From: an uncultured bacterium
GTDB taxonomy: Bacteria; UBA8481
DNA length: 64,000 bases
NCBI GenBank assembly: GCA_964499705.1
Contig: CAZCME010000004.1
Coordinates: 1 to 64,000 of the forward strand
Direction: 5' to 3'
Part shown: piece by piece, positions 1 through 64,000 of the stretch
How the letters are laid out: every line of letters starts with the position of its first letter
Numbering within the stretch: position 1 is the stretch's first letter
Notes under the pieces: generated by a model
The model's input: the letters and a program-made list of their open reading frames with translations, nothing else
Databases searched by the model: none
What the model was told of the DNA's origin: nothing
Made by a program: the position numbers and the translations under genes

Positions 1-72
<72 letters not shown>

Positions 73-91
73 CGGGACGTTGGTGGCCGGT

Positions 92-120
92 ACTATAATC
101 AATAAGCACGTAACGGTAAA
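92..120 (-). promoter_or_regulatory. Candidate sigma70 promoter of tRNA-Phe
   Basis: Minus strand TTTACC-N17-TATAGT, about 20 nt upstream of the tRNA. Confidence 0.5.
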
Positions 121-378
121 TCGTTGTTTGATTTGCGCGCCGCGACATACCGATATGTTCGAATGAAATGGCATTCCATTAAAGTGGCCAGCTCCATCCT
201 GCGCCCGATCACTTGGATAGCATTCACGTGGAATCCGTCTTTCACCTCAAAACCGCGCAGGATTGCACGCTTCCTTCCTTCGACTGAATAAATTGCCGGC
301 ACCTGCTTTTTTCCCCGTGAATACATCACGGATCATCCCGAAACTGGCGGCACGACTTTCGTCGATAACTGTACAATT

Positions 379-404
379 CTAGACACCTGTCTAGTATTAG
401 ACAC
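379..404. promoter_or_regulatory. Inverted repeat CTAGACA-CC-TGTCTAG plus a repeated TAGACAC half-site; candidate activator site
   Basis: Perfect 7-bp arms at 379-385 and 388-394, second TAGACAC at 398-404, in an AT-rich intergenic stretch upstream of comEA. Confidence 0.45.
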
Positions 405-444
405 TTTTGTAATATGCTCATATTGATATTATTGCACTTACGTT

Positions 445-460
445 TGGCATGCGACTTGAA
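445..460 (+). promoter_or_regulatory. Candidate sigma54 (-24/-12) promoter of the comEA-ssb-like operon
   Basis: TGGCATG-CGAC-TTGAA versus consensus TGGCACG-N4-TTGCW; GG-N10-GA variant. Confidence 0.45.
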
Positions 461-472
461 TAGTTCATTGTC

Positions 473-1117
473 ATGATTCGAGAAAACCTTGAGATGATTC
501 CGGTCGCCATCATCATGGCCTTCACGCTCTATTTCGGAACAGCCGCCGGGCATAAGTCACGCATCGAGCACGTCCCTGTCGCGGCAGCCAAGGCTCAAGG
601 TTCCTCCCTGCACTCAGCAGTGACCGCGGCCGTTCCCGCTTCTCGAGACAAAGCAGAAATAGCGACCATCATGGGAACTCTCCTGCCTGACTTCCCCGAA
701 ACGACAACGGTTGCTCCCCGGGAACTTCCAGATCACGATCCGTCCGTAAAACCACGGGAGTTCATCGGTCGTCAAGCGCCTCGCGCGGGCGTTCCGTTCT
801 ATTCTTCCGCGGATATCCCGACTCAAAGCGCGCGAGAATATTCCGCGCCGGCCGCGATCGCGCGGGGCGGGGGGGGATCCGTTGCTCCGCAAGCGGAATT
901 TGCCGGACCGCGGGATCATGCGGACGGCAAGATCAATTTGAATTCCGCCTCATTGAGCGACCTGATGAATATTCCCGGAATCGGACGGACACGGGCGGAA
1001 ACCCTGCTGGCGGCGCGGCCTCTCCCCGGATTCCACGACTGGATGGAGATCGACCGCCTGCCGGGATTCGGGGCAAGCACGATCCAGATGATGAAGATGT
1101 ATCTGAACCTGAAATGA
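473..1117 (+). CDS. comEA: ComEA-family helix-hairpin-helix DNA-binding protein (start may be ATG 494)
   Basis: N-terminal hydrophobic anchor, Pro/Ala linker, C-terminal KINLNSAS..DLMNIPGIG..RAE..L..R...F....IDRLPGFG HhH domain. Confidence 0.8.
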   Translation: MIRENLEMIPVAIIMAFTLYFGTAAGHKSRIEHVPVAAAKAQGSSLHSAVTAAVPASRDKAEIATIMGTLLPDFPETTTVAPRELPDHDPSVKPREFIGRQAPRAGVPFYSSADIPTQSAREYSAPAAIARGGGGSVAPQAEFAGPRDHADGKINLNSASLSDLMNIPGIGRTRAETLLAARPLPGFHDWMEIDRLPGFGASTIQMMKMYLNLK

Positions 1118-1129
1118 GGAGGTGACACC

Positions 1130-1459
1130 ATGAACCTTGTGATTCTGGATGGGAAGATCAGCTCGATGATCGAGCGATCGGTCGACCCTCGGCGTACGCT
1201 GGCCCGCTTCACCGTGGCGACACACAGCGGCGATGAAGTCGGCATTGAAGTCCGCGGCAGCGGAGCCGAAAAGCTCTGCAAGGAATGGGAGCCGGGCGAC
1301 ACAGTCGAGATTCGCGGTCGCCTGACAACCGCCGGTTATGTCGCGGCCGACACCATCAGGCGGCTGCGGCCAAGCGAACCAGGAGCACCGGCGCAGATCG
1401 GATGGAGTTTCTTTCGGGGGCCGGCCGGGAGGGGCAATGTCGCTTTAGCGATGGCGTGA
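1130..1459 (+). CDS. Short SSB-like OB-fold protein
   Basis: MNLVILDGKI...ARFTVAT...GAEKL....PGDTVEIRGRL matches the SSB pattern; strong SD GGAGGT; no acidic C-terminal tail. Confidence 0.65.
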   Translation: MNLVILDGKISSMIERSVDPRRTLARFTVATHSGDEVGIEVRGSGAEKLCKEWEPGDTVEIRGRLTTAGYVAADTIRRLRPSEPGAPAQIGWSFFRGPAGRGNVALAMA

Positions 1460-1624
1460 CATGTCCTTGCTTAAGGCTGATAAGCCAGGGGGGCGTCAGC
1501 GTCATGTCATGACGTCACATTCAGAAATATCCTGGAAGAATCTTCTTCGGGGGCATTTTTCATCTCACTCATTCCTGTCGGAAATCCCCCGGATATGTCA
1601 GACTCTATCTGTAATCGAGCCTGC

Positions 1625-1706
1625 GCGAGGATGGCGGAACTGGCAGACGCGCCAGACTTAGGATCTGGTCCCGAAAGGGGTGGGGGTTCAAGTCCCTCTC
1701 CTCGCA
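1625..1706 (+). tRNA. tRNA-Leu (TAG); CCA not encoded
   Basis: GCGAGGA/TCCTCGC acceptor stem, CCAGA-CTTAGGA-TCTGG anticodon arm, long variable arm, GGTTCAAGTCC T-loop. Confidence 0.97.
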
Positions 1707-1763
1707 GGTCGCGGGTAATTTCCCTGCTGACCCGATAAACAGCATCACCGGCCCGCGGCCTGC

Positions 1764-1812
1764 CGGTGGCCGGCGGCCGGCGGTCGGCGGTCGGCGGCAG
1801 GCAGCCGGTGGG
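1764..1812. repeat. About 7 degenerate copies of a 7-bp GC-rich unit (CGGYGGY)
   Basis: cggtggc cggcggc cggcggt cggcggt cggcggc aggcagc cggtggg between tRNA-Leu and the murA stop. Confidence 0.6.
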
Positions 1813-1824
1813 TCAGGATCTGGA

Positions 1825-3096
1825 TCAGTTCGCGGTATCCCGATCCCGATGGATGTTCGCGCCCAGGGCAGCGAGTTTCTCTTCGAAACGCTCGTAACCT
1901 CGGTCGATATGATACACCCTCGTCACGCTGGTCCGGCCTCGGGCGACGAGCCCTGCCAGGATGAGCGCGGCGGATGCTCTCAGATCCGATGCCATCACTT
2001 CCGCTCCGGACAGAACCCGGACTCCCTTGACTCGCGCCGTGCCGCCCTCGATCGTGATGTCGGCGCCCAGCCGGCGGAGCTCCGCGACATGCATGAACCT
2101 GTTCTCGAAGATCGTCTCGTGATAGAGCGATTCGCCTTCGGTGATGCATGACAGCGCCATCAGTTGCGCCTGGAGGTCAGTCGGAAATCCCGGGAAGACT
2201 TCGGTCCTTACTTCCACAGGCTGCAGCTTGCCACCGGGCAGGACCCGGATCGAGCGGGCGTCGTCATCGTATTCCAGGCGCACCCCGGCCCTTTCCATCA
2301 TGTCGAGAAAAGACTCGAGATGCACGGTCGGCATCGGAGCCACGGTCACGTCGCCGCCGGTGATCGCCCCCGCCACGAGAAATGTTCCGGCCTCGATCCG
2401 GTCGGGCATGATGGAATAGGTCGACCCTTCCAGCGATTCCTTTCCTTCGATCTCGATCGTCTCCGTCCCGGCTCCTGTCACTTCGCCGCCCATGGAGTTG
2501 ATGTAGTTGGCCAGGTCGACGATCTCCGGTTCGCGGGCGCAATTTTCGAGGATAGTTCTTCCCTCCGCCAGGGACGCGGCCATCATCAGGTTTTCGGTCG
2601 CTCCCACCGACGCGAAATTCATCCGGTATGTTCCGCCCTTCAATCGTTCCGCTTCCGCGATGACATAGCCCCCTTCGATCCGGATGTCGGCGCCGAGCGC
2701 GGCCAGCCCGTTCAGATGTATATCGATCGGACGCGTGCCGATCGCGCAGCCGCCCGGAAGCGAAACGCGCGCACGCCCCAGCGTGGCAACCAGGGGGCCG
2801 AGAACGAGAATGGAGGCGCGCATTGTCTTGACCAGCTCGTAGTTGGCTTCCGGCTGATTCACGGTGCGCGTGGAGATCGTGGCGACACCGAAGTTATCCA
2901 GCATGACCTTGGCGCCCAGGGTCCGGAGCACGGCGACCATCGACTTGATGTCGCGGATATGCGGGACGTTTTCCAGGCGGACACGACCGCGCGCCAGGAT
3001 CGTGGCGGCCATGATCGGCAGCGCTGAATTTTTCGCGCCGGACACCCGCATGGTGCCTTTCAATCTTCTGCCCCCTTCAATGATGATGCGATCCAT
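1825..3096 (-). CDS. murA: UDP-N-acetylglucosamine 1-carboxyvinyltransferase
   Basis: SGAKNSALP, LPGGCAIGTRP (catalytic Cys), FPGFPTDLQAQ, FENRFMH, DLRASA, HIDRGYE. Confidence 0.98.
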   Translation of the reverse strand: MDRIIIEGGRRLKGTMRVSGAKNSALPIMAATILARGRVRLENVPHIRDIKSMVAVLRTLGAKVMLDNFGVATISTRTVNQPEANYELVKTMRASILVLGPLVATLGRARVSLPGGCAIGTRPIDIHLNGLAALGADIRIEGGYVIAEAERLKGGTYRMNFASVGATENLMMAASLAEGRTILENCAREPEIVDLANYINSMGGEVTGAGTETIEIEGKESLEGSTYSIMPDRIEAGTFLVAGAITGGDVTVAPMPTVHLESFLDMMERAGVRLEYDDDARSIRVLPGGKLQPVEVRTEVFPGFPTDLQAQLMALSCITEGESLYHETIFENRFMHVAELRRLGADITIEGGTARVKGVRVLSGAEVMASDLRASAALILAGLVARGRTSVTRVYHIDRGYERFEEKLAALGANIHRDRDTAN

Positions 3097-3100
3097 AGTC

Positions 3101-4018
3101 TTATCCCATGCTCCCGATCAGATATCGTATTCGGCCGGTCAAGTCCGCCTGGAATTTCCAGACAAGGTTTTTTCCGCAGCCCGAGACACAGCGTCCCAGC
3201 CAGGCCTCGAATTCCTCGCGCTGATCCTCGCCGATTTCGTAGATCAGTCTCGCCGATGTACCCGCGCTTCCGGCAGCCAAGTATTCTTCGGCCGATTGTA
3301 TGGATCTCTCGATGAGCTCGCGACCTGTTTTTCCACCCCGGAGCGCCAGCTTCGGTTCCCAGTCGCGCACATCCTCGGGTAACGCGGCATCATCCGGCAC
3401 ATAAGGCAGATTCGCCGCGATCCAATCGTATTTTCGCTCGCCGCATGCCGGGTCCGGATAGAGATCCGCTTTCACGACTTCAATCCGGTCGGACAGGCCA
3501 TGCCGGGCGACGTTCCGTTTCGCGATGTCGAGCGCCGACTCGGATACGTCCACTGCGGTGATCCTCACCCGCGGCCGATTCAATCCGACCGCGATGGCGA
3601 TGGCTCCGCTCCCGGTTCCCTGGTCCAGCAACCTCCCTGCCGCATCCGGAGGAATCATCTTCATCACCAGTTCCACAAGCTGTTCCGTCTCCGGCCGCGG
3701 AATGAGAACGTCCGGCGTCACGACGAGGTCGATTCCCATAAAGGAAGCCTCGCCGATCACGTAAGCCAGCGGCTCGCCGCGGGCGCGCCGGGCAATGAGA
3801 GACCGGTAGACAGCCCTCACACGGTCGGTAACGCGACCGTCCTCCAGCAGGAACAGCGGATCTCGACCGGCCGAGACGGCCGCCGCCTCCAGCAGCCACC
3901 GCGCTTCGCGCGCCGGCAGATTCTTGTGATTCGATCTGTCGATACCGGCGAGCAGGCCGCGCAATTGACCGGCTCCCCAGCGGATCGCGGAAGAATAATC
4001 GGTGAACGCCGCGGGCAA
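3101..4018 (-). CDS. prmC: Release factor glutamine methyltransferase
   Basis: RRARGEPLAYVIG, VLIPRPETE, DQGTGSGAIA, ANLPY; lies downstream of prfA. Confidence 0.95.
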   Translation of the reverse strand: MPAAFTDYSSAIRWGAGQLRGLLAGIDRSNHKNLPAREARWLLEAAAVSAGRDPLFLLEDGRVTDRVRAVYRSLIARRARGEPLAYVIGEASFMGIDLVVTPDVLIPRPETEQLVELVMKMIPPDAAGRLLDQGTGSGAIAIAVGLNRPRVRITAVDVSESALDIAKRNVARHGLSDRIEVVKADLYPDPACGERKYDWIAANLPYVPDDAALPEDVRDWEPKLALRGGKTGRELIERSIQSAEEYLAAGSAGTSARLIYEIGEDQREEFEAWLGRCVSGCGKNLVWKFQADLTGRIRYLIGSMG

Positions 4019-4038
4019 GGTGAATTCCGAAGCGGCGT

Positions 4039-5136
<1,098 letters not shown>

Positions 5137-5166
5137 GCGACAAAGAGGTGCCGCGGGAATCCGCGG

Positions 5167-5376
5167 TTAGCGGAGATGAGCGTCGGCGTATTTCCGCCGG
5201 AAGCGCTCAACGCGGCCGGCCGTATCGACGAGCTTCTGCGTGCCCGTGTAGAAGGGATGGCACGCCGAGCAGATATCAACGTGGATTTCCTTCTGCGTCG
5301 ACCGCGTGGAGAACGAGACGCCGCAGGCGCAGCGAACCGTGCACTCCTGATACGTGGGATGTATTTCCTTTTTCAT
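5167..5376 (-). CDS. rpmE: 50S ribosomal protein L31 (Zn-binding CxC/CxxC type)
   Basis: MKKEIHPTY...CACG...[25 protein letters not shown]. Confidence 0.98.
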
Positions 5377-5445
5377 GACGATGATCCTTTTCCTCGAAAA
5401 CTTGTGCCCGCCTCGTGAATCGGGCGGGCTCCAAAAAGCCGAACA

Positions 5446-5474
5446 ATACTACCGCTTTGTCAGGGAAGACGCAA
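5446..5474 (-). promoter_or_regulatory. Candidate sigma70 promoter of the rpmE operon
   Basis: Minus strand TTGCGT-N17-TAGTAT. Confidence 0.45.
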
Positions 5475-6401
5475 TATCTTTGAGGAGCCCATTTCCGGCG
5501 CATTCATCCGCCCCGGCACCCCGCTGCCCAGGGCTTCTCCCATCAGATCGGGCGAGATGGCCCGGGGATCGGCTTCCTGGACCGGAGCCGACTTCATCGA
5601 CGCGACGCCGGAATAGTGGAGCCTCGTTACGAGCGCGTAGCGCAGCAGCATCTGCTCGCTGCCGGGAGCGGGATTCACGCGGATCATGATCGATCCGTCC
5701 GCGGAAACGGGCATGTAAAGGCGTTCGGCCAGGAGTCCGCGCCGGCGGGATACAAGGCTCCAGCCGGAACCGTCCGGTTTCGAGCCGACTCCGAGGTCCG
5801 CGTCGCCATGAACCGGAAACAAGGCCACGGACAGCACATACCCCGCCGGTACGCGCGTTCGGAAAAACCGCTCACTCATGGCCTCCACCGGCACCACGCG
5901 ACCGAGCGGAATGTCGACCGCGGTAGCTTCGGATCGACCATCACTCGAACGCTCCGGCGCGAAATACTCGACGGGCGGGGCGACAGGTTTGGCCATCTCC
6001 ACTCGAGAGGCTTCCAGGGACCCCTTCAGGCGAAATTTCGCTGACCGACCGAAAGGGGAAATGGCGCGGACGAGATACTTGTCCCCGCGTGAGACCCGGA
6101 TCGATATTTCCTCCGGGGCCAGGCCTTCCCTGCGGGATTCCACGGCGGGACTGCCGGAGTAATGGACTACCGTAAGATCCACTTCCCCATCGACCGGCGT
6201 CAGAGTGATATCCATGATTCCGCTCTGCGCCGCGGTGAAGGAATAGTAGAGAGAATTGCGAACCGTGGACGAAATCTCAGCCGAGCCGAGCTCGATGGCC
6301 ATCGCGGGAGTCATCCCCTCGCCGTCTCCCTGCGCCGGCAGGGCAAGAAGAACCAGCGTGGAAAAAACGGCGGCAAGGTATGTGATGCGGCGATCAGTCA
6401 A
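5460..6401 (-). CDS. Secreted protein with two PPC-like beta-sandwich repeats
   Basis: Signal peptide; two repeats, YYSF..A...ITLTPVDGEVDL...SRREGLAPE and FFR..VP...VALFPVHGDADL...SRRRGLLAE. Confidence 0.6.
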   Translation of the reverse strand: MTDRRITYLAAVFSTLVLLALPAQGDGEGMTPAMAIELGSAEISSTVRNSLYYSFTAAQSGIMDITLTPVDGEVDLTVVHYSGSPAVESRREGLAPEEISIRVSRGDKYLVRAISPFGRSAKFRLKGSLEASRVEMAKPVAPPVEYFAPERSSDGRSEATAVDIPLGRVVPVEAMSERFFRTRVPAGYVLSVALFPVHGDADLGVGSKPDGSGWSLVSRRRGLLAERLYMPVSADGSIMIRVNPAPGSEQMLLRYALVTRLHYSGVASMKSAPVQEADPRAISPDLMGEALGSGVPGRMNAPEMGSSKILRLP

Positions 6402-7305
6402 GGCTCTTCACCAGAAGAACGTAATCGCCCATTCCCTGTATGGATATCCAGTAAAAGCCGGACGTGGGCGCCGGAACGACAATGCGCTTCATAGGCTCGT
6501 CGCCCATGCGCGTCATATCGAGACCCGGCTTCTCCGAAGCGATCCGCAGGGCGAAATTTCCGGAGAGCACGACTTCAAAGGAAGCGCGGTTCGGGGCGTA
6601 CACGCGGAAGGTCTTGACCGCGGGCGGCTGCGAGGGAGCCAGGTCCCCCTGGGCGATATCTCCGAAGATGAGCGTGGCCTTGTCATCCGCAAAGGGAACG
6701 AATCGCTTCGCAGGCGGCATGGTCACAATTTGGGTTTCCTGGATGACGGGCGGCGCAGGCTTTGAAACCTCAGGAGCGGGTTCCGACACGGGTGCCTGTT
6801 CGACGGGTTTCGGCATGACCGGCTCGGGAGGTTTCGCGGGAACAACCGGTTCCGGTTGCGTCATCTCTCTCGGCACGACAACGGGCACGACGGGCATCAC
6901 GGGCTCGATCCGAAGAGGAACCTCCATGAGGCTCGGGTCCGTCACAATCTCCCCGAGCCCGTAGTTCGTCGTCACAACGACTCGTTCCTTTGATCGCGTG
7001 CGGAGCCGGATCTCGACGGAACCGGAAGTATAGATCGGGATGACGCACTCCGCCCGTCCCGCTTCGGGCATGATCTGGGACCAGACTTCATCGGTGCCTG
7101 CCTGAAGTTCCAGCAGGCCCGGCGCTTCCGCATGAATCCAAAGAAGCGACGGGCCTGCGACTTCGATCGACAATTTGATCTCGCCGGGTGAAACGATGGA
7201 GAGGCGCGTACCCGCAGGATAAGACTCCGCACCGGCGCTCACGGTCATAAACAGGAGCAAGCACAGGACGAGTGAAAAATGTCGATGCGAGACGGAGGAC
7301 GGCAT
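6394..7305 (-). CDS. Secreted hypothetical protein with a Pro/Val-rich linker
   Basis: Signal peptide ending SAGA-E; central PV/EP-rich region; overlaps the next gene by 8 nt. Confidence 0.6.
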   Translation of the reverse strand: MPSSVSHRHFSLVLCLLLFMTVSAGAESYPAGTRLSIVSPGEIKLSIEVAGPSLLWIHAEAPGLLELQAGTDEVWSQIMPEAGRAECVIPIYTSGSVEIRLRTRSKERVVVTTNYGLGEIVTDPSLMEVPLRIEPVMPVVPVVVPREMTQPEPVVPAKPPEPVMPKPVEQAPVSEPAPEVSKPAPPVIQETQIVTMPPAKRFVPFADDKATLIFGDIAQGDLAPSQPPAVKTFRVYAPNRASFEVVLSGNFALRIASEKPGLDMTRMGDEPMKRIVVPAPTSGFYWISIQGMGDYVLLVKSLD

Positions 7306-7420
7306 GGAAGGAATAGTAGTCAGCCTCAGGCGACGTGTCTATATCGACGCCTCGAAAAAATGGGTGGAAGTTCGCGCAAGCGCCTGCGGGGGCAAGGGGG
7401 CCCGAATCCGGCAGGCTCGT

Positions 7421-8272
7421 TCAGCGGCGGGCGAGATATTTCTGAGGATTGATGCGTGTGCCGTGCCGGATGATCTCCAGGTGAACGTGCGGGCCGGTGG
7501 AATGGCCGGAAGACCCGACCTTGGCGATCACGGAGCCTTTTCTGACTTTGGCTCCGGCCTTGACGAGATTGGCGGAATTGTGCGCATACCGTGAAACCAC
7601 GCCGTCGGGATGCCGGATATCCACGCACCAGCCATAGCCTCCGCGCCGGCCGCTGAACGCGATAACACCCTCCCTCAGGGCGTGGATCGGTGAGCCGAGT
7701 GGTGCCGCAAGGTCCATCCCGCAATGGAATCGTTTGCGGCCCGTAATGGGATGCCGGCGGAATCCGAAACGTGAAGTCAGCCTGCCTGCCACGGGCCATC
7801 CTCGGACGGATCGCGCGGCTTGACCCGCGCGGCGGCTCCTGGTTCTTTCCCGGACGGACGCCCTGCGAACCGCCACGGTATTCGGCACTTCGCGAGATCG
7901 CGCTGTCCGGGCCGTCGCATTATTCCTGGCTGTCCCACGCGCGGGTGAGGCGGAACTTCGGCTTCCGGAGTTTGTCCTGCCGGAGGATCGTGGAGCATTC
8001 TCCGCCTGCGACAGGACTCGGCCTTCCTCTTCATCCAGGTCGTCTCCCTCGTTCCCCTGGAAGACGATCGAACCCAGCTTACCGATATCTGAACCCTTGA
8101 TCCCGGGAAAGGTCGATGCGAATTCCGGGAGAGCAAAGGACGCGTCGAGGGCGTCTTCGTCGGACAGACGGGTGGCGGACAAGGCCTGGCGGACGCCGGT
8201 CAGGAGCAGAAATGTGGCTCCCATGAAAATGATTGCCCGCCCCAGGCTGTGTCTGTCCCATTCCTGATTCAA
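7421..8272 (-). CDS. M23-family metallopeptidase (peptidoglycan endopeptidase)
   Basis: WPV.G.LTSRFG.R.HP, HCGMD (HxxxD), YAHN, GHSTGPHVHLE (HxH); TTG start with SD GAGGT. Confidence 0.9.
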   Translation of the reverse strand: MNQEWDRHSLGRAIIFMGATFLLLTGVRQALSATRLSDEDALDASFALPEFASTFPGIKGSDIGKLGSIVFQGNEGDDLDEEEGRVLSQAENAPRSSGRTNSGSRSSASPARGTARNNATARTARSREVPNTVAVRRASVRERTRSRRAGQAARSVRGWPVAGRLTSRFGFRRHPITGRKRFHCGMDLAAPLGSPIHALREGVIAFSGRRGGYGWCVDIRHPDGVVSRYAHNSANLVKAGAKVRKGSVIAKVGSSGHSTGPHVHLEIIRHGTRINPQKYLARR

Positions 8273-8399
8273 CCGCGACCTCTGTCGTTTAGAGAGTTTG
8301 TGAAGCCTTGAGCAGCTTTGATTTTTATCGGAAGGACGGAGGGCGAACTGGAGGGGGAAAGTTTGGGAGGCCTTGTGATAAGTTCAGCAGTGACTCGCT

Positions 8400-8681
8400 C
8401 TACCTTGCGGAAGAAGAATTGTATGCCCTGGCAAAGAGGACGGCGCTGTCGGGATTAACCATGACTTCCTCCACGGCCTGTCGAAATTCCGTTTCGTTGT
8501 ATCCTTTCGCGGACAGAATCTTTGTCGCCTCATCCGGCGATACGAATTCCACTTCGGCGGCGACCCGGCCCAGGGAAGCCGCATCCATGGGAGGTTTATC
8601 GGAACAACCCGGGATCAATGAAATCGCCATTAACGCCGCGATCGGAAATGACGGTGACTTTGTCCAGGTGATTGAATTCAT
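8400..8681 (-). CDS. Small putative lipoprotein
   Basis: Hydrophobic leader with IPG-C lipobox; ATGA overlap with the upstream gene. Confidence 0.55.
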   Translation of the reverse strand: MNSITWTKSPSFPIAALMAISLIPGCSDKPPMDAASLGRVAAEVEFVSPDEATKILSAKGYNETEFRQAVEEVMVNPDSAVLFARAYNSSSAR

Positions 8682-9250
8682 GGCCTTCTCCTCGAAACGG
8701 AATGAGGATTTGCTCGTGGCCCACGCGGCGCCAGATCCGACCGGCCGCGATGCTCCTCGTCCTGTCTTACTTCCTCGGAACGCTCATGGCCTCGCGCCGG
8801 ATGATCAGTCTTGTCTTTCGGACCTCGGCCATGGTCATCGTGAATGGTGATCGCAACGATCGAGCCGTCCGCGTTTCGAACCTGGCCTGGAATTCCCCGC
8901 CGGGCCTGCTCCGCATGAATGGCGTCGGCCAGGGCGCGTCCTCTCAATCCACGGGCATGAGCATCCTGCACGAAGGATCCCATTCCCCTTCCAGTGCGCT
9001 CCGTTCTGTCACCAGCCAGCGCCTTGAACAAGCTGCCAATGACCGTGTTCGATACTCCGTCCCGCTTCATGCTCCTGACCGCGTCTCTGGCGACATCGGG
9101 ATCGATCTCTCCCATGCTGACAGCCGTGCCGATGGCCGCCGCCCCGTGGATGGCGGCCAAAGTCTCCGGATCCAGAGCGTATGCGGATGTGGTGGACAGA
9201 CATAATACGGCCAGCGAAACCGTAGCGAAAAATGTGAGTTGTCGATTCAC
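8678..9250 (-). CDS. Secreted hypothetical protein with a His/Arg/Asp-rich tail
   Basis: GTG 9250 preceded by AGGAGGT; signal peptide ending SAYA-L. Confidence 0.6.
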   Translation of the reverse strand: MNRQLTFFATVSLAVLCLSTTSAYALDPETLAAIHGAAAIGTAVSMGEIDPDVARDAVRSMKRDGVSNTVIGSLFKALAGDRTERTGRGMGSFVQDAHARGLRGRALADAIHAEQARRGIPGQVRNADGSIVAITIHDDHGRGPKDKTDHPARGHERSEEVRQDEEHRGRSDLAPRGPRANPHSVSRRRP

Positions 9251-9277
9251 GATGCATCCACCTCCTGACAATCGATG

Positions 9278-9294
9278 TTGCATCGGTCATGCCA
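9278..9294 (-). promoter_or_regulatory. Candidate sigma54 promoter
   Basis: Minus strand TGGCATG-ACCG-ATGCAA with exact GG-N10-GC spacing, just upstream of the SD of the 9250 gene. Confidence 0.6.
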
Positions 9295-9439
9295 ATCTGG
9301 AAAGAAGCAGCGACTCGATCAGCTACGGCTACGACCAGGACAAGTGCGGATGAACCGGAATTGTTCGTTCCCGAAGTGATTTCAAAGCGGGATGGACATC
9401 GGTGAACGCGAAAGGAAACCCTGCTTTTTGAATCCTGCG

Positions 9440-9772
9440 TTACACCCCGAAGGAGCTCCCGCATCCACAGGTCTTTGTGGCGTTGGGATTATTGAAGACG
9501 AAGCCCTTGCCCATCAGGCCGTCCTGGAAATCGAGCGTCATGCCCGACAGATACAGATAGGACTTGGGATCCACGAAGACGCGGACTCCGCCGGATTCGA
9601 AGACCTGGTCCTTCTCGGTGGGAGCCTCGGCCAGGCTGAGAGAGTAGGAGAATCCGGAGCATCCGCCGCCCTTGACGGCGACACGGAGCCCGGAACTGGC
9701 CGACGGAAGCTTTTCCTGCTCCATCAATTTCTGAACCTGGCTCGCCGCTTTTTCACTGACTGCAATGCTCAT
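9440..9772 (-). CDS. iscA: A-type Fe-S cluster carrier (IscA/ErpA/HesB family)
   Basis: GGGCSGFSY, FVFNNPNATKTCGCGSSF. Confidence 0.95.
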   Translation of the reverse strand: MSIAVSEKAASQVQKLMEQEKLPSASSGLRVAVKGGGCSGFSYSLSLAEAPTEKDQVFESGGVRVFVDPKSYLYLSGMTLDFQDGLMGKGFVFNNPNATKTCGCGSSFGV

Positions 9773-9814
9773 CTCTCTTCACTCCTCTTGGAAATTCATA
9801 ACCATTATACCAGA

Positions 9815-10993
9815 TCAGACCGCGGCGCGAAATTTTTCATAGTGCGGCGAGAGATCTCTGAGGCGCGCCACTTCCTCCGTGACACGACGAATGACGTAGT
9901 CGATTTCCTCGTCCGATGTGGCGCGTCCTAGACCGAAGCGGATGGATGCATGAACCATTTCATCGGGCAGGCCGATCGCCTTCAGCACGTGCGACGGCTT
10001 GAGAGAAGCGGACGTGCAGGCCGAACCTGTCGACAAAGCGATATCGTGCAGGCTGATGAGGAGCGCCTCCCCTTCGGCATGGGCAAACGACATGTTCAGA
10101 TTGCCGGGAAGGCGCCGGTCCGGATGTCCGTTCAGACGGGCGTGTGGAATCCGGCGCATCAGTTCGGACCGGAGGTGTTCCCTCATGCGAACAAGCCGGG
10201 CGGATTCGGATTCGAGCTCGGACAGGGCGATCCGGAGGGCGGCTCCCATGCCCGCGATCGCGGGCACATTGAGCGTTCCGGATCTCAGGCCTCGCTCATG
10301 GCCGCCGCCATGCATGAGCGGTTCGATCTTGTCCGCGAATTCCTTCCGGATCGTGCAGAAACCGGCTCCCTTGGGGCCGTAGAATTTATGCGCGGACGCG
10401 GAAAGCGAGTCGATCTTCAGAGCTTCGGCATCGATCGGGATTTTCCCCACCGCCTGGGCCGCGTCCGTATGAAAAAATATGCCTCTCTCGCGGCAGATGC
10501 TGCCGAAGACGGCGATGTCATTGATCGTGCCGATCTCGTTGTTGGCCATGATGACGGAAACAAGCAGCGTTTCGGGGCGGATCGCCTCCTGAAGTTTATC
10601 CGGATCGAGACGGCCGTCGGGATCGACAGGGAGAATCGTAACCGAGAATCCGCGCGCTTCGAGAGCGCACAGGGTATCAAGAACCGCGCGGTGTTCGACG
10701 GCGGTCGCGATGAGATGAGCCGGCGCGCCATGACGTGCCGCGATGCCTTTCAAGACGAGGTTCACGGCTTCCGTTGCGCCTGAAGTGAAGACGACTTCTT
10801 TTTCGTGCACGTTGACCGCGCGGGCGCAGATCTCGCGCGCTTCTTCCACGGCCGCCTTCGCCTCCCAGCCGAAGCTGTGATTTCTCGATGCGGGATTGCC
10901 GTAGATCCGGCTGAAATAAGGAAGCATGGTCTCGAGGACGCGGGAATCGACGGGCGTTGTGGAGTGATGATCGAGGAAGATCGGGAGCTTCAG
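9815..10993 (-). CDS. iscS: Cysteine desulfurase; apparent CTG start at 10993
   Basis: In-frame (L)KLPIFLDHHSTTPVD lies upstream of the ORF-track ATG; FTSGATE, HTDAAQ, SAHKFYGPKG, STGSAC. Confidence 0.95.
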   Translation of the reverse strand: MKLPIFLDHHSTTPVDSRVLETMLPYFSRIYGNPASRNHSFGWEAKAAVEEAREICARAVNVHEKEVVFTSGATEAVNLVLKGIAARHGAPAHLIATAVEHRAVLDTLCALEARGFSVTILPVDPDGRLDPDKLQEAIRPETLLVSVIMANNEIGTINDIAVFGSICRERGIFFHTDAAQAVGKIPIDAEALKIDSLSASAHKFYGPKGAGFCTIRKEFADKIEPLMHGGGHERGLRSGTLNVPAIAGMGAALRIALSELESESARLVRMREHLRSELMRRIPHARLNGHPDRRLPGNLNMSFAHAEGEALLISLHDIALSTGSACTSASLKPSHVLKAIGLPDEMVHASIRFGLGRATSDEEIDYVIRRVTEEVARLRDLSPHYEKFRAAV

Positions 10994-11024
10994 GACCCGA
11001 TACGGAGGATGGATGCGACGCGGT

Positions 11025-11507
11025 TCACGCGTTGGCTCCGACCGCCTCCGCCTCCTCTAGTCGCGGTTTCGGCCAGAGCAGATCCCGTGTTCCCGCAAGT
11101 TCCGCCAGCGAGATGTTTCCCAGGGTCTGATGGAGGACGCGATGAAGCTCGTTGACGGGACGCCGGACCGGACATCGATCCATATATTCGCAATCACGAT
11201 TATGTCCGGCATGCGGCGCCATAGGTATGCAGTCGGCCAGTTGAAACGGACCCTCGATTGCCTCGATGATGCGGGAAAGGTTGAGCTTGGACGGTTCGAG
11301 CGATAGCAGGTAACCGCCATGAACGCCGCGGAGCGACCGGACGATCTCATGCTTGGCCAAAGTCTTCAGGATGCCGGCGGTGATGGGGAGCGGTAAACCG
11401 TAGGTCCGAGCCACGTCGCGAGCGCTCGTCAGTTCTCCCGGCAGCGCATGAGCCAGATGCGCCAGGATGATGAGCGAGTAATCGAGCTTCTTAGAGATCC
11501 TTAACAC
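11025..11507 (-). CDS. Rrf2-family transcriptional regulator (IscR-like, three Cys)
   Basis: wHTH with SLRGVHGGY.L, IIEAIEG and C-terminal C..C..C; first gene of the isc operon. Confidence 0.9.
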   Translation of the reverse strand: MLRISKKLDYSLIILAHLAHALPGELTSARDVARTYGLPLPITAGILKTLAKHEIVRSLRGVHGGYLLSLEPSKLNLSRIIEAIEGPFQLADCIPMAPHAGHNRDCEYMDRCPVRRPVNELHRVLHQTLGNISLAELAGTRDLLWPKPRLEEAEAVGANA

Positions 11508-11515
11508 GAAGGCAA

Positions 11516-11544
11516 AATATAGTAAATATTGGTCCTAATTGCAA
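11516..11544 (-). promoter_or_regulatory. Sigma70 promoter of the isc operon (near-leaderless), with an AT-rich spacer that may be an Rrf2 operator
   Basis: Minus strand TTGCAA-N17-TATATT, then 8 nt to GTG. Confidence 0.55.
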
Positions 11545-11615
11545 GCAAAAAGGAGGCTGCTCATCGGCCTCGTTTGAAGGCGAAATTTCCTAATGCGCCG
11601 GATAAACGACACAAC

Positions 11616-12923
11616 TCATTTATTTTGAATGATGGAATGTTGGCCGCTTCGTCCATCCGTGGACTCCCGCGGCACTTCCCCCATCCGTGGGGGTCGGAGA
11701 ATGTCACCCAGGTAACGCTCGGTTTCGATCGCGGCCATGCAGCCCATTCCAGCCGCTGTAACGGCCTGGCGATAATAATGGTCTTTCACATCGCCTGCGG
11801 CAAAGACACCTGGTATCTCGGTGACCGTCCTGCCGCCGTCGGGCGTCTCGATGTAGCCGGCCGCATTAAGCGTCAGCTGATCCTTGAACAATTCCGTATT
11901 GGGTGTGTGACCGATCGCGACGAAGAAACCTCCGAAGGATTGCTCCGAGATCTCCCCCGTCTTGACATTCTTCAGTCGAAGAGCCGTCATCTTCGTGCCG
12001 TCGCCCTTTACCTCTTCGATCACGGTCGACCAGAGCACATTTATCTTCGGATGATTCAGCACACGATCCTGCATGACTTTGGAGGCGCGAAATTCATCAC
12101 GACGATGAATGACGGTGACGGACTTGCCGAAGTTCGTGAGGTAGAGCGCTTCCTCCATGGCGGTATCGCCTCCGCCGGCGACCGCGATATCTTCGCCGCG
12201 GAAGAAGAATCCGTCGCAGGTCGCGCATGCCGAAACTCCCGCTCCGCCATATCCCTTCGGTGCCGGCTCCTCGCCGGACACGCCCAGCCACTTCGCGGAG
12301 GCTCCGGTCGCAATGATGACGGCGTGGGCCCGATACGTCGTGCCCGACACGATCACGCGCTTCGGATTCGCCCGTAGATCGACCTGCTCCACGGTGTCAT
12401 CGATGATCTCCGTCCCGAATCTCGCGGCCTGCTCCCGGAAGAGCGCCATGAGCTCGGGGCCCTGGATTCCCTTCGGAAAGCCGGGATAATTTTCGACATC
12501 AGTCGTGATCATCAGCTGACCGCCGGGCTGGAGACCGGAGAAGAGAAGCGGCTGCAAGTTCGCACGCGAAGCATACAGGCCCGCGGTGTAACCGGCCGGG
12601 CCCGCGCCGATGATGATGACTTTATGGATGATCGCATCGTCGCTCTTCTTCCGACTTTTTCTTTCAGGCTCGACTCCGAGGAGAGCGTCGAGCTTTCCTT
12701 CCTCATCCAGAGCATGCATCCCGTCGCAGTCTCCGACGTATTTTCCATCCGCGAAGATCTGCGGCACGGTGCGCCCTCCTCCCAGGCGCTGCATCTCCGC
12801 GCGGGCGTACATATCGGCTTCCACGTCGATTTCCTCGTACGAAACGCCCTTCCTGTCGAGGAGCGCCTTGGCGCGGACACAGTAGGGACAATCTTCCTTG
12901 CTATAGATCGTGATTTTCTTCAT
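11616..12923 (-). CDS. trxB: Glutaredoxin (CPYC)-thioredoxin reductase fusion
   Basis: N-terminal Grx3-like domain (CPYC, RTVPQIF); then GAGPAG, GGQL, VSACATCDG, GGGDTAMEE, HRRDEFRA, YRQAVTAAG. Confidence 0.92.
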   Translation of the reverse strand: MKKITIYSKEDCPYCVRAKALLDRKGVSYEEIDVEADMYARAEMQRLGGGRTVPQIFADGKYVGDCDGMHALDEEGKLDALLGVEPERKSRKKSDDAIIHKVIIIGAGPAGYTAGLYASRANLQPLLFSGLQPGGQLMITTDVENYPGFPKGIQGPELMALFREQAARFGTEIIDDTVEQVDLRANPKRVIVSGTTYRAHAVIIATGASAKWLGVSGEEPAPKGYGGAGVSACATCDGFFFRGEDIAVAGGGDTAMEEALYLTNFGKSVTVIHRRDEFRASKVMQDRVLNHPKINVLWSTVIEEVKGDGTKMTALRLKNVKTGEISEQSFGGFFVAIGHTPNTELFKDQLTLNAAGYIETPDGGRTVTEIPGVFAAGDVKDHYYRQAVTAAGMGCMAAIETERYLGDILRPPRMGEVPRESTDGRSGQHSIIQNK

Positions 12924-12981
12924 CGGCGGAGGATATCGCCGGAAGAACCTTGATTCAACGCTCCATGCACGCGGATAGTAG

Positions 12982-13133
12982 TTCCCCATCCGATAGCGGG
13001 ATATTTAACAGGATGGGCAGGATTTGAGAGGAATGAAAATCACTTCCCGATAACGGGCCTAAATTGCCTTTTCATCGACCCTGAATCGATCCTGCCTAGC
13101 CTGTTCATCCTGTTATTATTTATTGATGGGGAA
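12982..13133. repeat. About 150-bp element of nested inverted repeats
   Basis: TTCCCCATC/GATGGGGAA, TAACAGGATG/CATCCTGTTA, GGCAGGAT/ATCCTGCC and ATGAAAA/TTTTCAT are nested in order. Confidence 0.65.
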
Positions 13134-13156
13134 GTTCTGGTGCAAAAATCAAAGGT

Positions 13157-14038
13157 TCAGTGCTCGACAAATCGGGGCGGATAATGCGCCGGGTGTCCAG
13201 AAATCTTGATTCGCGCGAAATAATTCACGAGACTCCGTATCTGCTCTTCCGTAAGCGGTCCGCCGTGCTGGTCCGAGAAACCAGGCATCATCGGACTGCC
13301 CGTTCCTTTGGAGATCATATCTCGATAATAACTGAGCGGCTTGCCGACGAGATATTTTCCCGCGGTGATGGCGGCCGCGCCATGAACCACCGGATGGCTA
13401 TCGCTGCCATGGCACATCGCGCAGGCGGCTTCGTAAAGGTCCGCGCCGAATTTTCCGACAGCCGGGTCCACGTGACACGGACGGCAAGCAGAATCGAAGA
13501 TGCTCTGTCCTGGTTTTCTTGCGGGCATGTTCATCATGCTCATCGCGCGGATCGGCGTGTCGTCCGCGTGCTTGCGCACGGCCGTCGTGTCTCGTTGAAC
13601 CGGCACAGCGATGGACTTTGCCGTGTCCTCGACGACCCTGATATCGATCGTCAGCTGAATTTCCGCGCTGTCGGGCGCGTTCGTCGATACGAATACGGTC
13701 TTGACGATATCACCCCGCTTTCCCATCGAATTGAATTCGACAAATACTGCCGCGGTTTCGCCCGGGAGGATCAGATCTTTCGTGGTTCCGGATTTCGTGC
13801 AGCCGCAGGATGCGTGAACGTCGGTGATGACAAGCGTCTCTCCGCCTGCGTTTTGAAAGGGAAACGCATGTTCGACGATCGCACCTTCGACCACCGTACC
13901 GAAATCCCAGGACAGATGATCGAACCGGATCCTGGCGCCCTTCAACGCGGGTATTTCCTCCGCGTTCAACCAGACCATGGTTCCCGGCATGACCAGGATG
14001 AAAACCATCCCGAGAAGAAGTGATAATCGCCGATTCAC
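13157..14038 (-). CDS. Exported DUF1573-type Ig-like domain fused to a diheme cytochrome c
   Basis: Signal/TM segment; WDFG.V.EG....H.F.F.N.G...L.I..V.ASCGCT; CRPCH and CAMCH heme motifs; MMPGF. Confidence 0.75.
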   Translation of the reverse strand: MNRRLSLLLGMVFILVMPGTMVWLNAEEIPALKGARIRFDHLSWDFGTVVEGAIVEHAFPFQNAGGETLVITDVHASCGCTKSGTTKDLILPGETAAVFVEFNSMGKRGDIVKTVFVSTNAPDSAEIQLTIDIRVVEDTAKSIAVPVQRDTTAVRKHADDTPIRAMSMMNMPARKPGQSIFDSACRPCHVDPAVGKFGADLYEAACAMCHGSDSHPVVHGAAAITAGKYLVGKPLSYYRDMISKGTGSPMMPGFSDQHGGPLTEEQIRSLVNYFARIKISGHPAHYPPRFVEH

Positions 14039-14118
14039 GCGTTAATCGTACGACGGCGGATAGGGAGGGTCAATCCCTCCGGGCACGCCGCAGAAAACGC
14101 GATGTCGCCGCCGAACAG

Positions 14119-15207
14119 TTACAGGGACTGGGCGGCGAGCTTGGGTTTGCGGTCCGCGGTGTAGAGACCCCAGTGCTTTTCAACCTCCAGGGGACCCGAC
14201 GCGGTTCCTCCGCCCTTCCAGTTCTCATCGAACGCTTCGAACCAGAAGGTCGTGACTTTTCGTTCGTCGATCCATCCGGAAAGAGCCTCATAGAACGCCT
14301 TCTGTGCCTTCTCGTTCACCTCGCCCTTGATGAGCGTCCCCTGGTCGCCGGGGCCCTTCTTCGAAGCATTGTAGGTGGTGGCCCATCCCGCTTCGCCTAT
14401 CACGAGCATCTTGCCGGGATGCAATGCCTGGATCCCGGAATAGTTCTTCTCCATCCAGGGGATCGCCTCCGCAAGTTTCTGGCCGTTCCACATCGCATAG
14501 AGATGCACGACGATGAAATCCACTTCCTCCGCCATGCTCCTGCTTTCCTCCTTGTTCCAGAAATTGTAATCGTCAGCGGTCGTCACCGGCTGCGTCACGT
14601 TGTTTCTCACCGCGCGGATGGCTTTCAGGAGAAGATTCCGGTCCGTCCTGTGAAACGACCAGGAGACCTGCGTTTCGTTGCCGACATTGATGCCGATCAC
14701 GATATCGGAATATTCCTTCGCCAGTCGAACGGCATTTTCCACCTGCGTCTTGTTTCCCTTCGCAGCCCAGTCGAATTTATCGGGCGGAGCGATCCAGACG
14801 CCGAGCATGACCCGGATGGGAAGATGGTTCTTCCGGATCACTTTCAGAACGAGTTCACTCACCTCGGATGAATCATAGAGCCGGATGTGTTTCCAATTCT
14901 TACCGATCAGCTGCAGGTCCGACAGGATCTCCCCTTCCGTCGGCCCCTTCTGTCCAGGTTCCTGACCGTCGCGAAACGGACCGTAGGAAATCGCGTGTCC
15001 GAGCCATTCCTCCCCGATGAACGGCTTGAATTCCCGCGCGGTGTAATTCGCCTCCCGAGCGATTTCCTTCATCGCATCGAACGAGAAAGGTTCCGCGACT
15101 TTCGGAGGCGGCCCCGGAGCAGGTGCCGGCTTTTGCTCACCGCCGGATCCGCCACAGGCGGAAAGAACAAGACAAGACAGAATCAGGCCACGAAACAGCT
15201 TCGTCAT
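14119..15207 (-). CDS. Glycoside hydrolase family 17-like lipoprotein
   Basis: LSA-C lipobox; ISYGPFR.GQ, IRLY, INVGNE, IGEAGW, FEAFDENWK, EKHWGLY; SD GGAGGT before ATG 15207. Confidence 0.85.
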   Translation of the reverse strand: MTKLFRGLILSCLVLSACGGSGGEQKPAPAPGPPPKVAEPFSFDAMKEIAREANYTAREFKPFIGEEWLGHAISYGPFRDGQEPGQKGPTEGEILSDLQLIGKNWKHIRLYDSSEVSELVLKVIRKNHLPIRVMLGVWIAPPDKFDWAAKGNKTQVENAVRLAKEYSDIVIGINVGNETQVSWSFHRTDRNLLLKAIRAVRNNVTQPVTTADDYNFWNKEESRSMAEEVDFIVVHLYAMWNGQKLAEAIPWMEKNYSGIQALHPGKMLVIGEAGWATTYNASKKGPGDQGTLIKGEVNEKAQKAFYEALSGWIDERKVTTFWFEAFDENWKGGGTASGPLEVEKHWGLYTADRKPKLAAQSL

Positions 15208-15261
15208 AAAGGAGACCTCCAGTCGCCGTGCAACCGGATCATGCAGGATCAAGCACCTTAT

Positions 15262-15275
15262 TGCAAGCGCTTGCA
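15262..15275. promoter_or_regulatory. LacI-family operator-like palindrome
   Basis: Perfect 14-bp palindrome TGCAAGCGCTTGCA matching TGNAANCGNTTNCA, about 55 bp upstream of the GH17 start. Confidence 0.7.
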
Positions 15276-15330
15276 CTACATCCTGCCGGGAAATCCAAGA
15301 CGGTGGCTCCCATGGCCTCCGCCGAAGTCC

Positions 15331-16401
15331 TCATTCAAGGGAGGGAAGATCGGCGCCTTTACCGGAGTAAACCTGCAGGACCGCATCCAGAGCGGCACGG
15401 CCTTCATGACCGTCGGAGAGCGAGGGCCGACTCGAATCGTAGGCATCCATCAATTCATCCACGATGAAGGGGAAGTAATCATCGGGCTTCCAACCGACGG
15501 GAAAAACGCGTTCCGAGAACTCGGTGAAACCTTCATACCGGGGACTGGGGCCGACCGTCCAGAGTCGCAGTACCGCGTTGCCGATTTGGATTCGCCCCCG
15601 GGAACACTGGATGTCGAGTTCGAAGTTGAAATACTTGCGACGGCCGCCGCATTCCACGAAGACAATCCCCCCATTAGCCAGCCGCATCACAGCGTATCCC
15701 GTGTCTTCCACCAGGAGATCCGGATTTTTACGCTCTGTTCGGCCGCTGATGGCGGCGATCTCTCCACAAAGATACCGGATCGCATCAAAGAGATGCGTGC
15801 CGTCATGCAGAGTCGGGCCTCCGCCAGAAACCTCGGGCCGCGCATGCCAGTCAGGATGAGGCGCGCCGGTCAGTACGTTTCCAATGACGGTGCGAACCTC
15901 GCCGATTTCCCCGGAGCTTATGATCCTCCTGGCCTCTCGAAATATCCTGGACCAGCGCCGCTCGTGATGCACACCGAGCACGGCGCCCTCGGCCAGGCAG
16001 ACCTCGATCATCCGATCCGCCTCCGCCAGCGTCCGCGCCATCGGCTTTTCGCACAGGATGATGGAGGCTCCCGCGCGCGCGGCCGCGATCGTGATCTCCG
16101 CATGGCTGTCGGTATAGGTCGCGATGCTCACGATATCCGGCCGCATCTCCTCCAGCATCTGCCGATGATCCGCATACACGCGGAAAGCGGGCAAGCCCCA
16201 GTCGCAGGCGAACTCCGCCCGGCGCGAAGCGCGACGATCGCAGCCCGCGATGAGCCGGACGCGAGGATGAGCAGCGTAGATGCCCGCGTGCGTGCTGGGC
16301 TGATGGCGCAACTTGTCGCGAGCGAGAAGGCTTCCCACGCGGCCGCAGCCGATGACCGCGGCCGTGTAGGGACGCGTATCTCCCTTGCTGCGCAAAGCCA
16401 T
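15331..16401 (-). CDS. Gfo/Idh/MocA-family oxidoreductase
   Basis: VIGCGRVG, ILCEKPMA, GGGPTLHDGTHLFD. Confidence 0.9.
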   Translation of the reverse strand: MALRSKGDTRPYTAAVIGCGRVGSLLARDKLRHQPSTHAGIYAAHPRVRLIAGCDRRASRRAEFACDWGLPAFRVYADHRQMLEEMRPDIVSIATYTDSHAEITIAAARAGASIILCEKPMARTLAEADRMIEVCLAEGAVLGVHHERRWSRIFREARRIISSGEIGEVRTVIGNVLTGAPHPDWHARPEVSGGGPTLHDGTHLFDAIRYLCGEIAAISGRTERKNPDLLVEDTGYAVMRLANGGIVFVECGGRRKYFNFELDIQCSRGRIQIGNAVLRLWTVGPSPRYEGFTEFSERVFPVGWKPDDYFPFIVDELMDAYDSSRPSLSDGHEGRAALDAVLQVYSGKGADLPSLE

Positions 16402-16413
16402 TCCCCGGATGCC

Positions 16414-17028
16414 TCAGCCGTGCCCGATGGGTACCGCGATCGGGCCGTATCGATAGATGAGAACGAGCAGCAGCACGAGCGGGAGCGCGGCGAGGCCGAG
16501 ATAGGCCACGGCGCGAGGCGCCACCGTCTTGTGGATCTTGAGGGTCGCCAGGTACAGGAGAATCATGATGTAAACCCACGGGCCGACGGAGATGATGGAG
16601 CGTGAAACGGGCGTCATCTGCTCGCCGAAGTCGACGAACTTGATGACGGTGATAGGGACCGCGGTGATGGCCAGCGCGATCGAGCCCGTCAGAATGAACG
16701 CGAGAACCGTCGGTAGAAGCCTCGCTTTTCCGCCCAGAAGCGTCGCTGTGACGCTGACAAGAAATCCATAAAGCGCCAGGATGACGATGGCCGCGACGTA
16801 ACCAACCAGAGCCAGGGCCAGGCGTTCCAGGAAAACGACGGGCGTCATGTGAAAGAGATCTCTCGCCAGGACGAACGCGGCCCAGAGGAGCGTCCAGACG
16901 GCGCCGGTCGTGGCGACGAAGACGACATCCAGAACAGGATTGTAGGAAGCGATCGCGGAAAAAGCCCGCTCCGGCTTGGTCACGGCACGGGAGACCAGGT
17001 ACATGATGCGGGAAAATATCTGCTTCAT
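16414..17028 (-). CDS. Yip1-like multi-pass membrane protein
   Basis: About 5 hydrophobic segments, KPERAF N-terminal motif, LLGGKA; ATGA overlap with the panC stop. Confidence 0.6.
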   Translation of the reverse strand: MKQIFSRIMYLVSRAVTKPERAFSAIASYNPVLDVVFVATTGAVWTLLWAAFVLARDLFHMTPVVFLERLALALVGYVAAIVILALYGFLVSVTATLLGGKARLLPTVLAFILTGSIALAITAVPITVIKFVDFGEQMTPVSRSIISVGPWVYIMILLYLATLKIHKTVAPRAVAYLGLAALPLVLLLVLIYRYGPIAVPIGHG

Positions 17029-17876
17029 GAAATTCGGATTTCTCCTCCCGTCCACCGGAGATTATCGATGAGCCTGGTTGCGCCCAGGCGAGCCGCCGCC
17101 GCAAGAATGACCTCGCCCTCCACGCGCGACAAGGCCTGGTTATCGTCCACGCTCTTCAATGTCTCCAGGCTCCGCAGATCCGCATATTCCGTCTCGAATC
17201 CATGGACCGCCAGATGTTTCCTCACGCGGCGCGTGATCTCTCCCGCGCGCGCGCCTTCCATCGCGGCCTCCCGGCCCTTTGTAAGAGCTCTGTACAGTTC
17301 CGGCGCCCGGGACCTTTCGTTCGGAGTGAGATAGGCGTTGCGCGATGACATCGCGAGCCCATCTTCCTCTCGAACTGTATCCACGGCAATCACGGTCACG
17401 TTCATATCCAGATCGGCAGCCATGCGGCGAATAATGAGAAACTGTTGGGCGTCCTTCCATCCGAAAAACGCAAGGCGAGGTTCGAGAATCCCGAAGAAGC
17501 GGGCGACCACCGTGGCGACGCCGTCGAAATGCCCGGGCCGGAACGATCCGCACATGCAGGCTGCCAGCTCGGGCACGGCCACCACGGTCGAAAATCCGGG
17601 CGGATACATTTCTTCCGCGGTCGGAAGAAAGACCGCATCCACACCTTCCCTCTCGCAGAGCGCCAGGTCCGCTTCCTCCTGGCGGGGATATCGGGAAAAA
17701 TCCTCCCCGGGACCGAATTGTGTCGGATTGACAAATATGGAGAGGACCAGCGGGAGCCCGCTATTCTTTGCGGCTCGCGCCAGCGCCGCGTGACCTTCAT
17801 GAAGCGCTCCCATCGTGGGAACGAAAGCGCATCCCCTCCATGAATGTGCTTCCGCGATGACTCGCACGATCTTCAC
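17025..17876 (-). CDS. panC: Pantoate-beta-alanine ligase
   Basis: FVPTMGALHEGH, SIFVNPTQF, RPGHFDGV, KDAQQ, GLAMSSRN, RLIDN. Confidence 0.97.
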   Translation of the reverse strand: MKIVRVIAEAHSWRGCAFVPTMGALHEGHAALARAAKNSGLPLVLSIFVNPTQFGPGEDFSRYPRQEEADLALCEREGVDAVFLPTAEEMYPPGFSTVVAVPELAACMCGSFRPGHFDGVATVVARFFGILEPRLAFFGWKDAQQFLIIRRMAADLDMNVTVIAVDTVREEDGLAMSSRNAYLTPNERSRAPELYRALTKGREAAMEGARAGEITRRVRKHLAVHGFETEYADLRSLETLKSVDDNQALSRVEGEVILAAAARLGATRLIDNLRWTGGEIRIS

Positions 17877-17887
17877 GGAACCTTCGG

Positions 17888-21202
<3,315 letters not shown>

Positions 21203-21206
<4 letters not shown>

Positions 21207-21670
21207 GCGCGAACTCCGGTCGCAGCCTGCAGCATGGACGTGGTGGACCGGCCGGGAAGAAGGTCGACGCGATGGACCTGTCCTCCCCAGGACAGAACCT
21301 CCGGCTCGCCGACAATCCTGCCCGCGCCGTAGTCCGCGCCTTTGACAAGCACATCCGGTCGGACGACCATGATCAATTCCAACGGCGTGTCTTCATCGAA
21401 CACGTCGACACGATCCACATACTTGATGGCTTCCAGCACGGATAATCTGTCCAGCACGGAATTCACGGGTCGTCCCGGACCCTTCAGCCGTGCGACGGAA
21501 GCATCGGAGTTCAAGCCGACAAGCAGGTAATCTCCCATGCGCCGGGCACGACGCAGAAGCTCGATATGCCCCGCGTGAAGAATGTCGAAACATCCGTTCG
21601 TGAAGACGATCTTCCTGCCGGAGCCGCGGATTTTGCCGCACTCATCGGCCAGGAGAATCCTGTCAGTCAT
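21203..21670 (-). CDS. rfaE2: ADP-heptose synthase, adenylyltransferase domain (RfaE2/HldC)
   Basis: VFTNGCFDILHAGH, GLNSDASV.RLKG..RP, LVKGADY, STT. Confidence 0.93.
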
Positions 21671-22676
21671 GCGCTTGCCCCAGATCGCGCAGCTTTCCGT
21701 CGAGTTCTTCGCGAGAGGCCACGGCGGTACCGCGCTTGCCGACCACGATCCCGGCGGCGGCATTGGCGATGCGCGCGCCAACCGGCAGCGATGCGCCGCA
21801 CGCCAATGCGAGGCCGAGCGCGGCGACGACCGTGTCGCCCGCGCCCGTGACGTCGTATACTTCACGGGCCACGGTCGGAATCTTCAGGATCCCCTCATCA
21901 TTGATGAGCGCCATCCCGGCCTCGCCGCGCGTCACAAGCAGCGACGCCCGCCCCAGTTTCTCCCGCACCGCCCGGGCCGTTTCGAAAAGTTCCTCCTCGT
22001 TCCGGATGCGGCGGCCCGATACGCGTTCCAACTGGAGATGATTCGGCGTCACGACGGTGGCATCGCCGTACCGGTAGAAGTGAAGAACGTTCGGATCGAC
22101 GACCACCGGCTTGCCGGCGGCTCGAAAAGCGTCCACGGCGCGATGGAGCAGATCGGCGGTGATGACTCCCTTGTCATAATCCGAAATGACGAGCGCATGA
22201 CAATGGCGCACGGAGCCTTCGATGCGCCGGCCGAGTTCCTCGGCATGTTCGGCGGCAATCGCCTTCACGGTCTCGGAATCGATCCTGACAATCTGCTGCG
22301 TCCGCGCCGCGACGCGCTGCTTCAGCGTGGTCGGCCGTTCCTCCGCGACCACGATTCCCTCGCATCCGATTCCGCCTTCCCGGGCGAGTTCGACGAAGCG
22401 ATCCGCGGTATCGTCGTTGCCGACGATCGAAAAAAGCTGAACGTGGCCGCCCAGAGACGCGATGTTGCGGGCCACGTTACCGGCGCCTCCCAGTGTCTGC
22501 GTCCGGGATTCCACTTCCAGCACGGGCACGGGAGCTTCCGGTGAAATGCGGGAAACCCGGCCGTAGATGTATTCGTCGAGAATGACGTCGCCGAGAACGG
22601 CAATCGTCTTCTCAGGAAATTCAGTGAGAATTCCGGATTCCCTGGCGCGCGAATCGGAAACGCCCGCGGCGGTCAC
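21663..22676 (-). CDS. rfaE1: Heptose-7-phosphate kinase (RfaE1/HldA)
   Basis: GDVILDEY..G.V.RISPEAPVP, SDYDKG, TPN, DVTGAGDT; likely GTG start at 22676. Confidence 0.93.
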   Translation of the reverse strand: MTAAGVSDSRARESGILTEFPEKTIAVLGDVILDEYIYGRVSRISPEAPVPVLEVESRTQTLGGAGNVARNIASLGGHVQLFSIVGNDDTADRFVELAREGGIGCEGIVVAEERPTTLKQRVAARTQQIVRIDSETVKAIAAEHAEELGRRIEGSVRHCHALVISDYDKGVITADLLHRAVDAFRAAGKPVVVDPNVLHFYRYGDATVVTPNHLQLERVSGRRIRNEEELFETARAVREKLGRASLLVTRGEAGMALINDEGILKIPTVAREVYDVTGAGDTVVAALGLALACGASLPVGARIANAAAGIVVGKRGTAVASREELDGKLRDLGQAHD

Positions 22677-22686
22677 AACTTTCCGC

Positions 22687-23265
22687 TCATGGAAAGAGCG
22701 TCGTCTCCACGTCCGCGCAGAGCGAATGGAGAACGATCTTGTGCACTTCCTGAACCTCGAATGTGCGATCCGAGGGAACCGAGATAACGATATCGGCAGC
22801 CGGTTCCGCAAGCCCCCTTTGACCGGCGAGAGCCATGGTGGCAAGCCCCCGCGCGCGAGCCGCCTTAAGACCGGCAATCACGTTCGCGGATTTTCCGGAC
22901 GTCGTGATTCCAATCGCGACATCTCCCGGCCGCCCGTAGGCCTCAATCTGCCGGACAAAAACGCGATCGTATCCGTAATCGTTCGCGATCGCGGTGAGCG
23001 CGGCCGATTCAGCCGTAAGAGAAATAGCCGGCAACGCGCTGCGTTCCTTCATGAATCGGCCGACAAACTCCGCCGCGAAATGCGACGCGTCCGCGGAACT
23101 GCCTCCGTTGCCGAAGACGAGAATCTTGGAGCCGGATTTCATGGCGCCCACAATGTTGGAAAGCGTATCTTCGTAAGCGGAATAGAAACGATCGTCGAGA
23201 CGCCGCAGGAGGCCCTGGAGATCGGAGATATGAACTTTCAACGAGGACATGACGGCCGCGATCAT
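22687..23265 (-). CDS. gmhA: Phosphoheptose isomerase
   Basis: GNGGSSADASH, NDYGY..VF.RQ, TTSGKS.NV, QEVH. Confidence 0.96.
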   Translation of the reverse strand: MIAAVMSSLKVHISDLQGLLRRLDDRFYSAYEDTLSNIVGAMKSGSKILVFGNGGSSADASHFAAEFVGRFMKERSALPAISLTAESAALTAIANDYGYDRVFVRQIEAYGRPGDVAIGITTSGKSANVIAGLKAARARGLATMALAGQRGLAEPAADIVISVPSDRTFEVQEVHKIVLHSLCADVETTLFP

Positions 23266-23352
23266 ATCTCATCCCATCAGCAAAGGAAACGGGACAGGCT
23301 GAGTTTTGCACCGCCCCCCGTGCATAAATCAGTAAGTCCCGGTTTTACAAAG

Positions 23353-24347
23353 CTAATAATTCGGACCAAACTTGTAGTTCAAGGATACCCGATGGTTGTT
23401 ACCGAGGCTACCGTAGGGAATGAAGGCGTAATCGAGCGCGAGATCGTTGACTTTGACCCCGATTCCGCCGGTCAGCCCTTCATCCGCGTCGATCCGTCCG
23501 TCCCAACCGATGCGCAAAGCGATCATATCCATGACTCTTGCTTCGGCACCCAACTGCAACGTCAGATCCTGATCCCTTACTTTTTCCACGTCTCCCGTGA
23601 ACGTAAGGCGATCGCCCAGGAGATCGACGGCCGCGCCGATGCGGAACAACGCCGGAAGCTGCTCGGACACCGAGTTTGCGGTGGCTCCGGGCACATCGAA
23701 GTTCACGTTCGTCCCGATATTGGCTCCGGTCAATGCCAGCCTGATCGGCAATGTCGAGGGGCGCATGACCATGCCGAGGTCGACCATGAACGAAGTGGCC
23801 GCGATATTGGCAAGCTCCTGGTGCAGAAGCTTGGCGGTTACTCCAAAGCTCATGAATTCATTGTACTGCCGGCCATAGGCCCCCTTGAGGATCCAGTCCG
23901 CTCCGCTGAAGGAACCGGAAGGCGTGGCATTGTTGATGAGATCCGAAAGCGTCACTCGCGGAATCTTGCCGTAGTCCAGGTAGGTCATTCCCACGCCCCA
24001 GCCCGAAATATCCGTGAAGGGCTTGGAATATCCGATCTCGCCATGGCTTATCCCCTGAACAAGGCTCTGGTATGTGGCCTGCACTTCGCTCCGATGGGTA
24101 TAGGCGAGGCCGGCGGGATTGTAATGCATCGCCGCCACGCCCAGCGCGGTCGCCGTTCCAGCGTCACCCATCNNNNNNNNNNGCCGTACGCCATAGCTTG
24201 TATTTCCACGAGATCATGGGCCGCTCCCGAGCCAATGCGAAGTACCGCGCCAGTGGTCGATCCCGCTCCGTTCGTGTTGGACCGGGCGGTCACTCCCGCG
24301 GCCAGGAGCAAGGTTGCGACGCCCGACAGCGCGATCGTCTTCATCAT
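23353..24347 (-). CDS. PorV/PorQ-like outer-membrane beta-barrel, copy 1; interrupted by an assembly gap at 24173-24182
   Basis: Signal peptide, GA.LRIGSGAA...MGDAG......AMHYNPAGL, C-terminal DYAFIPYGSLGNNHRVSLNYKF; paralog of 37847-38779. Confidence 0.8.
24173..24182. other. Scaffold gap (10 N)
   Basis: Run of N in the sequence. Confidence 1.
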
Positions 24348-24437
24348 CCTAATCTCCATCGGACTTCAGCGGCTTCGATTGAAGCTGATATTTCCGCGGG
24401 GCGGCCGGGTGAATCCGGAACCTGATTCGGGGTATCT

Positions 24438-27400
24438 TCATCGGATGATCGCCAGCTTGCCGGTGACCCGCTGGCCCGTCGCATCGTCGGTGACGACATA
24501 GAGATACACTCCGCTGGCCACCGGGCGCCCGTTCGAGCTTATGGCGCCCCAGTTGACCGTCGCGTTCGCGTTGTTCTTCTTGATCTCGATGATCTTCTCG
24601 CCGAAGAGCGTATAGATTTCGATGCGCGTCTGAGGCGTCAGGTTCTTGAACAGGATGCCTGATGTCGCATCGCCGGGCGACCACATCCTGCCGTTCTCAT
24701 CGTTGGCGTCATTGGGAATGTAGGGATTGGGGCCGACAAGGAGCCTGGTCAGCCCCTGGTCCGAAATACCCGTGTCATTCGATATGAAAAAGGGCGAGAA
24801 ATGCCTGATCGTTCCCGTCAGCGTCCTGCGGGTCCTGTTCCAGACGATGTTATCGAGAAGTTCCAGCTGTCCGGCCGCGTTCAGCGTATATATTCTAGCC
24901 TTGGACATATCGATACCTGTTGAATCGTCATAACCATTCTGGTTGGCATCGATGTAATTGATCGTGATCGTGGAAAGCGCGCCCTGGAGGAAATTACCGC
25001 CGGCTCCCGTGAGCGCCAGATGAGCCCAGTACCGGGGGATGGCGCAGCCGGCCGAGCGGATCGCGGCCAGCATCTCCTCGGTGTACGTATCGCGAGTGGC
25101 GCGGGAAGTGACGCGCGCCGTGTCGGTCGGGATCGATCCCTGCGCCAGGTTGAGCACGGCGTCGAAGATTCCGCTGGCCGAGCGGATCACGACGACATCC
25201 GCGGCCGAGCGAGTGGAGACCTGTTGCTCCTGGTAGACGGAATCCTCGGCGGCCCGCTCGTCGCCGGCCAGCACGAGATACGTCAGCGTCCCGGTGTCGC
25301 CGACGAATCCGGGCTGCTGCAGCGTGATGCCGACGGATGTGGCGTATGTGTCTTCACCCTGGCTCGTGACGGCGACCGCGACAATTTCGTAGGAGTCGGC
25401 TTTCAGCGTGCTTGTTTCCCAGAGAAAACTGTAGAACACATTTCCACTGGCATCGAAAGAGGAATCCTGAGCGACACCGATCGTCGAATAGCCAAAGCCG
25501 GACAATGCCTGCGGACGCAGCTTGAACTTGACCTGTATGATGTCGGAAGCCGTGCCCAGGACGAGTTGCGCGACCAGGGGAATGCGGTTCACGACGAGGT
25601 TCGTATCATAATGGATCCGCTCTCCCGCCTGAGGCGTCACAAACCGGACGCTCGCCGCGGGCGACGCGGAGGTCAGTCCGCGGAACACGGCCGTGATGAT
25701 CGCCGAAGCGGTGCTCTTATTGCCCGCGAGATCCTGGGAGACGATGAGAAACCGATACTGGGAATCCGCGTTCATGGAGGTCGTCGAATCGGGAAGCGTG
25801 AGGGAATAGAAGAGCTGGCCCGAGACGTGCGCGAATGTCTTCAGAAGCGCATTCGGATAGAGCCCCAGGCCGGAATCCCAGAAGAGATTATACTGACCTC
25901 CCGTCATGCCCGTGTCCCCCGACGGCGAGGGATTGAACGTGATGACGAGCAGGCCGGGATTGGTCGTCACCGTAAAATTGTCCGGCGGCAGCGGGGGTAT
26001 CCGGTCCGGCACGATGACTATGTACGTGTCATAGTAAACATCCGCGGGCGGACCGGATTCGGTGTACCAGCCGTCCGCGCCCAGCGCCGGAAAGACCACA
26101 CGGACCGTCGGAAGCCCCGTATCGACAAGGCGCACGACGATGAGATATTCCGAAGTGTCCGGAGAAAGCGGCCCCGGTCCCTGGTTGAAGGATTGAAGCT
26201 GCGTATCGGTCGGCATCGCGGTCCCCGCGGAATCCGGAAGATATCGGACCAGCCTCCATCCGTCCGCGAATAAGCCCATGCTGTCGTTCCTGAAATAACC
26301 GACCAGCGCATCACGGACGATATTTCCGGATGTATCGAACGCCTCCGAGTCGAATCTCCTGTTCCTGTTGGCATCCCGATAAAGAGTAACCGTGTCGAAA
26401 CTGAACATGCGCGACGTATCGGAGCCGAGAATGCGGATGAGAAGCGAATGCAGCGTATCGGCTTCCACATCGCTTCTGGGAATAAACCACGCGATCTCCT
26501 TCGTGTCCCCTCTCTGAATCGTGGCTGTCAGGGATGGATTTCGAGGCTCCGTGTGGATAAACATGGAATCGCGACGGTACGTGAAAGTGCAGCTCGATGT
26601 GGCGGCGGCGCCGGGACCGGTGTCCCGATACAACGTTTTCAAGCCGTGAGCGGGGATCCAGGCAAAAAGCGTCGCAGCCTGCGGCACGGTCTCCGCGATC
26701 CGAATCGTCACGAAAAATGTTTCGCCGGCCGGATCTTCCGCGGTGAATCCGTAACTCTGGTTGGCGATGCCCCAGGTTTCCTGCCCTCCCGCGGCCAGTT
26801 GCTTCGCGAGCGGAATGATGCTCTCGCCGGGCGAGAGCGTGAGCGTAACGGTATCGATGTGGCCGATGACCGCACCCGTGAACACGATCGTGAAAATCTG
26901 CAGCGTATCTCCCAGCGTTGTCACGACGGGAATACCCGCGCTGTCGCCTCCGATGAGCCCGGACATGATCACCGTCGGATTGGAATCCTGTGAGCGCGAC
27001 CGGAGCCAGTTCGGATTATTGCGGAGCGCGAAGATCGGATGGACCCACGACTTGCTGCTCAGGGTATCCATGAATGACGCGGACTTCGGCGCGCCGAACG
27101 TGATGTTCCGGGACGCCGTCACGGGGAGATCGGGCCGGTTCGTGAGAAACGTGTGCACGGAATCCGGATCGATCCGGACACGGATTCCGGCGCCCAGCTG
27201 TACCGTGTCGAAGACCTCCGCGACCAGCGTGCAGCTGATCACTGACCCGAAGATGATCGGTGAATCCATCCGTGTCGTTGTCCATCCGGAAGCTTCCTGG
27301 CGCACCAGGATGAACGTATCCCATCCTCCGCCGGCTCGATCGACGAGCACCCAGGCCGCGCGCACACTGTCTCCGCCGCTGGCTCCGTCGCCCGTGAATC

Positions 27401-30400
27401 GAAAAGCGAGGCGCTGCAGGGAATCCGTGGCTGCGGTCGCCGATGTCTGGCCTCGGACGGTCCCGACAAGAGCGATGAAAGGATTCTGCTGAAGCCGTGA
27501 ATCCGGATGAACGGTGATATTGGCGAGGGCGCTGTCCGAGACCAGGACGGTATCGACATGATTGTAACGGATCACGCGGCTGCAGGAGATATTTCCGACG
27601 GAACCGGTCAGGAATGCCGAAGACACCGTTTCGATGAGCGCCGTGAACGATTGACCGATGAAGCGGAGCGGACTGTCGGCTGTCGCGACGCGCACGGTGA
27701 AGCTCTGGCCGGAGTCGATCGTCACGCTTGCGGGAAGACTGAAAACGGGCGATGACGTCGAGGGAGTGACGAGCGTCAGCGTGATCTCCCGAGCCGGCGT
27801 GATGGATCCGGCATCGAGGAAGAGCCGCGTCGAGAGTTGCTCGCCTGTCAGGCCCGGGCTGCAGAACAGCTTTGCGCGGAAAACAACAAGCGAATCGCTC
27901 GGCACGAAGGTCGATGAAAACTTGCCCTGCAGGGCGACCGTCGAGTCGTTCTGCACGCGGAAGGGAGATACCGTGGTATCCGGCAGCGTCGCGGGCGCGA
28001 TCGCGAAGAACGGTTTTCCGAACGTGATCGCGCGCGAGGCCGTCACCGAGCTGTCGGGACGGTTGGTCAGCGCCGTATGAAACGAATCCGCGTCGATCAC
28101 CGCGCGCAGAGTCGTCCCCAGCGCCACGTTCTCCGCGATCTGAACGACCAGGGTGCATCTGAGGCCGGACGATGACGGAATCGTCTCCGAGACGTTGGCG
28201 AACCAGCGGCCGATGCCGTTGGGAAAAAGCGATATGCTGTCGGAAGCCGCAAGGCCGGCGGTTTCGATCTGCACCCAGGCCGCCACGATGCTGTCGCCCG
28301 AATCGGTGATCGCCGATCCTGTGAAACGAAATCCGATCCGCTGGAGCGTATCGCGAAGGGCCGATGCGGAAGTCTGTCCGCGAACCGTTCCTATGAAGGC
28401 GATGAAGGGATTCATGCGCGCGCGCGAATCCGGATGAATGGTGGTATCAGCCAGCGCGCTGTCCGTGACCGCAACGGTGTCGACGTGGTTGAAGCGTATC
28501 ACGCGGCTGCAGGAAATGTTGCCGAGCTGACCGCTCAGGAACGCGGTCGAAGCCGAATCGATGATTGCCGTGATCGATTGGCCGATATAAATGAGCGGAC
28601 TGTCCGTTGTGGCGACGCGGACCGTGAAACTCTGGCCGCTGTCCACGGTCGCGCTCGCCTGGATGCTGTAGATGGGATTGGAGGTGCCCGGTGTCAGGAG
28701 AATCATCGTCGTCTCGCTGGCGGGCGTGAAGGATCCCGCGTCGAGAAACAGGCGCACGGTAAGGGATTCGCCCCGTATCCCCGCGCTGCCGACAAGTTTC
28801 ACCTGGAAGTTCGCCAGCGAATCACTCGGCTCGAACGTCGCCGCGAACTTCCCTTGCAGCGCGATCGTCGAGTCGTTCTGTTCCCGGAACGGAGAAACCG
28901 TCGTGTCGGACAGCGTCGCCGCCGCGATCGTGAAGGAAGTCTTCCCGAACGTGACCAGCCGGGAGGCTGTCACGGAACTGTCCGGCCGATTCGCAAGGGT
29001 CGTGTGAAAAGAATCCGCGTCAATCACGGCGCGCATGGTCGTTCCCAGCGCCACATTTTCCGCGATCTGGACATGGAGCGTGCAGCGGACAGCCGAGGTG
29101 GAGGGAATCGTTTCGGTGAGATTCGCGAACCAGCGGCCGATCCCGTTGGGGAAGAGCGATATGCTGTCGGATGACGCCAGGCCCGCGGACTCGACCTGCA
29201 CCCAGGCCGCGACAATGCTGTCTCCGGCGCTCGTGATCGCCGATCCCGTGAATCGAAAACCGATGCGCTGAAGCGTGTCCGGAATCGCCGACGCGGATGC
29301 CTGGCCGCGCACCGTCCCGATAAAGGCAATGTAGGGATTCATCCGCGCTCGCGAATCCGGATGGATCGTCGTATCGGTGAGCGCGCTGTCCGTGACCGTA
29401 ACCGTGTCGATGAAGTTATACCGAATTACCCGGCTGCACGAAATGTTCCCGGCCTGGCCTGTCAGGAGGCTCGAGGAGGCTGTCTCGATAAGCGCCGTAA
29501 AAGACTGTCCGATGTAGCGAAGCGGACTGTCCGTCGTCGCCACACGCACGGAGAAATTCTGGCCGGTATCGATCGTGACGGCCGCCCCCAGGGCGAACAC
29601 CGGCGACGTCGCGATCGATGTGTCCGCGAGCGCCAGAATGACTTCACCCGCCGGAATGAGGGCCGCGGAATCGAGGAAAAGCCTGACCGTCAGGGATTCG
29701 CCGCGGATTCCGGCGCTTCCCACGAGCTTGACGCGGAGGACCGCGAGCGAGTCGCTGGGAGCATACGTCGAAGTGAATTTGCCCTGCAGAGCCGTCGTCG
29801 AATCGTTCTGGATCCGAAATGGAGTCACGGTCGTGTCCGCCAGGCTCGACGATGCGATCGAGAACGACGGCTTTCCAAACGTGACGGTGCGCGACGCCGT
29901 GACGGAACTGTCGGGCCGGTTCGTGAAGAAGGTATGGAACGAATCCGCGTCGATGACAGCCCGCAGCGTCGAGCCGAGCGTGACATTTTCCGCGATCTGC
30001 ACGACCAGCGTGCAGGGAACGGCCGCTGACGGGAGAAGCGTCTTTGTCACGTTGGACATCCAGCGGCCGACGCCATCGGGAAAGAGCGAAATGCTGTCGG
30101 AGATTCCCAGGCCGGACGTCTCGATCTGAACCCAGGCAGCGACGATGCTGTCCCCCGAAGGCGCGATCGTCGTGCCGGTGAACCGGAATCCGATCCGCTG
30201 CAGCGTGTCCGAGAGCGCCGAGGCGGACGTCTGGCCGCGAATCGTACCGGTGAATGCGATGAACGGATTCATCCGTGCACGCGAATCCGGGTGTATCGTC
30301 GTATCGGCCAGGGGCTGGTCCGTGATGACAACGGTATCGAGATAATTGATCCTGATGATCCTGCTGCAGCTGAGATTCCCGGCGGCACCCTGCGCGAAAA

Positions 30401-33400
30401 GCGCGGTGACGGAATCCGTCGGAATGATGAAGCTGAGCGAATCACCCGCGTATCGAATCGGGGAATCGTTCAGAACCATCCGTATCGTGAACGCCTGGGC
30501 CGAATCCACGACTATCGGCGCGGAAAGACGGTAAGTCGGAGATGTCGATCCCGTGTCCAGGAGAACCAGCGTAGTCTCCCGGCCCGGCTGTGTTGCTCCG
30601 GGTTCGAAGCGCATTCGGAGCGAGTATGATTCGCCGACCGTGCTCCCCAGACCCGTCATGCGGACGCCGAACGTCAGGATGGTGTCGATCGGAATCTGCG
30701 TCGACGTGAACCTCCCCTGCATCGCAACGGTCGAATCGTTCTGGGCCCGGAAGGGCGCCACCGTCGTGTCGCTCAGAGTGACCACGGTCATCGCGAAAGC
30801 GGGCTTATTGAGCGTCACGGTCCTCGATCCCAGGATCGTGTTGCGTGGAATCGAATCGGCCTGATAGAGAGTGCGAACCGAATCGGAGAACATCTCCGCG
30901 CGCAGCCGCGAGCCTGAGGGAATCGTATCCATGACCGTCGCGAAGACGAGAAACGTGTCGGAATTGTCGGGTCCGAGGAGCCGGGAATCGATCGATGCGG
31001 ACCAGTGCCAGATGTTATCGCCGAGCGGCACGGCGGGAGCGGATGCTCCTCGCGTCAGGATGATGGGCCGGCCAGAATCGGAGAGCATGACCGTCACTGC
31101 AGAGACGGAATCCGCCGCGAACTCGCCCGCATTGGCGCTGAAGATCCGGATGGCGAAATAGATGAGCGAATCGCCCACGCCCGGTTGCCATTGCTGCGCG
31201 GCGCTGTCGCTCGCGCGGATGACCTTAGCGTTGACGCCGTTGATCCGGCCCGCGAAAAGGACGAACGGCACATCGCTGTATCGCGAATCCGGATTGAAGG
31301 TCGTATCGGCGTAGTTTCTGTTCTGAGTGATCGTGGTCGTGTCCGTGAAGACGAAATGGACGCTTCGAGCGGAATGCGTTTCACCGGCCAGGCCGGACGT
31401 GATCGTCGAATTGACGGAATCCCGGGGAATACGGGCGAATACGAAATCTCCGCGACCCGCTATTCCACGGAGATTCTGCGCGTTAAGAGTGGTATCGCGG
31501 AACGTCGCGAAAACCTGGAACGGCTGTTCTCGCGCGACCAGGGTATCGGATGTGCCCGTCCTGAACCTCCAGCTCCTCGGATTGTCCAGATAGGAATCGA
31601 GGCTGATCGTGTCGCCGCCGGGCCGCACCACGCTCGGCATAAGATAAAGCCGAACGCTGACGATGGAATCGGCCGTCATGCCCGCTCCGATCGTGTCGAA
31701 GGAAACTCCGAAATGCGTGAGCGTGTCGTACACGGGCGTGATAACGGGGCCGACTCGGGCGTAGATGATGCCGGAGCACACGAGGGTCGGGTTGGAGCCG
31801 AATATCTCCCATGGCGGAATAGACGTGTCGCCTAGATTCCACATACCCAGGGAAATCGGAACGGTGCTGATCTTGTAAAGGCCGGAAGAATCCAGACCCT
31901 GGCCTGGTCCCGGAGCGGACCACGCCGCCGTGCATCCGGCGATCGTGATGAAGGAGGCGAGATCCGTGCCGATCGTGCACGTATCGGCCAGGTTGACGAT
32001 AATCGAGAGCGAATCACCGCTGCGGACGGTGGAATCGAGCCCCGTGATGATCCAGGTATCCCCCATGGCGTTGTCGGCGGGATTCGGATCGATGTTCGTG
32101 AAGAAGATCCTGGGACCGCCAACCTTGAACTGAAAGGAAGCGTTGTAGACGCTGTCCCGAGCCGATCCTCCAAAGCGGATCTGGATCGCCTGCAACGTGT
32201 CGTAATCGGGCTCGATGAGCGAACTGTCCACACGAAAGATTCCGTCGAAGACGCGAACCGGAGTGGTGAAGGCCACGATAGGATCGATCGTGTCCTCGCC
32301 TGGAACCGCGAGAAGTCGGGCCGCGAGACCGAGGAGCGGCCGGGAGCAGGTGAAAGTGTTGCCGGATCCGGCGACGGAGAACGGCCCGGAATCCCGGAAC
32401 GTCGTCACGATGGATTCCGCCGGGATCGCAACGACCACGGTCGCCCCGACAGTCGCGCTCTCCCGGAAAGTCGCATGGACACGGAACGTCCAGGTATCGG
32501 TGACGACCACATTCGGCGCGATAAACCAGGAATCGGAGCCAGCGGGAGAATTGACAGCTCGAAAAGTCTCCGTGTTGATGACGATCGCCACCGAATCCAC
32601 GTCGCTGGCATTGATCCCTGACAACGTGAGCCGGATGCCGAAGCGTTCGAGCGTGTCGCCGCCGATCCCTGAAACGGTGTCGGCCCGCGCGGAACCGCTC
32701 GCCAGCAGGAAGGAATCGACCGTGAAAGAATCCGCCGTGCTCGCGCGCGAGACGCGCGTGTCAGGATGACCCGACCCGTTCGCAAGCGCGTTCATCTGGA
32801 GAATGATGTCCTGCTTGAAGACCGTGACGCGCGCTGTATCGATGCCCGCGGAAGGTCCCGAATCGCGGAAGCTCGTCCGGATGGAGTCGATCGCGACGAT
32901 CGCGCCGATGGTCTCTCCCTGGGGCGCATTCCGGTTCAGTTGAAGATAAACCGCGTACGTGATGCTGTCCGCGAAGAATCGATCCGGGACAATGAAGAGT
33001 GTATCCCCCACGCGGGATGGCACATAGATCGAATCGGCCAGGTGGATCCGCAATCCCGAATCGATGAGGCTGGTCGCGCTGATGCCCGTGGAAAAAGTGA
33101 GGCGGACGGCAAAATACGTCAATGTGTCATTCGTGAGTGAAGGTGCAAGAAGCGTGTCGGCCTCGATTCTTCCGGCCGCCACCAGGAAGGAATCCAGAAC
33201 CCGGGTGTCAGGATGCACGAAAAGCGCGGGCAGGACGGAATCCGTGATCGCGACCCTGGGCCTGGCGATGCGGATCGTCCGACCGGTATCGACGGACACC
33301 GCGGGGCCCGTGGACCGAAATAACGTGCTGATGGAATCCGGAAGGAGCGACGCGGAACACGTTCCGTTGACAGGCGAATTCGGGAGCGTGGTGAGGACCA

Positions 33401-35753
33401 GGCGATAGGTCGCGGAGTCGCCGATGAACTTATTCGGCGCGACAAACCACGTATCGTTTCCCGATGCCGAGGCCGTGAAGGTCTCGCCTGCAAGAACGAC
33501 GCGAACTCCGCCGCTCGCGATAAGGGAACTATCCATGCCGTTGCCGAAATTCAGGCGGACAACAAAAGAAGTGATGGTGTCGAAGGGAAGCGGTTGTGAC
33601 AGCAGCGTATCGGCCAGCAGGGTTCCCTCCAGGAGCGAAACGGCTCCGCCGTTGACACGTGTATCCGGATGGATCGCAATGTTCGCGAGGGCGGAATCGA
33701 GGATGATGATCCTCGGCCTGTTGATGCTGATTCTTCGCCCCGTGTCGACGGTCACCGGCGGGCCCGCGACGCGAAAAAAGGTCGAGATCGAGTCATGAAG
33801 CAACTGCGCCGTGCACGTGCCGTTCGCGGGAGCCGTCGGCAGAAATGTGAGATGCACGGAGTAGGCGGCCGAATCGGCGATATATTTGGCGGGAGCCACG
33901 AACCATGTGTCGTTGCCCGAAGGACTCGCCGTGAACGTTTCTCCCGCCAGCACGACCTTCACTCCTCCGGACGCGAGCGCGAGGCTGTCCATCCCGTTGC
34001 CGAAATTCAGCCGCAGAGCGAATCGAGTGATGGTATCGTTCGGAAGCGGAGTCGTCAGAAGTGTGTCGGGCAGAATGCGACCGGTCAGCGCGGGGATATC
34101 GCTTCCGATCGACCGCGAGTCGGGATAAATCACGATGTCGCCGAGCGGCGAATCGGCCGTCATTACGCGGGGACGGGCGATCGACATGAGCCGGCTTCCC
34201 AACACGCTGTCGGATGGGCCGGCGGCACGATGACGGAACGTCACCGAATCGATCGGAATGAGGGCGCGCACCGTTCCGCTGACAGGAGCTGTTTCCCTCA
34301 ATGTGATCAGGATGGAATAGGTGGTGGAAGATCCGAACGGCTGATTGATCGTACCGGTCATGTATGAATCCGGCGCGGAAGCGGATGCCGCGATGCTGTC
34401 CGCGGTATGAATGACTCCATTGATCGTGACGCCGACGGACTCCACGTCGAGATACGTCATGCCCGCGCCGAACTGGAGCCGAAGGCCGAAGCGAAGGACG
34501 GTATCGCCGGCAAGGATCGGAGTGAGCAGCGTGTCTTCGAGAAGCGTTCCCCGGGCAAGAGTATAGGGCGCTCCCGAGGATCGCGAATCCGCGTGAACGA
34601 TCAAGGCGGCGAGCGGACTGTCCGAGAAGGAAGCGCGCGGGCGAATGAAGGTGATGATCCCGCTGGAATCGATGACCGTGACATTTCCGCGCCGAAACTT
34701 CGTGCCGACGGAGTCGACGGGGACCGTGCAGGCCATGAAGCTCTGGAGCGGAGGCGTATCCGCCGATGCCACCACGCGAAACGTGTCGCTCCCCCCCGCC
34801 AGCGCAAGGGACACCGTCGTAATGTTGCCAGCCGACCAGTGATTTCCGGTCGTCCGGGCCAGATCCACGCGCGTGTTACCCGGTCCCAACAGCAGCCAGG
34901 CACTGTCAACGCGGGAGCCGGCTGTGCCTCCAAAATGAACTCCGAAGCGAGAAAGACTGTCTCCGCCGACGGTTCGCGTTTCGCCTTGCAGGATTCCCTG
35001 AAAGGCCGTGAAGGGAGATTGTCCCGGCGCGCCGGAGTCCTGCAGCAGGAATCTGTTTCCCTGGATGACGCGTCCCGTCGAATCGGCGGAAACGCGAAAC
35101 TGGAATACGGGCCACTGGAGCGAATCTCCGACCGGATAATATTCCACCAATCCCGGCCCCGATTCGATGCCGACGCCCAGCGACGCGAGCTGCACGATGC
35201 TGAATACAATCCGCGTATCATGAAGATTCAGGTCGTTCCTTGTCCGAATGACGACCAGGAATGTTTCCGTGCCGGTCCCGAGAACGCGCGAGAGAGCGGA
35301 AAAGTTGTAGCGCGCCGTATCGTTGAAGGAAATCGCCGGAACCGAAACGGACGCGACATGGGAATCCGCCGCCGAGTGCAGCTGCCCGCCGTCCCCTTCC
35401 AAATACAGCTCGATCGTATCGATGATATTCGAGATAGCGACGGAACTGTCGAGCCGGCGGACGGTCAGATCGAGGCTTATGATGGTGTCGGAATTCGGCG
35501 TCGTTCCCCGCGCGCCGAATACGGCCGCGGTATTGAAATGAAATCTGGCGACGCCTCCCGGAATGAGACTGGAGTCCGCTCCGGCCGTTCGCACGTAGGC
35601 GACATGGCTCTCCCCGCGCGCCACGGAATCCGCTCCAAGATGCGCATGCGCCGCGGGAGCCGCCATGAGCAGAATCGCCACGAGCGCCGAATGAAAAACA
35701 AGATGAGGGATATTCCGAATCAGATCTGCGCGAGGTATGGAAGCGCGGGCCAT
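24438..35753 (-). CDS. Giant secreted repeat protein 1 (~3,770 aa) with FN3-like, Ig-like and T9SS-type C-terminal sorting domains
   Basis: Signal peptide ending AAHA-H; beta-rich repeats with HPD(S/T)R; C-terminal GPNPYIP...IEIYTLFGEKI...WGA..SNGRPVASGVYLYVV......KLAIIR; SD GGAG before ATG 35753. Confidence 0.85.
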   Translation of the reverse strand: MARASIPRADLIRNIPHLVFHSALVAILLMAAPAAHAHLGADSVARGESHVAYVRTAGADSSLIPGGVARFHFNTAAVFGARGTTPNSDTIISLDLTVRRLDSSVAISNIIDTIELYLEGDGGQLHSAADSHVASVSVPAISFNDTARYNFSALSRVLGTGTETFLVVIRTRNDLNLHDTRIVFSIVQLASLGVGIESGPGLVEYYPVGDSLQWPVFQFRVSADSTGRVIQGNRFLLQDSGAPGQSPFTAFQGILQGETRTVGGDSLSRFGVHFGGTAGSRVDSAWLLLGPGNTRVDLARTTGNHWSAGNITTVSLALAGGSDTFRVVASADTPPLQSFMACTVPVDSVGTKFRRGNVTVIDSSGIITFIRPRASFSDSPLAALIVHADSRSSGAPYTLARGTLLEDTLLTPILAGDTVLRFGLRLQFGAGMTYLDVESVGVTINGVIHTADSIAASASAPDSYMTGTINQPFGSSTTYSILITLRETAPVSGTVRALIPIDSVTFRHRAAGPSDSVLGSRLMSIARPRVMTADSPLGDIVIYPDSRSIGSDIPALTGRILPDTLLTTPLPNDTITRFALRLNFGNGMDSLALASGGVKVVLAGETFTASPSGNDTWFVAPAKYIADSAAYSVHLTFLPTAPANGTCTAQLLHDSISTFFRVAGPPVTVDTGRRISINRPRIIILDSALANIAIHPDTRVNGGAVSLLEGTLLADTLLSQPLPFDTITSFVVRLNFGNGMDSSLIASGGVRVVLAGETFTASASGNDTWFVAPNKFIGDSATYRLVLTTLPNSPVNGTCSASLLPDSISTLFRSTGPAVSVDTGRTIRIARPRVAITDSVLPALFVHPDTRVLDSFLVAAGRIEADTLLAPSLTNDTLTYFAVRLTFSTGISATSLIDSGLRIHLADSIYVPSRVGDTLFIVPDRFFADSITYAVYLQLNRNAPQGETIGAIVAIDSIRTSFRDSGPSAGIDTARVTVFKQDIILQMNALANGSGHPDTRVSRASTADSFTVDSFLLASGSARADTVSGIGGDTLERFGIRLTLSGINASDVDSVAIVINTETFRAVNSPAGSDSWFIAPNVVVTDTWTFRVHATFRESATVGATVVVAIPAESIVTTFRDSGPFSVAGSGNTFTCSRPLLGLAARLLAVPGEDTIDPIVAFTTPVRVFDGIFRVDSSLIEPDYDTLQAIQIRFGGSARDSVYNASFQFKVGGPRIFFTNIDPNPADNAMGDTWIITGLDSTVRSGDSLSIIVNLADTCTIGTDLASFITIAGCTAAWSAPGPGQGLDSSGLYKISTVPISLGMWNLGDTSIPPWEIFGSNPTLVCSGIIYARVGPVITPVYDTLTHFGVSFDTIGAGMTADSIVSVRLYLMPSVVRPGGDTISLDSYLDNPRSWRFRTGTSDTLVAREQPFQVFATFRDTTLNAQNLRGIAGRGDFVFARIPRDSVNSTITSGLAGETHSARSVHFVFTDTTTITQNRNYADTTFNPDSRYSDVPFVLFAGRINGVNAKVIRASDSAAQQWQPGVGDSLIYFAIRIFSANAGEFAADSVSAVTVMLSDSGRPIILTRGASAPAVPLGDNIWHWSASIDSRLLGPDNSDTFLVFATVMDTIPSGSRLRAEMFSDSVRTLYQADSIPRNTILGSRTVTLNKPAFAMTVVTLSDTTVAPFRAQNDSTVAMQGRFTSTQIPIDTILTFGVRMTGLGSTVGESYSLRMRFEPGATQPGRETTLVLLDTGSTSPTYRLSAPIVVDSAQAFTIRMVLNDSPIRYAGDSLSFIIPTDSVTALFAQGAAGNLSCSRIIRINYLDTVVITDQPLADTTIHPDSRARMNPFIAFTGTIRGQTSASALSDTLQRIGFRFTGTTIAPSGDSIVAAWVQIETSGLGISDSISLFPDGVGRWMSNVTKTLLPSAAVPCTLVVQIAENVTLGSTLRAVIDADSFHTFFTNRPDSSVTASRTVTFGKPSFSIASSSLADTTVTPFRIQNDSTTALQGKFTSTYAPSDSLAVLRVKLVGSAGIRGESLTVRLFLDSAALIPAGEVILALADTSIATSPVFALGAAVTIDTGQNFSVRVATTDSPLRYIGQSFTALIETASSSLLTGQAGNISCSRVIRYNFIDTVTVTDSALTDTTIHPDSRARMNPYIAFIGTVRGQASASAIPDTLQRIGFRFTGSAITSAGDSIVAAWVQVESAGLASSDSISLFPNGIGRWFANLTETIPSTSAVRCTLHVQIAENVALGTTMRAVIDADSFHTTLANRPDSSVTASRLVTFGKTSFTIAAATLSDTTVSPFREQNDSTIALQGKFAATFEPSDSLANFQVKLVGSAGIRGESLTVRLFLDAGSFTPASETTMILLTPGTSNPIYSIQASATVDSGQSFTVRVATTDSPLIYIGQSITAIIDSASTAFLSGQLGNISCSRVIRFNHVDTVAVTDSALADTTIHPDSRARMNPFIAFIGTVRGQTSASALRDTLQRIGFRFTGSAITDSGDSIVAAWVQIETAGLAASDSISLFPNGIGRWFANVSETIPSSSGLRCTLVVQIAENVALGTTLRAVIDADSFHTALTNRPDSSVTASRAITFGKPFFAIAPATLPDTTVSPFRVQNDSTVALQGKFSSTFVPSDSLVVFRAKLFCSPGLTGEQLSTRLFLDAGSITPAREITLTLVTPSTSSPVFSLPASVTIDSGQSFTVRVATADSPLRFIGQSFTALIETVSSAFLTGSVGNISCSRVIRYNHVDTVLVSDSALANITVHPDSRLQQNPFIALVGTVRGQTSATAATDSLQRLAFRFTGDGASGGDSVRAAWVLVDRAGGGWDTFILVRQEASGWTTTRMDSPIIFGSVISCTLVAEVFDTVQLGAGIRVRIDPDSVHTFLTNRPDLPVTASRNITFGAPKSASFMDTLSSKSWVHPIFALRNNPNWLRSRSQDSNPTVIMSGLIGGDSAGIPVVTTLGDTLQIFTIVFTGAVIGHIDTVTLTLSPGESIIPLAKQLAAGGQETWGIANQSYGFTAEDPAGETFFVTIRIAETVPQAATLFAWIPAHGLKTLYRDTGPGAAATSSCTFTYRRDSMFIHTEPRNPSLTATIQRGDTKEIAWFIPRSDVEADTLHSLLIRILGSDTSRMFSFDTVTLYRDANRNRRFDSEAFDTSGNIVRDALVGYFRNDSMGLFADGWRLVRYLPDSAGTAMPTDTQLQSFNQGPGPLSPDTSEYLIVVRLVDTGLPTVRVVFPALGADGWYTESGPPADVYYDTYIVIVPDRIPPLPPDNFTVTTNPGLLVITFNPSPSGDTGMTGGQYNLFWDSGLGLYPNALLKTFAHVSGQLFYSLTLPDSTTSMNADSQYRFLIVSQDLAGNKSTASAIITAVFRGLTSASPAASVRFVTPQAGERIHYDTNLVVNRIPLVAQLVLGTASDIIQVKFKLRPQALSGFGYSTIGVAQDSSFDASGNVFYSFLWETSTLKADSYEIVAVAVTSQGEDTYATSVGITLQQPGFVGDTGTLTYLVLAGDERAAEDSVYQEQQVSTRSAADVVVIRSASGIFDAVLNLAQGSIPTDTARVTSRATRDTYTEEMLAAIRSAGCAIPRYWAHLALTGAGGNFLQGALSTITINYIDANQNGYDDSTGIDMSKARIYTLNAAGQLELLDNIVWNRTRRTLTGTIRHFSPFFISNDTGISDQGLTRLLVGPNPYIPNDANDENGRMWSPGDATSGILFKNLTPQTRIEIYTLFGEKIIEIKKNNANATVNWGAISSNGRPVASGVYLYVVTDDATGQRVTGKLAIIR
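27090..30810 (-). repeat. Four tandem ~927-933-bp (~310-aa) two-domain repeats within giant protein 1
   Basis: The PFR.QNDST anchor recurs at about 30731, 29798, 28868 and 27941. Confidence 0.85.
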
Positions 35754-35838
35754 TATTTTCTCCGACGTAGAAGCAGTGTTCAAGGCTGCCCGTATTATAG
35801 AGCCATCACATCGGAGAAATCACCCGAAAAATGGGATT

Positions 35839-37818
35839 TCAGCCCTCCTTCGCTTCAGCCTCGGGTTCCGGAGAAACAGGTTGCGGGCGGCGGCGCCAAA
35901 GCATGAGGTCCTTGTATTCATACGTCATGATCATCTTGGGAAACAGGAGCGCCGAAAAGGATGCAGGCACAAAATGACGTCGTGGGCGCACGGCCACAAG
36001 CTCGTACCGGGCCCCGAACGCCGCAAGCGTATCGGGCAACGGCTTGAGGGAGTCGCCAAAGACATCGATGATATAGTCGGCGTCCTGGGGAGACGGGTGC
36101 GGCACGAGATGGTGCCGGAATCTCCAGTCGTATCGGAAAAAGTCGAAGTCGGGCAAGGTCGCGGAAATCCATGTTTGCGGCGCTCTCAGGATGTTGAGCG
36201 TGAAAGAGTCGGTATTCTCGGCGACCGTAAGCATCGTCGTCACGGAGGAGCCGGGCTTCATGGTCTCGTTCATCATGTTTCCGAATTCCCTGTTCCGGTC
36301 CTTCATGTCCTGAAGGCTCATGTTGTAGATATGCGAATAGGCGACGTTGTAGCCCCCCACGAGCAGCATGAGGATCATCCCCACGGCGGGACTTCTCGTA
36401 AGGACCGGCGACCAGGCGGCGGCATTCAGGATCACGAAATACGAGATGGCGACCAACGCCAGGTAGTGCAGGCTCTGATGCAGCCAGATGGAATTATAGA
36501 TAAGCGTCACGAGCATGAAGGGAAGGGCCCATATCGAAAGCGCGATGAGGGGTTCCGGTTTCTCGAATTTCCGACGGACGATTCGAAGGAATACGAGTGC
36601 CAGGGCCGGAAGGGAGAGAATCAGGAGCGGGTAATTGATGCCGTAAGCAATGCCGTCCGCGATCCCGCGAACGACGATTCGAAGGCTAGCTTCCGAAGGA
36701 AGATTCCTGCCGAAATTCCATAGGTTGAAGGGATTGGCCTGGTTCGCTTCGCTCCGGACGATATCGAGCTCGAAAAGCCAGTAGGGACTGACGATCAGAA
36801 AAGAAATCGCGACAACGCACCCGTAACGGACCAGATCTTTCACCGCCGCAAATGATCGATCGGCCAGATCCCGACGCCCCTCCATGAATACAGGAAGAAA
36901 CCTGGCCACCGCCATGAGCGCCGCGATGAACCCGACGACGTAATTGCTGGCCAGGGCCAGGCCCGCGAAGATGGCGGAAAGAGCGAAGCATTTTCTTCCC
37001 CGGTTTTCCATGTAGGCCAGTGTCCAGTAGAGGGAGAGAAAAGCCCAGAGCGCGCCCGTCATGTAGGGTTTGGCGAGATGACCGAAGAGGACGAAATACG
37101 GCAGCGCGGAGGTGACGGCGATCGCGAAGCACGCCGCATTCGGGCCGTAAAGCCGGGAGACCGCGAGACCGAGAATAAGAATCGCGAGCAGGCCGCATAC
37201 AGTGCCCCAGCTGCGAGCCGCAATGTACATGGTTCGCGAGATTTTCGGATAGGTCAGTATCTGCGGAAGCGAAAGCGCCCTGAAGCCGTGCTTCGCGATG
37301 GTTGCGGCTCCCACGATCGCGGCCGCCGGATAGATGTAGGCCCCTCCGTAGAAAAACCATTTCGGATTGAAATTGAGATTCTGCGGCTTGAGCCGCCCCA
37401 GAGCCGCCATCGTATTCGGTTCGTCGCCGTAAATGGACCCGAGGATCTGCTTCCGGATGAGCCTTGGAAACCAGGCTCGAACGCGAAAGGAATCCGATCC
37501 ATCCGTCGAAAGGACAACGGTATCATCGGCGGTGTCCTCCGCCTGGCGGGCCATGTATTGCTCCAGCGTCAATTCCTTCGGCATGTCGAAGGAGAAGACC
37601 TTCGCGTGAGCCTGTTCCCTGTCAGCGATCATGATTTTGACGAGCTCAGGATATTTTTCGGCGTACCGGGTGATGACATCCGCCTTGTAGTCGCTGATCA
37701 TGCCGGCGTCGATCATGTAAAAGCCTTCGAAGATCGCGGCGCAGTAGAAGAGGCAGGCGAGAAAAAAGTATCCACGATGAGCGCCGTCGTGAAACGCGCT
37801 CCGCAAAGCTGAAAACAT
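35839..37818 (-). CDS. GT-C-fold membrane glycosyltransferase (GT39/PMT/ArnT-like)
   Basis: Many TM segments; first loop YGDE...NFNPKWFFYGG.YIYP; AARSW, HLAKP; soluble C-terminal domain. Confidence 0.7.
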   Translation of the reverse strand: MFSALRSAFHDGAHRGYFFLACLFYCAAIFEGFYMIDAGMISDYKADVITRYAEKYPELVKIMIADREQAHAKVFSFDMPKELTLEQYMARQAEDTADDTVVLSTDGSDSFRVRAWFPRLIRKQILGSIYGDEPNTMAALGRLKPQNLNFNPKWFFYGGAYIYPAAAIVGAATIAKHGFRALSLPQILTYPKISRTMYIAARSWGTVCGLLAILILGLAVSRLYGPNAACFAIAVTSALPYFVLFGHLAKPYMTGALWAFLSLYWTLAYMENRGRKCFALSAIFAGLALASNYVVGFIAALMAVARFLPVFMEGRRDLADRSFAAVKDLVRYGCVVAISFLIVSPYWLFELDIVRSEANQANPFNLWNFGRNLPSEASLRIVVRGIADGIAYGINYPLLILSLPALALVFLRIVRRKFEKPEPLIALSIWALPFMLVTLIYNSIWLHQSLHYLALVAISYFVILNAAAWSPVLTRSPAVGMILMLLVGGYNVAYSHIYNMSLQDMKDRNREFGNMMNETMKPGSSVTTMLTVAENTDSFTLNILRAPQTWISATLPDFDFFRYDWRFRHHLVPHPSPQDADYIIDVFGDSLKPLPDTLAAFGARYELVAVRPRRHFVPASFSALLFPKMIMTYEYKDLMLWRRRPQPVSPEPEAEAKEG

Positions 37819-37846
37819 CGGCTACTTCAGAAAGCGGAGAAGAAGG

Positions 37847-38779
37847 TCAGTAATTCGGCCCGAATTTGTAATTCAGCGAGATGCGGTGATTGTTGCCGAG
37901 ATTACCATAAGGGACAAAGGCGTAATCGATGCAGAGATCGTTGACCTTGACGCCGATACCGCCCGTCAGTCCGTCGTCAGCATCGACGCGTCCGTCCCAG
38001 CCGATCCGGAGAGCCACCATTTCCATGATGCGGGCTTCGGCTCCGACCTGGGCGGTGACATCCTGGTCGCGAACCTTCTCCGCTTCAGCGGTGATGGTCA
38101 AACGGTTATCGAACAAGTCGACCGCCGCGCCTCCACGAACAAGCAATGGAAGATCTTCGGAAGTGTTGTTGAACTTGACCTTGGACCCCAGATTGGCGCC
38201 GGTCACGCCGACGCGAATAGGAAGGTTGGAGGGCCGGATGACGAGGCCAAGATCCGCCATGACCGAGGTCGCCGATACGTTGTCGATCTGCTGATTGAGA
38301 ACTTTACCGGTGATACCAAAGCCGAAGTATTCGTTGAACTGACGGCCGTAGGCGCCCTTGAAGACGAAATCCTGACCGCCGAAGGAGGTGGACGGGGTCT
38401 GGTTGTTGATGACATCCGCCAGCGTCACTCGCTGCGTTTTTCCGTAATCGAGATACGTGAGCCCGAGGCCCCAGCTTGAGACATTGTTGATGGGATGCGT
38501 GACCGCAATTTCTCCGTGACCGATATCGAGGACGAGATTCTGATACATCGCCTGAACTTCGGCGCGATTCGTGAAGCCAAGGCCCGCCGGGTTGTAATGC
38601 ATCGCGGCGACACCCCAGGTGTTCGCGACGCCGGCGTCTCCCATCGCGGGCTGCGCCGCTCCGGAGCCGAGTCTCAACACGGAGCCGCTTGTCGCGCCCG
38701 CGTCATTCGAATTCGACGCGGCGCTCGCGCTCATCGCAACGCCCGCCACCATCACTGCCGCCAGAACCGTCCGCATCAT
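37847..38779 (-). CDS. PorV/PorQ-like outer-membrane beta-barrel, copy 2 (alternative start 38809)
   Basis: Signal peptide; GSVLRLGSGAAQPAMGDAG...AMHYNPAGL; ends DYAFVPYGNLGNNHRISLNYKFGPNY. Confidence 0.85.
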   Translation of the reverse strand: MMRTVLAAVMVAGVAMSASAASNSNDAGATSGSVLRLGSGAAQPAMGDAGVANTWGVAAMHYNPAGLGFTNRAEVQAMYQNLVLDIGHGEIAVTHPINNVSSWGLGLTYLDYGKTQRVTLADVINNQTPSTSFGGQDFVFKGAYGRQFNEYFGFGITGKVLNQQIDNVSATSVMADLGLVIRPSNLPIRVGVTGANLGSKVKFNNTSEDLPLLVRGGAAVDLFDNRLTITAEAEKVRDQDVTAQVGAEARIMEMVALRIGWDGRVDADDGLTGGIGVKVNDLCIDYAFVPYGNLGNNHRISLNYKFGPNY

Positions 38780-38805
38780 GTTCCTACTCTCCAAGCCTCT
38801 GTGTC

Positions 38806-41800
38806 TCATCGGATCACCGCCACTTTACCGGTGACTCTTTGTCCAGTAGCCACATCCGTAACCACGTAGAGGTAGTAGCCGCTCGTGACCGGCTTTCCAT
38901 TGTCGTTGATGACGCCCCAGTTCACGGCGCCGTTGTTGTCGTTCTTGTTGATCTCGGTGATCTTCTCACCGAGGATCGTGTAGATCTCGATCCTGACCCG
39001 CACCGGCAGGTTCTTGAAGATGATACCCGTCGTCGCGTCTCCCGGCACCCATGCCCGGCCCGTCTGGTCATTGCCGTCGTTCGGCATGAACGGATTCGGA
39101 CCGACGAGGAGCGAATTGAGCCCGTTCGTCACGATGCCCGTGTCGTTGGTGACGAAGAACGGCGAGAAGTGCTTCACCGTTCCCGAGACCGTGTTGAGAT
39201 CCGGATCGCGGACGAGGTTCTGGAGTCTCTCCAGCTTGCCGTCGCCGCCGACCGTGTAGATCCTCGCCTTGGCCATGTCGACGAATGAGGAGTCGTCGAC
39301 TTCGTCATTGTTCGCGTCGATGTAGTTGATCGTGATCGTCGCGCCGGCGCCGAGGCTTGTGTCGTTGGTGTTCTGTTGAATCGAGAAGTTGGCGAAGTAT
39401 TTCGGAATCTCGCAACCCATCGCACGGATCTGGGTCTGAAGAGTTTCGCCCATACCGCCGCGCTGGAGCGAGCCGACAATCCTGGCCGTATCCGAACGCA
39501 ACGATCCGAAGTTGAGCTTCAGCACGATATCGAAGGCTCCCGTCGGCGTGCGCAACTGGAGAATGTCTCCTGTGGCACGCGTGGTGACCTGCTGCTCGAT
39601 AAAGGCCGTGTCGCTCGGCGTTGTGGAATCGCCGGGGTTGTATGTCGATTCGCCGTAGACCGTGAAGTACTGTGAAAGCGACGTGTCGGTTGTCAGAGGA
39701 TCGCTGTCGACGTCCTGGAACCCGACGACCGAGAAGCTGATGCTGCTGGCGTACGTGTCGCGTCCAACAGCCGTGATGGCGACCGCGCGGACTTCAAAGG
39801 AATCCACGACTGTGCCTGCACGAGCCTGAGCCGAGAGGAAGTTGGCGACATCTGTTTCCAGAATCGCCGAGTAGTAGACATCGCCCGCGTCGTCGTAGGA
39901 CGAGTCCGCGGTGGTTGAGAACGGATGGTAAACGAAGCCGGGCTCCACAAGCTTGCGGATGCCGAACTCGATGCCCGTGACCTGCGTTGCCGTCGTCTTG
40001 TCCGTCAGCTTGGCGACAAAGTTAATGCGGTTCCTTGCCGTCGGCGAAGCGAAGTTGAACCAGATCGCGTCCCCGGCATTCGGCGAAATCATCTGCGCCG
40101 AAGCGACCGGCGGAACCGAGAGCGTCGAGCGGAAGACCGCCGTGATAACGGGCGCCGCCGGGCTGGCATTGCCGGCCGAGTCGAACGCCTGCAGGGAGAA
40201 TCGATAGGCGGAATCCGAGAAGAGCTGCGCCGTCGAATCGGGCAGCGAGATGGTGTAAGCCAGCTGGCCCGAGACATGATTGACGGTCTTCAGGATCTGC
40301 TGCGGGTAGAGACCCAGGCCTGAATCCCAGAAGAGCACATACTTGCCGTTGGTCATGCCGGTGTCGCCGGATGGCGACGGACTCCACGTGATCGACAGCG
40401 AACCGGCATTGACCGTGATCGTGAAGTCGACCGGAGTGAGCGGAGCGATTGTATCGTTCGCACCTACCGCGAAGGACTCATAAGAGACCTCTTGGCCAGC
40501 TTGCGCCGTGACTGGACCGGATTCCATATAGGGACCCGTGCAGCCCATGGCGACGATCGATGCAGTGACCGTCGTGCACTGGGTATCCGAAACCTTGACC
40601 GTCACGCAAATGATGTATTCCTGCGTGTCGACCGTCGGGAAGAAGGGGGTCTCCGTGGAGAGCGTATCCGTGGAGAACCCGCGCGCACGCTCCGATGCTT
40701 CCGTAGAGGCCGCGTTGAGCGGATTGCGCGTGAGAGTCCAGAGATCGGACGTCGCGCTAACCGAGGTGAAGAAACCAACCAGCGTATCCGTCGCGAACTG
40801 AGACGAGTCTGCCGGGTTGACAAACCGTGACTCCCAGATTCTTGACCTGTTGAAGTCCTTGTAGAGCTGGACTGTGTCGATGCTGCCCGCCAGGCCGGCC
40901 GTTCCGCGGAGGCGGATGGTCATGCCCACGATGACAGCAGTCTCGAGATCGGCCTTCGGCACGAACCACATGACAGCCTTCGTCTCGCCGCGTTCGACAA
41001 GTCTCGTAACCGACGGGTGCGGCGGCTCCGTGTGGATGAAGAAGGAGTCGCGTCTGAAGGTGAAGACGCTGCCGACAGTCTGATTCAGAGCCGTGCCCGT
41101 ATCGCGGAACTTCGTCTTGATCGAGGAAGCCCAGATCTGAGGCTCGATCGTCGATGCCTGCGCGATCGTCTCCGCGACCTGAATCGTCACGAAGAATGTG
41201 TCGCTGGCCGCATCTCCGTCAATGGCGGAGAAGACTGTATCGATATTCAGGTGGCCCCACGTCTCATAAGTTGCTTCCGTGCCGAGCCGCGTCAGAACAA
41301 TCGTGCGGAGCGGCGCGCCGACGAGATTATTCGGCATCGTCATGGTGCAGGCGATGATGCTGGAATCCGCCGTCGCGGGCCGCACGAAGGTGACCTTGAA
41401 GACGCGGAGAGTGTCGCCGGTGACCTGGATGGTCGGCAGCGCGGAGCTGTCGCCATCGATCTTGCCGGAGAGCACCACGATCGGATTGGACTCCTGACCG
41501 CGGCTTCTCAGCCAGTTCGGATGCTGACGGATCGCAAGAACCGGGTGCACCCACGCCTGTGAGGCTCGCGTGTCAATGACCACTTCGGAACGTGGCGTCC
41601 CGAAGGTGATCGTACGTCCCGTCGCCGAGAAGACTCCGCCCAGCGGTGTATCCTGCGAGTAGTACGTGTTGATCGAGTCAGGCATCATCTGGAGCGTCAT
41701 CGTCGTATTTAGAGCGACGGACTCCGCGATCCGCACGTACACCGTGCAGTGCATCCAACCGAGGTACGGCAGCGGCGAATCGATGCGGTTGAAGAACCAG

Positions 41801-44800
41801 GCATTCGTATCGACACCGAGGCCGAATGTTCCATGCCGCGGCACGCTGATCGTGTCCTGGCCGCTCACGAAAGCGCCTGTCGAATCGGTGATGGAGAGAA
41901 CCATGTTCATGGCTTCGATCGAGTCGCCGAGCGATGTGCCGGAGGTTCCGGTGATCCGGAAGCCGATCCGGTTGATCCTGTCGACAAGTCCGACGGTCGA
42001 TGTCTGGCCGCGGAATCGTCCCTGGTAAAGGACGAACGGATTCTGGCCAAGACGCGAATCCGGATGAATCGTGGACGATCGCGTGTCGTCGTTGGTGATG
42101 AGAACGGTGTCGAGATACGCCCACCGGACGATCTTGGAGCAAGTCTGGTTGTTGGAGGAGCCAGTGGTGAAGAGCGATGTCGCGGACTCAATCTTGAGGG
42201 AAGCGAAGACTCCCATCATCGTCGTGGAGCTGTCGGCGCGGAGCATGACTCCGGTGTCGTAAGCCGTGACCCAGATGCTGAACCTGTGGCCGGAGTCGAT
42301 CGGCATCATGGCCTGGATTCTCCATGACTCCGTTCCCGCCACGCGGAGGAGCTGCGTTTCATAGGACGGGTAGAAGGTTCCCGAATCTCTACGCAGCGTG
42401 AGGATGATCGAGTCGTGCGCTGCATATGTGCCGAACCCAAGCTTCGAGTCAAGGCCGACCTGGAAGAAGCTGATGGTATCCTGCGGAACGTTCGCGACGG
42501 AGAATGAACCCTGCATGATGATTGTGGAGTCGTTCTGAGCGCGGAAGAGCTGAACGATCGAGTCGTTCAGGAAGTTCGCAGTGATGCCGAACGCCGGCTT
42601 TCCAATAGTGACGAGCCGCGATGCAACCGTGGCCGTCTCCTTACGGTTGGTGAGAACCGTCAGAGTCGAATCCCTTGGAATGGTCATGCGGAGCGTCGTG
42701 TTGAGAGCCGTCGTGTCGTAAATGTTGACGAAGACCGTGCAGGTCATGATCCCGTTGAAGTTGATGCGGGTATCGAAGAATCCGAGCCAGAAGTTCGAAT
42801 CCGTGCCCCACTGCCTTGTGTCATGGCCGTTAGCGGCCAGAGTCGGATCGGTCGCGCGATAGAGCGAGATCGAATCCAAACGCTGCTGTGTCGTGTCGTA
42901 CATGATCCAGACAGCCTTGACGGCGCCGTTTCCGAAGGAATCGGTCGCGAGCTGGCCCGCCCAGTCGAACTTGATGGTGACATGACGGAAGGTGTCGGAA
43001 ACTCCGAGTGCGGACGTCTGTCCCTGGACCTTGAAGACCATGGCTACGAACGGATTGAGGAGCGTCCTGGAATCCGGATGGACGTTCGTGTCCGTCAGAG
43101 CGCTGTCAGTGATGATGATCGTGTCCACGTAGTTGTAGCGGATCGACCGGCCCGAAGTGAGATTCGTTGCCGTGCCGGAGATGAACGCCACGTACGCCGA
43201 ATCGATGTAGCCGTTCAGCGATTTGCCAATCATACCGAGCGGCGTGTCATTGGCCGTCGGAATGTCGTCGACGACCACGCGAACCGCGAACCTCTGCGCT
43301 GAGTCGACGCGAATCTGGAACGGCAGAACGTAGGTGCACTGGAACGCCTGTGTCGAGATACGGGTGAGCTGGATATTCGTGTCGAGGACACCGCCGATCG
43401 TATTGAGCCAGACCGCGATCGATTCACCGCGGAAGCTGGTGTTGACCGTGTCTCTCACAATGACCGTGAATCCGAGCAGAGAATCCCCGTAAGCATCGGC
43501 GTTTGTGACCGCGAACTTGCCGGACATGATGATGGTCGACTCCGTCTGCACCGCGAACGGCGAGACGGTCGTATCGGTCAACACATCCATGTCGATGGCG
43601 AAGGTCGGCTTGTTGAGTGTTACGAGACGACCAGAGGACGTCGAAGTGAGCTTGCCGGCCGTGAAGACCGTGCGAGCGCCTGTCTCAACGCTTGTCCCCG
43701 TATCGCCCGCACGACCATAGCGCGATAGGACAACCTCGGAACGGAGCGACTTGTTGAGAGCCACTGTCTCCAGGACGTGAACCGTGATCGTGCAGCTGAT
43801 CGAGTTGCTCGCGGCGGACATGACCGTATCGAGGGTCAAACGCCATGTGGCGGAGTCGCGACGAACAAGAGCCCTGGTTTCCGTCAGGGTGCTGACATTC
43901 GCCCAGACTGCGACGATCGTGTCATTGACGCCGAAGACGAGGCCCGGTGTTGCCGAGCCGGTGAACATGAAGTCCGCGTGGCGGAACGTATCCCTGACAA
44001 GATTTCCTGATATATCCCTGTTCGTGGTCTGACCCTGGAAGGTCACAACCTGCGCAACGAACGGCGCCATACGCTGCCTGGAGTCAGGATGAATCGTCGT
44101 ATCTCCCAAGGCGCTGTCCGTGACCGTGATCGTGTCGATGTAAGCGAGGCGGATCGTCCGGCTGCAAGTGAGGTTACCCGCTGAGCCTTGAGCGAACTGG
44201 AGCGTGATCGAATCCGTCGGAATCGTCATCGTGAGATTCTCGCCGATGTAGTTGATCGGCGTGTCGTTCAAAACAACGCGGATCGTGAATGCTTGACCGG
44301 ATTCGATCTGCAGCTTCGTATCCGCGGGATTGGCGATGTGGCGCCAACCGTAGGTCGGCGAGGTCGAGTTCGCATTGACGAGCGTCAGCGTCGTCTCCGT
44401 GAATCCGACAAGCACGCCGGACTCAAGAACCATCTTGACCGAATAGGACTCGCCGCGCGTCGTGACAAGACCGTTCAGCTGAACGCCGAACGCCACGATC
44501 GTATCCGTCGGCGCGTAGGTCACCCTGAAGTTACCGGCCATCGCCACCGTGGAGTCATTCAGCAGCCGGAACGGCGGTACAGTCGTATCGCCCAAAACCG
44601 TCATCTGAACAGAAATTGCGGGCTTCTGGTAGGTGATGGTCCGGACGCCGAGAACCGTATGCGGCAGGCCGCCGGCAAGCGGGCGGGAGTCGCGCATGAA
44701 GAGCGTCTGGATCGAGTCGGAGAAGATCTCCGCGCGCAGTCGGGCGCCATTCGGAACCGTGTCCGGAACGTGGATCGTAACAATGAAGGTATCGCTGTTA

Positions 44801-47800
44801 TTCGACCCAAGAAGCGGCGAGTCAACGGACGCCGACCAGTGCCAGATGTTGTCACCGAGCGGAACGGCAGGAGACGCCGCGCCGCGGGTCAGAACGATCG
44901 GTCGTCCTGAATCGGAGAGATAGACAATGACGGAGTCGACGGCGTTGGCCACCGTGTCACCGGCGGTCGCGCTGAATATCCGGATGCCGAAGTAGATGAG
45001 CGAATCTCCGGCAATGTTGCGCCACTGCTGACCGGCGCTATCCGTGAAGATCGTCTTAGCGTTCTGGCCGTTAATGCGCCCCGCGAAAATTACGGGCGGC
45101 GTATCGGCAAGTCGAGAATCCGGATTCACATTGGTATCCGTATAAACGAGGCTCTGCGCGATCTGCGTCGTATCGGCAAATGTGAACGAGATACCAGCGC
45201 GAGTTGTCTCCGCGCCGGTCGCGCCCTTCCACGAACCCGTATCGCCAGCAAGACCGGAGGTAAATGTCGTGTTGACCGAATCCGCCGGAATGATGACGTG
45301 CACCGTGTCGCTCAGCCCGAGCCCGCGTGAATCGGCGAGTTGGCGGAGATAACGGGCCCGGAGGAATCCGGCGTTGTTCGTCGTATTCCGGAACGTGACG
45401 AAGATCTGGAAGGCCTGCGACTCGGAAATCGTCGTGTCCTGAACGCCCGTGCGGAGGCGGTAGCTGCGCGGAGAGATAGCGAGCGAGTCGAGGTAGATCG
45501 TGTCGCCGCTCGGCCGAGCCGAAGACGGCATCAGCTTCATCGTGACGACCGCGATCGAGTCCGCCGTCATGCCGGCGGGCAGCGAGTCGAACTCAATGCC
45601 GAAGTGCGTGAGCGTGTCGTAAGCCGGCATCGGAACAGGACCGACGTTCGTAAAGATAACACCGGAGCAGACTCGGATTCCGAGTCCTCCTCGACCGTCG
45701 TTGATGATCGCGAAGTTTCTGCTGTCAGGATCGGTCGAGATCGGATTGAAGAGAATCTCCCACGGAACATATTGCGTGTCCGGCAGCGTCCACATGCCGA
45801 GCGTGACCGGATCGGCGTTGATGAGGAAGATGCCGGAGGACTCGCCGATGAGCGGGCCGGGCGAGCTGAAGACGCCCGTGCAGCCGCGACCGACGACCCA
45901 GCAAGCGAGCGTCGTTCCGGTCGGCGTCGTGTCCATCAGCCTGATCCGAATCGCAAACGTGTCGCCCGAGCGAACCGTCGAGTCAAGCCCGGTGAGGAGC
46001 CACGTATCGGCTTTGATTGGAGCTACCGCCGCCAGACGCGTCATTGCCATCCACGGACCGAAGACTCCATTGCGCTTGAACTGCACTTCCGAAGAAGTGA
46101 CGGAGTCGCTGACCTGGTTGCCGCCCGAGGTGAATCGAATCATCAGCTCGCGGAACGTATCCTGGTCGATCTCGATCAATTGGCTGTCGATCGTGATGAG
46201 AGCGTCGAAAATCTTGGCTGGAATGATCTGGGACTGGATCGGGTTGATGGTGTCCGGAGCGAGCGTCGATGAAAGCTGGGCCGGTGTGCAACCAAGCGGC
46301 GGACGGAGCGTCGTCATGACGCGTCCGGAAGTCGTCTCGGAGCTCGGACCGCTGTCTCGGAAGAACGTGAGAATCGAATCCTGCGCCACGAAGAACTGCA
46401 CGGTCGCGGCATTTTGCAGGAGCGATGCGCTGTCGTTGAAGCTGATGTAGGCGCGGAAGTTGATGGTATCCTGCGTCTGTTTCAGAGTGGTGCCGTTGAA
46501 TGTCGCGCGGAAGAAATTGCCGTTCGCGGTCATGGCAGCCGTCTCGATCCCATCGATGACAAGTGCCACCGACTCCACATCCACCGCGCTGATGCCGCCT
46601 GTGTAGACGACACGGAAACCGAACTGACTCAATGTGTCTCGGTTGATTCCCGAGATCGTATCATCGTGAATATAACCCGCGACAACAAGATAGGAATCCC
46701 GGGTTAATGACCACGGATTCGCTCCAAAGAGGACGCGCGAATCCGGATGCCCGATATTCGCAGGAAGCGTCGTGCAGCTGACGATGACCTGCGACCGAAC
46801 GATCGAATCGATCGCCGAAGCGACCTCGTTGGCATTGCCCGCGACGCGACGGCGAGTCGTGATCGAATCGGCCTGTATGACCGCTTGTATCGTCTCATTG
46901 CGCGGCGCCGTATTGAGCAGCCGAACGTAGACGCGGTAAGTCTCGTAGGATCCGAGAGCAAAGAGTGAATCCACGTTGGTGATATACAGGCTGTCTCCGC
47001 CCTTGAAAGGACGAATGCCGGTATTGCCGATTTGAATCAAGGAGTTCGTCTCATCGACGAACGTCGCATTGATGCCCGGGCTGAATTTCAGCCGGACGGC
47101 GAAACTCGTCAGCGAGTCGGACGAAAGCGCGCCCACCTGTCCCAATACTCCGTTGGAAATGAGAGTATCGGCGTTTATGGTTCCGGCCAGGATCAGAATG
47201 GAATCGCTGACGCGAGAATCCGCGTGGACAAAACGGCGTTCGAGCGGCGAATCGGTGATAGCGATACGCGGCTGCACAACCGTTACGATGCGCGCAACTG
47301 TGAAGACAGAGGATGGACCGCTCTCGCGGAAGGCAGATGCGAAGGAATCGAGTTGAACCTGCGCCTGAATCGAACCGTTAGCCGTGTCAAACGTCCTCGC
47401 ATACAGACGTACCGTTGTCGTCCCCGTAATGGTCTGATTCACAAGATAGAGATACGTATCACCAAGAATAGTGCCCGGGGGATAGGACGTTCCATTAAGG
47501 ACAAGCGTTACCGTATCCACGTATCGTGAATCCATGCGCGGTCCAGCGAAGACCAAGCGCACGTTGACGCGCGCGATCGTGTCGTAGGGCAGCGCGGGGG
47601 TCAGGAGCGTATCGGCGTTGATGAAGAATTCCGCCAGTTGGACGGAATCTCCCTGAACGCGCGAATCCGCATGAACTGTAATGGCGGGCAGAACGGAATC
47701 CGTGAGCGCAATGCGTGGCTTGACAATCGTAACAACGCGGCTGAGAAGCATGTCCTGAGCCGGGCCCGTGTCACGGAATGCCGCCGCAATGGAATCTACG

Positions 47801-50800
47801 AGGATCTGGCCCTGGATCGTGCCGTTGACCGGCGCGAGATTGAAGGTGCGGACATAGACGCGCACCGTGGTCGTATTCGAAACAGTCTGGTTCGGGAGAA
47901 TACCGAAGGTATCACCCGTACGGCTGGACGTGACATACGGCGTGTTATCCACGACGAAGATAACGGTATCGATGTGCGTTGCCGAGACAAGACCGCCGCC
48001 GAGAATGAGGCGCGTCTGGAGACGGGTGATCGTATCGTATGGCAAAGGCGTCGTTAGCAGTGTGTCGGCAGCTACAAAGAATGACGCAAGGAAAATCGAA
48101 TCGTTCTGGATGCGCGTGTCGGGATGAATTCCGATGCTCGGCATCGCGGAATCCACCACAATGACACGCGGCTTCCGATATGTAACCGTGCGACTTGCCA
48201 AGAGCGACGAGTCCGGACCCGCGACGCGATAACGGGTGGTCACGGAATCCTGCAGGATTTGAGCTCTCAATGTGGCCAGATTGGGAACGGAACTCTCCGT
48301 GCGGATATAAATTCGGAAGCTTTCATATGTGCTCTGGCTAAACGCGGAATCTAGGCCCGGCGCTTCAATATAGTACGTGTCGCCGGCGCCACGCTTGGGC
48401 GTCCAGATTGTATTGCCGATCACGATCTGCGAGACCGTTTCTTTGACGTGCGCCGTGGTCATTCCGCCGGTGAAGATGAGCCGGAACGTAAAACCAGTCA
48501 GCGAGTCGGAAGGCAACGACGGCGTCAGGAGCGTATCCCTGTTGATCGTTCCGGCCATGACAAGAACCGAGTCGGTGACGCGCGTATCCGGATGAACAGT
48601 GACGTTGCCTAGCGTGGAGTCGGCAATTTCGACCCGCGGCTTGTTAATCGTGACCGTACGACTTCCCAATAAGGAAGAATCCGGACCGGCAACGCGGAAC
48701 CTTGAGGAGACGGAATCCTGGAGAATCTGCGCGCGGATCGTGCCGTTGACGGGCGTCGAGCTCTCCGTGCGAATGTAGACACGATAGCTTTCATACGTGT
48801 TGAAACTGAATCCCGAGTCAAGACCCGGCGCCTCAATGTAGTACGTATCTCCGGCGCCACGCTTCGGTGTCCAGATCGTATTTCCTATGACGATTTGAGA
48901 GGTTGTTTCGCTGATATTCGCCGTCGAGACGCCGCCCGTAAAGATGAGGCGGAACGTAAAGCCGGTCAGTGAATCGTTGGCAAGAATCGGCGTCAAAAGT
49001 GTATCTGCGTTGATTGTTCCCGCCAATATGAGGAATGAATCCGTGACCCGAGTGTCGGGATGAACCGCAATGTTCGAGAGCGCCGAGTCGGCGACCGTGA
49101 GCTTCGGCTTGTTGATGGTAACCGTTCGGCTGCCCAAGAGCGACGAATCCGGTCCTGCGACGCGATAACGCGTGGTGATCGAATCCTGAAGTATCTGAGC
49201 GCGAATCGTTCCATTGACGGGTGTGGAACTTTCCGTGCGAATGTAGATCCGGTAGCTTTCGTACGTATTCAGGCTGAACGCGGAATCAAGTCCCGGCGCC
49301 TCGATATAGTACGTATCGCCGGCGCCACGCTTGGGAGTCCAGACCGTATTGCCGATCACGATCTGCGACGTTGTTTCGCTGATATGCTGCGTTCCGACGC
49401 CGCCCGTGAAAACGAGACGGAAGGTGAACGCCGTCAGAGAATCCCTTGGAAGGATCGGCGTCAACAGCGTATCCGCGTTAATGGTTCCCGCCATGATGAG
49501 GAAGGAATCCGTAACGCGTGTATCCGGGTGCACCGCGATATTCGTCAATATGGAATCCGCCACGGTGACACGCGGACGGTTGATCGTCACGGTGCGGCTA
49601 CCCAAAAGCGATGAGTCCGGCCCCGCGACGCGATATCGGGTTGTCACGGAATCCTGAAGTATCTGAGCCCGGATTGTGCCGTTGATCGGAGTGGAGCTCT
49701 CCGTGCGAATGTAAATGCGGAAGCTTTCATAAGTGTTCAGGCTGAAGGATGAATCCAAGCCCGGCGCCTCGATGTAATATGTGTCGCCTGCGCCGCGCTT
49801 CGGCGTCCATACCGTATTACCGATGACAATCTGAGAAGTCGTTTCGCTGATATGCGCCGTCGTGACACCGCCCGTGAAGACGAGACGGAACGTGAATCCT
49901 CTCAACGAATCGGATGCAATGGAAGGCGTGAAAAGCGTGTCCGTATTAATGGTTCCGGCCATAAGAAGGAACGAATCCGTTATCCGCGTATCGGAATGAA
50001 CGGCAATGCTCGATAACGTGGAATCCGCAATAGTGACTCGCGGCTTATTGATGGTGATGAGCCTGCTGCCGACAACAGAGTCGGACGGGCCGGATGACCG
50101 GTATCGGAACGTTACGGAATCGATCGGCACAATGGCCCGAACCGTGCCGTTGATGGGCGCCGTCTCACGGATCGTGATTCGGATCGTATACGACTCCGCG
50201 ACGCCAAAGGACTGATTGATGACCGCGGTCAGATATGAGTCGCCTGAGGAAGCTGCAAGCGCGCCCGAGCTGTCGGCGGTAAATTCGGTCGCGCCGAGGA
50301 GCACTCCCACGGACTCGACGTCCAGATAGGACATACCGCCTCCGAATTGGAGGCGCAGGCCGAAGCGCTGGACGGAGTCGCCACCGAGCCGAACCTGCAA
50401 CAATGTGTCCGGTTGAATCGTTCCCACAGCAAGGATATACGGTGTCCCGGCGGCGCGCGAATCCGGATGCGCAATGATGTTCGGCAACGAGCTGTCATGC
50501 AGTGCGGCGCGGGGACGCGAGAATGTCACGACACCGGAGGAATCCTTGACCGTGGCATTGCCGCGGCGGAACTTGGATCCGACGGAGTCCACCGGTATCG
50601 TGCAGCCCACAAACCCCTGCAACGGGGGCGTGTCGGCCGTGACAACAACGCGGAACGTATCCACGCCGCCAGCGAGCGCGAGGATGACGGTCGAAATGTT
50701 GGGGGCATTCCAAGACGTCGTGCCGGCGGTTCTCGCCAGATCCACACGAACATCAGGAGTTACGGCCGAACCGACGATGAGCCAGGCGCTATCGATGTTG

Positions 50801-51630
50801 GCGCCGGCCGAACCGCCCATGTCCACTCCGAACTTCGCCAAGCTATCGCCACCCACCGTGCGAGTCTCTCCCTGGAGCGTTCCATGGAGAAGCGTGAACG
50901 GTGACTGTCCAGCGGCGCCGGAATCCTGGAACGCGAACTTGTTGCCGATAAACGGCGTCCCCGTCGAGTCGCTGTAGACGCGGAAGATGAAGGTATCGAG
51001 ATCTCTCTGGCCAGGATTGGGCTTCTGCGTGACGGTCGGACCGGCGGTATCCATCACAATCGTGACGCCGCGGTTCGGTATGCGAACAAATATGGTCGTG
51101 TCGTTCAAGCGCAGATTATTTTTCGTGTATACGACAATGACATACGATTCCGTGCCGGTGAAAAGAATTCTGCCGGCAGCCGGCTCGGTGACGATCAGAC
51201 TATAGTCGACCGTGGAGCCGGTATCGGCGACGGGCAATGTCTGCCTTGCGATCCGAGTGACGTCACCAGCATCGAACTGTTGGTTGTTGTTCGCGTCCAC
51301 ATAGAGGTCAACGGTATCGATAATGCTGGCGAAAGGAACAGAGTTAGGCGATTTGACGAATTGAATCTTAAAATCCGTAACCGTGTCGGGCACGCCGGCG
51401 GAACCGGAGCATCCGATCGCGCCCGCCGTGTTGAGGTAGAACTTCAGAATACCTCCGGGAACCAGGCCGGTGTCGGCGAAGGCGGCCGGAGGAGTTTTCA
51501 GAAGATTTGAATAGCTATCGCCGCGGATGACATCGCGGAATGCGGCCTGCGCATGCGCAGCCTGAGGCATCAGAGAAATAATTGCCGAAAGTATAAGTCC
51601 GTACGAAAAAACCTTGGCCGACATCTTCAT
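38806..51630 (-). CDS. Giant secreted repeat protein 2 (~4,270 aa), paralog of giant 1, with a T9SS-type C-terminal sorting domain
   Basis: Signal peptide ending AAHA-Q; same domain order as giant 1; C-terminal GPNPFMP...IYTILGEKI...WGV.NDNGKPVTSGYYLYVV...KVAVIR; SD GGGGTG before ATG 51630. Confidence 0.85.
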   Translation of the reverse strand: MKMSAKVFSYGLILSAIISLMPQAAHAQAAFRDVIRGDSYSNLLKTPPAAFADTGLVPGGILKFYLNTAGAIGCSGSAGVPDTVTDFKIQFVKSPNSVPFASIIDTVDLYVDANNNQQFDAGDVTRIARQTLPVADTGSTVDYSLIVTEPAAGRILFTGTESYVIVVYTKNNLRLNDTTIFVRIPNRGVTIVMDTAGPTVTQKPNPGQRDLDTFIFRVYSDSTGTPFIGNKFAFQDSGAAGQSPFTLLHGTLQGETRTVGGDSLAKFGVDMGGSAGANIDSAWLIVGSAVTPDVRVDLARTAGTTSWNAPNISTVILALAGGVDTFRVVVTADTPPLQGFVGCTIPVDSVGSKFRRGNATVKDSSGVVTFSRPRAALHDSSLPNIIAHPDSRAAGTPYILAVGTIQPDTLLQVRLGGDSVQRFGLRLQFGGGMSYLDVESVGVLLGATEFTADSSGALAASSGDSYLTAVINQSFGVAESYTIRITIRETAPINGTVRAIVPIDSVTFRYRSSGPSDSVVGSRLITINKPRVTIADSTLSSIAVHSDTRITDSFLLMAGTINTDTLFTPSIASDSLRGFTFRLVFTGGVTTAHISETTSQIVIGNTVWTPKRGAGDTYYIEAPGLDSSFSLNTYESFRIYIRTESSTPINGTIRAQILQDSVTTRYRVAGPDSSLLGSRTVTINRPRVTVADSILTNIAVHPDTRVTDSFLIMAGTINADTLLTPILPRDSLTAFTFRLVFTGGVGTQHISETTSQIVIGNTVWTPKRGAGDTYYIEAPGLDSAFSLNTYESYRIYIRTESSTPVNGTIRAQILQDSITTRYRVAGPDSSLLGSRTVTINKPKLTVADSALSNIAVHPDTRVTDSFLILAGTINADTLLTPILANDSLTGFTFRLIFTGGVSTANISETTSQIVIGNTIWTPKRGAGDTYYIEAPGLDSGFSFNTYESYRVYIRTESSTPVNGTIRAQILQDSVSSRFRVAGPDSSLLGSRTVTINKPRVEIADSTLGNVTVHPDTRVTDSVLVMAGTINRDTLLTPSLPSDSLTGFTFRLIFTGGMTTAHVKETVSQIVIGNTIWTPKRGAGDTYYIEAPGLDSAFSQSTYESFRIYIRTESSVPNLATLRAQILQDSVTTRYRVAGPDSSLLASRTVTYRKPRVIVVDSAMPSIGIHPDTRIQNDSIFLASFFVAADTLLTTPLPYDTITRLQTRLILGGGLVSATHIDTVIFVVDNTPYVTSSRTGDTFGILPNQTVSNTTTVRVYVRTFNLAPVNGTIQGQILVDSIAAAFRDTGPAQDMLLSRVVTIVKPRIALTDSVLPAITVHADSRVQGDSVQLAEFFINADTLLTPALPYDTIARVNVRLVFAGPRMDSRYVDTVTLVLNGTSYPPGTILGDTYLYLVNQTITGTTTVRLYARTFDTANGSIQAQVQLDSFASAFRESGPSSVFTVARIVTVVQPRIAITDSPLERRFVHADSRVSDSILILAGTINADTLISNGVLGQVGALSSDSLTSFAVRLKFSPGINATFVDETNSLIQIGNTGIRPFKGGDSLYITNVDSLFALGSYETYRVYVRLLNTAPRNETIQAVIQADSITTRRRVAGNANEVASAIDSIVRSQVIVSCTTLPANIGHPDSRVLFGANPWSLTRDSYLVVAGYIHDDTISGINRDTLSQFGFRVVYTGGISAVDVESVALVIDGIETAAMTANGNFFRATFNGTTLKQTQDTINFRAYISFNDSASLLQNAATVQFFVAQDSILTFFRDSGPSSETTSGRVMTTLRPPLGCTPAQLSSTLAPDTINPIQSQIIPAKIFDALITIDSQLIEIDQDTFRELMIRFTSGGNQVSDSVTSSEVQFKRNGVFGPWMAMTRLAAVAPIKADTWLLTGLDSTVRSGDTFAIRIRLMDTTPTGTTLACWVVGRGCTGVFSSPGPLIGESSGIFLINADPVTLGMWTLPDTQYVPWEILFNPISTDPDSRNFAIINDGRGGLGIRVCSGVIFTNVGPVPMPAYDTLTHFGIEFDSLPAGMTADSIAVVTMKLMPSSARPSGDTIYLDSLAISPRSYRLRTGVQDTTISESQAFQIFVTFRNTTNNAGFLRARYLRQLADSRGLGLSDTVHVIIPADSVNTTFTSGLAGDTGSWKGATGAETTRAGISFTFADTTQIAQSLVYTDTNVNPDSRLADTPPVIFAGRINGQNAKTIFTDSAGQQWRNIAGDSLIYFGIRIFSATAGDTVANAVDSVIVYLSDSGRPIVLTRGAASPAVPLGDNIWHWSASVDSPLLGSNNSDTFIVTIHVPDTVPNGARLRAEIFSDSIQTLFMRDSRPLAGGLPHTVLGVRTITYQKPAISVQMTVLGDTTVPPFRLLNDSTVAMAGNFRVTYAPTDTIVAFGVQLNGLVTTRGESYSVKMVLESGVLVGFTETTLTLVNANSTSPTYGWRHIANPADTKLQIESGQAFTIRVVLNDTPINYIGENLTMTIPTDSITLQFAQGSAGNLTCSRTIRLAYIDTITVTDSALGDTTIHPDSRQRMAPFVAQVVTFQGQTTNRDISGNLVRDTFRHADFMFTGSATPGLVFGVNDTIVAVWANVSTLTETRALVRRDSATWRLTLDTVMSAASNSISCTITVHVLETVALNKSLRSEVVLSRYGRAGDTGTSVETGARTVFTAGKLTSTSSGRLVTLNKPTFAIDMDVLTDTTVSPFAVQTESTIIMSGKFAVTNADAYGDSLLGFTVIVRDTVNTSFRGESIAVWLNTIGGVLDTNIQLTRISTQAFQCTYVLPFQIRVDSAQRFAVRVVVDDIPTANDTPLGMIGKSLNGYIDSAYVAFISGTATNLTSGRSIRYNYVDTIIITDSALTDTNVHPDSRTLLNPFVAMVFKVQGQTSALGVSDTFRHVTIKFDWAGQLATDSFGNGAVKAVWIMYDTTQQRLDSISLYRATDPTLAANGHDTRQWGTDSNFWLGFFDTRINFNGIMTCTVFVNIYDTTALNTTLRMTIPRDSTLTVLTNRKETATVASRLVTIGKPAFGITANFLNDSIVQLFRAQNDSTIIMQGSFSVANVPQDTISFFQVGLDSKLGFGTYAAHDSIILTLRRDSGTFYPSYETQLLRVAGTESWRIQAMMPIDSGHRFSIWVTAYDTGVMLRADSSTTMMGVFASLKIESATSLFTTGSSNNQTCSKIVRWAYLDTVLITNDDTRSSTIHPDSRLGQNPFVLYQGRFRGQTSTVGLVDRINRIGFRITGTSGTSLGDSIEAMNMVLSITDSTGAFVSGQDTISVPRHGTFGLGVDTNAWFFNRIDSPLPYLGWMHCTVYVRIAESVALNTTMTLQMMPDSINTYYSQDTPLGGVFSATGRTITFGTPRSEVVIDTRASQAWVHPVLAIRQHPNWLRSRGQESNPIVVLSGKIDGDSSALPTIQVTGDTLRVFKVTFVRPATADSSIIACTMTMPNNLVGAPLRTIVLTRLGTEATYETWGHLNIDTVFSAIDGDAASDTFFVTIQVAETIAQASTIEPQIWASSIKTKFRDTGTALNQTVGSVFTFRRDSFFIHTEPPHPSVTRLVERGETKAVMWFVPKADLETAVIVGMTIRLRGTAGLAGSIDTVQLYKDFNRSRIWESRFVNPADSSQFATDTLVGFFTSVSATSDLWTLTRNPLNAASTEASERARGFSTDTLSTETPFFPTVDTQEYIICVTVKVSDTQCTTVTASIVAMGCTGPYMESGPVTAQAGQEVSYESFAVGANDTIAPLTPVDFTITVNAGSLSITWSPSPSGDTGMTNGKYVLFWDSGLGLYPQQILKTVNHVSGQLAYTISLPDSTAQLFSDSAYRFSLQAFDSAGNASPAAPVITAVFRSTLSVPPVASAQMISPNAGDAIWFNFASPTARNRINFVAKLTDKTTATQVTGIEFGIRKLVEPGFVYHPFSTTADSSYDDAGDVYYSAILETDVANFLSAQARAGTVVDSFEVRAVAITAVGRDTYASSISFSVVGFQDVDSDPLTTDTSLSQYFTVYGESTYNPGDSTTPSDTAFIEQQVTTRATGDILQLRTPTGAFDIVLKLNFGSLRSDTARIVGSLQRGGMGETLQTQIRAMGCEIPKYFANFSIQQNTNDTSLGAGATITINYIDANNDEVDDSSFVDMAKARIYTVGGDGKLERLQNLVRDPDLNTVSGTVKHFSPFFVTNDTGIVTNGLNSLLVGPNPFMPNDGNDQTGRAWVPGDATTGIIFKNLPVRVRIEIYTILGEKITEINKNDNNGAVNWGVINDNGKPVTSGYYLYVVTDVATGQRVTGKVAVIR
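48170..50043 (-). repeat. Four highly similar tandem 468-bp (156-aa) repeats within giant protein 2
   Basis: The (K/R)P anchor falls at 50041, 49573, 49105, 48637 and 48169, an exact 468-bp period; each unit contains WTPKRGAGDTYYIEAPGLDS. Confidence 0.92.
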
Positions 51631-51807
51631 GAACTGATCACCCCGCTTTGCGGTTGGATTTTTCTTCTCGAGAGAAGAATGAGAGACCGAAGCGGGAGCA
51701 CGCATTATCGCACCGACGCTCGGTAATAGTATCGCCCGTAACAAATGCGCGCACGAAGGCACGCATCATCACAGACCATTAATTGAAACGAAGTTTCCCT
51801 CATAGTC

Positions 51808-51841
51808 GTGAACAATAATCATTATCAAGTCGGGGTGTCAA
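51808..51841 (-). promoter_or_regulatory. Promoter of giant 2 (TTGACA-N18-TATTGT) overlapped by a Fur-box-like site
   Basis: Plus strand 51808-51826 GTGAACAATAATCATTATC matches GATAATGATAATCATTATC at 15/19 positions (hand count). Confidence 0.6.
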
Positions 51842-51938
51842 CGTTTTTATGGAAAAAAATGCGGGCGATTTGAAAAAATCGACTGTGAAAAAAAATACCG
51901 AGAAAAATATTTTGCGTGGTACACTCATTCCTCCAAGG

Positions 51939-52760
51939 ATGAAACGAGAACTACTCATCGCCTCCGGAGTGGATCCGTCCGGAGCTGCCGGGCTCGCGGT
52001 CGATATCGCAACGGCCCATGACTTTAACGTCGATCCCGCGATATTCGTTACAGCGTTCACCATCCAATCCGGGCGCAGCATCCATCGTGTCGAACCACGC
52101 GAGGCCTCGCATGCAAAAGCGGAACTGAAATACCTGCTTGGGGAATTCCGGCCTCGGATCATGAAGATCGGGATGATTCCTGATGAGAATACTGTTAAGA
52201 TCGTTTCATCTTCTCTTCAGATCGTTCCAAGAATCACGAAGATTGTCGACCCGATCCTGTGCTCTTCCTCGGGTAAAGCCCTCATTTCCACCAAAGGTTT
52301 CAACGCACTCCTGAGCACGCTCCTTCCCGGAGCCATCCTCACGCCGAATCTTGTCGAAGCGGAAATCATCTCTCGTCAGAAAATTCTCTCGGACAAGGAT
52401 CGCGAGGCCGCGGCCCAACGTATCCTTAATATGGGAGCTTTCGCCGTCATCATTAAGGGTGGCCACGATTCCACGGACAGAGCCGACGACCTGCTGGCGT
52501 CCCGCAATGATTTCATCTGGATTCGAGGCAAAGCTCGACGCTCAGCGAATGGGCGCCGCGTTCAGCTCCGGGGCACAGGGTGCCGTTTTTCCACAGCTTT
52601 TGCCTGTTCCTTGATCCACGGTCTTGATCTTGAGAAGTCGGCGCGTCTTGCGAAGAGGTTTGTCCGTGATGCCTTGACGAAATCAGACCTGGAGTCCCAG
52701 GTTCTTCCTCATTTCATCCAGCGTCACGGGCGACAGGCTCCGGGCCGTCGCCGAAAATAA
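51939..52760 (+). CDS. thiD: Hydroxymethylpyrimidine/phosphomethylpyrimidine kinase
   Basis: SGVDPSGAAG..VD, KIGM, VDP, LTPNL.EA, IKGGH, RGTGC.FS. Confidence 0.85.
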   Translation: MKRELLIASGVDPSGAAGLAVDIATAHDFNVDPAIFVTAFTIQSGRSIHRVEPREASHAKAELKYLLGEFRPRIMKIGMIPDENTVKIVSSSLQIVPRITKIVDPILCSSSGKALISTKGFNALLSTLLPGAILTPNLVEAEIISRQKILSDKDREAAAQRILNMGAFAVIIKGGHDSTDRADDLLASRNDFIWIRGKARRSANGRRVQLRGTGCRFSTAFACSLIHGLDLEKSARLAKRFVRDALTKSDLESQVLPHFIQRHGRQAPGRRRK

Positions 52761-53306
52761 TTCACGAGGATCGTCGTTCGATCGTTCCAACGCCACATTT
52801 CGCCGAAACAGTTCGGCGAAGGCGCTTTCCAGATCATCCCGGATAGCTTCGAACGTATCTCCTGTATTGGGGAATGCAAGCCGGTCGGCGAGCGACAGCT
52901 TGATTTCACCCGGAGCAAATCTCGGCGGGTTCGTCCACGATGCTTCGCGCTCCAGGAGCAGCGCGGCTCTCACGAGCATCGCCAACGCGGCGCGCACGCG
53001 GTCCCTGTTGCTCCCTTCCATCTTCGTCTTGCGCTGGTACAGTAGGCCAGCTCGTCCTCCGCCCGCGTCCACCGCAAAATGCTCGTCGGCGCAGACGAGC
53101 AGTACTCCCGGGCCGTTCCGCACATGCCCATAATCCGCCGCGTCAATCATGATGCCGGGGATTTTCTCCTCCTGGATCCACTTCTGAAATACAGGAAGAA
53201 ATTCCTCGCTCCGAACCTGCGCGGGTTCCGCAAAGTAGATCTTCAACCAGATTTTCTCCAAAAAGAGATCTCCTGATTCAGGCCGGCTCGACGGCTGCGC
53301 GGTCAT
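52683..53306 (-). CDS. Hypothetical protein downstream of the nitrite/sulfite reductase
   Basis: Coding-like ORF (PVFQKWIQ...IDAADYGHV..GPGVLLV) 7 bp after the reductase stop. Confidence 0.65.
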   Translation of the reverse strand: MTAQPSSRPESGDLFLEKIWLKIYFAEPAQVRSEEFLPVFQKWIQEEKIPGIMIDAADYGHVRNGPGVLLVCADEHFAVDAGGGRAGLLYQRKTKMEGSNRDRVRAALAMLVRAALLLEREASWTNPPRFAPGEIKLSLADRLAFPNTGDTFEAIRDDLESAFAELFRRNVALERSNDDPRELFSATARSLSPVTLDEMRKNLGLQV

Positions 53307-53313
53307 GATGGAT

Positions 53314-55647
53314 TCAGCGGCCCGGCGCGAACGGAGACGGAACGGCCGGAGCCTGGCCGGCGACGATCTTCATCTGGCACGCGTGCGAGGCTTCGATGAA
53401 GAGCTGCGCTTCCTCCACGCGCTGGTGCGCGTTTTCGGGCGTCGGATCGATATCGCCCCGTTCATGCGCCTGGAAGAGGAACTGCGCGAAGCGGCCGCCC
53501 GCGAACCGGTCGAAGAAGATCTGGGTATCGTAGAAATCCCGGCGAAAAATCTCGACGACGCGAGCCGGGTCGGCGGGCGAATCGATGTTGCGGATCCGGT
53601 TCAGCGCGTGCGCCGCGGAGATCATCGCCTTGCAGGCCGTCCGAATCGCCGCCGCGGAATGCCGCTTGATTTCCTCGGTCGAGGCGTCCTCCGAAATCCC
53701 ATCGAGCTCGATCTGCGCTTCGAAGACCTCACGTTCGGCTTCCGCGAGATCAAAATCGAACATGCTGACGACCTCGCCCGCGCATTCTCCCTTGCCCATG
53801 TCACCTATGGAAAATTCACGCGAGTCGTGCCAATCGACGAAAAACGACGGGTCGGCGTCATGAGCCGGAACCATCGTCAGGTCGTCCAGCATCGCTTTCG
53901 CTTCCTTCTTCCCGAGCCGGCCCATGAAGACGCGGAAGTTCTCGCCGCTCTGCCGCTCCCGCATGTACCGTTCGATCAATCGATCGACCACCTCGGGAAT
54001 TCGCTTCGAAGGAAGAGCTCCGATCGACAGGCCGTAATGCGCGGCGTTTTCGCTCCACTCCCCGCCCAGCAGCAACTGGAAATGAGGAACCGTGAACCCG
54101 CCGATGGTGCGGCTCGATCCGTAGAAACCAATGTCGGCGAGATGGTGCTGGCCGCAGGAATTGAAGCAACCGCTCACCTTGATCCGCATGTTCCGGACGG
54201 CCTCGTCGTACTGCAGTTCTCTCGTCATCAGTTTCTCCCGCAGCACGGCGGCCAGGCCGCGGGACGAGGCGATGCCGAGCTTGCAGGTGTCGGTTCCCGG
54301 GCAGGCCGTCACGTCCACGATCGATTCGGCGCCGGGCTCGTTCAGGCCGATGCCTTCCAGGTCGCGATACAGGGCCGGGAGATCGGATTCGCGAATCCAG
54401 CGCAGCAGCAGGTTCTGCTCCACGGTCGTCCGGATCGTGTCGTGTAGATATTTGCGGACGATGTCGGAAAGCTTTCGCATCTGGCTTGAAGAGATGTCGC
54501 CAAGCGGAAGCGTGACCGTGACCGCGACATATCCCGGCTGGCGCTGGGGCTTGGCGTTCGTGGAGCACCACTTTTCGAAGGGCGAAATCCGGACAGTAGA
54601 GACCGGATGGCCGGCGACCACGGGAGGTTCATCGAGGCCACGGAGAGGATGCTCGACATCCTGTTCCGCCTCTCCGAGCCAGTCCGTCCATTTCGGATCC
54701 GACGGGAGCGCAGCGCGTTCTTCGATGACGAGGCGCTTGAATTCGCCGATGCCGAGCTTTTTCACGAGAAACTTGAGGCGAGCCGCGGCGCGATTCTTCT
54801 TTTCTCCGAGGCGCGCGAAGACGCGCGCCATCGCCTGAGCGACCGGAAGGAGTTCCTCGACAGGAAGAAATTCGTCGAAGAGCTTGGCCTGGTAGGGAAC
54901 GGCGCCGAGCCCTCCGCCGACATAGAATTCGAATCCTCGCTTCTCCACGCCGTCGACGATTCGCTTGCGGGCGATGCAGCCCATGTCGTGCATCATCGCC
55001 AGGCCGCAGGCATGGCCCGCGCATCCGGAAAAGGCGATCTTGAATTTCCGGCCGAAGTCCTGTGTGTCCTTGTGGCCAAGGAGAAATCGCGCGCAAGCCT
55101 TGGCATACGGCGTCACATCGAACGTTTCGTCGCGGCAGACGCCCGCGATCGGGCATGCCGTCACATTGCGGACGGTGTTGCCGCAGGCCTCGCGCGTCGT
55201 GATCCCGGCGGCGGCCAACCGACGGAAGAGATCGGGCGTGTCGTCGATGTGGACGAAGTGAAACTGGAAATCCTGGCGCGTCGTGATGTGGAGGATCGAA
55301 TCGGAATATTCCTCCGCGAGATCCGCGAGCGTCTCCATCTGCGCCGCCGACAGGCCGCCGAAGGGAATCTTGATCCGCTGCATCCCCGGAGCATCCCAGA
55401 ACGTTTCAGGGCCCTTGGTCAGATCGCCGGATGCGTAGGAAATGCGGCGGGAGCGGACACCGTCGTGCCTCTGGCCGTTGTCGTACCGCTGGCCATACGC
55501 GCCGCGGCGCAGCCTTGTCTCCGCGAAGAGCTTCTCGTCAAACTTGCCCTGCTTGCGGAGCGCGATCTGCTGCTCGAAGACTTCGATCTCGCGCGCAAGA
55601 TCCTCGGGCATTCGGCCGGCGAGGCAGGTTTTCCAGTCGGTTTTCAT
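53314..55647 (-). CDS. Siroheme nitrite/sulfite reductase with a C-terminal extension
   Basis: RIKIPFG, HITTRQ, RKFKIAFSGC, TTVEQN, ACPGTDTC...SGCFNSCGQH. Confidence 0.9.
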   Translation of the reverse strand: MKTDWKTCLAGRMPEDLAREIEVFEQQIALRKQGKFDEKLFAETRLRRGAYGQRYDNGQRHDGVRSRRISYASGDLTKGPETFWDAPGMQRIKIPFGGLSAAQMETLADLAEEYSDSILHITTRQDFQFHFVHIDDTPDLFRRLAAAGITTREACGNTVRNVTACPIAGVCRDETFDVTPYAKACARFLLGHKDTQDFGRKFKIAFSGCAGHACGLAMMHDMGCIARKRIVDGVEKRGFEFYVGGGLGAVPYQAKLFDEFLPVEELLPVAQAMARVFARLGEKKNRAAARLKFLVKKLGIGEFKRLVIEERAALPSDPKWTDWLGEAEQDVEHPLRGLDEPPVVAGHPVSTVRISPFEKWCSTNAKPQRQPGYVAVTVTLPLGDISSSQMRKLSDIVRKYLHDTIRTTVEQNLLLRWIRESDLPALYRDLEGIGLNEPGAESIVDVTACPGTDTCKLGIASSRGLAAVLREKLMTRELQYDEAVRNMRIKVSGCFNSCGQHHLADIGFYGSSRTIGGFTVPHFQLLLGGEWSENAAHYGLSIGALPSKRIPEVVDRLIERYMRERQSGENFRVFMGRLGKKEAKAMLDDLTMVPAHDADPSFFVDWHDSREFSIGDMGKGECAGEVVSMFDFDLAEAEREVFEAQIELDGISEDASTEEIKRHSAAAIRTACKAMISAAHALNRIRNIDSPADPARVVEIFRRDFYDTQIFFDRFAGGRFAQFLFQAHERGDIDPTPENAHQRVEEAQLFIEASHACQMKIVAGQAPAVPSPFAPGR

Positions 55648-55667
55648 GGCGATAAATTTTATCGCCA
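55647..55667. promoter_or_regulatory. 21-bp palindrome overlapping the -10 box and start codon of the reductase
   Basis: TGGCGATAAA-T-TTTATCGCCA with perfect 10-bp arms. Confidence 0.6.
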
Positions 55668-55716
55668 AGTCGCTTCAAGCGCCAAGAAATTCGAGACTCC
55701 GCTCGCTTTCCTCGCG

Positions 55717-56388
55717 TTACCTCGCTCGCCTTTCTCCGAAGATCGCCGTGCCGATCCGCACCATCGTCGCGCCGTGTCCGATCGCGGATTCAAAATCCGA
55801 CGACATGCCCATGGACAGTTCTCGAAGCTCCAGCAGATCGCGGATCTCCCGAAGCTTCCTGAACCACGGAGTGGGATCCTGTCCTTGAGGAGGCACGGCC
55901 ATCAGTCCCGCGACATAAACCAAAGTCTTGTTCATCGCGGCGGAGATCAATCTCAAGATATCGGGCGGCAGGACACCTCCCTTCTGCGGTTCCTCCGCGA
56001 GGTTTACCTCAATGAGGCATTCCACGGGCACGCGCGCGCGCTTGTCGATCTCCTCCAGCTCGACGACGCGCGATACGGACAGGAGAGACGAGGAAGCTTT
56101 CAGGATGTCGCGTATCTTCCTGGTCTGGAGCCGGCCCTGGTAATGCCATCGGGGACGTAGCCCGGAAAGAGCACTCGCCGACGTAAAATATTCCGCCTTG
56201 GTTTCCAGTTCCTGCGCGTAATTCTCGCCGAAATCCGAGACGCCCGCGGCCAGCGCCTCCTGGATCGCCTCAGGCCCGTGCCCCTTCGACACGGCGATCA
56301 GCCTGATCTCCGCCGGATCCCGGCCGGCTCGTTGAGCGGCAGCCGCGATCCGGCCGCGGACTTCCGCTATATTCCCGGCTATGGACAA
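55717..56388 (-). CDS. yggS: PLP homeostasis protein
   Basis: LIAVSKG, FGENYAQE, WHYQGRLQ, QKGG, GLM, LSMGMSSD, VRIGTAIFG; likely TTG start. Confidence 0.93.
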   Translation of the reverse strand: MSIAGNIAEVRGRIAAAAQRAGRDPAEIRLIAVSKGHGPEAIQEALAAGVSDFGENYAQELETKAEYFTSASALSGLRPRWHYQGRLQTRKIRDILKASSSLLSVSRVVELEEIDKRARVPVECLIEVNLAEEPQKGGVLPPDILRLISAAMNKTLVYVAGLMAVPPQGQDPTPWFRKLREIRDLLELRELSMGMSSDFESAIGHGATMVRIGTAIFGERRAR

Positions 56389-56395
56389 GCGCGCG

Positions 56396-57094
56396 TCAGG
56401 CTTTGAACGGCTCGCCGCATCGAGGAGCGGGATTCGTGAAGCCGAGCGTTTCGCGCGTGCGAACAAGCTTCTCGACATTCTCGGGCGAGATCGGGTTCGG
56501 TCCTCCGAGGCTGCGTGCCAGGAGAATGATGCGCGCGGCATGATCGATCGACTCCATCCGCCAATGCGCCTCCCGGATATTCCTTCCCAACGTCAACGCT
56601 CCGTGATTCTCCAGGAGAATCGCATCGGAGCCGGTCACGTATTTTGCGACGGAGTCGGGAACCTCCTGTGTCGAAGGCGTTGCGTACGGAGCCAGAGGAA
56701 CGCTGCCGAGGGCGACGATAATCTCGGGAATGATGCAGTCGGTCATCCCGATCCCGGCGACGGCGAAGGCGGTCGCATGCGGCGGATGCGCATGGCAGAC
56801 GGCGAAGACATCCTCCCGCTGCCGGTACGCGACGAGGTGCATCTTGATTTCGGACGAAGGTTTCCATTTCGATCGAGAGAGCATCGTTCCGTCGAGAGAA
56901 ATCTCGACGAGATGCTCGTCGGTCATACCGCCCTTCGGAACTCCCGAGACCGTCGCGAGGATTCTACCGTTGGGGAGCCGCACGGAAAGATTTCCGTCGG
57001 TTCCGGAGATGAGACCGCGCTCCCAGAGCTTCCGGCCGACGTCGATGATGTCGCGCCGGGCGGCGGCGGAACCGCGCAGGCCGTGGACGGTCAT
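56396..57094 (-). CDS. Class II aldolase/adducin-family protein
   Basis: TDGNLS, PSSEIKMH, VCHAHP, LLENHG. Confidence 0.9.
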   Translation of the reverse strand: MTVHGLRGSAAARRDIIDVGRKLWERGLISGTDGNLSVRLPNGRILATVSGVPKGGMTDEHLVEISLDGTMLSRSKWKPSSEIKMHLVAYRQREDVFAVCHAHPPHATAFAVAGIGMTDCIIPEIIVALGSVPLAPYATPSTQEVPDSVAKYVTGSDAILLENHGALTLGRNIREAHWRMESIDHAARIILLARSLGGPNPISPENVEKLVRTRETLGFTNPAPRCGEPFKA

Positions 57095-58125
57095 CGGAAT
57101 TCCTTCAACTCCTCCGTCTTCATCTGCGCGAGGAGTTCGCGGACATTCTGTTCCATGCCGCGCTTCACAACGAGAACGACATCGCCGTTCCTGATGATGG
57201 CCAGATCCTCCACGCCGACCGCCGCGACCAGGCCCGCATCCGAATCGATGATGAGCCCTTTCGTCTCGAAGCCGACAAAGCGGCCCCGGACGGAATTACC
57301 GGACGAATCCTTACCGTACACGCGCGCCATCGCGCCCCAGTCTCCGACGTCGTCCCACGGGAAATCACCCCTGACGACGAACGATTCGGAACAATGTTCG
57401 AGTATGCCATGGTCCACCGAAATGGAAGGAGCCGCCGTGAAGATCGTCGACTTTCCACTCTGCTTCATCTCCGCCAGAACCTTCGCGAGGTCGGGAATGT
57501 AGCGCGCGACAAGATCGAGGTAGACACCGGCTCGGACGACGAAGATTCCTCCGTTCCAGAGCGCGCCTTCCTCGATGAGGCGCGCGGCGCGCTGCGGCGG
57601 CGGCTTCTCCACGAAGGACGCGATGCGGAAACCGGGGCCGTCGAGCGGGTCGCCGGGACGAATATAGCCGTAGCCGGTCTCCGGGCGCGTCGGAGCGATG
57701 CCGATGCAGACAATGCCGTTCTTTCTAGCCGCGATGGACGCGGCGGATGAAATAACTCCGCGGAATTTTTCCGGATCGGGGATGTGATGATCCGAAGGGA
57801 GAGCGACAATGATGTCGTCGGGAGCGCAGGCGATGGCGGCCAGTCCCAAAGCGGGAGCGGTCGACCGGCCGGAGGGTTCCAGGATGAGCTCCATCTCCGC
57901 GGCGCCGTATTCCGCCGCGACGGCGCGCGCCTGCTCGGCCAGATCCGCGCCGGCTACCGCAATCGTCCGCGCCGCCAGCGGCCTGATCCGCTCCAGGGTG
58001 TCTATCAGCATCGGCTTTTCGGATGCGATGGGGAGGAACTGCTTCGGCATGCCGCGCCGCGAGCGCGGCCAGAATCGCTCGCCTTTACCGCCGATGAGGA
58101 GAACTCCCACGATCTTCGTTGTCAT
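57091..58125 (-). CDS. manC: Mannose-1-phosphate guanylyltransferase
   Basis: GGKGERFWP.SR...PKQFL, EPSGRSTAPA, PSDH, ETGYGYI, FVEKP, WNGGIF, WDDVGDW. Confidence 0.92.
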   Translation of the reverse strand: MTTKIVGVLLIGGKGERFWPRSRRGMPKQFLPIASEKPMLIDTLERIRPLAARTIAVAGADLAEQARAVAAEYGAAEMELILEPSGRSTAPALGLAAIACAPDDIIVALPSDHHIPDPEKFRGVISSAASIAARKNGIVCIGIAPTRPETGYGYIRPGDPLDGPGFRIASFVEKPPPQRAARLIEEGALWNGGIFVVRAGVYLDLVARYIPDLAKVLAEMKQSGKSTIFTAAPSISVDHGILEHCSESFVVRGDFPWDDVGDWGAMARVYGKDSSGNSVRGRFVGFETKGLIIDSDAGLVAAVGVEDLAIIRNGDVVLVVKRGMEQNVRELLAQMKTEELKEFR

Positions 58126-58207
58126 GGAAGCGAGTCTACTCTCGTAAAGAATGCCGATCAATGACGGGGCGAATACGGGGACAGTATACTATTTTCCGTG
58201 AAAAATT

Positions 58208-58942
58208 TCACGGAAAATAGTATACTGTCCCCGTATTATCCAGGAGCGCGGGGTCGTCGGTGAAGATGGCGGCGGCGCCACGATCGATGAGGAGCTCGGC
58301 TTCGGCGGGATCGTTGATGGTCCAGATGAAGACGGGGACGCATCCGTCGCCGGTCAGTTCCGGAAAGAAAAGTTCCGGAGGGAGATGCAGCGCGCGAGGT
58401 TTGATTCTGCGCGCCGCGTCCAGAAGCATCGCAGGGCTGACCGTGCCGCGCCGGGCGGAGAAAAGAAGGCCGACGGGGAACCCTTCACGCACGACGGTTT
58501 CCATGAGACCCATGTTGAAGGATGAAAACCAGATGTCCGTCTTTTTCTCGCCGCGGGCGATCTCACGGGCCCTCGTCCATGATTCCGGGGCCTTGATCTC
58601 CACATTCAGAGCGCACCGGCCGTCGATGAATTCCAACACCTGCGAAAGCGAGGGAACGCCGACGCGATTCACATCCTCGAAGCGCGCTTCCGCGACCGGA
58701 CCATGGCCCTGGCCGGTCCTGTCCAGAGTCGCATCGTGGAGCAGAACGACTTCGCCGTCGGCCGTTAGCCGGATATCGATTTCAACTCCATCGGCTCCCG
58801 CGTCGATCGCGATGCCGATGGATTCGATCGTGTTCTCCAGAGCACGAGCCATCGCTCCTCGATGACCGAATATCTTCACGTTCCCGCGCCGCTCCCGCAT
58901 TGCCCGGGTTCCCGTCGCTCGCGAATTCGCGCCGTTCCTCAT
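58208..58942 (-). CDS. Glycerophosphodiester phosphodiesterase (start 58942, 58900 or 58879)
   Basis: FGHRGA, ENT, EIDIRLT.DG, HD.TL.RT, NVEIK, WTIND, IFTD. Confidence 0.9.
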   Translation of the reverse strand: MRNGANSRATGTRAMRERRGNVKIFGHRGAMARALENTIESIGIAIDAGADGVEIDIRLTADGEVVLLHDATLDRTGQGHGPVAEARFEDVNRVGVPSLSQVLEFIDGRCALNVEIKAPESWTRAREIARGEKKTDIWFSSFNMGLMETVVREGFPVGLLFSARRGTVSPAMLLDAARRIKPRALHLPPELFFPELTGDGCVPVFIWTINDPAEAELLIDRGAAAIFTDDPALLDNTGTVYYFP

Positions 58943-59946
58943 GATTCTCTCGTGCGCGCGACGGCCCATCTCGCGAATATCTCGTTGCGCCGCGCCGCGG
59001 GCATCGACGGATTGGACCGGTGGCGTTCCGGACGCAGAAGCATCACGGATTCCGCCCGCGCCGCCAGGTAGGCCGCTCCCCAGGCAACCGCATTTTGTTC
59101 CGCGACACGAATGACGGGCGCGGCCATCATGTCGGCGATCACTCCGGTCAGTTCATCGCTCCGCGCATAGGATCCGACCGCGTACAGTTCCTCGACGACA
59201 GCCTCCCCCGCAAGATCCGCGAGCGCCGCGCGAACCTCCAGGCCGACCGCTTCCAGAGCGGCGCGCGCCACCTGCGGCCTTCGCACTCCGTCCTTGAGCC
59301 CCATGATCGCGAACCCATCGTCCCTGGAGGAAGCGATTCCCTCCTCGCCCGCAACCGGCTGACGGGACCGTCGGGCAAAACGCACTCCGGCGGAATCCTT
59401 GCCGATCCGAGCAAGGTCGCGGATGTCATCAAACGATTCCACCAGGCCGAGCCGGCTGATGAGCACGCGAAGCGGTTCCAGGATGTCCGGAGTCATGCGA
59501 TGATGCATCACGCGGCGCTTTCCCTTCTCATCCGTCACCTCGATACTCTCCCCTTCTTCACATTGTTCCGCGTAAAGCCTCACCGGGTCATCGAGCATGA
59601 GCCAGGCCTTGTTTCTGCCACCGGCGAAAATCGGGAGGAGAGATTCGATCTCCGAGCCGGAGAAGGAGATTTTCAATCCCCCGATCAGCGGCAGGTGCGG
59701 ATCGAAGCGGCCATCACGGAGAAGCTGATCCGCAAGAACGAAGTCCTGCGGAGCGAATGCCACTCCCGCGCACCGGCAGTGTTCGCGATCACCCAGGCTC
59801 TCCAGTGCTCCCATGACGGAACGCGCCAGCACTTCGGCTCGGATGGCGCCGACGGGCAATTCGAATGAAGAACGGGCCACGACGCCGCGCTCCTCATGCA
59901 CCAGCACGGCGGTGACGGAATGACCTATGGCTAGCCCGCAGATCAT
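58939..59946 (-). CDS. Divergent, shortened FGGY-family (glycerol-kinase-like) protein
   Basis: DSAGV.F, I.GL...R..VARAALEAV, L.AVG..A.SD...IAD....V, AWGAAYLA; canonical N-terminal motif is degenerate. Confidence 0.55.
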   Translation of the reverse strand: MICGLAIGHSVTAVLVHEERGVVARSSFELPVGAIRAEVLARSVMGALESLGDREHCRCAGVAFAPQDFVLADQLLRDGRFDPHLPLIGGLKISFSGSEIESLLPIFAGGRNKAWLMLDDPVRLYAEQCEEGESIEVTDEKGKRRVMHHRMTPDILEPLRVLISRLGLVESFDDIRDLARIGKDSAGVRFARRSRQPVAGEEGIASSRDDGFAIMGLKDGVRRPQVARAALEAVGLEVRAALADLAGEAVVEELYAVGSYARSDELTGVIADMMAAPVIRVAEQNAVAWGAAYLAARAESVMLLRPERHRSNPSMPAARRNEIFARWAVARTRES

Positions 59947-60015
59947 CTGGAGAAAGAGACGGGGGTGTTGCTCCACAGGCGATATGTCTTCACACCGTTC
60001 ACCTTGCAATGCTCA

Positions 60016-60645
60016 TCATAGGAGGACACGCGGAGATCGTAAATCGCTCCTTCGAGCGAACGCCTCCTTCCAGTACATCCTGCCCGTGCGAAGGCAATGA
60101 TCCTCCCATTCCGACCTGATCTCCAGGTTCCATCCTTCTGAAAAGAGGAATGCCGGATGAGAGGCGATCGTCTCAAGAATGCCTCCGTGCAGACCCTCGT
60201 GATCGGTCATGATGTATATCCTCGAACCTGGCGGCATGAGCAGAGCCAGTTCATCGAGGAAGCTCGTGGAAAGCACTCTCCTCTTATGGTGACGTTTTTT
60301 GGGCCAGGGATCGGGAAAGAAAAGATAGGCGGCGTCGATGCGGCGGTTCGGCGTGAAATCGCGGATACGGCCGGCGATATTTCCCCAGAGGACATGAGCA
60401 TTCCGGAGCTGCGCGGCGCCGATCTTTTCCAGCAATTCCTCCACGAGAGGTTTTCGAACCTCGGTGCCGAGAATATTCATGCCCGGGCGGGTCCTCGCGT
60501 GTTCCAGGAGAAATCCGCCCTTCGACGCGCCCCATTCGATCGCCAGCGGCAGCGCCGGATCCGCGAAGACTTCATTCCATGCCGGTGGTTCCAGTCCTGG
60601 AAAAGTGCGCAGGGGGTTGGCGTGCGTGCGGATCCGTTTCTTCAT
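60016..60645 (-). CDS. trmB: tRNA (guanine-N7) methyltransferase
   Basis: RIRTHANPL, IEWGASKG, FPDPWPKKRHHKRR, TD, SEWE. Confidence 0.93.
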   Translation of the reverse strand: MKKRIRTHANPLRTFPGLEPPAWNEVFADPALPLAIEWGASKGGFLLEHARTRPGMNILGTEVRKPLVEELLEKIGAAQLRNAHVLWGNIAGRIRDFTPNRRIDAAYLFFPDPWPKKRHHKRRVLSTSFLDELALLMPPGSRIYIMTDHEGLHGGILETIASHPAFLFSEGWNLEIRSEWEDHCLRTGRMYWKEAFARRSDLRSPRVLL

Positions 60646-60665
60646 GAGTGTGTTATCATAGCAGG

Positions 60666-61076
60666 ATGTTCCGCCTTCGTGTCATTCTCTGGACGCTCGC
60701 CGCGCCGCTCGCGCTGCGCGGCGGAATAGCGCGCGCCTTCGACTGGTATCGTCCGCGTTCCGCCGGATCCGTTCACGACGCCCCTGAAAGGATCGTGGAG
60801 GCCGCGGACAAGATCCTCCTCTACCGTATCCGCGGCAGGCTTGTTTTCCGCACGCGCTGCTTGAAACGCACACTTGTCCTTTATCGCCTTCTCAGGGAGA
60901 GCGGCCACCCGGCAGTCGCGCATATCGGGCTCGGCCGGGGCGAGCACGGTTTCGACGGCCACGCCTGGCTGACTCTTCATGGCCGACGGATCGAGGATCC
61001 GACCTTCACTCCGCAGCGCGACTTCACGCCATTCCTGGAAATCGATGAGACCTCGAAGGAATTACGCGGCGCGTGA
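60666..61076 (+). CDS. Lasso-peptide B2-type leader peptidase (transglutaminase-like Cys protease)
   Basis: RCLKRTLVL..LL...G......IG.......GHAWL..G: Cys nucleophile plus HAW. Confidence 0.85.
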   Translation: MFRLRVILWTLAAPLALRGGIARAFDWYRPRSAGSVHDAPERIVEAADKILLYRIRGRLVFRTRCLKRTLVLYRLLRESGHPAVAHIGLGRGEHGFDGHAWLTLHGRRIEDPTFTPQRDFTPFLEIDETSKELRGA

Positions 61077-61999
61077 GCGAACATCTCTCGACCGACTTCC
61101 TGATCGCCGGTGTCCGGACGCGTATCTCATCCGACAGGAATGATCCTCCGTATTCGGCCATGATCGAGGATTTGAGCGCGATGCGAACGACGGATCCCGG
61201 CGAAGCCGAATGCGAACTCATGCTCCATCCGCGCGGCTGGGACGAGCCGTCTCCCCTGAAACTCCCCGCTGACGCAAAGCTTCTACGAAGCGGCGGGCGC
61301 AAAGTGTTCGAACATGACGGCGCATATTTCATCGATTTCCATGAAGAGGCTTTTTTTCAGCTTCATGCGGCACGCATGGAGGGTGTCTGCTATTGGGGGC
61401 CCGAACTCGATCCGATGTTCTGGACGGAAATCTGCCTGCCGTATGTTCTTGCGCTGCTCTTGCGCCGGCGCGGATTGTTTCTCCTGCATGCGGGCGGCGC
61501 CGTATCTCCGGATGGAACCGCGATGCTCTTCACGGGTCGAAGCGGGGCGGGAAAATCCACGACCGCGTTCCGGCTGGCCGAAGCCGGATGGACCTATCTC
61601 GGAGACGACATGGTCTTCTACGATGCGCATTACCGGATCCATGCCTTCCCGAAGCTCGCGGCGGCGACCGAATGGACGGTCGAGCGTTTAAAGCTGCTCC
61701 CGCGCGTGCTCAGAATTCGCCCCACGGGAAAAAGAGTCATCCGCCCATGGCTCGCGCCGGCCATGCCCCCGGAAAAATTCCGCATCTTCGCGCCGATTCC
61801 CGCAACTTTCGCAAAAAATTCCATCGCTCCCCTGGATCTGGATTCCGCGGTGGAAATTCTGTCCGGCCAGGCGCAGTTCTGCCACACGGATCATATCGTC
61901 GGCGGTCCCGCGCCCGATCTTGTCCCGCTGGCGGCGCGTACCCTCGAGATCAGGATCGGCGATCTCGCATCGCTTCCTGATTTTCTCGCGGCAATCTGA
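61073..61999 (+). CDS. HPr-kinase-like P-loop protein (putative peptide kinase)
   Basis: LHAGGA, Walker A GRSGAGKST, YLGDD; GTGA overlap with the B2 gene. Confidence 0.8.
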   Translation: MSEHLSTDFLIAGVRTRISSDRNDPPYSAMIEDLSAMRTTDPGEAECELMLHPRGWDEPSPLKLPADAKLLRSGGRKVFEHDGAYFIDFHEEAFFQLHAARMEGVCYWGPELDPMFWTEICLPYVLALLLRRRGLFLLHAGGAVSPDGTAMLFTGRSGAGKSTTAFRLAEAGWTYLGDDMVFYDAHYRIHAFPKLAAATEWTVERLKLLPRVLRIRPTGKRVIRPWLAPAMPPEKFRIFAPIPATFAKNSIAPLDLDSAVEILSGQAQFCHTDHIVGGPAPDLVPLAARTLEIRIGDLASLPDFLAAI

Positions 62000-62004
62000 C
62001 CGGA

Positions 62005-62931
62005 TCAGTCCGCTCCGAAAACCCGCATCAGCCGTTCCCGGGTCTGCGGAAACTGAAAAAACGTCGATCGTCGGCGGGAGCCCAGAGTCCAGGTCCACAT
62101 TCCTCGCGGAACCGCGGCATCATGTTCGATCGAGAAAGGAAATGCGTCTCCGGGAGAAACCGGCATGGAATCGACGGGAAAGAGCGTCCGGAACCAATGC
62201 TGTCCGGACCACGCTTCATCGGGTTTCTCCTCCAGGACAACGCCGGGCGAAAGCCGGGCCGACCACCAGGCAAGAACAGCGTTGCATTCGCCGGATCGAT
62301 CGGCCACCAGCGTGCAGGATCCGGAAAACCGGTCGCCCGTCGCCGTCATGAGATCGATCTCCGGCAGCGAGGACCCGGGGCCGAGCAGCATCGACGGCTT
62401 GAGATAATCGGGAAACGTGTAATGCTCCATGCATTCCGCCAGCGCGGAAAAATCGAAACCGTACCGCTTCTCTCGCCAGAAAGCCGCTGCCTTGGCGACC
62501 GGTACCGAATTCACGAGCGCCACGCGAAGTTGGACGGCCGACGGAATAACGATTCCTTCCTGCTTCAAGAATCGGCGCGCCGATTCCATGACGGAGATGA
62601 TTTTCTCGTCCAGGAGCATATTGCCGATCATTTCACAGACGATCGTATCGACGGGTTCGATGGCGGACGGATCCAGCTTCCTGATGTCGTCGTGAATGAA
62701 CCGGACATTCGATCCGTTTTTCCTCGCGACGGCGCGCGCATAATCGATCATGTCGCCCGCCTCCACGGCGACCACGTCGGCGCCAAGACGCTCCGCCGCC
62801 AGGGCGAGAATGCCGGTGCCCGTACCCACGTCGAGAACGCGGCTGCCGGGCCGCACGCGTTGCTTCAGCGCGGCGAGAAAGGCGTTCGTTCGCACCTCGT
62901 CGCTCAGCAGGGCGGCATGATATTCAAGCAT
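62005..62931 (-). CDS. PRMT-fold SAM-dependent methyltransferase
   Basis: HAALLSDEVRT, VLDVGTGTGIL, double-E loop CEMIGNMLLDE, FLKQEG.VIP, FW...YGFDFS arm, QHW loop. Confidence 0.85.
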   Translation of the reverse strand: MLEYHAALLSDEVRTNAFLAALKQRVRPGSRVLDVGTGTGILALAAERLGADVVAVEAGDMIDYARAVARKNGSNVRFIHDDIRKLDPSAIEPVDTIVCEMIGNMLLDEKIISVMESARRFLKQEGIVIPSAVQLRVALVNSVPVAKAAAFWREKRYGFDFSALAECMEHYTFPDYLKPSMLLGPGSSLPEIDLMTATGDRFSGSCTLVADRSGECNAVLAWWSARLSPGVVLEEKPDEAWSGQHWFRTLFPVDSMPVSPGDAFPFSIEHDAAVPRGMWTWTLGSRRRSTFFQFPQTRERLMRVFGAD

Positions 62932-62949
62932 GAGGATGAAGAAAGATGA

Positions 62950-63147
62950 TCAGGGCATAAGCCAGGGAGGGATGTCCATCGGCGCCGAAGCGCCTCCGCA
63001 TCGCCCACTCTGGCAATTGATCGAGCTCCGCGTTCCGCTCGGCTGCTGATACGTCTCGATCCCCGTGTAGGGAAGCTTGTACCGGGTCAAATGCGGCTTG
63101 AGATAGGCCTTGCCCTTGTTCTCGTGGCAGCTCTCCGTCTTTTTCAT
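62950..63147 (-). CDS. Putative RiPP precursor peptide (65 aa)
   Basis: SD GAGGT, ATGA overlap with the rSAM stop, YLKPHL (YxxPxL) leader motif, Ser/Gly/Cys/Arg-containing core. Confidence 0.7.
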   Translation of the reverse strand: MKKTESCHENKGKAYLKPHLTRYKLPYTGIETYQQPSGTRSSINCQSGRCGGASAPMDIPPWLMP

Positions 63148-63998
63148 GCGGCACCTCGGATGAAGACTCCGTTTATGATGTCGTCGCGACCGAGCCAAGC
63201 GGCGGTCACTTCGCAATGATGCGGAGCGGGGCGGTCATAATGCCCCGTCTCCTGAACAAACTGACCCATGCAACGGTAGCGGCACGAGGAAAGCATCGAG
63301 CACGATTTGCACGTGGAGATCTCCGTGCCTTTCTGCATCCGGATTTCATTCAACCTCCGCGAATTTCTCCAGACGTGCCGGAACGGAGTGTGCCGGATAT
63401 TGCCGACCGATTCGGGAACCTGCGAGCAGGGATACAAGTCCCCCAGCGGACCCACCGCGAACCTGCTCCACCCCATGTTGCACATCTCCGGATGATCCTC
63501 GTCGATGCAGGATGAAAATTCCGGGCGGCCCGTCCATTCCGTATAGCGACTCTCGCACTCCCGGATCTCGGCGGGCGTCAGGCGGTCCGCGAGAAACCCG
63601 TCGTTGCCGGAAACGAAACGGGGCGTGATGTGATACGATGGTGCGAAGATGGCGCCGGCTTCTTCGCAGAGCCTTCCCAGCTCCGTGATCGAATCGAAGT
63701 TCGTCCTCATAACCGACATCTTGACGATCGTCTTGATGCCGGCATCGACCGAAAGTTTCACCTTGGGAAACGCCCGCGCGAATGCTCCGGGCATCTTCAC
63801 GAACCGGTCATGCGATGCTCCCACTCCATGAATCGAAAAATGCAGCTCCTGGATTTCCTGCGACACGAGATATTCGATGTCCTCCTCGGAGAGGACCGTC
63901 CCGTTCTGAAATATCTCATACCGGAATCTCAAGCGGCAGGCTTCGCGGACAATCTCCCGCCAGCCGCGGTGAACAAGCGGTTCCCCGCCGCTGAACGT
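63144..63998 (-). CDS. Radical SAM/SPASM-domain protein, 5'-truncated by the window edge
   Basis: Frame open to the edge: FSGGEP, QNGT, SIHG...HD; SPASM C.MG.......G.LYPC...GN....F..VW...CKSC.....C...C. Confidence 0.9.
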   Translation of the reverse strand, partial: TFSGGEPLVHRGWREIVREACRLRFRYEIFQNGTVLSEEDIEYLVSQEIQELHFSIHGVGASHDRFVKMPGAFARAFPKVKLSVDAGIKTIVKMSVMRTNFDSITELGRLCEEAGAIFAPSYHITPRFVSGNDGFLADRLTPAEIRECESRYTEWTGRPEFSSCIDEDHPEMCNMGWSRFAVGPLGDLYPCSQVPESVGNIRHTPFRHVWRNSRRLNEIRMQKGTEISTCKSCSMLSSCRYRCMGQFVQETGHYDRPAPHHCEVTAAWLGRDDIINGVFIRGAA

Positions 63999-64000
63999 GA

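Follow-up and report, generated by a model that had tools for sequence, protein, structure and literature searches.

A conserved small peptide gene next to a radical SAM/SPASM gene in an uncultured bacterial lineage: a probable precursor of a cyclase-less, lasso-derived RiPP

A 65-codon open reading frame at positions 62950..63147 (- strand) of the window, the stretch of 64,000 nt analysed here (genome G000, contig C4, positions 1-64000), is a real, conserved gene, and its frame is conserved. Its product is probably the precursor of a cyclase-less, lasso-derived radical SAM (rSAM) RiPP, for which a B1/B2/kinase module would have been joined to an rSAM/SPASM enzyme and a PRMT-like methyltransferase. 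The uncultured lineage is poorly known, and relatives are labelled Candidatus Hydrogenedentota. If this explanation is true, the lasso machinery for leader recognition and removal (B1, B2, kinase) works outside lasso biosynthesis and a bacterial PRMT homolog is placed in a RiPP-type operon, both within a small and testable six-gene system. In the available text of a 2023 review, the C96 transglutaminase-like peptidase is treated as a lasso feature (PMC10885120). Neither a description of such a cluster nor a precedent for a PRMT in a RiPP-type operon was found among openly accessible article texts.

The peptide gene and its family

The gene encodes 65 residues followed by a stop, with the translation that had been quoted in the original prediction, and its product is termed here the type A peptide. 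The Shine-Dalgarno sequence and the translational coupling to the rSAM gene that had been proposed are both present: the sequence shows a GAGG (63154..63157, -) with 6 nt between it and the ATG, and the start codon (63147-63145) and the rSAM TGA (63146-63144) overlap in an ATGA. The same overlap is seen in G001 and G002, which together with G003 belong to the GTDB family of the window's genome. The window carries no annotation; in the protein collection searched, the exact 65-aa protein has an entry, P0001, that derives from a called gene. The GC3 is 0.80 in the peptide frame, 0.68-0.74 in the neighbouring genes and 0.51 in an overlapping frame at 62924-63154, which had been raised as the one possibly translated. 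That frame is interrupted by 10 stops in the G003 ortholog and has no match at the four type A ortholog loci (best value 6.1, elsewhere in the loci), while its single match below E 0.1 (0.012) falls over the type B peptide gene of G004; with these values its translation finds no support.

The phylum sample consisted of five genomes from five genera and two families, all of them MAGs (completeness 88% for G002 and 86% for G003). A protein search returned one 64-residue homolog with 69% identity, and one peptide homolog carries the NCBI name 'hypothetical protein'. In G001, G002 and G003 a homologous small ORF is found directly 3' of the orthologous rSAM gene (rSAM identity 66, 55 and 48%), and, over the whole set, the gene immediately following an orthologous rSAM (48-73% identity) encodes a peptide homolog in 5/5 genomes and 4/4 metagenome contigs; these contigs are not independent, since three of them are near-identical to G003. 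A homologous small ORF beside orthologous rSAMs, whose absence would have spoken against the original prediction, is thus present, and the view that the gene is genuine, encodes a precursor-like peptide and is linked to the rSAM was borne out. Twelve loci of distant rSAM relatives or paralogs (21-29% identity) hold no family peptide (best E-value 0.16). A profile search against 1.84 billion representative proteins gave 22 matches at E<=0.001, of which 16 are peptides of 56-75 residues; a further one, called as a protein of 293 residues, carries the peptide C-terminally, and the other five are long repetitive proteins, two of which (P0015, P0020) were inspected and judged unrelated. Another search covered 5.8 billion proteins and yielded 14 matches among 355 candidates, the only names being 'hypothetical protein', and no Pfam or NCBIfam model matches the peptide. 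Two loci from the scan with P0017 (Aestuariivirga and Arthrobacter) were set aside as spurious, as neither contains a family member or a cluster protein.

The peptide diverges faster than the rSAM (37% vs 73% identity in L060). Between G003-like contigs, 2-3 synonymous and 2 non-synonymous codon differences (too few for dN/dS) and one in-frame 15-nt indel were counted. The N-terminal part of the G003-type leader has a short SRKD(W/R) repeat (L026:1114-1338 (-) compared with L061, L062 and L063), in which an in-frame 15-nt indel separates near-identical contigs. The ESM Atlas model of the peptide is disordered (pLDDT 0.22), and a search of ESM Atlas with the peptide yielded neither a match scoring 0.8 or more nor a structural match that was informative. 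An Rfam scan returned tRNA only, and the promoter and terminator scans showed no excess over shuffled controls. Six DNA runs from two studies contain the stretch in full or in part, and in three of these at least half of its sampled words are present; no RNA run containing it is on record.

Leader register and predicted cleavage

Leader and core positions were counted over 23 sequences, namely the 22 aligned members and the L060 peptide. The lasso-type RRE recognition motif YxxPxL, on which the original prediction was built, is Y15-L-K-P18-H-L20 in the window's peptide (63088..63105, -) and is kept as [YW]xxPx[LVI] in 23/23 members, counting one that has Q for P ([YW]xx[PQ]x[LVI]). The residue 15 positions after the leader aromatic is Ile or Val in 18/23 (I 15, V 3, A 3, P 1, E 1), the next position, -1 in the register used below, is Glu in 14/23, and the invariant Tyr follows 18 residues after the aromatic in 19/23. 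In the 22-sequence alignment P18, Y23 and G38 are conserved in at least 90%, and R22, in the leader TRY, is the only near-invariant Arg of type A peptides (Lys in 3/22).

According to the available text of PMC10368454, the YxxPxL motif of lasso precursors spans positions -17 to -12 and Thr is usual at -2; Ile or Val at -2 is described for lasso precursors accompanied by HprK-like kinases, whose B1 protein assists both the kinase and B2. The family matches this register at -17..-12 and at -2, which predicts B2 cleavage at E31|T32 with I30 at -2 (I30-E31, 63055..63060, -, the predicted -2/-1 residues). Because the lasso register of PMC10368454, as available, was applied to the family, residues 1-31 (63055..63147, -) are taken as the predicted leader and T32-P65 as the predicted core. 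Cleavage had previously been placed after YTG, ETY or GTR, on the assumption of Thr at -2; these three sites are unsupported, because they depend on T28, T32 and T39, none of which is conserved in the alignment, and the -2 position of the family is Ile or Val instead (18/23). The fixed leader register provides in their place a concrete prediction of the cleavage site, E31|T32.

Predicted core

The predicted core, residues 32-65 (TYQQ...PPWLMP; 62953..63054, -), varies strongly between genera, four residues aside. The invariant residues of the 22-sequence alignment are M1, Y33, C45, C50, P60 and W62, to which the core adds a conserved [ST]37-G38. The C-x4-C pair noticed earlier (C45-x4-C50, 62998..63015, -) holds up in relatives, both Cys being invariant in 22/22, and these residues are proposed donors for rSAM-made thioethers. 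Spacing from the Tyr to the first Cys is 12 residues in 20/23, that between the Cys residues ranges from x4 to x7 across the family, and the tail after W62 has 1 to 5 residues. Tyr, Cys and Trp are typical rSAM targets. Of the several Ser/Thr that had been offered as kinase substrates, only the one at position 37, followed by Gly38, is conserved, and the others are not.

The GR motif, suggested earlier as substrate of the PRMT-like enzyme, did not survive the comparison. It is not conserved, so that a core Arg is not a family-wide target of this enzyme, and 10/23 predicted cores are devoid of Arg, including those of G001, G002 and G003, which all retain the PRMT-like gene. The lack of a conserved core Arg despite retention of the PRMT double-E loop counts against the RiPP interpretation. 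The absence of a lasso macrolactam register, remarked on in the original prediction, was confirmed: the window's peptide has no Asp or Glu at core positions 7-9 in any plausible register, across the family such a residue occurs there in 1/23, and the predicted first core residue is T, S, F, E, A, M or Q.

Two other core chemistries were considered and rejected, a PQQ-like E/Y chemistry, as E31 is not invariant and the spacing differs, and a C-terminal mycofactocin-like chemistry, as members differ in the length of the tail that follows W62 (1 to 5 residues).

Enzymes encoded in the cluster

The gene preceding the peptide encodes a 353-aa rSAM/SPASM maturase (63144..64000, continuing to contig position 64205, -) with Pfam Radical_SAM and SPASM matches, a CxxxCxxC motif and the full SPASM Cys set. 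Its closest solved relative is the thioether synthase SkfB (E 4.4e-34), followed by PqqE, CteB and SuiB. All its NCBIfam matches are far below the cut-offs (best 126 bits vs 500), which counts against the RiPP interpretation; for named families the scores are 91.3/300 bits for SkfB, 74.9/850 for AlbA, 93.3/625 for StsB and 56.9/340 for PapB. The rSAM gene is in turn preceded, with an ATGA overlap, by a gene for a 98-aa B1-type PqqD protein (contig 64202-64498, -). The solved relatives of this protein at E<=1 are 4/4 lasso B1-type or PqqD-family chaperones, namely the lasso RRE TbiB1 (the best, 3.5e-16), 9x90, 9x8z and TfuB1. It reaches 47 bits against the NCBI lasso PqqD model, below the cut-off of 80, and this was also counted against the RiPP interpretation.

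On the + strand, a 142-aa transglutaminase-like protein (60648..61076), with a Transglut_core3 match, scores 52.7 bits against NCBIfam NF033537, above the lasso B2 cut-off of 33, and is a predicted lasso-type B2 leader peptidase; its Cys/His/Asp-containing blocks FRTRCLKR, GHAW and DP are kept in 4/4 orthologs aligned. This gene overlaps by GTGA the gene of a 308-aa HprK-like kinase (61073..61999, +), which is convergent with the methyltransferase gene. The HprK matches of the kinase are weak, and H...GxxGxGK[ST]...DD is kept in 4/4 orthologs aligned; the available text of PMC10368454 gives H...GxxGxGKS...DD for the kinases of lasso precursors.

The methyltransferase (308 aa, 62005..62931, -) is encoded 18 nt after the peptide gene. 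It matches Pfam PRMT_C with 40.5 bits (cut-off 27) and a PRMT of the PDB with E 3.9e-26 over residues 5-266, in an alignment that places CEMIGNMLLDE and QHWFR on PRMT loops, which we take to be the double-E loop and the THW loop, respectively. The E...E of the double-E loop is kept in 5/5 orthologs, and the THW His is Ser in G004. By these sequence features (Rossmann SAM domain, PRMT beta-barrel, double-E loop) the enzyme is a genuine PRMT homolog. It is the sole strong PRMT match of each genome and always lies inside the cluster.

No lasso cyclase, an Asn-synthetase-like C protein, is encoded among the cluster-adjacent genes at any locus. The genome G000 has eight PF00733 matches (six strong, of Asn-synthase type, and two weak), all on other contigs.

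Conservation and surroundings of the cluster

The six-gene set is conserved. The PqqD, rSAM, peptide and methyltransferase genes are contiguous in 5/5 genomes, and the kinase and B2 genes are contiguous with them in 4/5. In G003, the kinase and B2 genes lie on another contig and start 123 nt from its end, and the methyltransferase gene ends 182 nt from the end of its own; since both parts are located at contig ends, the split is compatible with adjacency. The flanking genes differ between genomes (SecDF, YceG, cpYpsA, and tRNA-Leu in G000). No other small conserved ORF that might be a rival precursor was found in the cluster, and there is no room for one, because the genes are separated by 2, 5 and 18 nt and a tRNA lies in the 120 nt that precede the PqqD gene. 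A transporter or immunity gene is likewise absent from the cluster, which was counted against the RiPP interpretation.

Several neighbouring features were recorded. The tRNA-Leu(CAA) gene (L002:4621-4706 (+), contig C4:64620-64705, about 620 nt past the window end) lies directly upstream of the PqqD gene, at the operon boundary, and a long ORF of 573 aa on the opposite strand, with no family match, overlaps the tRNA at its 3' end. On the other side, trmB (tRNA m7G46 methyltransferase, 60016-60645, -) has its start 2 nt away from that of B2, which is on the opposite strand, and is followed by an FGGY-like kinase gene (58939-60009, -), a pairing beside B2 that recurs in G001 and G002. Elsewhere in G000, C10:63574-66237 (L009, L012) carries two tandem rSAM/SPASM paralogs, 27-28% identical to the cluster rSAM, with a weak HprK-like match adjacent and a layout that resembles a SynChlorMet-type cassette; a further rSAM paralog (C13:68982-69971) lies about 8 kb from an Asn-synthase gene.

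A second locus with a paralogous peptide

A paralogous 'type B' peptide is present in 5/5 genomes, the G000 copy being located outside the window at contig C32:4611-4778 (+) (locus L027). It shares with type A the leader motif, the Tyr and the Cys pair, and has an RGRGRG tract between the second Cys and a terminal APPPWG (...CxNNPPGCRGRGRGxxAPPPWG). RGRGRG is a classic PRMT substrate, and with the RG-rich type B peptide there is a concrete candidate for what the methyltransferase acts on. The type B gene follows pdxA-ksgA and a radical SAM-like protein of about 170 residues in all four genomes that belong to the window's family, and in G004 neither ksgA/pdxA nor this radical SAM-like protein was found beside it; in 5/5 genomes it precedes a poorly conserved protein of about 200-250 residues, upstream of an M23 peptidase gene. 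The radical SAM-like proteins (L027:4059-4565, L029:3673-4197 and L040:3193-3726 (+); L028:8955-9656 (-)) have a CxxxCxxC motif; they are unusually short and show a partial Radical_SAM match only, with no SPASM domain.

A small, highly conserved excisionase/MerR-like HTH protein (DEYLTSKEA.EYLKVSSVTLWRLVKEGQ.PVYKIHNRNRYR) was observed in G001, G002 and G004 (L028:7637-7876 (-), L040:4809-5039 (+) and L039:5543-5860 (-)), between the protein of about 200-250 residues and the M23 peptidase.

In G002 and G003, which are 88% and 86% complete, there is one PqqD-domain gene per genome, in the type A cluster. A single RRE may therefore act on type A and type B alike, and the PRMT, B2 and kinase might perhaps be shared by the two peptides as well.

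Proposed pathway and alternative explanations

Starting from the gene, its frame, the gene set and the leader register as observed, we infer every chemical step of the pathway as follows. The PqqD protein would bind the leader through Y15, P18 and L20 and present the core to the rSAM/SPASM enzyme, which may introduce one or two cross-links; the likeliest would be thioethers from C45 and C50, possibly involving Y33 or W62. The kinase would phosphorylate the conserved Ser/Thr37 and the methyltransferase would add methyl groups to an uncertain target, while B2 is predicted to remove the 31-residue leader after I30-E31, leaving a product of about 34 residues. Besides the points already mentioned, two further ones were weighed against this RiPP interpretation, the occurrence of the system in all genomes of the lineage, a distribution that an antibiotic-type RiPP would not usually show, and the location of the precursor downstream of its maturase, which is the less common order.

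A wider proposal combines both peptides and is held tentatively, as one that could well prove wrong. According to it, the system, spread throughout the lineage and devoid of a cyclase, would descend from the lasso B1/B2/kinase module and would have been rewired to an SkfB-like rSAM/SPASM enzyme and the lineage's only PRMT, serving type A and type B (RGRGRG) precursors; the product might then be the first RiPP with PRMT-type arginine methylation, with an intracellular housekeeping-type role.

The main rival to the RiPP interpretation, although an unlikely one, is that the same enzymes process the peptide into a peptide-derived cofactor or intracellular housekeeping molecule that stays in the cell, in the manner of PQQ, of mycofactocin or of QhpC, a cross-linked subunit. 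A cofactor-like product is favoured by the presence of the system in all five genomes and the lack of an exporter. Both peptide types occur in 5/5 genomes of five genera and two families, the cluster has neither exporter nor immunity gene, and the type B paralog has conserved pdxA-ksgA neighbours in all four genomes that belong to the window's family (neither gene being found beside it in G004). Furthermore, the pairing of PqqD with an rSAM/SPASM enzyme follows the logic of PQQ and mycofactocin, and the rSAM has full-length NCBIfam matches that include MftC (93.7 bits) and PqqE (92 bits). However, these scores are far below the cut-offs for MftC and PqqE (265 and 381 bits, respectively), and the peptide has neither an E-x3-Y, the PqqA-type motif, nor a C-terminal GVY, the MftA-type one. 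Four residues aside, its core is strongly variable between genera, the B2 peptidase and the kinase are lasso-type parts, and the 'universal' presence rests on five genomes.

It is quite improbable that the peptide acts as a small protein in unmodified form, for example as a regulator or accessory subunit bound to the PqqD or rSAM protein, conserved for this interaction and with no role as substrate. Although translational coupling to the rSAM gene and conservation across the lineage would be expected on such a view, the peptide carries a lasso substrate-recognition motif in the correct register, its gene is accompanied by those of a B1-type RRE and a B2 peptidase, its model is disordered, and it has an invariant Tyr, two Cys and a Trp that are typical of rSAM targets.

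Still less credence was given to a true lasso peptide with a cyclase gene at some other place in the genome. The B1, B2 and kinase proteins and the leader motif resemble those of lasso systems, and G000 has six Asn-synthase-family genes at other sites, but no Asn-synthase homolog is found on the cluster's stretch of contig C4, an Asp or Glu occurs at predicted core positions 7-9 in 1/23 only, and the first core residue (T/S/F/E/A/M/Q) is not a small conserved residue. The peptide is judged not to be a lasso peptide because of the missing cyclase in the clusters and the rarity of Asp/Glu at core 7-9. Finally, a chance ORF, of which high-GC DNA offers many long spurious examples, or translation of the frame at 62924-63154 in its place, can practically be dismissed, given a frame kept across homologs of 33-69% identity with in-frame indels, the difference in GC3 between the two frames, and the stops of the alternative frame in G003 and its lack of matches at the four type A ortholog loci.

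Comparison with known systems

Among systems with an rSAM enzyme, the PQQ (PqqA/D/E) and mycofactocin (MftA/B/C) pathways share with the present cluster a small peptide, a PqqD-family chaperone and an rSAM/SPASM enzyme in an operon with no exporter. They differ in their peptide motifs, the rSAM described here scores 92/381 bits for PqqE and 93.7/265 bits for MftC, and the PqqD protein is closest to lasso B1 proteins rather than to PqqD or MftB. The SynChlorMet cassette (ScmC, ScmD, ScmE/ScmF; TIGR04248-04251), on which no paper was found among openly accessible article texts, contains the same trio of HprK-like, PqqD-like and rSAM/SPASM proteins, to which the cluster proteins give weak matches. 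Scores are below the cut-offs (ScmC 25.1/125, ScmD 20.4/100, ScmE/F 110.9/400 bits), and the cassette, unlike the present cluster, has neither B2 nor PRMT. As for the methyltransferase, it is alike to the eukaryotic-type PRMT1/2/3/6/8 in full-length similarity, in the PRMT_C beta-barrel and in double-E-loop-like and THW-like motifs; it differs in being bacterial and in belonging to a RiPP-type operon whose in-cluster peptide has no conserved core Arg.

The kinase-associated lasso clusters, such as bsf of Bradymonas sediminis and the paeninodin type, are alike, so far as the available text of PMC10368454 describes them, in their discrete B1, B2 and HprK-like kinase, in a leader YxxPxL at -17..-12 and in Ile/Val at -2. 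In contrast to them, the cluster presented here has no in-cluster cyclase, no Asp/Glu at core 7-9 and no ABC transporter, an rSAM/SPASM enzyme and a PRMT-like methyltransferase are added, and the precursor follows the rSAM gene. The sactipeptide and ranthipeptide systems (SkfA/SkfB, subtilosin AlbA, CteA/CteB) also have an rSAM/SPASM maturase with an RRE beside a Cys-bearing precursor, whereas here the RRE is a separate B1-type protein, leader removal would be by a lasso B2 and the precursor has only two Cys, with thioethers as the presumed cross-links. By analogy with these systems, the handling of the leader resembles that of a kinase-associated lasso cluster, and the handling of the core resembles that of a sactipeptide or ranthipeptide system.
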